This document shows positions 1-51,614 of a stretch of 51,614 nt of DNA, one piece after another. Both the position numbers and the translations under genes were made by a program. The stretch spans positions 1 through 51,614 of the forward strand of contig JAJYLE010000002.1 of NCBI GenBank assembly GCA_021788025.1, in the 5' to 3' direction. Below the pieces are notes generated by a model. The model had not been told where the DNA came from. It worked only from the letters and a program-made list of their open reading frames with translations, and did no database searches. This DNA comes from Nitrospirota bacterium. GTDB taxonomy: Bacteria > Nitrospirota > Thermodesulfovibrionia > Thermodesulfovibrionales > JdFR-88. How positions within the stretch are numbered: position 1 is the first letter of the stretch; every line of letters starts with the position of its first letter.

Positions 1-1120
1 CGTATTTTCCGGGATAGATGAAGCCCGCCTCGAACAGCAATTCCCAGAGGTCATCCGGATCCAGCTTAGAGTTGGAATTTTTTCTGTTCCTGGCGCGCTG
101 GAGCAGTGAGAATAGCTTGGACTGCTCTTTCAATTCCATGTCGAGAAATGCTATGCCGCCCCTCGATGACCCCTCACTGTTAGGTTCACTATAGACTACC
201 TGGCCATGGGATGTTATGTTTGTATTGCAGGCGAGCTGTATTTCAATGTCCGGAATTACGAGCCCCGGAAGCAACACCGGTGAATTCATTTGCTCTTCTG
301 TTGAAAAGCCGGTGCCTGAGATATCAAAAATCTCCAGATTCATGATCTTCCCGGTAAGCGGATGACGAAAACACGCGCTGAGCGGGGGGGTAATCTGCAC
401 CCTGGAACTGCGGAATTCCTTTTTTCTGTATCTGGGTATGTTTAATCTCTTGGGCCGGAGCACAAATACTTTGCTTTCGCGCTCTCCGCCCTCCCTGAAG
501 ATTTCACATTGCCCGGAATAGACCAGGCCTTCTGCTTTTTTAAGCAGCAGCATTACTGGGGCATCCAGATTGATCCACTTTGATTTTTTCAGGGATTCGC
601 CGTGCACAATCACGCTTAAAGAACCGGAATTGAAATCCCTGAGCACGCCCTCCAGGCAGGCAGCATTCTGTATGACTTCCGCCTTTATATCTTCCCCTTC
701 GCATTTGAACCGCCTGATTTTCCTTATATTCAGCTCCAGGCAGGTCTCAGGCAAAATAAAGCTTATACCTTCATCGTTTATCTCTTTTACGGAAGGGATG
801 GCAAAAAGGTTCTTTTTGCCGTTATCCAGGATCAGGTATTGAAACTGCATTGCCTTTAATTTGGCCAGGTTAGGTTTTTCCGTCCACGGGCAGTCAAGAA
901 AGTCCGAAAGGACAGGCGATGGCTTGACGTTTACCGAAAAGCTGGAGTTGAATTCCGGGTGCTTGAAATAAAGGACTATTTGCCCGCCCTGGAAATTTAC
1001 ATAGTTCAGGGCATTAATAAGACGTTTCTTGTCGGCGGCCTTTCCGTTTTCGGGGAATGCATCCCCGCCTTTTTGGCTGAGGACCAGCTGGGTATAAAGT
1101 TCAAGATCAGCATGTTGCAT
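1..1120 (-). CDS. PilZ-domain protein (c-di-GMP receptor-like), 3' end cut by the window edge
   Basis: The minus-strand frame is stop-free from ATG 1120 to the window edge (373 codons). It is absent from the ORF track because no stop lies inside the window. Manual translation gives MQHADLELYTQLV...PRYRKKEFRSSRVQITPPLSACFRHPLTGKIMNLEIFDISGTGFS...RGGIAFLDM. This is an Arg-rich patch followed by DxSxxG and the beta-barrel tail typical of PilZ. A degenerate second PilZ-like unit lies upstream (IRKIRRF...DFNSGSLSVIV). Confidence 0.6.
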   Translation of the reverse strand, partial: MQHADLELYTQLVLSQKGGDAFPENGKAADKKRLINALNYVNFQGGQIVLYFKHPEFNSSFSVNVKPSPVLSDFLDCPWTEKPNLAKLKAMQFQYLILDNGKKNLFAIPSVKEINDEGISFILPETCLELNIRKIRRFKCEGEDIKAEVIQNAACLEGVLRDFNSGSLSVIVHGESLKKSKWINLDAPVMLLLKKAEGLVYSGQCEIFREGGERESKVFVLRPKRLNIPRYRKKEFRSSRVQITPPLSACFRHPLTGKIMNLEIFDISGTGFSTEEQMNSPVLLPGLVIPDIEIQLACNTNITSHGQVVYSEPNSEGSSRGGIAFLDMELKEQSKLFSLLQRARNRKNSNSKLDPDDLWELLFEAGFIYPGKY

Positions 1121-1410
1121 TCAGATCACCCGCAATCCTTGCCGGAAAAAGGGAATAGCAAGCTGGAAGGATTTTTGAAACAGGAAAAAGGAGAGCACTG
1201 TTTATAGATTCTCTACCTTCCCCCCTCCCCAAATTATTGAAAAATATAATATTTTTCATTGAAATAAGTCAATAGAATATTTTTGTTTGCCATGGAGTTT
1301 TTGCTTTTCGCCGGTCATAACAGGCAATGTTGGCACTCGAAACACGAAGCCGTGCAGTTAAAACCGTATGCGCACCGGCGCAGGCCCGGACACATGAGGT
1401 AAAATACTGC

Positions 1411-3162
1411 ATGCGTAATCCAGCATCCGGCGGCATGGCCGGTTTCATGCCATTAATAAGACCTTACTGGAAGAGGGTGGCGGTTGCCGTTGTGTTAAGC
1501 CTGGGGGTGTCCGGGCTTAGCGCTTTTCTGGCCTGGATTGTAAAACCCATCATGGACGGCATACTGATACCAAAGAACTTCCAGAAGCTGAACTGGGTGC
1601 CCCTTGCAATCCTGGGTGTTTTTGCCGCCAGGGGCACGTTAAATTATTTTTACGAGTACCTGATGCAATCGGTGGGGCATAAACTTATCGCCGGATTGAG
1701 GGCCCGGCTTTACGACCATATGCTGGAGCTGCCGGTAAGCCATTTTAGCGAGGCCTCCACGGGCGGGATGATCTCGCGCGTGGTAAACGACACGGCCGCC
1801 ATCCAGAACGTGGTTGCCATTACATTCAAGCAGGTTGTAATAGAGACAGCCACAACCATCGCCCTTGTGGGATACCTCTTCTGGCTGCGGTGGGACCTGG
1901 CCCTGATAGCCGTTGTCCTTTTGCCCATGGCCCTTTTCGGCGTTGGAAGGCTTGCAAAAAGGCTAAGGCGCATAGGTATGCGCATACAGGAAAAGATATC
2001 TTTTATAACGGAGGACCTTTCGGAGAGCTTTACCGGGATAAGGCTAATAAAGGCCTTTGTGCGGGAGAAGACCGAGTCCAGGCGTTTCAGGGACAGGGTT
2101 TCGGACTTTTACAGGGAGAATATGAGAGCGGTCCGCCTGATCCAGCTTATAACCTTTGTAATGGAAATGTCCGGCGGCGTTTGCATTGCGCTTATAGTGT
2201 GGTATGGCAGCTCCCTTATTGTGCACGGCCGGTTTACGGTGGGCGGCTTTACGTCCTTCTTTGTGGCTGCCGGATTGGTATACACCCCTGTAAGGCGGCT
2301 TTCACGCGCCAACGCCGAGATACAGCAGGCAAGCGCTCCGCTTCAAAGGATACTGGATGCCCTTGATATTACTGCGGAGCCGCAGGACGGCGCTGAGGTG
2401 CAGGACATAAAAGAGTCAATCGAATACCGTAACGTAAGCTTCACTTATGCCTCATGCCCCGGCAAGGCCCTGGACGGCATAAGCTTCAAGGCGGCCCCAG
2501 GCGAAACGGTGGCCATCGTTGGGGCCAGCGGCAGCGGCAAATCTACGCTGATGAGCCTTTTGCCAAGGTTTTACGAGCCCACCAGCGGCCAGATACTTAT
2601 GGATGGCAAAAACATAGCCTCTTTCAGGCTCAAGTCCCTCAGAACTCTTTTCGGGATAGTCACCCAGGATGTGGTGCTGTTTAACACCAATGTGCGGGAC
2701 AATATTGCGTTTGCGGACGGCGCATTTTCAGACGAAGATATAAAGAACGCGGCCAGGGCGGCTTACGCCCACGATTTTATAATGGAGCTTCCGGAGGGAT
2801 ACGATACGAAGATAGGAGAAAAGGGCGTAAAGCTTTCGGGCGGGCAGAGGCAAAGGATTTCCATAGCCCGCGCCGTCCTTAAAAACCCCCCGGTATTGAT
2901 ACTGGATGAAGCAACAAGCTCGCTGGATTCATCCTCGGAGGCCATTGTGCAGATGGCGCTTGAAAACCTGATGCGGGACCGCACCACGTTCATTATAGCC
3001 CACCGGCTTTCCACAATCAAGAAGGCATCAAAGATACTTGTGCTGGAAAAAGGCGTACTGAAAGCCATTGGAACTCATGAGCAACTGCTTGCCTCCAGCC
3101 CCGAATACAAGAGGATCTACGACGCCCAGTTCGGTTTTGAGGACAAAAGCGGGAAGGTTTGA
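1411..3162 (+). CDS. msbA: ABC transporter, fused permease/ATPase, MsbA-like lipid A/lipid exporter
   Basis: Six-TM ABC exporter domain followed by Walker A GASGSGKST, signature LSGGQRQR and Walker B LILDEATS. The ORF opens at 1327, but ATG 1411 is preceded by GAGG. ATG 1435 and 1447 are also possible starts. The gene neighbours LPS-type glycosyltransferases. Confidence 0.85.
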   Translation: MRNPASGGMAGFMPLIRPYWKRVAVAVVLSLGVSGLSAFLAWIVKPIMDGILIPKNFQKLNWVPLAILGVFAARGTLNYFYEYLMQSVGHKLIAGLRARLYDHMLELPVSHFSEASTGGMISRVVNDTAAIQNVVAITFKQVVIETATTIALVGYLFWLRWDLALIAVVLLPMALFGVGRLAKRLRRIGMRIQEKISFITEDLSESFTGIRLIKAFVREKTESRRFRDRVSDFYRENMRAVRLIQLITFVMEMSGGVCIALIVWYGSSLIVHGRFTVGGFTSFFVAAGLVYTPVRRLSRANAEIQQASAPLQRILDALDITAEPQDGAEVQDIKESIEYRNVSFTYASCPGKALDGISFKAAPGETVAIVGASGSGKSTLMSLLPRFYEPTSGQILMDGKNIASFRLKSLRTLFGIVTQDVVLFNTNVRDNIAFADGAFSDEDIKNAARAAYAHDFIMELPEGYDTKIGEKGVKLSGGQRQRISIARAVLKNPPVLILDEATSSLDSSSEAIVQMALENLMRDRTTFIIAHRLSTIKKASKILVLEKGVLKAIGTHEQLLASSPEYKRIYDAQFGFEDKSGKV

Positions 3163-3240
3163 TCTACGGTCACGCTATTATGTTTATGAGCAGGCAATCT
3201 TTCTCGTTTCTTTTCGCGTGGCAGTGTTCGTCAGAAAAAA

Positions 3241-3993
3241 TCAACGGCTTCTTTGAAGTTCCAGCAGCTTCGCGTACTTGAAAAACGACCCCGCGCCCTT
3301 TAGCAGGGCAGACACAAAGCCGTCAAAGCCGTCCAGAAATCCAAGTTTAACAAAGTAGGTTCTCAAGAACATCCATGATGCGCGTGATACGGCGGAAACC
3401 GGGCTGGTGCGCTTCCCCCTGGAGAACATGTCTTCGGCTATCAGGGAAGAATAACGGTTAAGCGTGTCCAGCATGTCCGCGTAATTTTCAAACGGGCGGT
3501 GCTCGATGGGGCAATCCAAAGCGGCTATGCGGCCTGAATCGGGCGCCCAGGATTCATGGACTATCGAGTTGAACTTGCCGTGGCCGCCCCTTACAAGCCT
3601 GGTCTGCCTGTCTGGCCAGGAGTCGCCGTGGCGCAGCCACCGGCCATGAAGATAGTTTTTCCTGGGGAAAGAGTAAGCGCCCACGCCGGGGTTAATAATG
3701 GCGGACGATATAACATGAGCAGTTTCCGCAGGCAAAACCTCGTCACAGTCTATTAACAGCACCCATTCATTGGAGCACTTTTCCACCGCGCTTTGCTTTT
3801 GCGGGCCAAACCCTTTCCAGCGCTCCCGGAATATTTCGCACCTGAACTCCCTGGCGATGGCCTCCGTGGCGTCATTTGTGCGGGTATCCAGCACTATGAC
3901 TATCTCGGAAAAGTCCTTTACGGACTCCAGACAGGCGCGGATGCGCTTTTCCTCGTTAAAGGCGATGATGGCAACGGAAGCAGGGATTTTCAT
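3241..3993 (-). CDS. Family 2 glycosyltransferase, WaaE/KdtX-like (LPS core type)
   Basis: VAIIAFNEEKRIRACLESV...IVIVLDTRTNDAT...LLIDCDEV (GT2 DxD region). I chose ATG 3993 because it forms an ATGA overlap with the stop of the upstream GT2 gene. The track ORF extends to 4038. Confidence 0.8.
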   Translation of the reverse strand: MKIPASVAIIAFNEEKRIRACLESVKDFSEIVIVLDTRTNDATEAIAREFRCEIFRERWKGFGPQKQSAVEKCSNEWVLLIDCDEVLPAETAHVISSAIINPGVGAYSFPRKNYLHGRWLRHGDSWPDRQTRLVRGGHGKFNSIVHESWAPDSGRIAALDCPIEHRPFENYADMLDTLNRYSSLIAEDMFSRGKRTSPVSAVSRASWMFLRTYFVKLGFLDGFDGFVSALLKGAGSFFKYAKLLELQRSR

Positions 3994-4964
3994 TTCCCGG
4001 ACATCCCCCACGACGCCGGGCGGCCTAGCAGGTGCCAAACCAGAAGAGTGCCATAAAGCTGGGCCTTATTTGTTCTTTTTTGAGATGGCCGCAAATAAAC
4101 GAGCGCAAAAAGCCATGGCACAATATTCAGCGCAAGCCCAACCGCTGCCTTTACAAGAAGCCCGGCTGTCAATACAATGCGGGCTGTTATAGACCAATGC
4201 TTTCTGGCGTAGATGTACCTTGCCCTCCAGTATTCTATGCGGGAGCGCACCGGCACTTTCCCTGCGCTTTGCCCCTGCAAATGATAGATACGCGCCTGTG
4301 GTACATGATATACCTTGAACCCATTCTTTTGGAACCGCAGGCACCAGTCCGTTTCTTCGAAGAAGAAGAAATAATCCTCATCCAGAAGGCCCACGGCATC
4401 CATCGCGCTCTTTCTTACCATCATGCAGGCCCCTATAACAGAATCTACCGGCACAGGCGAGGCGAAGACTGTTTCCTTGCCAGGATATTTCGAGGGGGCC
4501 AGCCGCCTTAATACGCTTTTATTTGTCAGCTCGGTAAGAAGTGAAGGGAAGGGTGCAATCGAGTTCTGGGGGGTGCCGTCCGCGTTTAAAAGCTGTCCGC
4601 TGCACAGGGCGGCATCGGGCGTTTGCTCCATGAAATCCGCCATGGCGTCTATCGCGCCATCGCAAAGCACAACATCCGAATTAAGCAGCACGGCGTACCT
4701 GGATTCTATCAGGCGCATGGCAGGGTTCATGGCCCCGGCAAATCCGGCGTTTCTTCTATTTTCGATAATCCGGATATTGTGGGCCGGTGAGGGGAACGTC
4801 TCTTTGACTGCATTAACGCTTCCGTCCACGCTGCCGTTGTCCACCACCCAAATCTCATACGGATAATTGCGGACCGTTTTGCCAATAGATCCGATGCAGC
4901 CCAGGAGCAGGTCCTTTGTGTTCCAGTTCAGGATTATGAAGGAGACGGCGGGGTTGGCGCCCAA
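3990..4964 (-). CDS. Family 2 glycosyltransferase (rhamnosyltransferase-like)
   Basis: VSFIILNWNTKDLLLGCIGSI...IWVVDNGSVDGS...LLNSDVV, plus FFFFEETDWCLR, which is typical of GT2 group 2 enzymes. Confidence 0.85.
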   Translation of the reverse strand: MGANPAVSFIILNWNTKDLLLGCIGSIGKTVRNYPYEIWVVDNGSVDGSVNAVKETFPSPAHNIRIIENRRNAGFAGAMNPAMRLIESRYAVLLNSDVVLCDGAIDAMADFMEQTPDAALCSGQLLNADGTPQNSIAPFPSLLTELTNKSVLRRLAPSKYPGKETVFASPVPVDSVIGACMMVRKSAMDAVGLLDEDYFFFFEETDWCLRFQKNGFKVYHVPQARIYHLQGQSAGKVPVRSRIEYWRARYIYARKHWSITARIVLTAGLLVKAAVGLALNIVPWLFALVYLRPSQKRTNKAQLYGTLLVWHLLGRPASWGMSGK

Positions 4965-4966
4965 GC

Positions 4967-5698
4967 TCAGAAGGTGCCCTGCTTCAGTATGGCCTTTATG
5001 GCCCCGATCTTGGTGCCCGTTTCAAGCATCACCGGCACGCGCTTGTCATCGTCGGTAAGCCAGATGTATATCTTGCCTTTTTTGGCGAATATGCCTTCGG
5101 ATTTAAGGATTGGGTTTACAAGTATTGTATTGAAGGAGCCAACCCACGTGTTGACGCGCTCTTTCCGGATTACCCTTACCTTAACGTCGTAAACCTTTTT
5201 GCTGTCGAATATCTTCACGTATACCGGCTTGCCGATTTCAAGCGGGATGGTCCTCAGGTAGTAGAAGCTGGAAAGGGGGTCCAGTATTCCGGGCGGCGTG
5301 TCGAACGTTTCTTTATCCTTGTCCTCGTAATCGATGTAAGTGGTCTTTAACATCTGGTTTTGCGGGAAGAGGTACTCCTTGTTCTTCCTGGTATGGCCCT
5401 CGTGGACCTTGATACGGTATTCCAGCGGTGTAAGGGAGCCCTTGCGCACAATGCTTACCGCCCTGTCGTCCACCGTATAGAACAGCGATATAAATTTGGC
5501 TGAATGCGCTTCGGATACTATTTTGTATTCAGAGTTCCCGGTGTCGGTTATGGTGAGGCTGGAATCCCCCGCGTGTATCCCGTTCCAGACAAGCTGGTAT
5601 TGCAGGGTTTCGGGCACCTTGAAGAAAGAGTCCCCCCTTGAAGGGACGGCTATGGCAACCAGTAAAAAGGAAAGGAGAGCGGCGAACTTCAATTTCAT
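4967..5698 (-). CDS. Secreted DUF3108-like protein
   Basis: Signal peptide MKLKFAALLSFLLVAIAV, then YQLVWNGIHAGDSSLTI and a beta-rich body resembling DUF3108 proteins. Start taken at the MKLKF Met. Confidence 0.5.
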   Translation of the reverse strand: MKLKFAALLSFLLVAIAVPSRGDSFFKVPETLQYQLVWNGIHAGDSSLTITDTGNSEYKIVSEAHSAKFISLFYTVDDRAVSIVRKGSLTPLEYRIKVHEGHTRKNKEYLFPQNQMLKTTYIDYEDKDKETFDTPPGILDPLSSFYYLRTIPLEIGKPVYVKIFDSKKVYDVKVRVIRKERVNTWVGSFNTILVNPILKSEGIFAKKGKIYIWLTDDDKRVPVMLETGTKIGAIKAILKQGTF

Positions 5699-5756
5699 AT
5701 ATCGGCACACCTTTTCATTACAAACTAAAACTGCCCGTTTATATTATTATAAACGA

Positions 5757-6482
5757 ATGCTGATTATTCCCGCGATAGACCTTAAGGACGGCAGGTGCGT
5801 CCGGCTTCTGCAGGGCAGGGCAGAGGACTCCACCGTCTATTCCGAGGACCCGGCAGGCACGGCCAGAAAATGGGCCGGCATGGGGGCGGAGCTTCTGCAC
5901 GTTGTGGACCTTGACGGCGCTTTCTCCGGCGCGCAGGCCAACCTTGAAGGCATCCGGCAGATAAGAAAAGCCATAGACATCCCCATAGAGGTTGGCGGCG
6001 GCATAAGGAATATGGAAGCCATAGACGGGCTTGTTTCCATGGGAATAGACAGGGTGATTATCGGCACGGCAGCGGTAAAGGACCCCCGCCTGCTCAAGGC
6101 CGCATGCGACAAATATCCCGGGAAAGTGCTTGTTGGCATAGACGCCAACAACGGCAAAGTGGCCATTAAGGGCTGGGTGGAAACAACCGGGGTGGACGCC
6201 CTGGAACTGGCAGGCAGAATGGCTGAAGCCGGGGCTGCCGGCATCATATATACGGACATAGCAAGGGACGGGATGCTCTCCGGCCCCAATATCGGGGCGA
6301 TGAAGAAGATGGCCTCGCATGTGAATGTCCCGGTTATCGCTTCGGGCGGAATTTCCAATATAAAAGACGTGGAAAATCTGGTAGCGGCGGGCAATATCTG
6401 GGGGGCGATCACCGGCAAGGCGATCTATACCGGCTCCCTGGATTTAAAGGCCGCGATAGGACTTGCGAAAGGAAAAAGCTGA
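5757..6482 (+). CDS. hisA: 1-(5-phosphoribosyl)-5-[(5-phosphoribosylamino)methylideneamino]imidazole-4-carboxamide isomerase
   Basis: [20 protein letters not shown]...HVVDLDGA...IEVGGGIR...VIASGGIS. The track ORF starts at 5496, but that extension is antisense to the neighbouring gene. Confidence 0.93.
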
Positions 6483-6484
6483 AA

Positions 6485-7309
6485 ATGCTTGCAAAGCGCA
6501 TAATCCCCTGCCTGGACGTTAAGGACGGGCGTGTGGTAAAAGGTGTCAGCTTCGTAAACCTGCGGGATGCGGGCGACCCGGTTGAAAACGCCGTTTTTTA
6601 TGACGAGCAGGGCGCGGACGAACTGGTTTTCCTGGACATCACGGCATCTCACGAGAAAAGAAACATCATAATAGACGTGGTGCAGAGGACGGCGGAGCGT
6701 GTGTTCATGCCTTTTACCGTGGGCGGGGGCATCAAGGACCTGGACGATATAAGGACACTGCTTAAGGCCGGAAGTGACAAGGTGTCCATAAATACTTCTG
6801 CTGTTAAGGACCCCGAATTCATTCGCGATGCGGCCAGGCGGTTCGGCTCCCAGTGCATTGTAGTGGCCATAGACGCCAAAAGACATATGGCAGGCGCGCA
6901 AAGGGGCAATCCGCCCGCATGGGCCAATGGCCATCCAAGCCTGCTTACGGGCGAAGGCGATTCGTGGGAAGTCTATATCCACGGCGGCCGCACCCCGATG
7001 GGGCTGGACGCTGTGAAATGGGCCGTTTACATGCAGGAATTGGGGGCGGGCGAGATACTTTTAACCAGCATGGACCGCGACGGCACCAAGGACGGCTATG
7101 ACATAGGGCTTACGCGGGCTGTCTCGGAAGCCGTTTCCATCCCGGTGATAGCATCCGGCGGGGCCGGAAACCTGGAGCATCTTTATCATGGGCTGGCCGA
7201 GGGGAAAGCGGACGCCGTGCTTGCCGCTTCCATATTCCATTACAGGGAATACTCCATCCGCCAGGCCAAGGAATACCTTAGAGATAAAGGCTTACCGGTA
7301 AGGCTGTAA
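6485..7309 (+). CDS. hisF: Imidazole glycerol phosphate synthase, cyclase subunit
   Basis: [22 protein letters not shown]...[11 protein letters not shown]...FTVGGGI...VIASGGAG. The start lies 2 nt after the hisA stop. Confidence 0.93.
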
Positions 7310-7359
7310 TTAAAAAAATCCGTGTTCGTTTTTAACGGCAAACGAATCACTTTTTGCGA

Positions 7360-8751
7360 ATGACGGTACTTATGGACATCCCCGGCCAAGTTAAAAAAAC
7401 AATAGACACCCATTCGATGCTCTCACGCGAAGGGGGCAACGGAGTTCTCATTGGCCTGTCCGGCGGGGCGGACTCGGTTTGCCTGATGGTTGTGCTCTCC
7501 AGGCTTAAAGACGAGTACGGGCTTAAACTTCACGCCGTCTATATAGACCATGGGCTGAGGCCTGATGAAACCCCGGGCGAGGCCGCGTTTGCCAAAAACC
7601 TGTGCCAGTCTTTGGGCGTTGAATTCCATACGGAAAAGATAAACGTGATCTCATATGCCGAAAAAGAGGGGCTTGGCAAGCAGGAGGCCGCGCGCGAGCT
7701 GAGGTACAAGGCATTTGATTCATGGCTTGTACGTCTTGGGCTTGCAAAAATAGCCGTGGCGCACAATGCGGACGACCAGGCTGAAACGTTCCTCATGCGT
7801 TTTTTAAGAGGCGCCGGCCCGAAAGGCCTGTCTGCAATTCCGCCCGTTAGAGGAAAGATCATCAGGCCGCTTATAGAAACGCCCAGGGCTGAAATAGAAG
7901 AATTCCTTGGCCGCGAAGAGATCGGTTATATCACGGACCCGTCCAACCTGAAGGAGGATTATCTTAGAAACAGGATAAGGCTTTCCGTTGTTCCGGTTTT
8001 AAAGGAGATAAACCCTTCATTTGTATCCGCGGCAACAAGGACGGCTAACGTGCTGGCCGAAGAGGAACGTTATTTTGAGTCCGTGGTGCTAAAAACCATT
8101 ATGCGCCTGCTTCACAATAAAGCTGATGGCGAAGTGGAATTTTTTTTGTCCCCGCTTGAATCCCTGGACATCGTGATATTAAGAAGGGTTTTAAGAAAGA
8201 TGCTGGACATTACCGCCGGGCTAAGGGGCGTTGAGTTTACGCACATAGAGGACATTATAAAACTTGTGAAAAAGGGCGCCCCCGGAGACAGGATAAACCT
8301 TCCCCACGGCGTTCGCGCAATAAAGAAATATTCCACGTTCCTGATAACCACAAAGGTGCCGTCCAGGGTAGAACCGGCCAACATGGAAGGGCCGGGCGAG
8401 CTTGAGGTGCCGGGAACGGGAAAGATAATAAAAGTGTATTTTGCGGAAAAGGGCTTTCAACCGGGAGAACCAAAAAAAACATATCTGTTCGATGCGGACA
8501 GGGTGAGTTTCCCGCTTGTCATAAGGGCCAGGCAGGACGGAGACTTCTTCTGCCCCGCAGGGCTTGCGGGCAGCCGCAAAAAACTTCAGGATTTCTTTGT
8601 TGACGAAAAGGTGCCAAGGGACCAGCGGGATGCCGTGCCGCTGATAATTTCGGGGGAAGACATTATGCTTGTTTGCGGGATGCGGGCCGATGAGCGCTTC
8701 AAACCTACGGACGAAACACGGCGGTTATTGGTTATTGAATGCAGGGTTTAA
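7360..8751 (+). CDS. tilS: tRNA(Ile)-lysidine synthetase
   Basis: PP-loop motif LSGGADSVCL, then HAVYIDHGLRP and VAHNADDQAETFLMR. Start is ambiguous: TTG 7354, ATG 7360 or ATG 7372. Confidence 0.88.
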   Translation: MTVLMDIPGQVKKTIDTHSMLSREGGNGVLIGLSGGADSVCLMVVLSRLKDEYGLKLHAVYIDHGLRPDETPGEAAFAKNLCQSLGVEFHTEKINVISYAEKEGLGKQEAARELRYKAFDSWLVRLGLAKIAVAHNADDQAETFLMRFLRGAGPKGLSAIPPVRGKIIRPLIETPRAEIEEFLGREEIGYITDPSNLKEDYLRNRIRLSVVPVLKEINPSFVSAATRTANVLAEEERYFESVVLKTIMRLLHNKADGEVEFFLSPLESLDIVILRRVLRKMLDITAGLRGVEFTHIEDIIKLVKKGAPGDRINLPHGVRAIKKYSTFLITTKVPSRVEPANMEGPGELEVPGTGKIIKVYFAEKGFQPGEPKKTYLFDADRVSFPLVIRARQDGDFFCPAGLAGSRKKLQDFFVDEKVPRDQRDAVPLIISGEDIMLVCGMRADERFKPTDETRRLLVIECRV

Positions 8752-8752
8752 G

Positions 8753-8814
8753 CAAAATCAACCTGAAAGGCTATTAAAAGAAATCATTTTTATCCGCAAG
8801 AAGGCCTGAAGAAC
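8753..8814 (+). repeat. Copy A of a ~64-bp imperfect direct repeat
   Basis: caaaatcaacctgaaaggctatt..gcctgaagaac aligns with 10112-10175. By hand I count 52 identical positions in 64 columns, with one 2-nt gap. Confidence 0.8.
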
Positions 8815-8819
8815 AGTTT

Positions 8820-9944
8820 TTATTCCGGCACTGCGTAGGCCTTTATCCTTGCAAGTCTTTTGCCCTTTACCCCAAGTTCCTCAATCCGCCTGATCTTGCC
8901 AAAGCCTCTTGCCTCTATTATTTTCTGCGCCGTATCCGGCCCCAGCCCCGGCACTTTCAGCAGAGCCTCCTTAGTGGCCGTATTTAACCGGACGGGAAAA
9001 AACTCCGGGTGATTGTCCGCCCAGACCTCTTTGGGGTCCTTGTCCATACTCAGGTTGCCGTCCGGGCCAAACAGGATATCGTCTTTTTTAAAGCCGTATT
9101 TGCGGCAAAGGAAATCGGCCTGGTAAAGGCGGTGCTCGCGAACAAGCGCATCGTTCTTCCGCGGCGCAAATGGTTTCATCTCGCCTGGTATATCCGGCTC
9201 CCCAAGGCCGCGCTGATACGCGGAGAAATAGACCCGTTTGAAATTCATCTCCCCGTAAAGGCTGTACATGGAGCCCACTATCTCGTAGTCCGTTTCGTCA
9301 GACGCGCCCACTATGAACTGCGTGGTGCATTTGACGCGCTGGTACCGCCTGCCCCGCGCGGTAAGCCCTCCCATAAGACGGATTGGCCTTATTATGTCCG
9401 TCAGGTAATCCTTGCCGGCCGAAATCCTGTCCGAGTGTTTTTTGCCGGGCGTTTCGATATTCAGGGAAACGGCTGTGGCAAGCGATAGTGAATCCTCTAT
9501 GGCGGCATCGGAGGCGCCGGGTATTACTTTAAGATGTATATATCCCTTGAAGCCGTAACCGTACCTGAGTATCCTTGCGGCGGCGTTTATCCTGTCCATG
9601 GTGGCATCGGCGCTGCCCATTATGCCGGAACTGAGGAACAGGCCAAAGGCCATCCGCCTTTCGTAATACTGCATGAACACGCGGGCCACTTCATCGGGGG
9701 CAAGCGTGCACCTTCTTATGTCCGTTTTGGCCCTTAGCGGGCAGTATTTGCATCCGCCGGAGCAGGCGTTTGAAAGCAGGGTTTTAAGAAGGATTGTCTG
9801 TCCGCCGCCGGGCAAGGCAACAGGGTACAGCCATTTGCCATCCAGCCCGCGCTTCCTATGGCCGGTTTTGGTGGTGCCGCAGGCGCATGCAAGATCATAC
9901 TGGGAATCGGCGGAAAGGATTTTAAGCTTCTCTACTGTGTCCAT
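8820..9944 (-). CDS. Putative DNA modification/repair radical SAM protein with C-terminal helix-hairpin-helix
   Basis: MDTVEKLKILSADSQYDLACACG..., radical SAM triad CSGGCKYC and C-terminal HhH LLKVPGLGPDTAQKIIEARGF. Start is at Met 9944. The track ORF runs to 10160 through low-complexity sequence. Confidence 0.8.
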   Translation of the reverse strand: MDTVEKLKILSADSQYDLACACGTTKTGHRKRGLDGKWLYPVALPGGGQTILLKTLLSNACSGGCKYCPLRAKTDIRRCTLAPDEVARVFMQYYERRMAFGLFLSSGIMGSADATMDRINAAARILRYGYGFKGYIHLKVIPGASDAAIEDSLSLATAVSLNIETPGKKHSDRISAGKDYLTDIIRPIRLMGGLTARGRRYQRVKCTTQFIVGASDETDYEIVGSMYSLYGEMNFKRVYFSAYQRGLGEPDIPGEMKPFAPRKNDALVREHRLYQADFLCRKYGFKKDDILFGPDGNLSMDKDPKEVWADNHPEFFPVRLNTATKEALLKVPGLGPDTAQKIIEARGFGKIRRIEELGVKGKRLARIKAYAVPE

Positions 9945-10111
9945 AGGCAAAACCGCGAAAATTATATCATATATGCTTATGATAAAAAAAAGGTAAAAGA
10001 AAGAAATGAAGCATATAAGGCCGTATAAATTTATAATGGCTCTGCTGGGTTTCCTGTGGGGCAACTTTATTTGCGGCGTTCGCCGGTATGCCTGAATCTG
10101 CCCGTTTCGTT

Positions 10112-10175
10112 CAAAATCAACCCGAAAGGCCGCTAAAAAAGAAATCCCTTTTGTCCACAAGAAAGCCTGAAGAGC
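10112..10175 (+). repeat. Copy B of the ~64-bp imperfect direct repeat
   Basis: See copy A. Both copies have the same orientation and lie on either side of the radical SAM gene. Confidence 0.8.
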
Positions 10176-10192
10176 CTTTATAATAGAATATC

Positions 10193-11536
10193 GTGATGAA
10201 AAACAACGGCGCGAAAGTTTTTAAAAGGCTGCATACGGTATTGAACGACCTTTTCGGCGTAAACCGCCCCGTTTCAGCTTGCGTAATCGTAAGCGCCATT
10301 GCAATCGCTGTGGCCGCATTCTGGTTTTTCTATTCGGCCCCGCCCACCACTATCGTTATCACCAGCGGGCCAAAGGGCAGCATCTTTGAGATGAACGCGG
10401 AAAAATACGCGAAGATACTGGCAAAAAACGGCGTAAAACTGAAAATCCTGCCCTCGGATGGCTCCGTGGAAAATCTCAAGAGGCTGGCGGACCCTAAATT
10501 CAAGGTAGATGCGGGTTTTGTTCAGGGCGGCCTTGCCAATGGCGTAAATACAGATAACCTGGTTTCACTTGGAAGCGTTTCGTATGCGCCGCTGCTGGTT
10601 TTTTATAAAGGCAGCGGGTCTTTTGACATGCTCTCGGAATTGGAGGGCAGGCGCATATCCATCGGCCAGCCAGGCAGCGGCACCAGGGCGCTTGCGTTGA
10701 ACCTGCTTGCGGCAAACGGGATAGAGCCGGGCGGCGAGACAACCCTCCTTGGCCTTGATACCAACGATGCCGTAAACGAGCTTGTTAACGGAAAAATAGA
10801 CGCCGTTTTCCTGATGGGAGAGTCCGCTTCGGTGCAGACGATGCGTAAACTCTTCCTTACCCCCGATATCAGGCTGCTCGATTTCTCCCAGGCTGATGCA
10901 TACTCCCGCAAGCTCCACTATTTAAACAAGCTTGATATTCCAAAGGGCGCCGTGGATTTCGGTATGGATATCCCCGCCCATGACGTGTGGCTTGTGGCCC
11001 CCATGGTGGAACTGGTTGTGCGGAAAAACCTGCATCCGGCCCTCCAGGACCTACTCATCGAGGCTGCTCAGGAGGTGCACGGAAAGGCAAACATCCTGCA
11101 GCGGGCGGGGCAGTTTCCGGCCCCCATACAGCATGAGTTCAGGATAAGCCCGGAGGCGCTCCGGTTCTATAAATCGGGCAAGACGTTTCTCTACCGCAGC
11201 CTTCCCTTCAGGCTTGCAAGCATCTCCACCCGGATACTGGCAGTGGTGGTGCCGCTGATTGTTCTTTTGTTTCCGGGCATGAAGATAATCCCGGCCGTTT
11301 ACCAGTGGCGGATAAAGATGCGCATCTACCATTGGTACCGCGAACTGCTTACGCTGGAAAAAGACATGCTGGCGCAGCCTTCACCCCAGGAGCGCCAGAA
11401 ACTGATGGAACGGCTGGAGCGCATAGGCAAAGAGGTAAACAGGATGAAACTGCCCGCCTCGTTTGGCGACCAGTTTTACGTGCTGCTGGAGCATGTGGAT
11501 TTCGTGCGTGAAAGGCTTAAAGAGGGGGCCAGATAA
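10193..11536 (+). CDS. TAXI-family (TRAP-type) solute-binding-like protein with N- and C-terminal TM helices
   Basis: N-terminal TM helix (VSAIAIAVAAFWFFY), then a TAXI-like body (IVITSGPKGSIFEMNAEKYAKIL...PSDGSVENLKRL...VDAGFVQGG). A C-terminal TM helix (ILAVVVPLIVLLFPG) and a charged helical tail follow. Start is GTG 10193 or ATG 10196. Confidence 0.65.
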   Translation: MMKNNGAKVFKRLHTVLNDLFGVNRPVSACVIVSAIAIAVAAFWFFYSAPPTTIVITSGPKGSIFEMNAEKYAKILAKNGVKLKILPSDGSVENLKRLADPKFKVDAGFVQGGLANGVNTDNLVSLGSVSYAPLLVFYKGSGSFDMLSELEGRRISIGQPGSGTRALALNLLAANGIEPGGETTLLGLDTNDAVNELVNGKIDAVFLMGESASVQTMRKLFLTPDIRLLDFSQADAYSRKLHYLNKLDIPKGAVDFGMDIPAHDVWLVAPMVELVVRKNLHPALQDLLIEAAQEVHGKANILQRAGQFPAPIQHEFRISPEALRFYKSGKTFLYRSLPFRLASISTRILAVVVPLIVLLFPGMKIIPAVYQWRIKMRIYHWYRELLTLEKDMLAQPSPQERQKLMERLERIGKEVNRMKLPASFGDQFYVLLEHVDFVRERLKEGAR

Positions 11537-11622
11537 GCCTTATATTGTTACGGACCAATTTGCGCCCCCGCACTGTATTCTGATATATTCTACATTTAAC
11601 TTTACTTCTTCCGGAGGAATCT

Positions 11623-13032
11623 TTGGTCAGAGTAAGATTTGCCCCCAGCCCTACTGGGTATCTTCATATAGGCGGCGCAAGGACCGCCCTTTTCAACTGG
11701 CTTTACGCAAGGCATTTAAAAGGCACTTTCGTGCTGAGGATAGAGGACACGGACCGCACCCGCTCCACCGATGAATACATAGAGGCCATAATCCAGGGGA
11801 TGAAATGGCTGAAACTGGACTGGGAGGAGGGCCCGTACCGCCAGACCGACCGGTTCGATGTATACAAAAAGCACGTTGAGGAGATGCTTGAAAAAGGCCA
11901 GGCATACCGCTGCTACTGCACCCCCGAAGAACTGGAGGAAAGAAGGCAGAAGGCGCTTGCCGGGGGGAGACCGCCCAGGTATGATGGCAGATGCAGGAAC
12001 CTGAAAACCCCGCCACCGGGAAGGGAGGGCAACGCCTCCGTCAGGTTCAGGATGCCGGAGTCCGGAGAGACGGTAGTGGAGGACCTGATCCGCGGCCACG
12101 TTCTGTTTGAAAACGCCCAGCTGGATGATTTCATTATAGCCCGTTCCGATGGTACGCCCACGTATAATTTTGTGGTGGTGGTGGACGATGTGGAGATGAA
12201 AATAACCCATGTTATCAGGGGAGACGACCACCTCAACAACACCCCCAAGCAGATACATATGTACAGGGCGCTGGGGCATGAGCCGCCCAAGTTCGCCCAC
12301 CTGCCAATGATACTGGGCGCGGACAAAACCCGGTTGTCAAAGAGGCACGGGGCCACTTCCGTAATGGCGTACAGGGACATGGGCTACCTGCCTGACGCCC
12401 TTGTGAACTATCTTGCCAGGCTTGGATGGTCCCATGGGGACAAGGAAGTTTTTACACGTGAGGAGCTTGTTGATTTCTTCTCGCTTGAAGACATCGGCAA
12501 ATCAGCCGCGGTGTTCAATCCTGAAAAACTCCTTTGGCTGAACGGCGAGTACATGCGGGCTACGCCGCCCGCCGCCCTTGCCGGCATGCTGATGCCTTTT
12601 CTGAAAGAAAAAAATTATTACGGCGCGGCCCCGGAAAAGATAGACCGCGGCTGGCTTGAAAAGGCCGTGGCAACATTGATAGAGCGGTCCAAGACGCTTG
12701 TGGATTTGGCCCAGGCGATGAGCTATTATCTTCAGGAAGAAGTGGAAATGGACCCGCAGGCCAAAGCCAAATTCATAAATGCCGATACGCTTCCTTATTT
12801 AAAGGACGTGCGGGAGGCGCTTTCGGGTCTGGATAAATTCACTCACGACACGCTGGAAAATGCGTTTAAATCCGTCGTTGAAAAGCACAACGCCAAGCTG
12901 GCCAAGGTGGCCCAGCCGGCAAGGGTGGCGGTAACCGGCGGCACCGTAAGCCCCGGCATCTATGAGGTGCTGGAGATAATCGGTAAAGAGCGTACGCTTA
13001 AAAGGCTGGATAAGGCAATAGGGGCGGCGTGA
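11623..13032 (+). CDS. gltX: Glutamate--tRNA ligase
   Basis: VRFAPSPTGYLHIGGARTA (HIGH motif), KLSKRHG (KMSKS motif). TTG start. Confidence 0.95.
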   Translation: MVRVRFAPSPTGYLHIGGARTALFNWLYARHLKGTFVLRIEDTDRTRSTDEYIEAIIQGMKWLKLDWEEGPYRQTDRFDVYKKHVEEMLEKGQAYRCYCTPEELEERRQKALAGGRPPRYDGRCRNLKTPPPGREGNASVRFRMPESGETVVEDLIRGHVLFENAQLDDFIIARSDGTPTYNFVVVVDDVEMKITHVIRGDDHLNNTPKQIHMYRALGHEPPKFAHLPMILGADKTRLSKRHGATSVMAYRDMGYLPDALVNYLARLGWSHGDKEVFTREELVDFFSLEDIGKSAAVFNPEKLLWLNGEYMRATPPAALAGMLMPFLKEKNYYGAAPEKIDRGWLEKAVATLIERSKTLVDLAQAMSYYLQEEVEMDPQAKAKFINADTLPYLKDVREALSGLDKFTHDTLENAFKSVVEKHNAKLAKVAQPARVAVTGGTVSPGIYEVLEIIGKERTLKRLDKAIGAA

Positions 13033-14027
13033 GCTACGCGGCGGTAATAGGGGCGGGGAGCTGGGGGACCACGCTGGCAGGGCTTCTGGCCGGCAAAAAC
13101 CTGGACGTTACCCTGTGGGCGCTGGAACAGGAACTGGCAAAGAAGATAGAGGACACCCGCGAAAACAACCTGTATCTTCCCGGCGTGAAACTGCCGGACA
13201 ATCTGAAAGCCACATCGGATTTTGACAAGGCTGTCAACGGCGCGCGGTTTGTGATAAACGTTGTGCCCACCCAATATATGCGTTCGGTGCTGGCAGGCGC
13301 GCCCAAGTTGCTGGCCAAAGGCGCAATAATTGTAAGCGCATCCAAAGGGATTGAAAGAGAAACCTTCAAGCGGCCCTCTGAGATCATAAAAGAAATAACC
13401 GGGCTGGAGTCCGTGGTTCTGTCCGGCCCAAGCTTTGCAAAGGAAGTGGCCGCTGGCGCGCCTACGGCAGTTGCGGTGGCAGGCAGCTCAAAAAAGGACC
13501 TGCTTCTGGTGCAGGAACTGATGAACACCTCTTTTTTCAGGGTGTATACAAATTCCGATGTTACAGGTGTTGAACTGGGCGGGGCCCTGAAGAACGTTAT
13601 AGCCATAGCCGCAGGCATTTCAGACGGGCTGGGCCTTGGGCACAACGCCAGGGCCGCCCTGATAACCAGGGGACTTGCGGAGATGAAGCGCCTGGGCGCG
13701 GCAATGGGCGCAAACGAGCAGACGTTCTCCGGGCTTTCAGGCATAGGCGATCTGGTATTGACCTGCACGGCAAACCTGTCAAGAAACTATTCGTTCGGCC
13801 TGAAGCTGGCAAGCGGCATGTCCGCCACGGAGATCGCCGGGTCCAGCCGGTCGGTTGCCGAAGGCGTGGAGACCTCGCGGTCCGCTTATGGGCTTGCCGG
13901 AAAACACGGTGTGGAGCTGCCGATAACTGAACAGGTTTATAGAGTAATTTTCGAAGGGAAATCACCCAGAGAGGCCGTTACCCTCCTTATGACGCGCACG
14001 CTTAAGGGCGAGTTCAATGCCCAATGA
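13029..14027 (+). CDS. gpsA: NAD(P)H-dependent glycerol-3-phosphate dehydrogenase
   Basis: VIGAGSWGTTLA...SKGIE...GALKNVIAIAAGISDGLGLG.NA.AALITRGL.EM. GTG start overlaps the gltX stop (GTGA). Confidence 0.93.
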   Translation: MSYAAVIGAGSWGTTLAGLLAGKNLDVTLWALEQELAKKIEDTRENNLYLPGVKLPDNLKATSDFDKAVNGARFVINVVPTQYMRSVLAGAPKLLAKGAIIVSASKGIERETFKRPSEIIKEITGLESVVLSGPSFAKEVAAGAPTAVAVAGSSKKDLLLVQELMNTSFFRVYTNSDVTGVELGGALKNVIAIAAGISDGLGLGHNARAALITRGLAEMKRLGAAMGANEQTFSGLSGIGDLVLTCTANLSRNYSFGLKLASGMSATEIAGSSRSVAEGVETSRSAYGLAGKHGVELPITEQVYRVIFEGKSPREAVTLLMTRTLKGEFNAQ

Positions 14028-14763
14028 CAACGCGAAGCTAAAGAGAATACTTTCCAGCCTGTCCGGAAAGGAGATTACCCTTCATGAGGCCATGGCCGCC
14101 CTCAAGCCCATAATCCATTATGAGGACATAGGCGTTGCCAAGGTGGACCATGGCCGGACGATGAGGCAGGGCATCCCGGAAGTTATACTTGCCAAAGGCA
14201 AGCACATCGAAGATGTGGCTGCGGTTGCCAAAAGCATGTTCAGGCAGTCCGGGAAGTTCCTTATCACCAAAGCGGACAAACAGGTTTACGATTCCCTGGG
14301 TATCAAACAGGCGCTTTTTTATCCACGCTCCGGCGTGATTATGGCGGGGGAGGGCGGCCGGAAGAAGGGCAAGGTGCTTATTGTATCGGCAGGCACGGCT
14401 GACATTTCCGTTGCCGAGGAGGCGGCCCTCACGGCATCTTTCATGGGAAGCGGCACGGAAACGCTTTACGATGCCGGGGTTTCAGGCCTGCACAGGATAC
14501 TCATGAACCGGCATCTTCTGGACGGGGCCAGGTGCGTTATAGTAGTGGCCGGGATGGAGGGGGCGCTGCCGTCGGTAGTGGGGGCGCTTACGGACAAGCC
14601 GGTTATCGCGGTGCCAACGTCTGTTGGCTACGGGGCCAGCTTTGGAGGTATTGCCGCACTTCTTGCCATGCTTAATTCATGCGCGCCGGGGATAGCAGTT
14701 ATGAACATAGACAACGGCTTTGGCGCCGGATGCCTGGCGCACAAGATAAATACTGTCTCATAA
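14017..14763 (+). CDS. larB: LarB-like AIR-carboxylase family protein (nickel-pincer cofactor biosynthesis type)
   Basis: About 248 aa, with a PurE-like core VLIVSAGTADISVAEEAALTASFMG..T..YDAGVSGLHR and VIVVAGMEGALPSVV. It overlaps the gpsA 3' end by 11 nt. Confidence 0.75.
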   Translation: MPNDNAKLKRILSSLSGKEITLHEAMAALKPIIHYEDIGVAKVDHGRTMRQGIPEVILAKGKHIEDVAAVAKSMFRQSGKFLITKADKQVYDSLGIKQALFYPRSGVIMAGEGGRKKGKVLIVSAGTADISVAEEAALTASFMGSGTETLYDAGVSGLHRILMNRHLLDGARCVIVVAGMEGALPSVVGALTDKPVIAVPTSVGYGASFGGIAALLAMLNSCAPGIAVMNIDNGFGAGCLAHKINTVS

Positions 14764-14765
14764 AG

Positions 14766-14785
14766 AAAAAACCGGCCGGTTTTTA
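14766..14785 (+). terminator. Weak hairpin/T-run after larB
   Basis: aaaaaccggccggttttt is a palindrome with a short GC core flanked by A and T runs, 3 nt after the larB stop. Confidence 0.35.
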
Positions 14786-15109
14786 ATGGGCCGTCATTCC
14801 CGGGGCATTAATCTGGAAATGCGCGATTTTGCTTCTGTCAGCGCTTTATGCCACTGCACGATGCTCATTGTCCTCTGATTTTTTCGCGGGCGGTGTTCGC
14901 CTATGTTCAGCCTCGTCCCGCTTCCATAATGCAGGGTTTAGGCCGCGCGGCCCACATGAATACGGCAAATGAGAAGATATTTTCTTTTTGTCCAAACCAT
15001 CGCGAGAACGGAGTCCGAGCGACCGGCTAACGCCGCGCCACTGGTCCGGTACGGCCCCCGATCTTCCTTGCTCTTCATTTTAGCAACAGGAATTTTAAAC
15101 TCCGCCTAT

Positions 15110-16057
15110 TCAGCTTCCCCAGTCGTACTTCCTTCTCTTCCTGTGCGAGATGTATTTTTCCGCCGAAAGGGCGGCAGCGGCCCCGTTGGCTGCGGCTATC
15201 ACAACCTGCCTTACTTCCACGCAGGTAACGTCGCCCGCGCCGAAGACGCCGGGGATGGATGTCTCCATCATTCTGTTGGTTACTATGCAGTCCGCCTCGG
15301 AAAGCTCCACGCCGCCGGCCAGGAAATCCGTTATCGGACGGCTGCCGTGGAGGTACACGAACACGCCGGACACGTCCAGGTTGGACGTCTGCTTGTCAGG
15401 GCCGGCCATGACCACCCTGTCCACGGTATCATTGCCCTCGATGGCCATAACGGTAGTGCCTTTAATCACCTTCATCACTGCGGACTGAAATGCCGGGTTT
15501 TCCCCGCCGCCGGGCAGCTTGTCCTGCGGGCAGATTACGTAAACTTCGGAGCACGTCCTGGAAAGATATTCAGCCTCTTTGAACGCCTCTTCAGAGCCGC
15601 CAATTACGCATACGCGCTTGCCCTTGAAGAATGCCGCGTCGCATACGGCGCAATAGCTTACGCCCCTGCCTAAAAACTCCGCCTCGCCTTTAATGGAGGG
15701 CTTCCGGCCCATTGATCCGGTTGCGATTACGATCGTTTTGCCGCTGTAATTCTTGTCCATGGTGAAGGCCTCTTTTACGTTGCCGCCGATATTTACGCCA
15801 ATAACCTGCGCCTCAAGATATTCCGCGCCGAAACTGATGGCCTGGTCCCTGAACATATCCAGAAGCTCTTTGCCCGAAAGCGGCTTATTGCACATGCCAG
15901 GATAGTTTTCTATCTTGTGGGCAAAGGCCAGCGCGCCAGCTGTTCTGGATTTATCCAGCACAAGGGTTGAAAGCCCCGCACGCGCCGCGTACTGGGCGGC
16001 GGAAAGCCCTGCCGGTCCGCCGCCTATGATAAGCACGTCATAAAGTTTTTCTTCCAT
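15110..16057 (-). CDS. trxB: Thioredoxin-disulfide reductase-like FAD/NAD(P)H flavoprotein
   Basis: YDVLIIGGGPAGLSAAQYAARAG, redox CAVCD motif, second dinucleotide fold VCVIGGSEEA and C-terminal GVFGAGD. A GGGAG SD lies in the 16-nt gap after mqnC. Confidence 0.8.
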   Translation of the reverse strand: MEEKLYDVLIIGGGPAGLSAAQYAARAGLSTLVLDKSRTAGALAFAHKIENYPGMCNKPLSGKELLDMFRDQAISFGAEYLEAQVIGVNIGGNVKEAFTMDKNYSGKTIVIATGSMGRKPSIKGEAEFLGRGVSYCAVCDAAFFKGKRVCVIGGSEEAFKEAEYLSRTCSEVYVICPQDKLPGGGENPAFQSAVMKVIKGTTVMAIEGNDTVDRVVMAGPDKQTSNLDVSGVFVYLHGSRPITDFLAGGVELSEADCIVTNRMMETSIPGVFGAGDVTCVEVRQVVIAAANGAAAALSAEKYISHRKRRKYDWGS

Positions 16058-16073
16058 CAGCGCTCCCGTATCT

Positions 16074-17105
16074 TTAAAAGTATTTTAGAATATTATACAG
16101 TGTGTCCCTCTGGGCGGGCCTGAACCCGGCCGCCTTTATGCCGTGTATGATATCGTCCTTGGAAACCCTGTATTTCACGCCCGCGGATGCCACCACGTTC
16201 TCCTCTATCATCGTGGAGCCGAAGTCGTTGGCGCCGAACCTCAGGGCAACCTGCGCCATCTTCAGCCCTTGCGTAACCCATGAGGCCTGGATATTTTTTA
16301 TGTTGTCCAGGTATATCCGGCATACCGCAAGCACCCGCAGATAATCCACGCCGGTAGCAGGCGCAATTCCGCCCATTTTAGTATTGCCAGGCTGGAAGCT
16401 CCATGGGATAAACGCGGTAAACCCTCCCGTTTCGTCCTGGAGCGCCCTTACGGCATCCAGGTGGGCGATTATGTCTTCTGCAGACTCCGACGCGCCAAAC
16501 ATCATGGTGGCCGTGGTCCTCATGCCCGCCCTGTGGGCCTCGCGCATTACATTAAGCCATTGCTTGGCGCCTATCTTTTCCGGGCTGATTTTTTTGCGCA
16601 CCCTGTCCGAAAGTATTTCCGCGCCGCCGCCCGGAACGGAATCCAGCCCGGCTGCGCGCAGGATTCCAAGCGCCTCCCGGATGGTTATGTGGTTTTGCCG
16701 CGCAATGAACTCGATCTCCGGCGGGGAGAAGCCGTGTATGCGTATCGACGGAAACGCTCTTTTTATCCCGGCGAGCATGCCGGTGTAAAACCCCATCGGC
16801 AACTGCGGATTAAGCCCGCCCTGAAGAAGTATCTGCGTCCCGCCCAGTGCGATGGTCTCTTCTATCTTGCTTGCAAGTTCTTCTTTGCTGATTACATAAC
16901 CTTCAGGGCTCCCCTCAGGCCTCCAGAAGGCGCAGAACTTGCAACCGTTTATGCAGACATTGGTGTAATTTATGTTTCTGTCCACAACGAACGTAACCAC
17001 CTTTTTTGGATGCAGTTTTTTCCGCATCCCGTCGGCCAGCTGTCCAAGCTCCAGCAGGTCCGCAGATTCAAGGAGCTTAAGCGCTTTTCCCTTGTTAATC
17101 CTCAT
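16074..17105 (-). CDS. mqnC: Radical SAM futalosine-pathway enzyme, most like cyclic dehypoxanthinyl futalosine synthase
   Basis: VTFVVDRNINYTNVCINGCKFCAF, ILLQGGLNP and IHGFSPPEI match my recollection of the MqnC/CofH-like pattern. MqnC versus MqnE is assigned from memory of motifs only. Confidence 0.75.
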   Translation of the reverse strand: MRINKGKALKLLESADLLELGQLADGMRKKLHPKKVVTFVVDRNINYTNVCINGCKFCAFWRPEGSPEGYVISKEELASKIEETIALGGTQILLQGGLNPQLPMGFYTGMLAGIKRAFPSIRIHGFSPPEIEFIARQNHITIREALGILRAAGLDSVPGGGAEILSDRVRKKISPEKIGAKQWLNVMREAHRAGMRTTATMMFGASESAEDIIAHLDAVRALQDETGGFTAFIPWSFQPGNTKMGGIAPATGVDYLRVLAVCRIYLDNIKNIQASWVTQGLKMAQVALRFGANDFGSTMIEENVVASAGVKYRVSKDDIIHGIKAAGFRPAQRDTLYNILKYF

Positions 17106-18163
17106 CTGGCCATCCTGTTTTTGCTTTTGATTTCCCTGTAAAAAGAGTCCCGCCGCACCGGGATTTTGCCGGCCCTTTCTATAACGGTGCGCAGCCTGTT
17201 CTCAGCGATGGAGCTTTCGGTGGAGGCCCCCGCGCAGTGGGCTATTCTTTCCTCTATCACGGTGCCCTCCAGGTCGTCCGCGCCAAAATAAAGAGCGGTC
17301 TGGGAGAGCTTTTCGCCAAGCATTATCCAGTACGCCTTTATATGCGGGATGTTGTCCAGAAACAGCCTGCTTACGGCTATGCACTTCAGGTCCTCCGTGC
17401 CGGAGGTGTGGTGGCCGCCGATGGACGTCATCGGCTGATAGGGCAGGGCCACAAACGCCTGGAACCCGCCGGTTTCGTCCTGGAGCGCCCTTAATTTTTG
17501 AAGATGGTTTATCCTGTGCGAATAACTTTCAAGATGGCCGTAAAGCATCGTGGCGTTGGTCTTTATGCCCGCATTGTGGGCGGCCCTCATCACCTGAAGC
17601 CATCTTGCGCCAGTCAGTTTTTCCGGGCAGAGTTTTTTGCGCACAGACGGGGCGAATATCTCCGCGCCGCCGCCTGGCATAACATCAAGGCCGCTGCCCT
17701 TCAATTCCTCGAAGACGCGCTCAAACGGCAATCCGCTTGTCTGCTGCATGTAATCCACCTCGGCCGCGGTAAACGCTTTTATCCCTACGCCCTTGAATTC
17801 TTTTTTAATGGACGAAAGAAGCCCGGTGTAATGGGCAAGCGGCCAGTCCGGATGCAGCCCTCCCACTATGTGCACCTCGTCAAACGGCGGTGCTTTTTTA
17901 AGCTTTTTGATTACGTCCTGCACGGTAAGTTCATATGCGCCTTCCTCGCCCCTGGAGCGCGAGAACGCGCAGAACCTGCACCTGTTTATGCATATATTGG
18001 TCGGGTTTATGTGTATGTTGCGGGTATAGAATACCTTTTTGCCGTTCAACTGGCCTGAAAGCCTTGCGGCGCGCCTTCCAATGGAAAAGATGTCGTCAGA
18101 GCGGAACAGCTCCAGCGCTTCTTCAGACGAGATACGTTTTGATTTTTTCAAAATGGCGCGCAC
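17102..18163 (-). CDS. mqnE: Radical SAM futalosine-pathway enzyme, most like aminofutalosine synthase
   Basis: FYTRNIHINPTNICINRCRFCAF, VHIVGGLHP and IKAFTAAEV match my recollection of the MqnE pattern. GTG start at 18163. ATGA overlap with mqnC at 17102-17105. Confidence 0.72.
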   Translation of the reverse strand: MRAILKKSKRISSEEALELFRSDDIFSIGRRAARLSGQLNGKKVFYTRNIHINPTNICINRCRFCAFSRSRGEEGAYELTVQDVIKKLKKAPPFDEVHIVGGLHPDWPLAHYTGLLSSIKKEFKGVGIKAFTAAEVDYMQQTSGLPFERVFEELKGSGLDVMPGGGAEIFAPSVRKKLCPEKLTGARWLQVMRAAHNAGIKTNATMLYGHLESYSHRINHLQKLRALQDETGGFQAFVALPYQPMTSIGGHHTSGTEDLKCIAVSRLFLDNIPHIKAYWIMLGEKLSQTALYFGADDLEGTVIEERIAHCAGASTESSIAENRLRTVIERAGKIPVRRDSFYREIKSKNRMAR

Positions 18164-18171
18164 ATTAGATT

Positions 18172-18198
18172 ATAAACCAAAGAGATGATAAACCAAAG
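18172..18198. repeat. Two copies of the 11-mer ataaaccaaag (18172-18182 and 18188-18198)
   Basis: Exact direct repeat in the 60-nt spacer between the rSAM/SPASM stop and the mqnE start. Confidence 0.7.
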
Positions 18199-18223
18199 GA
18201 AGGCCAACCGGCAAGGATTGAGA

Positions 18224-19360
18224 TCAGCCCCTGGCGGGAATTGCGCTTTCCGGCTTTTGTGTTTTGTCCTCGCCGGTTTCAAGGAAGCACTGGGGGTCCT
18301 CCGAAAGAAAATCCCCGCTGCCCGACATGGCAGACCAGGCATACGCCACAGCCCTGCATCCCCTGCAGGAATCCCACTTTGAGCATGCCGCGCACCTGCC
18401 ATTATATCTGGACTTGTCTCTCAGGGCTTCCAGGACCGGGGAGTTGGCCCATATCTCCCTTATGGAGTCTTCCCTTATATTGCCAAGCGGCACCGGCAAG
18501 CGCCTGCATGGGGTAACCGTGCCGTCGGCTTGTATAGTCAGCCCGAACAATCCGGCAGAGCATCCCCCGGGCAAACAGCAGCCCGCGTCCGCAGAAAATT
18601 TCATCTGGGATGCAATAGGGTCCCCGGTAACTATCTCCAGCCCGTCAATTTTCATGGACATCAGTTTTTCATACATGCTTTTCATCCGTTCCGGAGAAAG
18701 CATATGGTTATGAAGCGCCGCTCCCCTGCCAGAGGGCACCAGCCTGGCAAACCCAAGCCTCTGCACGCCGATGCTCAGAGCCAGTGAAACCATATCGTCG
18801 ATATATTCCGCATTCAGGTCCGAAAGGGTTGCGTTCAGGGTCACAACCAGCCCGGCATCCAGCAGGTTCCTTGCCCCCCATAGCGCCTGAGCCAGGCTGC
18901 CCCGGCCCCGGATCATGTCATGCACATTTTCCGGGCCCTCAACGCTTACCTGAACCCCCTTTACATTGCCCAGTTCGCCAATGGCCTTTGCGCGTTCCGG
19001 GCTGGCCAGCGTGCCGTTGGTAAGCAGGTATACCGGCCATGACCGGCCGGCAAGTTCTTCAAGAACTTTCATCAGGTCACGCCTGACAAGGGGCTCGCCG
19101 CCGGAAATATTGAAACTGGGCGCAAACAGCATTCCGCCGGCCTGCGCCCAGCTGTCCAGTGTCTCCGATATCTCGGCTATCGTTGCCTTGATCTCACGAA
19201 GAGAAAGGTCCTTTTTGACGGACCCGTCCTGATAGCAGTGCTTGCACCGCAGATTGCACTTCTCCGTCAGGTGCCACTGGAAAAAAAAGTCGAACCCGGC
19301 CGCCCGACCGGCGGCATCCAGTCCCGCAACTGCGGGATCTAGCTCTTTCAGCTGCTTCAT
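18224..19360 (-). CDS. Radical SAM/SPASM-domain enzyme (peptide-maturase-like)
   Basis: CX3CX2C triad CNLRCKHC and SAM-binding NISGGEPL. The C-terminal SPASM pattern is GCSAGLFGLTIQADGTVTPC, then CAACSKWDSCRGC, then PQC. The track ORF starts at 19369. ATG 19360 gives an ATGA overlap with the upstream mini-ORF. Confidence 0.85.
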   Translation of the reverse strand: MKQLKELDPAVAGLDAAGRAAGFDFFFQWHLTEKCNLRCKHCYQDGSVKKDLSLREIKATIAEISETLDSWAQAGGMLFAPSFNISGGEPLVRRDLMKVLEELAGRSWPVYLLTNGTLASPERAKAIGELGNVKGVQVSVEGPENVHDMIRGRGSLAQALWGARNLLDAGLVVTLNATLSDLNAEYIDDMVSLALSIGVQRLGFARLVPSGRGAALHNHMLSPERMKSMYEKLMSMKIDGLEIVTGDPIASQMKFSADAGCCLPGGCSAGLFGLTIQADGTVTPCRRLPVPLGNIREDSIREIWANSPVLEALRDKSRYNGRCAACSKWDSCRGCRAVAYAWSAMSGSGDFLSEDPQCFLETGEDKTQKPESAIPARG

Positions 19361-19464
19361 TTCCGGCATACTTTCACCGGAGCGCTTTCCACCTTCTTCC
19401 TGAGCGCGGCCCAGAGTTCCGCCTCTTTTTCCAGGGTCTTTTTGTCGTGGATTTTCTTTTTCAT
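19357..19464 (-). CDS. Unannotated 35-aa basic peptide, candidate precursor/partner of the rSAM/SPASM enzyme
   Basis: GGAGGTG (19477-19471), a 6-nt spacer, then ATG 19464. Translation is MKKKIHDKKTLEKEAELWAALRKKVESAPVKVCRK. Its TGA overlaps the enzyme's ATG. It falls below the length cutoff of the ORF track. Confidence 0.5.
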   Translation of the reverse strand: MKKKIHDKKTLEKEAELWAALRKKVESAPVKVCRK

Positions 19465-19592
19465 TCCGTTCACCTCCTTTCCGCAGTTTAGATACATGCT
19501 AGCAACTGTTGCCAGCTTGTCAATATTCTTGCATTACGGTTTGTGAATTGCAACACTAGATTCCCGTCCAATACGGCGATATAGTTTAGGTA

Positions 19593-20450
19593 GTGACGCG
19601 CATGAGGCAGACGGACAGGCCCGATACCAGAGGTGGATTGCCAGCAGGGAAGCGCCCCGGAAACAGCATGGACCAAACGGAAGAGCTGCGGAAGGAATGC
19701 GCGCGCCTGCAGGCGGAGCTTGAAGCCAAAACCATCGAGGCCACCGCCCAGCGGGAAAAATCCGCGCAGGAAATCCTCCGGTTCATAAACATCCTCTCGC
19801 ATGACCTGCGTTCGCCGCTTTCTGTTTCTTCCAATTTCATAGGGCTGATACTTGCGAAGTACGGCCTGAACATGGAACCCAAGATGAAGGAATACCTGGG
19901 CTATTCGGCGGACGGCCTCAGGACCATGGAGAGGCTGCTTTCGGATATTGTCTATTACGCAAGGATAGGCACTTCGCAGAAACCTCTTGTGGAAACCGAC
20001 TGCAATAAGGTCCTTGAGAGCGCTGCAACCGCACTCCGGGGTGAGATAGAGGCTTCGGGCGCAACTGTGGCGGTGCAGGGCGGAGAGGGCAGCCTTCCGG
20101 TGGTAATGGGAGACGTGGCGTTGCTGACCCAGTTATTCAGGAACCTGCTTGCAAATGCGTTGAAATATGCTGACCGGCCGCCGGAAATTCAAATCTCGTC
20201 CGCCGCCCGAAACGGGCAATGGTTGTTTGGCTTCAAGGACAACGGGCTTGGTATAGCCCCCGAAGACAGGGAAAGGATATTCGAGCCGCTGGAACGGGCG
20301 CACCGGGAGGTTGCGGACAAGGGCGGAAAGGGGACCGGGCTTGGGCTGGCCATCTGCAAGAAGATAGTTGAGAGGCATGGCGGGCGCATCTGGGTGGAGT
20401 CTGCTTTGGGCGAAGGATCCACTTTTTATTTCACGCTGCCGAAAGCATAA
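19593..20450 (+). CDS. Soluble sensor histidine kinase (coiled coil + HisKA + HATPase_c)
   Basis: H-box LSHDLRSPLS, N-box LLANALKYA, G1 FKDNGLGI, G2 GTGLGLAICKKIVERHGG. No TM segment and no adjacent response regulator. Start is uncertain (GTG 19593, ATG 19602 or ATG 19668). Confidence 0.85.
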   Translation: MTRMRQTDRPDTRGGLPAGKRPGNSMDQTEELRKECARLQAELEAKTIEATAQREKSAQEILRFINILSHDLRSPLSVSSNFIGLILAKYGLNMEPKMKEYLGYSADGLRTMERLLSDIVYYARIGTSQKPLVETDCNKVLESAATALRGEIEASGATVAVQGGEGSLPVVMGDVALLTQLFRNLLANALKYADRPPEIQISSAARNGQWLFGFKDNGLGIAPEDRERIFEPLERAHREVADKGGKGTGLGLAICKKIVERHGGRIWVESALGEGSTFYFTLPKA

Positions 20451-20574
20451 TTTTCACCCGGCCCGGTATCTTTTCCCCCCCTTACTGTAAAATCTTTATC
20501 ATGCTCCACGTGCCGGTGTAATCCCCGAACGGCTGCTTTTCTTTTCATCATGCAGCTTGCCCCTCTTTTGTTTT

Positions 20575-21327
20575 TCAGTTTTCCTGATTGATAGATTCCG
20601 CTACCGTGTTAACTATTACCTCCGCCGCCCTTTGAAGCAATTGCCTGTTGAACACCACAGTTTTGCCTCCGCTTGTTCTTACCCTGGAGCCAAGCGGCGG
20701 AACGTGTATGAAACCCCGCGGCGCCATTTTGGCGGAATTCAATCCCGGATTGAACATCAGATTGTAAAATGTATCATTGCATAGATAATTACCTGCGTCC
20801 TGCGATTGCTCCGCCGGTATTCCAGCGGCAAGCAGACGGACCATAATGCCCGGCGCCGGAAGCGTTGTCTCCAGTGTTTGAGGGGAGCCCACATACACAA
20901 TGCCTGCCTGGGGCAGCATCCCTTCATTATCCGGTATCGCCCCTCTCACATTACGGGCTGTTGTTTCCAGGCGGACCGGGCCGGCCCCTGCCTGTCCGAA
21001 GGATATGACCGCAACGGGCTTATAAAATCTGACAAGCTGGCGGAGTTTTTTTGCTGCCTTGCCCCATACCACCGGAAGCCGGGCCGCTACAACAACCGAA
21101 TTTTCGAAATGCCTGCCGCTGAGGTCTTTAACCGCCTCCCATGAGCCGTTTGTTGCATCGCCCCCGAATGGCTCAAAGCCGGTTACAAGTATCAGCTTTT
21201 TCCGGGCCGCCGGCGCTGCCGCATGCGCATGTGCCGGCAAAAAAACCAGCGCCAGGGCCAATAAGAGGGCTTTTGGCAGTACGGTCTTAAACTGGCGGAT
21301 ACGGACTTGCCGGAGGGGAAAAGACAT
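20575..21327 (-). CDS. pcp: Pyroglutamyl-peptidase I (C15) with signal peptide
   Basis: ILVTGFEPFGGD..N.SWE, catalytic-Cys context AGNYLCND and FIHVP. N-terminal signal ALALVFLPAHAHA. Confidence 0.82.
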   Translation of the reverse strand: MSFPLRQVRIRQFKTVLPKALLLALALVFLPAHAHAAAPAARKKLILVTGFEPFGGDATNGSWEAVKDLSGRHFENSVVVAARLPVVWGKAAKKLRQLVRFYKPVAVISFGQAGAGPVRLETTARNVRGAIPDNEGMLPQAGIVYVGSPQTLETTLPAPGIMVRLLAAGIPAEQSQDAGNYLCNDTFYNLMFNPGLNSAKMAPRGFIHVPPLGSRVRTSGGKTVVFNRQLLQRAAEVIVNTVAESINQEN

Positions 21328-21428
21328 GAATGATTTTAATCAGGCAACTGCATCCCGGTCTGTAAGCTCTGTCACAACTTGTTTTGCCGCATTTGCCCGC
21401 CAGCCGGAATTTCTGTGATAATAATGAT

Positions 21429-22727
21429 GTGAAAAAGTTTTACATGCACACGTTTGGCTGCCAGATGAACTTCCATGATTCCGAGAGGATGTCCGGGGTG
21501 CTGGCCCAAAAAGGCATGCGCGAGGCCTCCGGGGCCGAGGATGCGGACCTTATCATCTTCAATACGTGCAGCATAAGGGACAAGGCGGAACATAAATTTT
21601 TAAGCGAACTTGGGCGGATCAAAAAACTAAAAAAGAAAAACCCGGCCCTCCGCGTTGCTGTGGCCGGATGCATAGCGCAGCGGATGGGGGAGGGGCTTTT
21701 CAAGCGCGCCCCGCACGTGGATTTTCTTATAGGCCCCAATAACCTGCATAAGATAGCCGATATCCAGAACTGGGAAGGGCGATCGGCCGCGCTGGAGGAA
21801 AACCCGGAGCTTGCCGGAACAGACCTGCCAGCCTTAAGGAAGAAAAAGCCCCTGGCCTGGGTATCAATAGTGTTTGGCTGCAACAATTTCTGCTCCTACT
21901 GCATAGTGCCCTATACAAGGGGGCGTGAAGTCAGCCGTCCGGCAGAAAATATACTGGCTGAAATTGAAGGCCTTGCCGCCGAGGGGTTTAAAGAGATAAC
22001 GCTGCTGGGGCAGAATGTGAATTCCTACCGTGGCAAAGACGGGCAAGCCGGCCTGCCGGAACTGCTTGAAAAAATAAATGGCGTGCCTGGAATTGAACGC
22101 ATCAGGTTTGTAACGTCCCACCCCAGGGACTTTTCCGATGCCCTTATATATGCAATGGCCTCGCTTGGTAAGGTTTGCCGGCACATACACCTGCCAATGC
22201 AGTCCGGCTCGGACAGCATTCTGGCCGCCATGAACCGGCGCTATACGGCCGGGCAATATACGGAGAAAGTTGAAAAGCTCAGGCATCTGGTTCCAGGGGC
22301 GGCCATTACCACAGACCTGATAGCCGGTTTCCCCGGAGAAACCGAGGAAGACCACAAGTCCACGCTGAGGGCCATGGAAAGCATCAGGTTTGACGGCGTG
22401 TTTGCCTTTAAGTATTCCGTGCGCCCCGGCACGGCTGCTGCCAGGATGGAGGGCCAGCTGCCGGAGGGCGTGCGGGCCAGGCGGCTGGATGAGATACTGG
22501 CATTGCAGGACGGCATTACGCTTGAAAAGAACAAGGCCCTGCTCGGGGCTGAATTGGAAGTGCTTGTGGAGGGGCCAAGCGATCTGGACCCCCGCAGGCT
22601 TACAGGCCGCACCAGCACAAATAAAATCGTAGTTTTTGATTCAACTCCGGCCATCAAACCCGCTGATATTATTGCAGTAAAGATTACAGTGCCGGGCAAA
22701 CACTCCCTTTACGGCGACCCCGTATAA
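21429..22727 (+). CDS. miaB: tRNA-2-methylthio-N6-dimethylallyladenosine synthase
   Basis: KKFYMHTFGCQMN (UPF0004 domain), radical SAM GCNNFCSYCIVP and a C-terminal TRAM domain. Start is GTG 21429 or ATG 21444. The track ORF opens at 21384. Confidence 0.88.
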   Translation: MKKFYMHTFGCQMNFHDSERMSGVLAQKGMREASGAEDADLIIFNTCSIRDKAEHKFLSELGRIKKLKKKNPALRVAVAGCIAQRMGEGLFKRAPHVDFLIGPNNLHKIADIQNWEGRSAALEENPELAGTDLPALRKKKPLAWVSIVFGCNNFCSYCIVPYTRGREVSRPAENILAEIEGLAAEGFKEITLLGQNVNSYRGKDGQAGLPELLEKINGVPGIERIRFVTSHPRDFSDALIYAMASLGKVCRHIHLPMQSGSDSILAAMNRRYTAGQYTEKVEKLRHLVPGAAITTDLIAGFPGETEEDHKSTLRAMESIRFDGVFAFKYSVRPGTAAARMEGQLPEGVRARRLDEILALQDGITLEKNKALLGAELEVLVEGPSDLDPRRLTGRTSTNKIVVFDSTPAIKPADIIAVKITVPGKHSLYGDPV

Positions 22728-22732
22728 ATTTT

Positions 22733-23989
22733 ATGAAAGTTGCTCTGCTCACCCTCGGCTGCAAGGTCAACCAGGCTGAGACCGTCGCGCTGGAATCCGC
22801 CCTTGCCCAAAAAGGTTTTCAGATTGCGGGGCTGGATGAAGGCCCGGATTTCTGCGTCATAAATACCTGCACTGTTACAGCCAAGAGCGATTACCAGTCC
22901 AGGCAGCTTATACGCAAGGCCGCCCGCGCAGGGGCCAGGGTGATAGTCACCGGTTGCTACTCCGAGCTAAACCAAAAGGCCGTAAAGGATATGGACGGGG
23001 TGGTAGAAGTGATGTCAAATAAGGATAAAGACAGCATTATCAATGTGTTAAATTCAAATTCTTCAGAAAGTGATTTATCTTTCCTGTCATCACCAAAGAC
23101 CAGAAAAAGGGCTTTTTTAAAAATACAGGACGGATGCGACCACCTGTGCAGTTATTGCCTTATACGCATAGCAAGGGGACGGTCAATAAGTGTGGAGCCA
23201 GGCAGGGTTATAGAAATGGTCCGCAATGCGGCGGAGGAGGGCCATGCGGAGGTTGTGCTGACAGGCATACACCTTGGCCTGTATGGTGGTTTGGACGCCG
23301 GAATTGAGCGGGCGGGGCTTGTCTCATTATTAAAGCGGATTCTCAAGGAAACAGGCGTAAGGCGTATCCGGCTGAGCTCGCTTCAGCCAAACGAGATCGG
23401 GGAGGGCCTGATTGAGCTTATGCAGGACAAGCGGATATGCAGCCATCTGCATATTCCCCTTCAAAGCGGCGATGATATCATACTAAAAAGGATGAAGAGA
23501 CCCTATAATCTTAATACTTTCATAAAGAAAATAGAGCTAATTCACCGTAAAATAAGCGATATTGGCATCGGCACCGATATAATAGCCGGGTTTCCGGGAG
23601 AGGATGAGGCCTGTTTCAGCAACACCCTGGCCGCGCTTAGAGATATGCCTTTTTCCTACGCCCATATTTTCCCTTATTCTGAAAGGCCTGGAACCGCTGC
23701 TGCGGATTTGGATGGCAAAGTTCCGGCCGGGGTCAAAAAGGAACGCACAGCAATTCTGAGGGAGATCGCGGAAAACAAAAAAATATCCTTTATACAATCG
23801 CTTACCGGAAAGACGCTGGATGTGCTTATTGAAGGGAAGGCATCCGTAAATGGCAAGCATGGTTTTAAGGGAACCGCTGGTAATTATATCAAGGTTTTCA
23901 CGGCTGCTCAAGAGGGAATTTTGGCCGGGAACATTGAAGATATAAGGGTTTGCGGGGGCTATTTGGATATGGCCCTCGGAGTCCTTTGA
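22733..23989 (+). CDS. mtaB: tRNA t6A37 methylthiotransferase MtaB-like
   Basis: MKVALLTLGCKVNQAET, then radical SAM DGCDHLCSYCLIRIARG. No clear TRAM-type end as in MiaB. Sits in tandem 5 nt after miaB. Confidence 0.8.
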   Translation: MKVALLTLGCKVNQAETVALESALAQKGFQIAGLDEGPDFCVINTCTVTAKSDYQSRQLIRKAARAGARVIVTGCYSELNQKAVKDMDGVVEVMSNKDKDSIINVLNSNSSESDLSFLSSPKTRKRAFLKIQDGCDHLCSYCLIRIARGRSISVEPGRVIEMVRNAAEEGHAEVVLTGIHLGLYGGLDAGIERAGLVSLLKRILKETGVRRIRLSSLQPNEIGEGLIELMQDKRICSHLHIPLQSGDDIILKRMKRPYNLNTFIKKIELIHRKISDIGIGTDIIAGFPGEDEACFSNTLAALRDMPFSYAHIFPYSERPGTAAADLDGKVPAGVKKERTAILREIAENKKISFIQSLTGKTLDVLIEGKASVNGKHGFKGTAGNYIKVFTAAQEGILAGNIEDIRVCGGYLDMALGVL

Positions 23990-24123
23990 TTTTAAGTGCA
24001 ACCCGCTGTTTTTTAAGTAAATTTAAACCGCTCAAAATCTGACCATCAGTTATAAATTGCTTCGAGTTGCTTGATATTGCCGCCTTCCAGCCCCCCTTAT
24101 TAACAATTTACCAACGTGTGTTG

Positions 24124-24153
24124 TTGATTATAACATTCCGAATGTCTGATAAT
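24124..24153 (+). promoter_or_regulatory. Sigma70-like promoter with no obvious downstream gene
   Basis: TTGATT (24124-24129), an 18-nt spacer, then GATAAT (24148-24153). The spacer is filled by the dyad-containing 17-mer at 24130-24146. Confidence 0.3.
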
Positions 24154-24189
24154 GTATATTATGTAAAATACAATAACATTCCGGATGTC
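24130..24189. repeat. Two copies of the 17-mer ataacattccgRatgtc (24130-24146 and 24173-24189)
   Basis: 16 of 17 positions are identical and the copies start 43 bp apart. Copy 1 contains the perfect dyad ACATTC-c-GAATGT. Confidence 0.7.
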
Positions 24190-24313
24190 AGGCTGTATCC
24201 GTTTGCAGTCCGGTTTATTGACAGGTATTTCATAGTTTCCGGCAAGTCTGCCTAATAAGACTTTGCAGGGCCAAACCGGCCGGCAATTGCCGATTCAGCC
24301 CTGCTCAGCCTGT

Positions 24314-24940
24314 TTAGTGCTTGTACGCAAGGTGGCACTGCATGCAGAGGTTATCTACATTTTGCCAATTGGAATACGATAACCTGTATTTATAGCTGCT
24401 GTAAGGATCATGACAGGAAAGGCACGTCACCTTGCCGTTCACAATAATTATGTGCCTGTCAGGCATGGGGTTAAGGCCATTCCCTTTATAAGGGATATCC
24501 AGCGGATGCTCATCCGGAAAGCCGCCTATAAGCGGGGCCTGGGTGCCATCATGGCAGCTCCGGCAATCCCTGACAGCGACAGACAGGTCATTGGCGTTGC
24601 CCATGTGTGCCTTACCCAGCATGCAGGCCATGCCCTTTTTGCAGTCATGACAAGTCATGCAGAGCTGCCTGCCATTCCTTCGCAATTTACATGTTCCGTT
24701 TTCACAAGAATGGCATGTAAGGCATACCATCCTTCCGTTTTTTGCCACTGGCCAGCCAGGCGGCAGTTTGGACTTATCCACTAAATTGCGCCTGTGTGTT
24801 GGCAAAGCAAGCGGATGGCATTTAAGGCATTGCCTTACCGTTACTTCCGGGTTGTGCTGAGGTACGGTCCAGGCGGCTGCATTGGTAGGCCATGGAACTA
24901 TTAACAGAAGGAGAACCAGGAGAAAATATTGCATTCGCAT
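24314..24940 (-). CDS. Secreted hexaheme c-type cytochrome
   Basis: Signal peptide MRMQYFLLVLLLLIVPWPTNAAA. Six CxxCH motifs: CLKCH, CLTCH, CMTCH, CRSCH, CLSCH, CMQCH. An SD sequence AGGAGGGG lies upstream. Confidence 0.85.
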   Translation of the reverse strand: MRMQYFLLVLLLLIVPWPTNAAAWTVPQHNPEVTVRQCLKCHPLALPTHRRNLVDKSKLPPGWPVAKNGRMVCLTCHSCENGTCKLRRNGRQLCMTCHDCKKGMACMLGKAHMGNANDLSVAVRDCRSCHDGTQAPLIGGFPDEHPLDIPYKGNGLNPMPDRHIIIVNGKVTCLSCHDPYSSYKYRLSYSNWQNVDNLCMQCHLAYKH

Positions 24941-25224
24941 TTTTACCCCTCCTGATTAAATTTCTACCACCGCCAGATGAGAGTGTCAAATTTATTTCTA
25001 CTTTCAGTTGTAAGTACCTGGCCCATGTTGAATTGCGCGCTATGCAGGTTGAGGTGAAAAACTCTGCAAAAAATAAAACCATACAGAGGATGCGGTTTCC
25101 TCAAGTAATACTTCATTAAATCTTAATTTGAGACATGAAAGATAAGGATAATACCGCGCCGAGGCAAGTGCTGTAAGCTGTTATTGAATTAAACCGGCCC
25201 TGAAACTTGGGTGCTTGAAACAGC

Positions 25225-26547
25225 CTAGAAAGGCATTACCTTGGGAATGCGGAACGGGCCCTTCCCTCCGCGCATCATCTTGATCATCTTTTTCATTTCA
25301 AGGTACTGCTTGATCAGCCTGTTTACATCCGCCACATTGGTGCCGCTGCCTATGGCAATCCGCTTCTTCCTGCTGCCGTTTAACAGGTTATGATTTTTCC
25401 GTTCGGCCCTGGTCATGGAATTTATAATGGCCTCAACCCTGGCAAACTCCTTGTCGTCCACCTTAACGCCCTTCATCCTGCCCATACCCGGGATCATTGC
25501 CAGCAGGTTTTCAAGCGGACCCATGCTGCGTAATTTTTTAAGCTGGTCCCGCAAGTCCTCAAAGGAAAAGGAATCCGTAAGCAGCCTTTTGCCAAGCTCC
25601 TCGGCCTCCTTGACGTTGTAGCCTTCCTGGGCCTTCTCTATCAGGGACAGCACATCGCCCATGCCAAGCACCCTGGAAGCCACTCTCTCCGGATGGAACG
25701 GCTCCAGCATGTCCAGCTTCTCGCCCATGCCGATAAACTTAACGGGCTTTCCGGTAACGGACTTTATCGACAGCGCGGCCCCGCCCCTGGCGTCACCGTC
25801 CATCTTTGTAAGTATCACGCCGTCCACGCCTATCTGCTCGTCAAACGATTTTGCTATGTTTACCGCTTCCTGGCCGGTCATTGCGTCGGCCACAAACAGC
25901 GTTTCATGCGGGGGAACGGCCTTTTTTATGTCGCCAAGCTCCGCCATCAGGGCCTCGTCTATGTGCAGGCGGCCGGCGGTGTCCAGTATTACAATGTCCC
26001 TTGCTTCAAGCTTCGCCCTCTTCAGCGCTTCAGCGGCAAGCGCTGCCGGCGTTATCTTTTCCCTTGTGGAGTGCACCGGCACATCCAGCTGGCCTCCAAG
26101 CGTTATAAGCTGGTCTATGGCGGCAGGCCTTTGCAGGTCCGCGGCCACAAGTATAGGCCGCCTGCCCTCCTTTTTGAAGATGCGCGCAAGCTTTGCGGAA
26201 GTGGTGGTCTTGCCGGAGCCCTGCAAGCCAATCATCATTATTACAGTTGGAGGATTGGCGGCAAGCTTTATCTTGCTTTCGGCCCCCCCTAGCAGATTGC
26301 AAAGCTCTGAATAAACAATCTTTACCACCTGCTGGCCAGGGGTAAGGCTCTCAAGCACATCCTTGCCAAGGGCCCTGTCCTTCACGCCCTGTATGAAATC
26401 CTTTACAACCTTGAAATTGACGTCCGCTTCAAGAAGGGCCATCCGCACTTCCTTTAGCGCAAGATCAATATCCTGCTCTTTCAGAAGGCCCCTGCCCTTC
26501 AGCTTCTTGAATATGGAATCTAATTTATTGCTTAAGTTATCAAGCAT
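25225..26547 (-). CDS. ffh: Signal recognition particle protein
   Basis: N domain, G domain (GLQGSGKTTT, DTAGR, TKMDGDARGG) and a Met-rich M domain. Confidence 0.95.
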   Translation of the reverse strand: MLDNLSNKLDSIFKKLKGRGLLKEQDIDLALKEVRMALLEADVNFKVVKDFIQGVKDRALGKDVLESLTPGQQVVKIVYSELCNLLGGAESKIKLAANPPTVIMMIGLQGSGKTTTSAKLARIFKKEGRRPILVAADLQRPAAIDQLITLGGQLDVPVHSTREKITPAALAAEALKRAKLEARDIVILDTAGRLHIDEALMAELGDIKKAVPPHETLFVADAMTGQEAVNIAKSFDEQIGVDGVILTKMDGDARGGAALSIKSVTGKPVKFIGMGEKLDMLEPFHPERVASRVLGMGDVLSLIEKAQEGYNVKEAEELGKRLLTDSFSFEDLRDQLKKLRSMGPLENLLAMIPGMGRMKGVKVDDKEFARVEAIINSMTRAERKNHNLLNGSRKKRIAIGSGTNVADVNRLIKQYLEMKKMIKMMRGGKGPFRIPKVMPF

Positions 26548-27101
26548 TACTTTAAAAGTTGATTTATATCCCCTTGTAAGATTGGGAAAATATCCGGACT
26601 GAACCCGAAAAACCTCTGGGCTATCCGGCCATCCTTGGCAACCAGGAAGCTGGCCGGTATGCTGTCTATCTGATATGTGTTTTCCAGCGCGTCATTACCT
26701 GCCAGGAACACATAGTTTACCTTGTTTTCCAGCCAGAACTTCTTTATCTGCTTGAGAACGTCATTGCCTTCATCCACTGATATGCCAAGGATAACAAACG
26801 GCTTGCCCTTGTACTGCGCGGCAAGCTTCATCAGCTCCGGTATGGATTCCCTGCATGGCGGGCACCATGTGGCCCAGAAATCAACAAGCACCACCTTGCC
26901 CCTCAGCTTGGAAAGCGTGTACGTCTTGCCGTCCACCCCAGGCAACGTGAAATCCGGCGCAATCGCGCCGATTACAGGCCCGCCCATGGCGGACGTGCCA
27001 TCCGCGCCGCCCTGTGATGTCTGCGGCTGGTTTTTATGGCAGCCAGAAATTATTGAAGTAAGCGCCAGCGCCAGAACCGCCAATACAAAAAGCTTCTTCA
27101 A
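26547..27101 (-). CDS. TlpA/ResA-like thiol:disulfide oxidoreductase lipoprotein
   Basis: Lipobox LTSIISGC and thioredoxin-fold motif WATWCPPC. Its stop overlaps the ffh start by 1 nt (TAATG). Confidence 0.85.
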   Translation of the reverse strand: MKKLFVLAVLALALTSIISGCHKNQPQTSQGGADGTSAMGGPVIGAIAPDFTLPGVDGKTYTLSKLRGKVVLVDFWATWCPPCRESIPELMKLAAQYKGKPFVILGISVDEGNDVLKQIKKFWLENKVNYVFLAGNDALENTYQIDSIPASFLVAKDGRIAQRFFGFSPDIFPILQGDINQLLK

Positions 27102-27112
27102 ATCAAAATCCC

Positions 27113-27445
27113 TTATGAAGCCAGCAGGGCGTCCACTTTTGATTTAAGCTGCGGCTTGGGCACGGCGCCGACAACCTGGTCCACCTTCTCACCGTTTTTA
27201 AAGAATATGAGAGTGGGGATGCCCATTATCTTGTACTTGCTTGCGATGTCCGGATTCTCGTCCGTATTGAGCTTCATCACCTTCAGCTTGCCGGCATACT
27301 CCTTGGCAATCTCTTCAACGGTGGGCGCGATTATCCGGCATGGCCCGCACCAGGCGGCCCAGAAGTCTACCATCACCAGGCCATCAGCCTTCAAAATCTC
27401 CTTATCCCAACTGCCTGTGTTTACTTCCGCTGCCGCATCAGACAT
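27113..27445 (-). CDS. trxA: Thioredoxin
   Basis: 110 aa, [11 protein letters not shown]...[11 protein letters not shown]. Confidence 0.92.
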
Positions 27446-27571
27446 TTGAACCTCCTCAAGAACATTGTGAATTTTCTTTAATTATGGGAACAACAACCAT
27501 TATTATAATATAAATTAAAAAACTTGCGCCTTTTTAAAGCAACTTTTTTTAATGCGGAGGAGCCATACATC

Positions 27572-29257
27572 ATGCGATTTAGAGAGACTTTAATACCCAC
27601 GCTCAGGGAAGCCCCGGCCGATGCCGTGGCGGAAAGCCATAAATTACTGCTCCGGGCCGGTTACGTAAGGCAGTTGGCCGCGGGGCTGTATATCTACCTG
27701 CCGCTGGGCTGGAAGGTACTTGGGAAGATAAACAGGATTTTACGGGAGGAGATGGACGCGATAGGGGCGCAGGAGGTGTCCATGCCCATATTGCAGCCAG
27801 CCGAGCCGTGGCAGCAGACGGGCCGGTGGCAGGCCATAAAGGAGGAGATGTTCCGCCTGAAGGACCGCACCGGGCGGGACATGTGCCTTGGCATGACCCA
27901 CGAGGAGATAATGACCTGGCTTGCCGCCAGGGAGATACGCTCTTACAGGCAGCTGCCTCAGATGTGGTACCAGATACAAACAAAATTGCGGGACGAGGCC
28001 CGGCCCAAAAGCGGCATATTGAGGACGCGCGAGTTCCTCATGAAGGACAGCTACAGCTTCGACGCCACCCATGAGGGTCTGCTGCGCAGCTACAAGCTGC
28101 ACGAGGGGGCTTACCACCGCATATTCAGAAGGTGCGGGCTGGAGTTCCGCCAGGTGGAGTCCGACACCGGGATGATGGGCGGCGCTGTCGCGCACGAGTT
28201 CATGGCCCCAAGCCCCGCCGGCGAGGACGAGATTCTGGTGTGCCCTTCCTGCGGCTACACCGCCAATGTGGAGGTGGCAGGCTCTGTGCCGCCTGCGGCG
28301 GAGTTAATTGAAGATGCACCCGGAGAGGTCCATACCCCGGACAAAAGAACTGTTGAAGAGGTTTCATCTTTTCTTAAGAGAAAGCCCTCCGGTTTCATTA
28401 AGAGCATCCTTGTGATTACGGACAAAGGCCCCGTGCTTGCGCTTGTGCGCGGGGACCAGCAGATGCACGAAAAGAAACTCATGAAACTTGCAGGCCCCTT
28501 CAGGCCGGCAACAAAGCCGGAGGTGCAGGAGATTCTTGGCGTGGAGGCCGGGTTCATCGGCCCCGCCGGGCTCAATAAAGAACTGCGGATTATTGCGGAC
28601 CCCGTATTGCAGACCGGTGTTTATGTAACAGGGGCAAACAAAAAGGACTACCACAAAAAAGGCGTGCGCCCCGGAACGGATTTCAGGCCGGAATGGCACG
28701 ATATCCACACGGCATCCGCCGGGGATGGCTGCCCCAAATGCTCCGCTGCTCTTGCAGCCGAAAAGGCCATAGAGATTGGAAACATCTTCCAGCTTGGCAC
28801 AAAGTATTCCGCGCCGCTTGGGGCCAATTACCTGGATGAAAACGGCAAGGAAATACCGCTTGTAATGGGAAGCTACGGTATAGGCCCGGCCAGGATAGCC
28901 GCCGCCCTTGTGGAGCAGAACCATGACAAAAACGGCATAATCTGGCCGGAAAGCGTTGCGCCGTTTGATGTGGAGATAATCCCGCTTGCCTCCGGCAAGG
29001 CCACCGAGGCCGCGGAGGAGTTCTACGCACGTTGCCGCAGCAACGGTATAGACGCCCTGATGGACGACCGCGATGAGCGCCCCGGCGTAAAGTTCAAGGA
29101 CGCGGACCTGATCGGCATCCCAAAACACGTAATCATCGGCGAAAAGGGGCTGAAGGAAGGCGTGTTCGAGTTCAAGGACAGGCTCACCGGCCAGGTGGAA
29201 AAACTGCCGCCCGAAGATGTCTGGGAAAAGGTCAAGTGGAGAAAGCCGATCTCCTGA
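27572..29257 (+). CDS. proS: Proline--tRNA ligase (bacterial type with INS editing domain)
   Basis: MRFRETLIPTLREAPADA...AGYVRQLAAGLY, class II motifs and an inserted editing domain. GGAGG lies 11 nt upstream of ATG 27572. The track ORF opens at 27524. Confidence 0.93.
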   Translation: MRFRETLIPTLREAPADAVAESHKLLLRAGYVRQLAAGLYIYLPLGWKVLGKINRILREEMDAIGAQEVSMPILQPAEPWQQTGRWQAIKEEMFRLKDRTGRDMCLGMTHEEIMTWLAAREIRSYRQLPQMWYQIQTKLRDEARPKSGILRTREFLMKDSYSFDATHEGLLRSYKLHEGAYHRIFRRCGLEFRQVESDTGMMGGAVAHEFMAPSPAGEDEILVCPSCGYTANVEVAGSVPPAAELIEDAPGEVHTPDKRTVEEVSSFLKRKPSGFIKSILVITDKGPVLALVRGDQQMHEKKLMKLAGPFRPATKPEVQEILGVEAGFIGPAGLNKELRIIADPVLQTGVYVTGANKKDYHKKGVRPGTDFRPEWHDIHTASAGDGCPKCSAALAAEKAIEIGNIFQLGTKYSAPLGANYLDENGKEIPLVMGSYGIGPARIAAALVEQNHDKNGIIWPESVAPFDVEIIPLASGKATEAAEEFYARCRSNGIDALMDDRDERPGVKFKDADLIGIPKHVIIGEKGLKEGVFEFKDRLTGQVEKLPPEDVWEKVKWRKPIS

Positions 29258-30567
29258 TCCTTGCGGACTATGTTATAACCGCAACGGACGAATCTCCGGT
29301 TATTCAAAACGGCGCCGTCGCGGTTAAAGGCCCGCTTATACTGGACGCTGGCCCTGCCGCTGATATCACCCGCAGGTATCAGGCTGCAAGGACCATTTCG
29401 CCCGGCGGCAAAAGGGCGCTTATGCCGGGGTTTGTAAACGCGCACACGCACGCGGCCATGGTTTATCTGCGCGGCATCGCGGGCGACCTTCCGCTTAAAG
29501 ACTGGCTGGAAGATCACATCTGGCCGATAGAGTCCAGATGGCTTAGCCCCGAATTTGTCCGGGATGCAACCGGGCTGGCCTGCCTGGAGATGCTGAAGGC
29601 GGGCGTTACCACGTACAGCGACATGTATTTCTATGAAGCCGAGTCCGCCGGGTCCGCCAAAAAACTTGGAATGAGGGCCGTCCTTGGCGCGGGCATCGTG
29701 GATTTTCCCACAAAGACGGGTTCCGGCCCTGATGAATACCTGGCCAAGGCGGAGAACTTCATTAAAAAAATATCGTCCTTTGGCGGGGGGCTTGTTACCC
29801 CGGCGGTAGCCCCCCACTCTCTTTACACATGCAGTCCGGACACGCTTAAAAAGACCCGCAAGCTGGCCGATAAATACGGCGTGTCAATGCATCTGCATCT
29901 CTCCGAAACCCAATGGGAAGTGAAGGAGGTTATGAAGACCTGCGGCCAGAGGCCGGTAAAATTCCTCCACTCAATCGGCTGCCTTACGGAAAACACCACG
30001 GCGGCCCATTGCGTCTGGGTGGATGACGAGGAGATAGAGCTGCTTGCCCAAAGCAAGGCCGGCGTGGCCCACTGCCCCGAAAGCAATCTTAAGCTGGCCT
30101 CCGGTTTTGCCCCGGTTGCAAAGATGCTTCAGGCGGGCGTGCGCGTTTCGCTTGGCACGGACGGCGCGGCAAGCAATAACGATCTGAATGTTATGGGCGA
30201 GATGGGCACCGCCGCCAAATTGCATAAGGCATTATCCGGGGACCCTTCCGCCGTGGACGCCCATACGGCGATAAAGATGGCCACAGCAGGCGGGGCCGCC
30301 GCAATCGGCCTGGGCGGAAAAACCGGCTCAATAAAAAAAGGCCTGGCAGCCGATATGATAATACTGGACATGAACAAACCCCACCTTGCCCCGCTTCACG
30401 ACGTGCTTGCCCATATCGTCTACGCCGCGCTCCCCTCGGACGTGGAATCGGTGTTCGTCAACGGCAAACAGGTAGTAGAAAAAGGAAGGCTGATTACAGC
30501 TTCAGAGGAAGAGATAATGCAAAAGGCGGAAGAATGGGGCAGAAGGATAAGAGAGGAAAGAGAGTAG
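29236..30567 (+). CDS. mtaD: Amidohydrolase of the MTA/SAH deaminase (MtaD) type; possible aminofutalosine deaminase
   Basis: PGFVNAHTHAAM (HxH metal site), HLHLSET, AHCV, GTDGAASNN. GTG start overlaps the proS 3' end by 22 nt. Confidence 0.8.
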   Translation: MEKADLLILADYVITATDESPVIQNGAVAVKGPLILDAGPAADITRRYQAARTISPGGKRALMPGFVNAHTHAAMVYLRGIAGDLPLKDWLEDHIWPIESRWLSPEFVRDATGLACLEMLKAGVTTYSDMYFYEAESAGSAKKLGMRAVLGAGIVDFPTKTGSGPDEYLAKAENFIKKISSFGGGLVTPAVAPHSLYTCSPDTLKKTRKLADKYGVSMHLHLSETQWEVKEVMKTCGQRPVKFLHSIGCLTENTTAAHCVWVDDEEIELLAQSKAGVAHCPESNLKLASGFAPVAKMLQAGVRVSLGTDGAASNNDLNVMGEMGTAAKLHKALSGDPSAVDAHTAIKMATAGGAAAIGLGGKTGSIKKGLAADMIILDMNKPHLAPLHDVLAHIVYAALPSDVESVFVNGKQVVEKGRLITASEEEIMQKAEEWGRRIREERE

Positions 30568-30692
30568 ATGCGGATAACCATGCCTGGCAATGGTTGTAGT
30601 GGCTTTCTTGTCCGGCGCGGCATTCGCCAGCGAGGGGTGGCCGGAGGCCGTGGTGGTTTTAGGGGCGAAGTTTCCTCGCCATCTGCTATATT

Positions 30693-30947
30693 TTAAGCCG
30701 CGTTCTTTTTAATCCCGTTCCCCTCGTACTCCGGAAACATGATAATGGCTGGATGCACACCGAAGGCCTTCGCTATTTGCTCCGCTCGCCTTTTGCCTAT
30801 CTCCACTTTCCCGTTCTCCAAAAGGCTTGTATTTGTGGCGCTGATGCCGCAGCGCTTTGCAAGCTCTGCCTGAGTCCAGCCTTTCAGTTCCCTCCAGGGA
30901 AAAATGCCTCTTGGTGTTTGCGCACCCTTGCCCTCCCCAAAAAACAT
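30693..30947 (-). CDS. XRE-family helix-turn-helix transcriptional regulator
   Basis: LKGWTQAELAKRCGISATNTSLLENGKVEIGKRRAEQIAKAFGV. An SD sequence GGAAAGGA lies upstream. Confidence 0.8.
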   Translation of the reverse strand: MFFGEGKGAQTPRGIFPWRELKGWTQAELAKRCGISATNTSLLENGKVEIGKRRAEQIAKAFGVHPAIIMFPEYEGNGIKKNAA

Positions 30948-30958
30948 GACATCCTTTC

Positions 30959-30972
30959 CATTGACAATGTCA
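30959..30972. promoter_or_regulatory. Overlapping dyads upstream of the XRE gene (candidate operator)
   Basis: CATTG-a-CAATG (30959-30969) overlaps TGACA-a-TGTCA (30962-72), 12-25 nt upstream of the XRE start. The site also contains a plus-strand TTGACA. Confidence 0.3.
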
Positions 30973-31301
30973 TGACCGCCCGCGTTAAGATGGCAAGGTA
31001 TGGGGGGTAACCCGCCCAGGCCTTAGGCCATCCCTCTTGGGTGGGCACAAAGTGGCGTGTGTCCCCCATGCTCTTTGAAAAGACGGACAGGCAAGATTTA
31101 AAAGAAAAAGATAACAACCATAAAGCCTTAAAAAACAGCTAGTTAGCTGATGGAACAGGATTGCGGGCTTTAAATATCTGTTTCTTTTTAAATCAAATAC
31201 TTAGCTGGTGGGGGTTATATGAAACAGATTGAACAAATGGAACAAAAGTTTGGCCCTAACTATTTGAAATTTAATCATAATCCAGAAATGGCTGGAACAT
31301 A

Positions 31302-31336
31302 TAAAAAAAAGAGGGCAGGCTTTTGGGCCTGCCCTC
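31302..31336 (-). terminator. Rho-independent terminator of glnA
   Basis: On the minus strand: GAGGGCAGGC-ccaaaa-GCCTGCCCTC followed by TTTTTTTT, 22 nt after the glnA stop. Confidence 0.85.
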
Positions 31337-31357
31337 TCTCGAAGAACCGCAGCGTTC

Positions 31358-32770
31358 TTAGATGTCGTAGTACAGCATGAACTCGTACGGATGCGGACGA
31401 AGCCTGAGCGCGTCCACTTCGTTCTTTCTCTTGTAAGCCATCCAGGTTTCCAGAGCGTCTTCGGTGAACACGCCGCCTTCCAGGAGGAACTTGTGGTCTT
31501 TTTCCAGATTGTCCATCGCCTGGTCCAGGCTGCCTGGCATCTGCGGCACCTTCTTCAGTTCGGCCGAGGACATTTCGAATATGTCCTTGTCCAGGCTGTT
31601 GCCGGGGTTGATCTTGTTCTTTATGCCATCAATACCTGCCATCAGCATGGCAGAGAAGGCCAGGTACGGGTTGCAGGACGGATCCGGGAAGCGGACCTCT
31701 ACCCTCTTTGCTTTAGGGTTGTCGGAGTACATCGGTATCCTGACCGCAGCGGAGCGGTTTCTGGCGGAGTAAGCCAGGTTCACAGGGGCCTCATAGCCCG
31801 GCACCAGCCTCTTGTAGGAGTTGGTAGTGGGGTTGGTGATGGCCGCAAGGGCCTGGGCGTGCTTGAGGATGCCGCCGATATAGTGAAGCGCCATCTCGCT
31901 AAGCCCGGCGTATTCCTTGCCGGCAAAGAGGGGCTTGCCGCCCTTCCAGAGGCTCTGGTGAACGTGCATGCCGGAGCCGTTGTCGCCGAAGATGGGCTTG
32001 GGCATAAAGGTTGCCGTTTTACCGTTCTTTACGGCCACGTTCTTGATTATGTACTTGAACAGAAGCAGGTTGTCGGCCATCTTTACAATCGGGCTGAAAC
32101 GCATGTCGATCTCGCCCTGCCCGGCGGTGGCAACCTCGTGATGCTGGGCCTCCACCTGGATGCCGCACTGCTGCATCATGGCAACCATCTCGGCCCTCAG
32201 GTCCTCCTGGCTGTCGGTGGGAGGCACCGGGAAGTAGCCTTCCTTGTACCTGGGCTTGTAGCCAAGGTTCGGGTTCTCTTCCCTGCCGGAGTTCCAGATG
32301 CCTTCCTTGGAGTCCACAAAGAAATAGCCGCTGTGCTGGTTCTGGTCGTACCGGACATCGTCAAATATGAAGAACTCAGCTTCCGGGCCGAAAAACGCGG
32401 TATCGGCAATGCCGGTGGACTTGAGATAAGCTGCGGCCTTTTTAGCAATGAAACGCGGGTCCCTGGTGTAAGGCTCCTTGGTAACCGGGTCTATTATGTC
32501 GCAGATCATGCTCAGTGTGGGATATTTGCGGAACGGGTCCATCATTGCGGTATCCGGGTCCGGAACGATGAGCATGTCCGAAGCGTGAATGGCCTGCCAG
32601 CCCCTTATCGAAGAGCCGTCAAAACCGAGGCCGTTTTCAAACGTCTTCTCATCGATTTCCGATACCGGCACGGAAAAATGCTGCCAGATGCCGGGGAAGT
32701 CGATGAACTTCAGGTCCACAAGCATAGTCTTGTTCTGCTTTGCGAAGGCCAATACTTCCTTTGGCGTCAT
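31358..32770 (-). CDS. glnA: Glutamine synthetase type I
   Basis: 470 aa. [35 protein letters not shown] and RIP...KRVE.R.PD..CNPYLA. A GGAGGAG SD is present. Confidence 0.95.
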
Positions 32771-32860
32771 AAGAACTCCTCCATTGAAAAATATATTTCA
32801 GCATCCCGCCGAAATGATTTAAGCTTTTTGGGGCAATCGGCAAACCATTGCCGATTGGCT

Positions 32861-32889
32861 AGTATAAAAAAACACCTCTACCCTGTCAA
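32861..32889 (-). promoter_or_regulatory. Sigma70-like promoter for glnA
   Basis: On the minus strand: TTGACA (32889-32884), a 17-nt spacer, then TATACT (32866-32861). The predicted leader begins with a 9-bp stem-loop (32834-32857). Confidence 0.5.
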
Positions 32890-32941
32890 GGCAAAATTTT
32901 TGTCGGATGCCGCTATTTTTGTTAGCTTTTTCAGCCGTTTT

Positions 32942-34402
32942 CTACTTCACTCCGGCGGCAAGGAATTCAATGAGCAGCCGCACTCCTATGCCGGTTGCGC
33001 CCTTTGGGCTGTAGGGGCGGTCCTTGTCCGTCCATGCTGTGCTTGCGATGTCCAGGTGCGCCCAGGACAAGCCGTTTGCGAACTCCTTCAGGAAGTACCC
33101 CGCGGTAACAAGCGAGCCGCTCCGGCCTCCGGAGTTCTTCAGGTCTGCAACGTCGCTTTTTATGTAGTCCTTATACTCGTCAAAAAGCGGCATGTGCCAT
33201 GTGCGCTCGCCAGTTTTCCTGGATGCATCCTGTATCCGGGCAATAAGGCTATCATCGTTTCCCATAAGGGCCACGGCCTCGCCGCCAAGGGCGATATCGC
33301 ATGCGCCGGTAAGCGTGGCGATGTCTATGACGGCAGCGGGCTCATATTTTTTGGCATATCCCAGGGCATCGGCCAGCACAAGCCTGCCCTCGGCATCGGT
33401 ATTTATTATCTCGATGGTCTTGCCGCTGATGGTCCTGGCTATATCCCCGGGCCTGGTTGCCGTGCCGCCCGGCAGGTTCTCGGTGGCAGGCAGAATCCCG
33501 ATCACATGAAGCGGGAGCTTCATGTCCGATATCGCCTTGAACACCCCAAGCACCGCGCCGCCCCCGGCCATGTCGTATTTCATCTTCTCCATGCCCTCGC
33601 TGGGTTTTATGGAGATGCCGCCGCTGTCGAAGGTGATGGATTTTCCTATAAGGACAACCGGCTTTTTATCCATGCCGCCTTTATATTCCAGGATGATGAA
33701 CTTGGGCGGCTCCATGGAGCCTTTGGAAACAGCTATGAAGGCCCCCATGCCAAGCTTTATGGCTTCGTCTTTTTCTATAACCTGCACCGATACTCCGGCG
33801 CCAATGGATTTGGCAGCCTCAGCAAGCGCCGCAGGGGTCATGTCATTTGCGGGCGTGTTTATGAGGTTGCGTGTGAAACCAACCGCATCCGCGATTATCT
33901 CCGCCTTCTTTACAGGGGCGGCAAGTTCTTTTTCTTTCCTGGACAGGACGGCAAGGCTTTCAAGCCCTTTCTTGTCCTCCTCTTTTTTGTAAACGCCAAA
34001 GCGGTACTGGGCAAGAAGCATTCCCTGGATAAAATCCGCCGGGGTGGCATCCAGCCCATCGAATGTCCGGGTGGAAAGCGCCGCGTTTGCAAGCCTGGTA
34101 TTTTTAAGGTAGCTTGCCGCGGCCCCGCCTGCCTGCCGGATGGTCTCCGGAGTGGCTTTGTCACGCGGGCCAAGCCCGGCAAGCAGCACTGCCGATGCCG
34201 CGATTTTCCCGTAGGTGAAAAGTAGCATCGTCTCTTTGTGCTGCGCCTTGAAATCGCCTTTTTTTATGAGGGCCAGCGGAAGCCCGCCAAGGGCTTCGTT
34301 TATATCACCGAACGGGCCGGCTCCGGTTGACTCGAACAGCGGCAGTATGAGAACGTCACCTTGCGTTTTAATCTCTTCAGTGTCTTTTATATTTATTTGC
34401 AT
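32942..34402 (-). CDS. pepA: Leucyl aminopeptidase (M17)
   Basis: VLIGKSITFDSGGISIKP, NTDAEGRLVLADAL, WAHLDIA. Confidence 0.93.
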   Translation of the reverse strand: MQINIKDTEEIKTQGDVLILPLFESTGAGPFGDINEALGGLPLALIKKGDFKAQHKETMLLFTYGKIAASAVLLAGLGPRDKATPETIRQAGGAAASYLKNTRLANAALSTRTFDGLDATPADFIQGMLLAQYRFGVYKKEEDKKGLESLAVLSRKEKELAAPVKKAEIIADAVGFTRNLINTPANDMTPAALAEAAKSIGAGVSVQVIEKDEAIKLGMGAFIAVSKGSMEPPKFIILEYKGGMDKKPVVLIGKSITFDSGGISIKPSEGMEKMKYDMAGGGAVLGVFKAISDMKLPLHVIGILPATENLPGGTATRPGDIARTISGKTIEIINTDAEGRLVLADALGYAKKYEPAAVIDIATLTGACDIALGGEAVALMGNDDSLIARIQDASRKTGERTWHMPLFDEYKDYIKSDVADLKNSGGRSGSLVTAGYFLKEFANGLSWAHLDIASTAWTDKDRPYSPKGATGIGVRLLIEFLAAGVK

Positions 34403-34516
34403 AGAGTCTTCCCTTCTCTTTTGTTATGGGAATAAGAGTAGCACAAATAAGCGGGGTGCGGAATTTCGTGGACTGTGGGCATTGCCTTGCAGCGCTTTTC
34501 CTGTTATATAACTCAT

Positions 34517-35011
34517 ATGAGGGTTCTTGGAAGTATTTCCCTTGCCACCCTGGCTTTAATTCTGCTGGGCTGCGCACCGGCGGTGATTACAAGGCAGGCG
34601 CTTCAGGGCGCGTCGAAAGTCCCTTTCAGGGAAGCAGTAAAGCACCCGGACCGCTATGCCGGCCAGAATTTCGTGTGGGGCGGGACCATCGTAAGGACTT
34701 ACCGCATGGGAAGCGGGTCCGAGGTGGAAATGACCCAGAACCCGGTTGACGGCAGAGGATACATTACAAACCCGGATGTTTCGGATGGCAGGTTCATCGT
34801 GGTCTCAAGAAGCTTTCTGGACCCTGACGTATTCAAACCGGGATTGCTTATGACAGTTGCCGGCCGCCTCACGGGCGGCAGGGCCGCGATGTTCGGTGAT
34901 ACTGAGTATCTGTTCCCGGTTATCCAGGCAACCGAGATACACCTTTTCTCACCAAGGCGCACACCGGTTTTTTATCCGTCTATTTCGGTTGGAGTGGGCG
35001 TGGGTTTTTAA
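34517..35011 (+). CDS. slp: Slp-family outer-membrane lipoprotein
   Basis: Lipobox LILLGC and GQNFVWGGTIV, typical of Slp. Start taken at MRVLGS. Confidence 0.65.
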   Translation: MRVLGSISLATLALILLGCAPAVITRQALQGASKVPFREAVKHPDRYAGQNFVWGGTIVRTYRMGSGSEVEMTQNPVDGRGYITNPDVSDGRFIVVSRSFLDPDVFKPGLLMTVAGRLTGGRAAMFGDTEYLFPVIQATEIHLFSPRRTPVFYPSISVGVGVGF

Positions 35012-35017
35012 ATCCGG

Positions 35018-35389
35018 TTACTGCGCCTGCTTAAGCTCCACTACCTTGGATTCGCCTTCTCCCATAGTGGCGCGTCCATTAAGCTGGCCGCCTTCGTGCA
35101 CCGAGAGCCTGGCCGTCCTGATATCACCCTCTATCCGGCCTTTCCTTTCCAGCTCCAGGCTTTCGGATGCAGAGACATTTCCCTCTATCTTTCCGCCTAT
35201 GATCACTGATTTGGCGGAGATGTTTCCTTTTATGACGCCCTTTTCGCCCAGGATGAGCCAGTCCGTCTCTATATCGCCCTCAAGCACTCCGTCCACCCGG
35301 AGCGTGCCTTTTACCGTAACGTTGCCCTTTAAGGAGCTGTTTGCGCCCAGAAGCGCGTCCATATTGCGTTCGCCTTTGGAAGAGAACAT
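35018..35389 (-). CDS. Bactofilin (polymer-forming cytoskeletal protein, DUF583)
   Basis: Beta-helical repeats: GNVTVKGTLRVDGVLEGDIETD..ILGEKGVIKGNISAKSVIIGGKIEGNV. Confidence 0.85.
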   Translation of the reverse strand: MFSSKGERNMDALLGANSSLKGNVTVKGTLRVDGVLEGDIETDWLILGEKGVIKGNISAKSVIIGGKIEGNVSASESLELERKGRIEGDIRTARLSVHEGGQLNGRATMGEGESKVVELKQAQ

Positions 35390-35398
35390 ATTGCCTCC

Positions 35399-36235
35399 TT
35401 AAGCCTTTCCTAATACATAGGGCAGAGGATTTACAGGTTTATTGTTTAAGTGCACCTCGTAATGCACGTGAGGGCCGGTAGAGTGCCCGGTGGACCCGCT
35501 GTAAGATATTATCTGGCCGCGCTTTACCACCTGGCCAACATGGACTATTATCCTGGTGTTATGGGCATAGAAGGTCTGGTATCCATGCCCGTCGGCTATG
35601 CCCACCAGGTTGCCGTTCCCGCCAACCCAGCCAGCTACTATCACTACGCCGTCCGCCGTGGCATGGACGGGGGTGTCAACATCCGCCTGTATATCCAGGC
35701 CAGTGTGGAATCCCGATTTCCCGCTTATGGGGTCCACCCTGGGCCCGAATGGCGAGGTAACCTCGCCTACAACAGGCCAGCCCCTGGGTGTTGCGTCGTA
35801 AAGGCTCTTTTCATTTGCAAGGTACTGTTTTATCTGGACAACCGTCTGCATCGATTCATCTATCTTGTTTTGCAGCGCGTTAAGGTCTATGTTGCCGGCG
35901 TCTGTGACTTTGTAATTTTTCAGCACGTCATTTTTGGTTTTCAGGCCGAAGAGTTTGCTGAACTCCTCCTGGGATTTTTGAAGCGCCGTAAACGTGCCCT
36001 GCATCTGAATGAACTGACCGGTGTAGTAATCCAGCTTGCTCTTCATCTGGCTATACTCTGAAGCGTTTACCGAGACCTTTGTGGTGTATCCGGCAGCGGC
36101 CAGCGCAATGGCAACTGCGAGTATAAGGCCTATGGAGGGGAGTTTGAAGCTGTACGATTTTGAGCAGCCGTGAGGGATAAGCATCACGGTTACCGGGGTG
36201 AACAGTTTTTTTATTAGCGCTTTCGATCTTCTCAT
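35399..36235 (-). CDS. M23-family peptidoglycan metalloendopeptidase, membrane anchored
   Basis: HTGLDIQADVDTPVHATADG and GHSTGPHVHYEV (HxxxD / HxH). An N-terminal TM helix and a coiled coil are present. Confidence 0.85.
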   Translation of the reverse strand: MRRSKALIKKLFTPVTVMLIPHGCSKSYSFKLPSIGLILAVAIALAAAGYTTKVSVNASEYSQMKSKLDYYTGQFIQMQGTFTALQKSQEEFSKLFGLKTKNDVLKNYKVTDAGNIDLNALQNKIDESMQTVVQIKQYLANEKSLYDATPRGWPVVGEVTSPFGPRVDPISGKSGFHTGLDIQADVDTPVHATADGVVIVAGWVGGNGNLVGIADGHGYQTFYAHNTRIIVHVGQVVKRGQIISYSGSTGHSTGPHVHYEVHLNNKPVNPLPYVLGKA

Positions 36236-36267
36236 TAGATCACCTGAGGTACTTGGAAACCGGGGTT

Positions 36268-36297
36268 AATTTAGCTCAACAGGCGATCGCATGTCAA
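36268..36297 (-). promoter_or_regulatory. Sigma70-like promoter for the M23-bactofilin operon
   Basis: On the minus strand: TTGACA (36297-36292), an 18-nt spacer, then TAAATT (36273-36268). Confidence 0.4.
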
Positions 36298-36438
36298 CCA
36301 TTTTTTCAACTAAATCCTTTTTAATCAGCCGGTTTCGCAGCACCATCTGGTGAGATAGCTTCCACCTTTCGGAAGGTTTTTTCCGTGACGGGAGACACAA
36401 ATGCACTTTTTATGGGAAATGGTTTGGGAACGGAAGGG

Positions 36439-37494
36439 TTATTTATACTTGACTGTGCCGCGGCCTTTCACGGTCTGTCCGATAACGAATGCCGGGTAAC
36501 CGGCCCTTGCCAGCAATGAGACCGTTCTGCCCGCATCGCCGGGCGCAACCGCCATTGCGAAGCCTATACCCATATTGAAGGTTTTTCTCATTTCGCCCAG
36601 CGGCACGCCTCCGGCCTCTTCTATAAGCCTGAATACCGGCGGTACATCCCACGCGCCAGCATCCACAAGCGCGTCAATATTTTTCGGGAGCATGCGGTTA
36701 AGATTGCCGGGCATGCCGCCTCCGGTTATGTGCGCCATCCCTTTTATCTTCACCTTGCCCAATACTGCCTTGAACGCCTTTACATATATCCTGGTTGGGG
36801 TTAGCAGCACTTCCGCCAGGGTTTTATTTCCAGCAGCCCTTATCTTCCTGCGCAGTTTCATGCGCACAGGGGACTTGTCCCCCTCCAGCAGGACTTTCCT
36901 TGCCAGCGAGTAACCGTTTGAGTGCAAGCCGGAAGATGCCAGCCCGATTATCGCATCACCGGGTTTGATGCCGCTTCCGTCTATAATCCTGCCGCGCTCC
37001 ACGGCGCCCACGGCAAACCCGGCCAGGTCGTACTCATCATTCTGATAGAAGCCCGGCATCTCGGCGGTCTCGCCGCCTATAAGCGTGCAGCCCGCTTCAT
37101 TGCACCCGGCCGCTATCCCCTCTATCACCTCCATGGCCTTTTCCGCCTTGAGCCTGCCGGTTGCGAAATAATCCAGGAAGAAGAGCGGCTCCGCCCCGGA
37201 GGTGAGTATGTCGTTTACGCACATGGCTACAAGGTCTATTCCAACCGTGTCATGCCTGCCGGCCAGGAAAGCAACTTTAAGCTTGGTGCCTACGCCATCA
37301 GTGCCGGATACCAGAACGGGGTCCTTGTATTTTTTTGTGTCCAGCCTGAAGAGCGCGCCAAACGGGCCTATGCCCGTAAGCACCTCCTTGCGCATCGTTT
37401 TTTTGGCGATTGGCGCAATCAGCCTTACAAACCTGTCGCCCTCGGCTATGTCCACGCCGGCTTTCTTATAAGTTATTTTTTCTTTTCTTGCCAT
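36439..37494 (-). CDS. purM: Phosphoribosylformylglycinamidine cyclo-ligase (AIR synthetase)
   Basis: YKKAGVDI..G...V...GGF..LF.......PVLVSGTDGVGTKL, DLVAMCVNDI and GLASSG.HSNGYSL. Confidence 0.93.
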   Translation of the reverse strand: MARKEKITYKKAGVDIAEGDRFVRLIAPIAKKTMRKEVLTGIGPFGALFRLDTKKYKDPVLVSGTDGVGTKLKVAFLAGRHDTVGIDLVAMCVNDILTSGAEPLFFLDYFATGRLKAEKAMEVIEGIAAGCNEAGCTLIGGETAEMPGFYQNDEYDLAGFAVGAVERGRIIDGSGIKPGDAIIGLASSGLHSNGYSLARKVLLEGDKSPVRMKLRRKIRAAGNKTLAEVLLTPTRIYVKAFKAVLGKVKIKGMAHITGGGMPGNLNRMLPKNIDALVDAGAWDVPPVFRLIEEAGGVPLGEMRKTFNMGIGFAMAVAPGDAGRTVSLLARAGYPAFVIGQTVKGRGTVKYK

Positions 37495-37514
37495 CGCAGG
37501 GTTTATATTTTGCC

Positions 37515-40157
37515 TTAAACGGGAAAATTTTTCATGACGAACCGTTCTTCATCCTTACGTGTCTTTATCCTGCCTCTCAAACGCTCCTTTAAAAGCGCGG
37601 CTAATATGGTTGAATAAACCGGCCCCGGGGCAATGCCCATAGCCTGCAAGTCATGTCCGTTCATTACCGGTTTTTCACGTGAAAGTTCAAGTATGAACCT
37701 TGTGACATCCTTCTTCCTGCGCTCGTCCGGGGCAACGGCCAATGTAAGCAGCAGCCCTTCCAGTGACAACCCATGCAGAGCATCATAAAGCCCCGCGGGG
37801 TCCTGGAATTCTTTCCCGGCCATCCTGGCCAGCGCGGCCTCTGCCCCGGTGATGTCCTTCAGCATCTCATCTTTTATTCGTGGAGACACCGCAAGCCGCG
37901 CAAGGGCGTGGGCGATATCTGCTGGCGGCAGCCCGCACAAGATTGCCATAAGGAACAGGAGCTTCCGGTCCGGCTTCTCGCCTTCGATATTGGAAAGGCC
38001 AAACCAAAGCAGGCTCTCCTTTACCGCGGCAACCGCGTCAAGCGCCTTTGAAGGCTCTATTGCTGGGTGGATAACGCCAAGCAGGCCGTAGCCGCCAAGC
38101 CGGGATACAGACTCGTAAGGATCGGTCTCTTCCAGCATAAGGCAAAGCTCCTCATACATCCGGGTTCCGGACAGCCTGTCGAACAGGCCCAGCCTCACCG
38201 CGGATTTAAGCAGGGCCTCTGTGTGCCTGGAAAGCTTGAACCCGAACCTCACGGCAAAGCGCACGGCCCGGAACGCGCGTGTGGGGTCCTCCACAAAGCT
38301 TAAATCATGCAGCACCCTTATTGTTTTTTCGCGCAGGTCCCGCCTGCCGCCGAAGAAGTCTATCAGGGCGCCGAACTCCGGACTGTTCAGCCTCACAGCC
38401 AACGTATTTATGGTAAAGTCCCGCCGTTGCAGGTCCTTTTTTATCGAGGACATCTCCACCGTCGGAAGAGCGGCAGGCATTTCGTAATATTCAGTGCGGG
38501 CCGTTGCCAGATCCACGCTTAGCCTGTCCAGCAATATCCTGGCCGTGCCGAACCGCTCATGTGTTTTAAGCTTGCCGCTAAGCCTGCCGGCCAGCTTTCT
38601 GGCAAATTCGATTGCGTCCCCCTCCACCACTATGTCTATATCCAGGTTCTCCTTGCTTCTCAGCAAGTCCCTTACAGAGCCGCCGACCATGTAAACGCCC
38701 ACCCCGGCTTCATCACCGGCCGCGCCCGCAAGCTTAAGGAATTGTTTTACGTTTTCAGGGAAATGTGATTCTATGGAGCGTGCCAGGTTTCTTTCGTGCC
38801 GGAGTCGTTCTGCGCTTTCCGCCGGGGTTGGCATTTCCTCCGGGGGTATCTGGCTTCTTTTCAAATAATCCTCATACAGCACGCGCATTATGTCCGTGCG
38901 CGTGATGGCCCCTGCGATGCCGCCCTTTTCGTCCAGCACAGGCATGAACCTCTGGTTCCTCTCTATCATCATGGATTCCACTTCCGTTATCGGCGTCTCC
39001 GGAGTTGAAGTAACGGCATCGGTAGAGGCGAACTCGGTTACCTTGCTCTTTGCAAAGCCGTGGAAGATGGCCCTCTCCACAGCCTCCCTGGATATCAGGC
39101 CGGCATACACTCCGTTTTTTACAACCGGCAGCACGTTTACCCCATAGCGCGTCATCATCTTGCCCGCCGCGGATATGCTTGCATCGGCGCTCGTGGTTAT
39201 AACGGGCCTTGTCATAACTTCCGATGCCGTTGTAACAGATTTAGCGGCCCGGCGGATAGTCTCTTTTATCTGCCCGGCAAGCTCTTCCAGCGGGACCTCC
39301 TGGAACGTGGCGCTGGCCGCGGCCCAATGCCCTCCTCCGCCGAATTTTTCAAGCACCCTGGCAATGTCTATCTCTGGCACGCGGCTCCTGCCAACTATGA
39401 GGGACTTGCCATCCATGGAGAGCATCATCAATAGCGCATCTATTTTCTCCGAGTCCATAATGGTGTGGGCAAGCAGGGCCGCGTCCCCGGCATAACCGCT
39501 TGCGTCCGCCATGGCAATTTTCACCCTGAACCCGTTTATAACAAGGTCCTCGGAGTTATCAAGCAGCTCGCTCATCAGTGCCAGTTCCTGTCTGCCAAGC
39601 TCGTTCTTCAGATAATGCGATGCCGCCTTCAGGCTGGCCCCGCACTTTAGAAGCCAAGCCACGGCAAGTACGTCCCGTTCGGTTGTGGAAGGGAAAAGCA
39701 GATTGCCGGTCTCCTCGTAAATACCAAGGCACATAAGCGTTGCCAGGGCCGGGTCCGGCTTCAGCTCTTTTGCCCTGAGCTTTTCGGCAAATATTGTTAC
39801 ACAAGCGCCAACTGGTTCTATAATCTCAAGCTGCCCGTGGATGTCCTCCGGGCCGTGGGGGTGATGGTCATACACGTGCACTTCCATTGCCGGCGCGGAG
39901 AGCAGGTTTGAAAGCATGCCCATACGGCCAGGAGATTTGGCATCCACTATTATCAGTCTTTTAATCTCACCGGAGTGCTTTTCGATTTCCCTTAGCTTCT
40001 TTACATCGGGCAGGGCATATGATTCCAGGAATTCCCTTACCCGCCTCTCCTGCGAGCCGGGGAACACAAGTAATGCCTGGGGGTACAGCCTTTTTGCAGC
40101 CGCCATCGAGGCAAGCGAATCGAAATCTGCGTTCAGATGGCAGGTGATAATTTCCAT
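37515..40157 (-). CDS. DHH/DHHA1 phosphoesterase - tandem CBS - class II nucleotidyltransferase (poly(A) polymerase/CCA-adding family) fusion protein
   Basis: N-terminal HLNADFDSLAS, DHH at VYDHHPH, GGGH (DHHA1), two CBS units, then GGSVRDLL..DIDIVVEG and RRDFTINTLA. Confidence 0.82.
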   Translation of the reverse strand: MEIITCHLNADFDSLASMAAAKRLYPQALLVFPGSQERRVREFLESYALPDVKKLREIEKHSGEIKRLIIVDAKSPGRMGMLSNLLSAPAMEVHVYDHHPHGPEDIHGQLEIIEPVGACVTIFAEKLRAKELKPDPALATLMCLGIYEETGNLLFPSTTERDVLAVAWLLKCGASLKAASHYLKNELGRQELALMSELLDNSEDLVINGFRVKIAMADASGYAGDAALLAHTIMDSEKIDALLMMLSMDGKSLIVGRSRVPEIDIARVLEKFGGGGHWAAASATFQEVPLEELAGQIKETIRRAAKSVTTASEVMTRPVITTSADASISAAGKMMTRYGVNVLPVVKNGVYAGLISREAVERAIFHGFAKSKVTEFASTDAVTSTPETPITEVESMMIERNQRFMPVLDEKGGIAGAITRTDIMRVLYEDYLKRSQIPPEEMPTPAESAERLRHERNLARSIESHFPENVKQFLKLAGAAGDEAGVGVYMVGGSVRDLLRSKENLDIDIVVEGDAIEFARKLAGRLSGKLKTHERFGTARILLDRLSVDLATARTEYYEMPAALPTVEMSSIKKDLQRRDFTINTLAVRLNSPEFGALIDFFGGRRDLREKTIRVLHDLSFVEDPTRAFRAVRFAVRFGFKLSRHTEALLKSAVRLGLFDRLSGTRMYEELCLMLEETDPYESVSRLGGYGLLGVIHPAIEPSKALDAVAAVKESLLWFGLSNIEGEKPDRKLLFLMAILCGLPPADIAHALARLAVSPRIKDEMLKDITGAEAALARMAGKEFQDPAGLYDALHGLSLEGLLLTLAVAPDERRKKDVTRFILELSREKPVMNGHDLQAMGIAPGPVYSTILAALLKERLRGRIKTRKDEERFVMKNFPV

Positions 40158-40270
40158 CCTAGAATTAAATCAGATGCGCGCCGTTTAATCAATGCAGGAA
40201 TCAATGAGGGGGCTTTTTGCAACATGGCGACGCAAGCAAATGCGCCGCAATCACGGTTAAAAAAATTTTA

Positions 40271-41317
40271 TCAGCTTACCTTCAATTCAATAAGGTAATC
40301 ATTGGGAGAATTCTTGTTATCAAGGCTATCCAATAAAACAGTATTGAAAAAGTTGTCTATTCTTTCCAATTCCATCTTCCGCTTTAAAAAGTTGAATACC
40401 GACCGGCTCGCATAATGTCGCATGAAAACCAGCGCCAATGCGGCCGCCCTGGAGCCGTTTGGCATTTCCCGGTAGCCGTAATTCCGGCTTTCCGCAAACT
40501 TTCTAAGCTCACTGAGATCGGGCAGCGTGCATTCCAGATGCTCTTTGGCCCAGTCCGCTCCGGTAATCTCCACCAGCAGTTTCAACCGCTCCAAATCCTG
40601 CTGCATGGGATCTGCAACCGGGTTCAAAAGAAGGACATACTTTTTTGCCTTTGAGCAAAGACTGTCCAGAAAAGCAGTCCGGCACTCTGGCGGAACATGC
40701 TCCAGCACATGGCAGGACACAACCGCATCGAAAAATTTCCCGGCAAACGGGAGTTTTTCTCCGGAAATGCCGTTTACAGATGGCTCTGCAAGCACATATC
40801 TGGATTCCGGCAGGAAGAGAGAGAGTGCCCCATTTCCGCCGCCAACATCAAGCACCGAAAAGCCGGGGCCTTCAAACAAACCGGACAAATGCTGCGCAAG
40901 GGCGCGCATCCTTGAATAGGTTGTAGCAGGCAGGAAGGTAAGCGGTTTTGATCCCGCCGTTTTTGCCTCGCCTGTTATTTTTTGGGCCTCTGAAGCAAAT
41001 TCACTTTGCCCCTCATCCAATACCTGCCTGCATTTTGACATAGCAAGCTCAACCTGGCCCGAACCAATGTAAGCCCTGGCAAGCGAAAGGCGCACCCGCC
41101 CGCTGTTGTTTCCAAGCGATTCGCTGGTGCGATATTCGGCAATCGCCTCAAACCACTTGCCTAAAGCCGAATACCCCTGCCCAAGTTCTTCATGCCAGAG
41201 CGGATCAAGTATGGAGGCAGCCGGTCTGTTTTTGATCTTGTTTCTGAGCAAGCGGCCATGTAACGAAAGCGTGTATCTCGCTTTAATATCGCGAGCAAGG
41301 GCAATGAAATTTCTCAT
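40271..41317 (-). CDS. Class I SAM-dependent methyltransferase with N-terminal TPR-like region
   Basis: VLDVGGGNGALSLFL (motif I) and FDAVVSCHVLEHV. The N-terminal helical repeats resemble TPR. Confidence 0.65.
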   Translation of the reverse strand: MRNFIALARDIKARYTLSLHGRLLRNKIKNRPAASILDPLWHEELGQGYSALGKWFEAIAEYRTSESLGNNSGRVRLSLARAYIGSGQVELAMSKCRQVLDEGQSEFASEAQKITGEAKTAGSKPLTFLPATTYSRMRALAQHLSGLFEGPGFSVLDVGGGNGALSLFLPESRYVLAEPSVNGISGEKLPFAGKFFDAVVSCHVLEHVPPECRTAFLDSLCSKAKKYVLLLNPVADPMQQDLERLKLLVEITGADWAKEHLECTLPDLSELRKFAESRNYGYREMPNGSRAAALALVFMRHYASRSVFNFLKRKMELERIDNFFNTVLLDSLDNKNSPNDYLIELKVS

Positions 41318-41400
41318 GTGGCTTTTTGATTATAGGTACAGGTATATCTTAAGTCAACGGAAGCCGGACAAAAAACAGCCGGGCCGGACGTGGTTTTTTT

Positions 41401-42669
41401 TTAATTGCCAGCCATCAAACCGGGGTAGTTTTTCTCTCTCAGCGTAAAAACATCCAGCTTTCCGGAAGTGTAATCTGCCACCCATGCCTCCAGCCTGTTG
41501 CTTCGCTGGTAAACGCTTACCCCAACGGGATGGGCCATGGAAACCCAGCTGCCAAGCAAACTCAGATTGTCCGCGGAAAAGGCCTGCACCCGGTCTCCGC
41601 GGTAGCAGGTAACAAAAACAATCCTGCCGTCACCGGACATGGCTATGGTCCTTGGATAATCGCCTGTGCGGACTTTTTTGACCACCCTGCCCTTCCTTAA
41701 ATCCACCTTCACCAGTTCCGATGTCTTGTTTAAAGAAACGTACATGAACCTGCCATCCATCACTATATGCCTCGGATTTACGCCAACACCGATAGCACGC
41801 ATTTTTTTCATTTGAGGTATATTCACAACCTGCACGGCGCTGCCGCCCATCTGCGCCACATACAGATAACGCGAATCGGGCGAAACCGCCAGCCCCCTTG
41901 GGATAACAAGCCCCTTTAAATCCTTCACCTTAACCCAATTTCCGGGCCTGGGGGAAGCAATGCTTATCTCGCTTACAGTACCCGACTGCCAGTTTGCTAC
42001 AAACAAATATTTTCCATCCGCGGTGGATGTTATTACCTTGGGAATACTCCCGGTCTTTATAAAAAGCAGCCTGACCTTTCTTTTTTCAAATTTTGCCGTG
42101 GCTGCATTTGCGGCACCGTCAGACGGGGTGCCGGCCATTCCGGCATCAGGCATGTTTGCAATGTCTTTGCTGGCGCCCGTGCGGACGGGCAGCCGTTGGT
42201 AAACCCATGCCTCCTTGTAAGGCCTGCCTTGTACATATGTGTCCCCGCCCCGCAGGTCCCATACTACAACGCCCCCGGCGTTATGAAGCGATATCCACAG
42301 GTAGCGTCCCCCTTTTGTAAGGCGGGCCTCAACCGGCTTCTCCTGATATGAATCTTCTATCCATTTATGCCTGGCATAATCGTAGCCCCTGCCCTTGTGC
42401 GGAACAAATACCAGTTTTCTCTGCAGCTCTCTCGTTTTTCTGTTGAAATCAAATACGCTCATGCCCTCCAGGTTCATCGAATATACATTCGAGGAATCAG
42501 CATCCATAACGACGGACTTCACTCCGTAGGCAACTGGCAAAATCTCTTTCTTAATCAGGGTAAGTTCCGGATGGTTTACACTCACTGGCCCCTGTGCGCG
42601 TGCAAATCCGCATAAAAGAAGGACGACAGGCAAAACAGCCAAAAGAGCGGTTAAAAGAGGCTTTCTCAT
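41401..42669 (-). CDS. Secreted YVTN/YncE-like beta-propeller repeat protein
   Basis: Signal peptide LLAVLPVVLLLCGFARAQG. Recurring blades include KYLFVANWQSGTVSEISI, RYLYVAQMGGSAVQVVNI, RFMYVSLNKTSELVKVDL and RIVFVTCYRGDRVQAF. Confidence 0.6.
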   Translation of the reverse strand: MRKPLLTALLAVLPVVLLLCGFARAQGPVSVNHPELTLIKKEILPVAYGVKSVVMDADSSNVYSMNLEGMSVFDFNRKTRELQRKLVFVPHKGRGYDYARHKWIEDSYQEKPVEARLTKGGRYLWISLHNAGGVVVWDLRGGDTYVQGRPYKEAWVYQRLPVRTGASKDIANMPDAGMAGTPSDGAANAATAKFEKRKVRLLFIKTGSIPKVITSTADGKYLFVANWQSGTVSEISIASPRPGNWVKVKDLKGLVIPRGLAVSPDSRYLYVAQMGGSAVQVVNIPQMKKMRAIGVGVNPRHIVMDGRFMYVSLNKTSELVKVDLRKGRVVKKVRTGDYPRTIAMSGDGRIVFVTCYRGDRVQAFSADNLSLLGSWVSMAHPVGVSVYQRSNRLEAWVADYTSGKLDVFTLREKNYPGLMAGN

Positions 42670-42744
42670 GATTTGTACAATTGCAGGTAGTTTAAGAGCA
42701 GGTTGCGGGGGTTGTCAAGGAAATCAATCAATTATGCCGTTTTT

Positions 42745-43470
42745 TCACTTCATCAGCTCAAGGTGCCCTTTCATTTTTCCCCTCCTCTTCCTGATAATCA
42801 TTGGAAGCAAAATTGCCAGCGCTATAAGTACGTAAGCGGCTATTACCCTTGGGCTGTATAAATCACTTGCGGACTTGATAGTGCCAAGCTGTCTTCCGGC
42901 ATATGTAAAAGCCACGGAGCCAGGCAGCATGCCCAATGAGGTTGTCCAGATTATCGTCCTCAGGCGTATCTTTGTGAGCCCAGCCAGATAATTCACCATG
43001 AAAAACGGCAGTATCGGGGATATCCTCAGGAATATTAGATAGATATGGCCGTTTTTTGCCAACTCCCTGTTGAACCTTGCCAGTTTATCGCCGTATTTCT
43101 CCTGAATTTTTTTGCCAGCCACATACTTTGCAAGAAGAAAAGCAAGGCTGGCCCCCGCCACGGACGAAATATTTATAAGCGCCACCGCCGGGATTACGCC
43201 AAATACAAACCCGCCGATAAGCGTAAGCGGCATAGCAGCCGGAAGGAAAAATGCGCTCATGAACATAAGGGCCATATAAATCAGCGACGCCAGCAGAAAG
43301 TGCCTTTTGGCAAAATGCAGGAAAACCCGCCTGTTTATCCGGACATCGCCGATGCTCACATTTTTAAACAAACCAATGTAGGCAATACCGAATTTTATTA
43401 ACAGTGCGGCGGCTATCACTACCACAACAGCGGCCAGGCGCCGCCTTTTGGATCTTTTTCTTCCAGTCAT
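42745..43470 (-). CDS. TVP38/TMEM64 (DedA-related, SNARE-associated) membrane protein
   Basis: Five to six TM helices and LRISPILPFFMVNYLAGLTKIRLRT...GMLPGSVAFTYAG. Confidence 0.78.
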   Translation of the reverse strand: MTGRKRSKRRRLAAVVVVIAAALLIKFGIAYIGLFKNVSIGDVRINRRVFLHFAKRHFLLASLIYMALMFMSAFFLPAAMPLTLIGGFVFGVIPAVALINISSVAGASLAFLLAKYVAGKKIQEKYGDKLARFNRELAKNGHIYLIFLRISPILPFFMVNYLAGLTKIRLRTIIWTTSLGMLPGSVAFTYAGRQLGTIKSASDLYSPRVIAAYVLIALAILLPMIIRKRRGKMKGHLELMK

Positions 43471-43526
43471 AGCCGATTTTAGCGCGTCTGCGGGCCGGTT
43501 GCCAGGAGCTGTTTACGATTCAGGTA

Positions 43527-43555
43527 TTGAGGACTGCGGGAAGGCATCATATAAT
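43527..43555 (+). promoter_or_regulatory. Sigma70-like promoter for the EEP-PLD operon
   Basis: TTGAGG (43527-32), a 17-nt spacer, then TATAAT (43550-55), in the divergent spacer shared with the TVP38 gene. Confidence 0.45.
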
Positions 43556-43611
43556 TTCAGGAGAGCACCATGTAAATCTTTTGAAGAATCAAAAGACGCA
43601 ACCGGTATTCC

Positions 43612-44370
43612 ATGGCACCCGGCGGGAAATTCAGGATAATGACATATAACGTCCACGGATGTATCGGGCGTGACGGACAGGCCTCCCCGTACAGGATTGC
43701 GGAGGTTATCGCTTCTTTCTCTCCCGATATCGCCGCCCTGCAGGAACTGGACGTAAACAGGATCAGGACCGGCGTGGTGGACCAGCCGCGGGTTATTGCC
43801 GGGGATTTGAATATGTACTTCCACTTCAACCCCTCATTCGGGCTTGAAGAAGAGCAGTACGGAAACGCCATGCTCAGCAGGTATCCGGTAAAACTGATTA
43901 AGGCTGGCGCTCTTCCCTCTTTGCCCAACAGGTCCGGCCTGGAGACAAGAAGCGTGTTGTGGGTGTCTGTTGAGATAAACGGAATGGAGGTGCAGATCAT
44001 GAACACGCACCTTGGCCTCAATCGCACCGAAAGGCTTGCCCAGATGGAAGCCATAACCGGGCCGGAATGGATAAAGGCGCCAGGGTTCAGACCGCCGTTT
44101 ATTCTTTGTGGGGACCTTAACTGTGGGCCTGGCTCGCGCGTGTACAAAACCCTGACCGCTCTTTTAAGGGATGTGCAATGCCCTTTGCATGGAAGGCCGC
44201 GCAAAACATGGCCAAGCATGCTGCCGCTGACCAGGCTGGACCATATATTTGCAAGCGGTGATTTGAACGTGTTGGACTGCCAGGTGCCGCACGGAAAACT
44301 GCTCAGGTACGCTTCGGACCATCTGCCGCTGATTGCAGAGCTGGGCATCACAAGCAAGGGGTGGGCATGA
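43612..44370 (+). CDS. Endonuclease/exonuclease/phosphatase (EEP) family protein
   Basis: IMTYNVHG, IAALQE, NTHL, and SDHLPLIAEL at the C-terminus. An alternative start is ATG 43639. Confidence 0.8.
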   Translation: MAPGGKFRIMTYNVHGCIGRDGQASPYRIAEVIASFSPDIAALQELDVNRIRTGVVDQPRVIAGDLNMYFHFNPSFGLEEEQYGNAMLSRYPVKLIKAGALPSLPNRSGLETRSVLWVSVEINGMEVQIMNTHLGLNRTERLAQMEAITGPEWIKAPGFRPPFILCGDLNCGPGSRVYKTLTALLRDVQCPLHGRPRKTWPSMLPLTRLDHIFASGDLNVLDCQVPHGKLLRYASDHLPLIAELGITSKGWA

Positions 44371-45962
44371 TCTCCGCGGCCAGGGCGGACATATTGAAAT
44401 CCGGCCAGAACTGCTGGCAGATAAAGCCTGTCACGGGGTCGGGCGTTCTGATAGACGGGCGGGACTATTACAGGGCTTTTTACAGGGCTGCGGCAAACGC
44501 CAGAAGATACATCCTGATGTCCGGGTGGCAGTTCGACAGCAAGGTAATGCTTCTGCGCGGGCGCGATTTGAGAGAGTCGATTGGCGAAACACGCCTTCTG
44601 CCATTTTTAAAAAGCCTGTGCGGCAGAAACCCTGAACTCCGCATATATATGCTTGCCTGGGATTTCAGCTGGCTTTTTGCGCTTGAACGCGAGTGGTTCC
44701 AGAAATGGATATTCGACTGGTCCTCCAGCCCCGGCATGAAGTTCCGTTTCGACAGCAGCCACCCGGTGTGGGCCAGTTATCACCAGAAATTTGTAGTGAT
44801 AGACGGCCACACTGCGTTCATAGGCGGTATGGACATATGCTCATCCCGCTGGGATGACCGCCGCCACAAAGCAGACAACCCGCAACGCACCGGCCCGGAC
44901 AGCGGCCCGTACGGCCCTTATCATGACGTGCAGGCGTTTGTGCGGGGGGAAGCGGTTGACGTTTTAACCGGGCTGTTCCAGTACAGATGGATTGAAACCG
45001 GCGGGGACCCCATCGAGCTTCCCCCGCTTCCCACACGGCATGAAGATTCTATCCTTTATGCCATTCCAGGCCTCTCGCTACCCATCAAAAATGTGGCGTT
45101 CAGCCGCACCCAGGGGAGGCTTTCGGCATCTTCGCCGGCGGTGCTGGAAATACAAAGGCAATACGTAGATGCTATTATGGCGGCCAGGGAAACAATATAC
45201 CTGGAAAACCAGTATTTCACTTCGGAGATTGTGACCCAGGCGCTTGCAGACCGCATGGGGCAAGGCGGGCCGCCGCTTGATATAATCATGGTCCTTCCGA
45301 AAGGGCCGGAGGACTTGCTGGAGCAGGCCGTTCTGGGTACCGCACAAGCCAGGCTGGTAGGGCGGTTACGGAGCATCGCCCGCCTCACAGGCCATTCCAT
45401 CGGCATTTATTATCCGATGTCCAAAATTTACGGACCGGACGGGATACAAAAACCGGTTTATATTCATTCAAAGCTGCTGATAATTGACGACCGATTCCTG
45501 ATGGTGGGTTCGGCCAACACCACGAACAGGAGCCTTGGGGTTGACACGGAACTGAACGTGTCCTGGGAGGCACCGGCGGGCGACCGGGAAGCGTATTCCG
45601 CAATCAGAAGGTTAAGGACGGGCCTGATAGGCGAACATGCAGGGCTCCGCTCCTGCGCAGGGCGAAGAGAACTTTTGCACAACAAAAAAACGGTAGAGGT
45701 TCTGGACCAGCTGGCGTCTGCGCCATCCGGCCCGCTTATGCACGTCCCTGAAAACAATGTGCCGCTGGAAAGCAAAATAGGCCATGCCATTTCACTTGAA
45801 AACTTTTTTGACCCTTCAAAGGCAGGACTGGAAGAGGCCTTTTACGAGGCAATATCCACGCTTGCAAACGGCTCTTTTACAAAAGGCATAACACGCCTTT
45901 GGCGTGTTATATCCGGCGTGGAAAAGGACCAGCCTGTCCCCAAAAAAACCTTTTTGCCTTGA
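44367..45962 (+). CDS. Phospholipase D-family protein (two HKD motifs, cardiolipin-synthase-like)
   Basis: HQKFVVIDG...GGMDI and HSKLLIIDDRFLMVGSANTTNRS. ATG 44367 overlaps the EEP stop (ATGA). The track ORF opens at GTG 44361. Confidence 0.85.
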   Translation: MISAARADILKSGQNCWQIKPVTGSGVLIDGRDYYRAFYRAAANARRYILMSGWQFDSKVMLLRGRDLRESIGETRLLPFLKSLCGRNPELRIYMLAWDFSWLFALEREWFQKWIFDWSSSPGMKFRFDSSHPVWASYHQKFVVIDGHTAFIGGMDICSSRWDDRRHKADNPQRTGPDSGPYGPYHDVQAFVRGEAVDVLTGLFQYRWIETGGDPIELPPLPTRHEDSILYAIPGLSLPIKNVAFSRTQGRLSASSPAVLEIQRQYVDAIMAARETIYLENQYFTSEIVTQALADRMGQGGPPLDIIMVLPKGPEDLLEQAVLGTAQARLVGRLRSIARLTGHSIGIYYPMSKIYGPDGIQKPVYIHSKLLIIDDRFLMVGSANTTNRSLGVDTELNVSWEAPAGDREAYSAIRRLRTGLIGEHAGLRSCAGRRELLHNKKTVEVLDQLASAPSGPLMHVPENNVPLESKIGHAISLENFFDPSKAGLEEAFYEAISTLANGSFTKGITRLWRVISGVEKDQPVPKKTFLP

Positions 45963-45987
45963 CAATGTTTTGAACGATTGATATAAA
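45959..45987 (+). promoter_or_regulatory. Sigma70-like promoter for the sugar-nucleotide cluster
   Basis: TTGACA (45959-64, overlapping the PLD stop), a 17-nt spacer, then TATAAA (45982-87). Confidence 0.5.
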
Positions 45988-46047
45988 GGAATTAACCATC
46001 GGTTGTGTTTCACTTTCCAAAAATCCTTGCCGAGACAGGAAAAAACC

Positions 46048-47106
46048 ATGAAGAACCTTAAGGGAAAGCGTATTTTAATTACCGGCGGCGCCGGTTTTCT
46101 GGGCTCGCATCTCTGTGAAAAACTGCTTTCGCACGGACACGACGTGCTATGCGCGGACAACTTCTTTACCGGCCGCAAGTCCAATATAGCACATCTGATG
46201 GACGCGCCTTTTTTCGAGGTTATCAGGCATGACGTCTGCTTCCCGCTTTACGTTGAAGTGGATGAAATATATAACCTGGCGTGCCCGGCCTCGCCGGTGC
46301 ACTACCAGACGGACCCGGTGCAGACAGTGAAGACGGCAGTGCTTGGGGCCATAAACATGCTTGGACTGGCCAAGCGGCTGAAAATCAGGATATTGCAGGC
46401 CTCCACTTCCGAGGTGTACGGGTGCCCGGAGACCCATCCGCAGCCGGAGGCATATTGGGGGCACGTTAATCCAATCGGGATCCGGTCGTGCTACGACGAA
46501 GGCAAGAGGTGCGCCGAAACCCTTTTTTTCGACTATCACAGACAACACGGCCTGGGCATAAAAGTTGCCAGGATATTCAATACGTACGGCCCAAGAATGC
46601 ACCCCAATGACGGCAGGGTGATCAGCAATTTCATAACACAGGCCCTCCTCAATATGGACATGACCATCTACGGCGACGGCATGCAGACCCGCAGCTTCTG
46701 CTATGTTGATGACCTGATAAACGGCATTGTTGCGCTGATGGACAGCCAGGACGATATCACCGGCCCGGTGAACCTGGGCAATCCCCGGGAGGTAACAATG
46801 CTCACTCTGGCGCAAACGATCAAGGACCTGGCCGGTTCAAAATCCAGGATAGTCTTCAAAAAGCGCCCCGCGGACGACCCCATGAGAAGGCGGCCCGATA
46901 TCACGATGGCTAGGGAAAAACTGGGGTGGGCCCCAACGGCCACTCTTGAGCAGGGGCTTAAATTTACAATTCTCTACTTCGAGCAGTTCATAAATAAAAA
47001 CGGCAAGCATGCCGCGCTGGATGAAAAAGACGGCATTAAGCCCGCCGTTTCTTCCGTGCACGCTGGCGATGAATACATGCGCCCCCTTGCAAGCCGGCTG
47101 CGTTGA
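46048..47106 (+). CDS. UDP-glucuronate decarboxylase (UDP-xylose synthase)-like SDR
   Basis: [50 protein letters not shown]-terminal extension of about 40 aa is present. Start at MKNLKG. Confidence 0.88.
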
Positions 47107-47249
47107 CAAGCACCAATGATTTTGATAAAAGGGAAGAAGGTGCCTGCCTGCAAAAAGGCATGCGGCAAGGGACAGGGTAACAGGCAAAAGGTCCTGAAAT
47201 TTTTGCTCTTGCTGTCCCGGTATTATTCCCAAGTCTTAACCAAAAACAA

Positions 47250-48368
47250 ATGACAAAAAAAGTACTTATTACCGGCGGGGCCGGATTCATAGCTTCTCAT
47301 TTGGCCGACGAGCTTCTGGCGCACGGATATGCCGTGAAGGCCCTGGACAATCTTTCCCCCCAGGTGCACGGGCATGCCGCCAGAAGGCCCTCGTACCTTG
47401 ACAATGACGTGGAACTGCACACCGGTGACGTAAGGGACCGCCAGGCGGTAATAAAAGCGCTGGAAGGCATTGACGCCGTATTCCATTTTGCCGCGGCCGT
47501 AGGCGTGGGCCAGAGCATGTACAGGATAGCGGAGTACACGGAAGTAAACAATATGGGCACGGCAGTGCTTCTGGAGTGCCTATCGGCCCATCCGGTGCAA
47601 AAGCTGGTTGTGGCTTCCAGCATGAGTATCTATGGAGAGGGGCTCTATAAAACCACGGACGGCAGGCTGCATGAAAACGCTGAGCGCACACTTGAGGACA
47701 TCAAGGCCGGGTTCTGGGAGCCAAGGACCGCCGCGGGGCAACCGCTTACGCCTGTGCCAACACCGGAGGGCAAGCGCCCCAATCTGGCTTCGGTTTATGC
47801 GCTTTCGAAATACGACCAGGAAGTGATGTGCCTGATGGTGGGCAAGGCATACGGCATACCCGCCACAGCCCTCAGGTTTTTTAACGTATACGGCCCTAGG
47901 CAGGCGCTTTCCAATCCGTACACGGGCGTTCTTACCATCTTTGCCTCCAGGCTGCTCAACGGAAAGCCCCCAATGGTGTACGAAGACGGCATGCAGCAGC
48001 GTGACTTTGTAAGCGTTCACGACGTGGCAAGGGCGTGCAGGCTGGCGCTTGAGTCCGTAGAGGCTGGCGGCATGGCTTTCAACATTGGCAGCGGCATCCC
48101 GCAAAGCATTATAGGCACGGCAGAAAAACTGACACAGCTGATTGGGCGGCCCGGATCAGGGCCGCAGATTACAGGCAAATACAGGATGGGTGACATCCGC
48201 CACTGTTTCGCGGACATATCACTTGCAAAAGAGAAACTGGGCTATAACCCGGCGATTTCGTTCGAGCAGGGCATGACAGAGCTGGCCCAATGGCTGGAGG
48301 GCTCAGCCGCACTGGACAAACTGGAAGAGGCCCAGCAGGAGCTGGCCGAAAGGGGCCTGGTGGTCTAG
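47250..48368 (+). CDS. NAD-dependent epimerase/dehydratase (extended SDR, UDP-hexose 4-epimerase-like)
   Basis: [31 protein letters not shown]. Confidence 0.82.
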   Translation: MTKKVLITGGAGFIASHLADELLAHGYAVKALDNLSPQVHGHAARRPSYLDNDVELHTGDVRDRQAVIKALEGIDAVFHFAAAVGVGQSMYRIAEYTEVNNMGTAVLLECLSAHPVQKLVVASSMSIYGEGLYKTTDGRLHENAERTLEDIKAGFWEPRTAAGQPLTPVPTPEGKRPNLASVYALSKYDQEVMCLMVGKAYGIPATALRFFNVYGPRQALSNPYTGVLTIFASRLLNGKPPMVYEDGMQQRDFVSVHDVARACRLALESVEAGGMAFNIGSGIPQSIIGTAEKLTQLIGRPGSGPQITGKYRMGDIRHCFADISLAKEKLGYNPAISFEQGMTELAQWLEGSAALDKLEEAQQELAERGLVV

Positions 48369-48376
48369 GCGGAAAA

Positions 48377-49477
48377 ATGGAAGGCACGTCCGTACTGATA
48401 ACTGGCGGCGCCGGCTTCATAGGCTCCAATCTGGCGGAAAAATTCCTCTCCATGGGACGCCAGGTGCACATTCTCGATAATTTATCCAGGGCCGGTGTTG
48501 AGAGAAACCTGCTCCGGCTCAAGGAAAAATATGGCGGGCTTTTAGGGGTGGATATCGCGGACTTGAGAAACTTCAACTCCTTAAGACGCGCCGTAAGCAG
48601 GGCCGAAGCTGTCTTTCATCTCGCTGCGCAGGTAGCAGTTACCACAAGCCTCACAGACCCGGCGATGGATTTTGAGGTGAACGCCAGGGGCACGCTTAAT
48701 CTGCTGGAGGCGGTGCGGTCGGCCGCTCAGGTTTCAAAAAGGCCAGCTCCACCAATCATATTCACATCCACCAATAAAGTATATGGCGCGCTGGAAGACA
48801 TGCGTCTGGCCGCAAACGGCACAAGGTATTTGCCTGAATCTCCGGAGGTGCTTGCCTTCGGTGTAAACGAAAAAAGGCCGCTCGCTTTCCACAGCCCGTA
48901 TGGTTGCTCAAAAGGGGCGGCGGACCAGTATGTGCTGGATTATGCCAAGACCTTCGGGCTTACGGCGTCCGTTTTCCGCATGAGTTGCATATACGGGCCG
49001 CACCAGATGGGCACGGAGGACCAGGGCTGGGTAGCGCATTTTCTGATAAGCGCAATAGAGGGCCGCGCCATAACCATATACGGAGACGGAAAGCAGGTAA
49101 GGGACGTGCTGTTTGTGGGTGACCTGGTGGACGCCTTCCTGCTTGGGCTGAAGCACATTGAAAAAATATCCGGCAGGGCCTTTAACATTGGAGGCGGGCC
49201 TGGAAACTCCCTGAGCATACTTGAATTCCTGGATCTCATAGAAGAGGTGCGTGGCGAAAGGCCTGAGGTCTTCTTTGCCGGGTGGAGGCGCGCGGACCAG
49301 AAATATTTCATATCGGACACCCGGAATTTTACCAGAGCAACCGGATGGGCACCCAGAACGGACGTAATAACCGGGGTGGGCCGCCTGCACGACTGGCTTA
49401 TGGACAGCCTTGATCACGGCAGCGCCATATTCGCTGAAAAAAAGACAGGGGACGTTTCGGCAGGGGTGGGTCCGTAA
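48377..49477 (+). CDS. NAD-dependent epimerase (CDP-paratose 2-epimerase-like SDR)
   Basis: [50 protein letters not shown]. Start at ATG 48377. The track ORF extension from 48290 overlaps the upstream gene and is G/R-rich. Confidence 0.82.
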   Translation: MEGTSVLITGGAGFIGSNLAEKFLSMGRQVHILDNLSRAGVERNLLRLKEKYGGLLGVDIADLRNFNSLRRAVSRAEAVFHLAAQVAVTTSLTDPAMDFEVNARGTLNLLEAVRSAAQVSKRPAPPIIFTSTNKVYGALEDMRLAANGTRYLPESPEVLAFGVNEKRPLAFHSPYGCSKGAADQYVLDYAKTFGLTASVFRMSCIYGPHQMGTEDQGWVAHFLISAIEGRAITIYGDGKQVRDVLFVGDLVDAFLLGLKHIEKISGRAFNIGGGPGNSLSILEFLDLIEEVRGERPEVFFAGWRRADQKYFISDTRNFTRATGWAPRTDVITGVGRLHDWLMDSLDHGSAIFAEKKTGDVSAGVGP

Positions 49478-49481
49478 CCAT

Positions 49482-50774
49482 ATGAGATTTGCCCTTGTGC
49501 ACCCAAACTGGAGATTCGATGGCAGCGTTTATTTCGGCTGCCGCGAGCCTCATCTCCCGCTTGAACTGGCGTACGCAAAGGCCTGCCTTGAACAAAAAGG
49601 GCATGAGGCCATACTGGTTGACGGCCACATGGAGAGGCTGGGCCCGGTTGAAACAAATGACCGCATAAGGGATTTCAAGCCTGATTTTACCGTGCTTGAG
49701 ACCGCGCCCACATACCTGTTCTGGAGATGCACGCAGCCAGAGCTTAGCATACCCCTGCAACTGGCCAGGGTCATCCGGAAGTACGCAGGCACACTGGTTA
49801 TCGTCGGGCCGCACGCTTCAGCCACGCCCGCGGCTGCCGTGCACAAATTACAAGCGGATGCCGCGTTGCTGGGTGAGTTCGAGGATTCACTTTCCCTCCT
49901 ATGCGACAGGCCGGGCGCGCTGCCCTATTTTTTTGACGCAGCCAACCCGGGGCTTTTTGTGCCTGGCAGTGCCGTCCCGCACGAGGCGGACATCCGGCTT
50001 CTTCCACCGCTGAACTGGCCGGGAAAAACCATTGCCGCGCATAAGCACCACCATCACAGGTTCGACACTCCCGTTCCGGAAGGCCCGGCGGCGGAGATAG
50101 AGGCCTCCAGGGGATGCCCTTTTAAATGCCTTTTCTGCGCCAAGGAGAATTTCAGGAACTCTTACAGAAAACGCCCGCTTGAAAAAGTGCTGGCCGAGAT
50201 AAACAACCTGGCGTCAAAAGGAGCGGCATATCTCTATTTCATAGATGAGATATTCCTGCCGGACAACGCCCTGCTGGACGCCCTTTCGCAAACAGGGCTG
50301 AAATTCGGCATACAGACCAGGATAGACCTGTGGAGCGAGGGCCAGCTTGAGGCGCTGGGCAAGGCGGGGTGCGTTTCGATAGAGGCCGGGGTGGAAAGCA
50401 TAACCGAAACGGGCAGGATGTCGCTTGGCAAACGATGCCGCGCTTCCGGAGAGCAGATATTTGCGCTTTTGACCGCGGCAAAAAGGCACGTGCCTTTTGT
50501 GCAGGCAAACCTTGTGAAATCGAAAGACGACCACCCGGAAGCCGTAGATTCCTGGCGGCGTGAACTTTTAAGGCACGGTGTATGGGCAAACGACCCGGTA
50601 CCTGTGTTCCCGTATCCCGGCTCCCCTGCTTACAAAAAGCTATGGGGTGCGCCAGACGACTGGGCGTGGGAGCGCGCCCACGGACATTACCTGTGCATTT
50701 CGCAAAGGGAAGGGTTAAGCGAGATACAGGAGAAATACCCGGTTGGGCTGGAAAAGCTGGAAGCCGGCCGGTAA
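49482..50774 (+). CDS. B12-binding-domain radical SAM protein
   Basis: The N-terminal Rossmann-like block (MRFALVHPNW...LPLELAYAKACLEQKGHEAILVDGHM) resembles cobalamin-binding rSAM enzymes. Radical SAM triad CPFKCLFC. Start lies 4 nt after the upstream stop. Confidence 0.78.
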   Translation: MRFALVHPNWRFDGSVYFGCREPHLPLELAYAKACLEQKGHEAILVDGHMERLGPVETNDRIRDFKPDFTVLETAPTYLFWRCTQPELSIPLQLARVIRKYAGTLVIVGPHASATPAAAVHKLQADAALLGEFEDSLSLLCDRPGALPYFFDAANPGLFVPGSAVPHEADIRLLPPLNWPGKTIAAHKHHHHRFDTPVPEGPAAEIEASRGCPFKCLFCAKENFRNSYRKRPLEKVLAEINNLASKGAAYLYFIDEIFLPDNALLDALSQTGLKFGIQTRIDLWSEGQLEALGKAGCVSIEAGVESITETGRMSLGKRCRASGEQIFALLTAAKRHVPFVQANLVKSKDDHPEAVDSWRRELLRHGVWANDPVPVFPYPGSPAYKKLWGAPDDWAWERAHGHYLCISQREGLSEIQEKYPVGLEKLEAGR

Positions 50775-50807
50775 GACAATTGCATTGAATGGAGGGTTTT
50801 AAAAGAA

Positions 50808-51614
50808 TGTCTTTTCGCATCCTGATGACGGCCGACACAGTTGGTGGGGTCTGGGTTTATGCGCTGGAACTGGCACGCGGCCTTGAGAAAAAAGGCGTTG
50901 AAGTTATCATGGCCCTGATGGGCGGGCACATGTCACCGTCGCAGAAGCAAGAGGCCGCGGAGATACCAGGCCTGCGGGTATTTGAAAGCGATTACAAACT
51001 TGAATGGATGGAAACCCCGTGGCATGATGTTGAGCAGGCAGGCGATTGGCTTCTGGAACTGGAGACCTGCTTCCGGCCCGATATAATACATCTGAACGGT
51101 TTTGCGCACGGCCCGCTGCCATGGAAGGCCCCTGTGTTCATGGTCGGCCATTCCTGCGTGCTTTCATGGTGGCAAGCCGTGAAAAAAACCCCGCTTCCGG
51201 GCCAATGGAGCATATATGAATCCAGGGTGAGAAACGGGCTTATGTCGGCTGACATGATAGCGGCCCCTTCACAGGCCATGCTGGATAATTTGCACGGTCA
51301 CTATGGGCCTCTGCCAAACGGGAGGGTGATACTGAACGGACGAGACCCCGATTGCTTTTTCCCCGGAGCCAAGGAGCAGTTCATAATCACTGCCGGCAGG
51401 CTTTGGGACGAGGCAAAAAATATCCGTGTTCTGGCCAGGGCGGCGCGAAATACGGACTGGCCGGTATGCGTAGCCGGGGAGACCCGCCATCCAGACATGG
51501 GCATCTCGTCTGAAAACGCACAGACAGCACACCTTTCAGGCGATTTCACGGACCTGCACCAGATAGGCTACGTGTCGCAGCCGCTGATGGCCAAGTGGCT
51601 TTCCAGGGCATCCG
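50808..51614 (+). CDS. GT-B (family 4/1-like) glycosyltransferase, 3' end beyond window
   Basis: GGAGGG lies 10 nt upstream of ATG 50808. The frame stays open to the window end (269 codons). Manual translation gives MSFRILMTADTVGGVWVYALELARGLEKKGVEV..., a typical GT4 N-terminus. It is not in the ORF track because no stop lies inside the window. Confidence 0.7.

Follow-up and report, generated by a model that had tools for sequence, protein, structure and literature searches.

A conserved small gene with two in-frame UGA codons, predicted to encode a selenopeptide, accompanies a radical SAM/SPASM enzyme in Nitrospirota and Desulfobacterota

What is encoded by a 35-codon open reading frame (ORF) whose TGA overlaps the start codon of a radical SAM/SPASM enzyme gene? 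The question is raised by the minus strand of the window, the whole stretch of 51,614 nucleotides from a Nitrospirota bacterium that was analyzed, in which a preliminary description had proposed a peptide and its maturase. The 35 codons from ATG 19464 translate, as had been described, to MKKKIHDKKTLEKEAELWAALRKKVESAPVKVCRK. The Shine-Dalgarno (SD) sequence GGAGGTG is likewise where it had been placed, 6 nt ahead of this ATG (19477-19471, minus strand), and a AAGGAGGTGA-type SD precedes the start in essentially all of the 63 distinct peptide homologs. Farther upstream on the same strand there is a promoter-like site (19523-19496, TTGACA-16-TGnTAGCAT), made up of TTGACA at 19523-19518, a 16-nt spacer, and a TG-extended TAGCAT at 19501-19496, with 10/12 matches. 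An equivalent promoter, TTGACA-N17-TAGCAT, is found in the related locus L003, and a TTGACA box is present in L001.

By itself, an ORF of 35 codons is not above chance, as 10 kb hold 108 ORFs of at least 30 aa; the small ORF is significant because it is conserved. A peptide hidden Markov model (HMM) detected a homolog upstream of the orthologous enzyme and on the same strand in 70/81 evaluable genome loci, with E values at enzyme loci of 1e-12 to 1e-21, and the peptide-bearing loci belong to Nitrospirota and Desulfobacterota. The persistence of the mini-ORF at orthologous loci, which had been suggested as a check, is therefore borne out, together with an in-frame coding signature. Codon-position entropy in the peptide is 0.80/0.84/1.25, the third positions being the most variable, and 31% of the differing codons are synonymous in frame vs 10-11% in the other two frames. 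Selection on the amino acids covers the whole peptide, not just the candidate regulatory codons, and the front part of the peptide is Lys-rich and helical, with a conserved KEAxxW. In most relatives, the peptide gene forms a separate unit, complete with promoter, SD, SECIS-like hairpin, and terminator, and the enzyme gene comes next. About 429 database proteins match the peptide profile, all of them unnamed or "hypothetical"; gene callers end the peptide at the first UGA, and the annotated product is a "hypothetical" protein of 34 residues. Compared with Pfam and NCBIfam with U written as C, at E values up to 10, the peptide gave no meaningful match. We consider it almost certain that the small ORF is a real gene.

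Two other readings of this stretch were discarded. A second small ORF ("MPQVKGLKEL...") overlaps the first TGA, but its ATG is not conserved (GTA, GTG, ATC, or CTT before TGC), and its downstream "RYG" likeness falls in different frames; it corresponds to an out-of-frame reading of the peptide tail, SECIS, and terminator. On inspection, a fusion of peptide and enzyme by a -1 frameshift had no slippery site, and most relatives do not have a continuous frame.

The TGA at 19359-19357, where the ORF had been said to end, is present but is probably not the end of the gene, which appears to read through two UGAs (UGA1, 19359-19357; UGA2, 19350-19348; minus strand) to a TAG stop at 19341-19339. Codons 35 and 38 are TGA in 67/67 distinct peptide sequences, whereas the terminal stop, 2-3 codons past the second TGA, varies freely among the same sequences (TGA 26, TAG 21, and TAA 19); with the exception of 1/67 and 2/104 sequences, it is found at +6 or +7 codons. 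The tail has the consensus U-[KSN]-[GSAE]-U-K-[STNGA]; its Ser codons (AGC, AGT, TCA, TCC, and TCT) come from both the AGY and TCN families, and after each TGA there are synonymous changes of Lys codons. The invariant TGA pair and the tail pattern are repeated in 104 further metagenome sequences, and in a scan of one metagenome collection TGY/TGY had 0 matches, as against at least 120 with TGA/TGA. None of the best 120 of the 429 peptide-profile matches has Cys at the UGA positions, and Cys forms would score highest. Since no Cys-containing homolog was found, the classical proof by Sec/Cys alignment is unavailable. Elsewhere in the window, TGA is an ordinary stop, for example at the end of the enzyme gene. 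Within the 51.6-kb window, we found none of the Sec machinery genes selA/B/C/D, and scanning it for tRNA-Sec, SelD, and further selenoprotein genes (ORFs split by an in-frame TGA) gave none either; an AIRS-domain ORF at 36439-37494 is PurM. Nitrospirae have been reported to carry selB/selC, and double selenoproteins of the UxxU type have been described in bacteria (PMC13188914).

Downstream of the UGA pair, the family has a hairpin with a 6-8 bp stem capped by a GGUC(N) loop, which begins +20 or +21 from UGA2 in 45/61 sequences. This hairpin covaries (92% paired, 43 double-change cells, with 0/500 shuffles reaching the observed score), has compensatory changes at 3-4 pairs, and folds with an energy of about -10 kcal/mol. 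A bacterial SECIS (bSECIS) is expected to have a loop of 3-9 nt with a G within the first two nucleotides, a stem of 4-16 bp, a distance of 16-37 nt from the UGA, and an MFE <= -7.5 kcal/mol (PMC13188914); typical loci fall within these constraints, with 16 and 25 nt separating the loop from the two UGAs. The window contains two hairpins. Hairpin 2 (19299..19315, minus strand; GCCGCC-GGUCG-GGCGGC) is the SECIS-like structure that is conserved and covarying family-wide, but with its loop at +42 from UGA2 it is more distant than in most relatives, and the 38 and 47 nt that separate it from the UGAs exceed the usual 16-37 nt. At the canonical distance there is only hairpin 1 (19323..19336, minus strand; CCCGC-AGUU-GCGGG), a candidate SECIS of a type found in the window and L001 only. 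Its helix and loop start at +15 and +20, respectively, from the U of UGA2, which is the geometry of the GGUC hairpin of typical relatives, and its AGUU loop has bSECIS spacing for UGA2 (16 nt). A single candidate SECIS hairpin would have to serve two UGAs 9 nt apart. No SECIS or riboswitch family was matched in Rfam, either at the gathering threshold (10 loci) or in E-value mode (the window and L017). A terminator-like alternative hairpin competes with the GGUC hairpin.

The family hairpin resembles the E. coli fdhF SECIS in its GGUC apical loop on a 6-7 bp stem and in the position of the helix, which is 10 nt after UGA2 here and 11 nt after the UGA in fdhF; L049 and L058 even have GTTGCAGGTCTGCA in common with the E. 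coli element. Unlike the fdhF SECIS and the bSECIS consensus, it lacks a bulged U, and it further differs from the fdhF SECIS in being located beyond the predicted true stop codon instead of inside the coding sequence, in having to serve two UGAs and, in the window, in that the GGUC hairpin is displaced and a second hairpin holds the canonical position. Considering the invariant TGA pair, the variable last stop, the coding tail, the covarying hairpin, and the lack of Cys forms, the gene (19464-19339, minus strand; 41 codons plus stop) most likely encodes MKKKIHDKKTLEKEAELWAALRKKVESAPVKVCRK-U-SS-U-KS, a 41-residue C-x-x-U-x-x-U selenopeptide ending in ...VCRK-U-SS-U-KS, in place of the short core with a single Cys (position 33) that had been proposed. 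On this comparative evidence, the insertion of two Sec residues is very probable.

The enzyme gene (18224..19360, minus strand) codes for 378 aa from ATG 19360, or for 381 aa from a second in-frame ATG at 19369. It has the CNLRCKHC motif and the full SPASM pattern ascribed to it in the preliminary description (Pfam Radical_SAM PF04055, 2.3e-20; SPASM PF13186, 7.3e-13; pattern tested as C-x9-15-G-x4-C ... CxxCx5Cx2-3C ... C). The three radical SAM cysteines of CxxxCxxC (C38, C42, and C45) and the seven SPASM cysteines (C270, C288, C326, C329, C335, C338, and C361) are invariant in 25 orthologs. In NCBIfam, the enzyme reached no equivalog cutoff, with bit scores of 167.8 vs a cutoff of 500 for AhbD, 168.4 vs 500 for NirJ2, 140 vs 650 for NirJ1, 134 vs 515 for NirJ, 171 vs 400 for GeoRSP, 138 vs 265 for MftC, 90 vs 381 for PqqE, 65 vs 340 for PapB, and 65 vs 300 for SkfB. 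Judging from these profiles, the enzyme is outside every cofactor clade, contrary to the refuting outcome named in the preliminary description (a cofactor-biosynthesis clade). Its nearest solved structures (SkfB, SuiB, anSME, PqqE, ChlB, and CteB) are all peptide or protein maturases. Neither NCBIfam nor Pfam revealed a PqqD/RRE domain in it; this leader-recognition domain is not universal among radical SAM maturases.

Peptide and enzyme are linked at approximately 85% in both directions. The enzyme is downstream in 52/61 independently found peptide loci and in 12/12 places from three peptide look-ups, while about 14% of the enzyme loci are without an adjacent peptide and about 15% of the peptide genes are orphans. 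They are also the only conserved module, no other conserved neighbor having been found among 86 loci, nor any linked protease, exporter, or conserved third gene; near the enzyme there is no PqqD, MftA/B, or PqqA. The "classic ATGA coupling" described earlier exists in the window, where TGA 19359-19357 overlaps ATG 19360 and the first ~25 residues of the enzyme are encoded within the peptide tail and SECIS region, but it is not a feature of the family. In most relatives the enzyme starts 130-400 nt downstream of the peptide, past a terminator, and the codon before the first TGA is AAG as often as AAA. By this comparison, the AUG/UGA1 overlap is a derived feature of the window's clade. In the window, the enzyme shares an operon with mqnE (aminofutalosine synthase, 17102..18163; TIGR03700, 453.5 bits vs a cutoff of 434.55), followed by mqnC (cyclic dehypoxanthinyl futalosine synthase, 16074..17105; TIGR03699, 512 bits vs 428) and a thioredoxin-reductase-like flavoprotein with a CAVC motif (15110..16057; TIGR01292, 295 bits, under the cutoff of 343), all on the minus strand. 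We rejected a link with menaquinone synthesis as a family property because this mqnE/mqnC/trxR synteny is found in a single clade (12 loci, including L001-L009, L011, and L016, plus the window, of 86). What stands of the candidate peptide-maturase pair is a conserved mini-ORF tied to one orthologous enzyme group; what has changed is the identity of the peptide (two Sec, SECIS). The linkage suggests that the peptide is probably the substrate that the enzyme modifies.

Other explanations have to be weighed against this one. The ORF could truly end at the first UGA, as gene callers have it, giving a single-Cys peptide of 34-35 residues, with the hairpin acting as an mRNA element unrelated to Sec (a stabilizer, a processing site, or part of a terminator). 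The missing Cys homologs, the lack of a SECIS match in Rfam, and the distance of the window's GGUC hairpin from the UGAs would all fit. However, a codon that serves only as a stop is expected to change among the three stop codons, as happens at the third stop (TGA 26, TAG 21, TAA 19), whereas both TGAs are invariant in 67 + 104 sequences; past them, Ser codons switch from AGY to TCN, Lys codons change synonymously, and a later stop is kept at +6/+7 (all but 1/67 and 2/104). Together with a hairpin whose loop, stem, and spacing fit the bSECIS consensus and the fdhF SECIS, this makes a true stop improbable. Even less probable is a cis-regulatory leader, in which the peptide would be functionless and ribosome behavior at its UGAs would sense how much selenium or Sec-tRNA is available and so control read-through or re-initiation into the enzyme gene. 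Such a device would be consistent with the order of leader ORF, structured RNA, and a terminator with an unusually conserved stem (GGCAGAUAUGGC), seen in 113/167 loci, with the overlap of the enzyme AUG and UGA1 in the window's clade, and with the terminator-like hairpin that competes with the GGUC hairpin. Against it, amino-acid selection acts across the whole peptide, orphan peptide genes have nothing downstream to regulate, and a search by eye found no convincing antiterminator pairing for the conserved stem.

The enzyme itself could belong to cofactor biosynthesis, either as an AhbD-NirJ-like heme enzyme or in an extra menaquinone step by mqnE/mqnC, its adjacency to the ORF being incidental. 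NirJ2 and AhbD are indeed among the top NCBIfam matches, and mqnE and mqnC come next in the window, but the scores are a third of the cutoffs (168 vs 500), a peptide-system family (GeoRSP) scores equally, the mqn synteny belongs to one clade of 12 loci plus the window among 86 sequences, and the linkage with the peptide is family-wide, so we regard this as very improbable. It is unlikely, but less far-fetched, that the product is a small selenoprotein in its own right, with a redox or metal-binding role (C-x-x-U-x-x-U), and works with the enzyme without being its substrate; it might be an electron donor, a selenium donor, or a cluster/metal chaperone, possibly recycled by the TrxR-like flavoprotein. 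In favor of this are the self-contained peptide gene (promoter, SD, and terminator) in most loci, the fraction of peptide genes (~15%) and enzyme loci (~14%) that lack the other, the lack of a linked RRE, protease, or exporter, the TrxR-like gene in the same operon in the window's clade, and the role of CxxU and UxxU as classic redox or metal motifs in known selenoproteins (PMC13188914). Nevertheless, a two-way adjacency of ~85% with a sole conserved neighbor is typical of substrate-maturase pairs (e.g., SCIFF), the nearest solved structures of the enzyme all modify peptides or proteins, and most loci are without the TrxR-like gene.

The explanation that we favor as a whole, and consider reasonably probable from the sequence comparisons, is a 41-residue selenopeptide with a dedicated radical SAM/SPASM partner enzyme encoded downstream. 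Translation would begin at ATG 19464, UGA 19359-19357 and UGA 19350-19348 would be read as Sec via SelB bound to the downstream hairpin(s), and termination at TAG 19341-19339 would leave a product ending in C-x-K-U-x-x-U-K-S. The adjacent enzyme would most likely act as a maturase, with the Cys/Sec triad bound at an auxiliary [4Fe-4S] cluster. The 5'-deoxyadenosyl radical could then cross-link Se/S to a neighboring carbon (a sacti-/ranthipeptide-like selenoether), a chemistry that we put forward tentatively, or oxidize the Sec/Cys side chain (SbtM/anSME-like), which seems rather unlikely. The window's clade would have lost the terminator and the original 5' end of the enzyme gene, and its enzyme now begins at the ATG overlapping UGA1.

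The closest known parallel is SbtA/SbtM ("selenobacteriocin", TIGR04081/TIGR04082), which pairs a Sec-containing precursor with a radical SAM/SPASM enzyme that forms thio(seleno)oxazole (PMC9204691, PMC11002830). Both systems have a short precursor with at least two UGA-encoded Sec residues (predicted here), a SECIS directly downstream, an adjoining radical SAM/SPASM enzyme gene, and a host range that includes anaerobic Desulfobacterota-type bacteria (PMC9204691, PMC11002830, PMC13188914). However, the peptide is unrelated to SbtA, with no match to TIGR04081 at E values up to 10 and no GUG motif (SGUG/GGUG), and has C-x-K-U-x-x-U-K-S at its extreme C terminus instead. The enzyme, 347-378 aa long in the family, scores 127 bits vs the TIGR04082 cutoff of 350, and its match is limited to positions 199-516 of the SbtM model (516 positions in all); the N-terminal region before them is lacking. 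A second parallel is SCIFF and its maturase (CteB/Tte1186; ranthipeptides), also a widely conserved minimal two-gene module, with a ~45-aa peptide carrying a C-terminal Cys cluster, one radical SAM/SPASM enzyme, and likewise no linked protease or exporter. In CteB, a substrate Cys ligates the auxiliary cluster. CteB is among the structures nearest to the enzyme, yet it matches weakly (2e-7) and has an N-terminal RRE-like domain that the enzyme lacks; no sequence relation between SCIFF and the peptide was found, and the latter is predicted to use Sec, apparently obligatorily. The best sequence and fold matches are SkfB (6efn, 4.8e-18, TM 0.61) and PqqE (6c8v, 9e-17), both of which modify ribosomal peptides, but identity is just 19-23% and the PqqD partner is absent here. 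Finally, UXX-star, KCU-star, and UxxU metal-binding selenoproteins share with the predicted peptide a Sec three residues from the C terminus and the UxxU pair (PMC13188914). Their NCBIfam models did not match it at E values up to 10, and these families, unlike the peptide, are not linked to any radical SAM/SPASM enzyme.

A literature search for the peptide family found just SbtA/SbtM and general selenoproteome lists. SbtA/SbtM is the sole Sec-containing radical SAM RiPP system found in the literature, and the present locus suggests that another, unrelated family exists in hundreds of environmental genomes; standard annotation of its peptide stops at 34 residues. It is conceivable, although we hold this with reserve, that it represents a second, independent class of ribosomal selenium natural products, widespread in anaerobic Nitrospirota and Desulfobacterota, in which a new radical SAM/SPASM family would turn a Sec-obligate precursor, its two UGAs decoded by one fdhF-like SECIS past the stop, into a peptide with a selenoether bridge or an Se heterocycle, or else into a selenium cofactor or metal ligand derived from the peptide. 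If true, a new bacterial selenoprotein family would be added, and nature would provide an example in which one E. coli-like SECIS, placed after the stop codon, serves two UGAs spaced by three codons. The peptide is a well-defined substrate candidate for an uncharacterized SPASM enzyme, and short TGA-ending ORFs beside maturases merit a check for recoding. Since the family is apparently Sec-only, selenium itself, beyond a thiol-like nucleophile, would be required for its function.

The small open reading frame (ORF) and its radical SAM/SPASM neighbor are present in the sequence as first described. On the minus strand, a Shine-Dalgarno (SD) sequence GGAGGTG (19477-19471) lies 6 nt upstream of ATG 19464, a 35-codon ORF follows (MKKKIHDKKTLEKEAELWAALRKKVESAPVKVCRK up to the first TGA), and this TGA (19359-19357) shares bases with ATG 19360 of the enzyme gene (19360-18224), with an extra in-frame ATG at 19369. 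A good sigma-70-like promoter (TTGACA-16-TG-TAGCAT, 19523-19496, minus strand) precedes the ORF. Since 10 kb contain 108 ORFs 30 aa or longer, a 35-codon ORF alone is not significant. The databases hold ca. 1900 relatives of the enzyme (E < 1e-20), the closest (54-77% identity) in Nitrospirota/Thermodesulfovibrionia and Desulfobacterota MAGs. We compared 80 genome loci and five metagenome loci, and a peptide HMM detected the small ORF upstream of the enzyme, on the same strand, in 70 of the 81 loci with sufficient upstream sequence (E 1e-12 to 1e-21). The consensus is MKKtLSkKALvKEAAFWxxLKKAxKENPGKVC[HR]K, with E14, C33, and K35 invariant and W18 and P29 almost so, and essentially all homologs (63 distinct) have a AAGGAGGTGA-type SD ahead of the start. 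Variability is greatest at third-codon positions (entropy 0.80/0.84/1.25), and the synonymous share of differing codons is 31% in the peptide frame versus 10-11% in the other two. The small ORF, proposed as a real gene in the preliminary description, is thus a conserved coding gene.

The peptide had been taken to end at TGA 19359-19357, an end that the comparison does not bear out. All 67 distinct sequences have TGA at codon 35 and again at codon 38, and the frame remains coding-like between and after them, with a tail that reads U-[K/S/N]-[G/S/A/E]-U-K-[S/T/N/G/A]-(E/S/T)-stop (U, selenocysteine [Sec]), in which the Lys codons switch between AAG and AAA and the Ser codons are AGC, AGT, TCA, TCC, and TCT. 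The next stop, which may be TGA (26), TAG (21), or TAA (19), is 6 codons past the codon-35 TGA in 56 sequences and 7 codons past it in 10. Ordinary stop codons drift among all three stops; hence, two fixed TGAs followed by a drifting third stop are the pattern expected of selenocysteine codons. A variant genetic code is not the explanation, because TGA acts as an ordinary stop in other parts of the window. Both UGAs are therefore candidate Sec codons, probably read by SelB-dependent insertion, and the product in the window would be ...VCRK-U-SS-U-KS, terminating at TAG 19341-19339. Another ORF, MPQVKGLKEL, starting within codons 31-32, was rejected, as its ATG is not conserved and the downstream similarity changes frame.

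When the peptides were profiled with Cys in place of U, 429 proteins matched, and among the best 120 of them we found no Cys form: all end in ...C[HR]K or have only N-terminal overextensions. The best 120 include the database protein P0208, in which TGA is called as Trp (...CHKWKSWKSW); this public gene call, ...CHKWKSWKSWSCRSATRH, is an example of annotation pipelines mishandling the locus. In the metagenome collection, the degenerate DNA pattern P-G-K-x-C-x-K-Cys-K-x-Cys-K had no match, while the same pattern carrying TGA in the two positions had at least 120. Among the matches listed, 104 distinct sequences end in TAA (49), TGA (45), or TAG (9), at +6 codons in 99 of them. With no Cys form found, the classical Sec/Cys proof was not obtained, and to judge from these searches the family looks Sec obligate.

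Ten nucleotides past the second UGA, nearly all loci have a 6- to 8-bp hairpin with a GGUC(N) loop (GGUCA, 21; GGUC, 18; GGUCC, 7; GGUUC, 7; GGUCG, 3) and a predicted stability of about -10 kcal/mol; counted from this UGA's U, its first loop G is nucleotide +20 or +21 in 45 of 61 sequences. The stems covary (GUUGCC/GGCAAC, GUUGCU/AGCAAC, GCCGCC/GGCGGC, GCUGCC/GGCAGC, GUCGCC/GGCGAC, GUUGCA/UGCAAC): an alignment of 41 sequences shows pairing in 92% of cells and double changes in 43 cells, and neither 500 shuffles nor any slid control reached the observed pairing score. No Rfam model detects the hairpin. Both UGAs comply with the published bSECIS constraints, at spacings of 16 and 25 nt (PMC13188914). 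The Escherichia coli fdhF SECIS (UGA, 11 nt, then GGUUGCAGGUCUGCACC; checked against 5419 genomes) also has a GGUC loop, at positions 22-25, and shares GTTGCAGGTCTGCA with the hairpins of two related loci, L049 and L058. In loop, stem, and spacing, the conserved hairpin is a SECIS-type RNA. The window has two candidates, both on the minus strand 3' of TAG 19341-19339: CCCGC-AGUU-GCGGG (19336-19323), whose loop starts at +20 from the second UGA, the canonical geometry, and the family hairpin GCCGCC-GGUCG-GGCGGC (19315-19299), whose loop at +42 is past the usual 37 nt. Within the 5' coding part of the enzyme gene, a terminator-like hairpin (19288-19309, minus strand; 8 pairs with G-U, then T7) extends into the GGUC hairpin's 3' half; the two structures may exclude each other, or the terminator-like one may be a chance product of the FDFFF codons.

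Peptide gene and enzyme form a two-gene linkage. All-against-all clustering of neighboring ORFs at 86 loci found no other conserved neighbor, the next commonest clusters occurring in 14 loci or fewer. Three look-ups from the peptide side covered 12 places in unrelated genomic contexts, and in all 12 a radical SAM/SPASM gene follows at a distance of 160-460 nt downstream. Among 61 metagenome peptide loci with 900 nt or more of downstream sequence, 52 have the enzyme and nine are orphans. Conversely, 11 enzyme loci, in two or three subclades, lack the peptide. The orphan genes of L107, L130, L156, L163, L165, and L217 keep hairpin and terminator, and the 2.5-11 kb that follow them contain no radical SAM/SPASM gene. 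At L156, the peptide gene is followed by the YceI/pyridine-nucleotide-disulfide-oxidoreductase pair that comes after the enzyme at L093, and a deletion seems to have removed the enzyme gene in between. Locus L075 has two selenopeptide gene copies (3656-3925 and 5607-5729), each with TGA pair and hairpin, before one enzyme gene.

By a strict test, 113 of 167 distinct related loci have a rho-independent terminator 45-54 nt past the first UGA (typically, L017:5852-5890), with an unusually conserved stem (GGCAGAUAUGGC...GCCAUAUCUGCC, then a U-run), and in most loci the enzyme has its own start beyond it, MSItnaHEFF. The terminator-containing interval is missing in the window's clade (L001-L009, L011, and L016), where the enzyme frame extends back across the hairpin to an ATG or GTG overlapping the first UGA. 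Only there do the peptide tail and SECIS region also encode enzyme residues 1-25 (19286-19360, minus strand), which are predicted to be disordered (pLDDT < 50). The synteny with mqnE (TIGR03700, 453 bits) and mqnC (TIGR03699, 512 bits), both above cutoff and 3' of the enzyme on the minus strand, and with trxR is confined to the same clade. Therefore, the ATGA coupling noted at the outset exists in the window, but it is, like the menaquinone neighborhood, derived and local. The TrxR-like flavoprotein gene (15110-16057, minus strand; CAVC motif; 295 bits, under the TrxB cutoff of 343) is in the same operon only in this clade and could encode a dedicated reductase.

The enzyme carries CNLRCKHC, matches Pfam Radical_SAM and SPASM, and has seven of seven SPASM cysteines invariant across 25 orthologs. 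It does not group firmly with the cofactor enzymes and reached no NCBIfam equivalog cutoff (bits versus cutoff: GeoRSP, 171/400; NirJ2, 168/500; AhbD, 168/500; MftC, 138/265; SbtM, 127/350; PqqE, 90/381). The closest solved structures are SkfB (4.8e-18), PqqE (9e-17), CteB, and anSME by sequence, and SkfB, SuiB, anSME, PqqE, ChlB, and CteB by fold (TM ca. 0.6; model pLDDT 73, pTM 0.76), all of them peptide or protein modifiers. The enzyme carries no RRE/PqqD domain, and no such gene accompanies it. The window has two further radical SAM genes (8820-10160, minus; 49410-50774, plus). One, UDG-linked and of the DNA-repair type (TIGR03916, 277 bits, under the 343 cutoff), has a C-terminal HhH motif; the other, of the B12-binding type (TIGR04295, 574 bits), adjoins sugar epimerase/dehydratase genes. 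A 944-aa ORF (31391-34225, plus strand) with no Pfam hit, antisense to glnA (31358-32770) and pepA (32942-34402), is almost certainly spurious.

In the mechanism that we propose, SelB would insert two Sec residues into the peptide, the conserved KEAxxW helix would dock on the enzyme, and the C/U/U triad may ligate an auxiliary cluster, as the substrate Cys does in CteB, with radical chemistry on or beside Sec. We rank a selenoether or thioether crosslink as the first candidate product, since links of this kind are what most SPASM enzymes make when their peptide substrates bear Cys, and SbtM/anSME-like side-chain oxidation as the second. The peptide might instead partner the enzyme as a redox or metal selenoprotein in its own right, a reading that we consider unlikely, given that the enzyme's nearest structural relatives modify peptides or proteins. 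That the ORF yields just a 35-mer, followed by an RNA element of unrelated function, is improbable beside a frame that is coding-like past the first TGA. We give very little credence to a selenium-sensing leader, with UGAs and terminator on one side and codon-level constraint on the peptide on the other, and scarcely any to a cofactor enzyme adjoining the small ORF incidentally, as the two genes stay together across unrelated contexts.

No NCBIfam or Pfam model matches the peptide, and its database entries, where named at all, are "hypothetical protein." In the literature found, SbtA/SbtM, with an SGUG motif and a thio(seleno)oxazole product (PMC9204691, PMC11002830), is the sole described Sec-containing radical SAM RiPP; a 2026 prokaryotic selenoprotein catalogue enters it as "Selenobacteriocin" and also includes UxxU and UXX-star families (PMC13188914). 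SbtA/SbtM and the minimal SCIFF/CteB module are the closest to the peptide-enzyme pair in function, but the pair belongs to neither.
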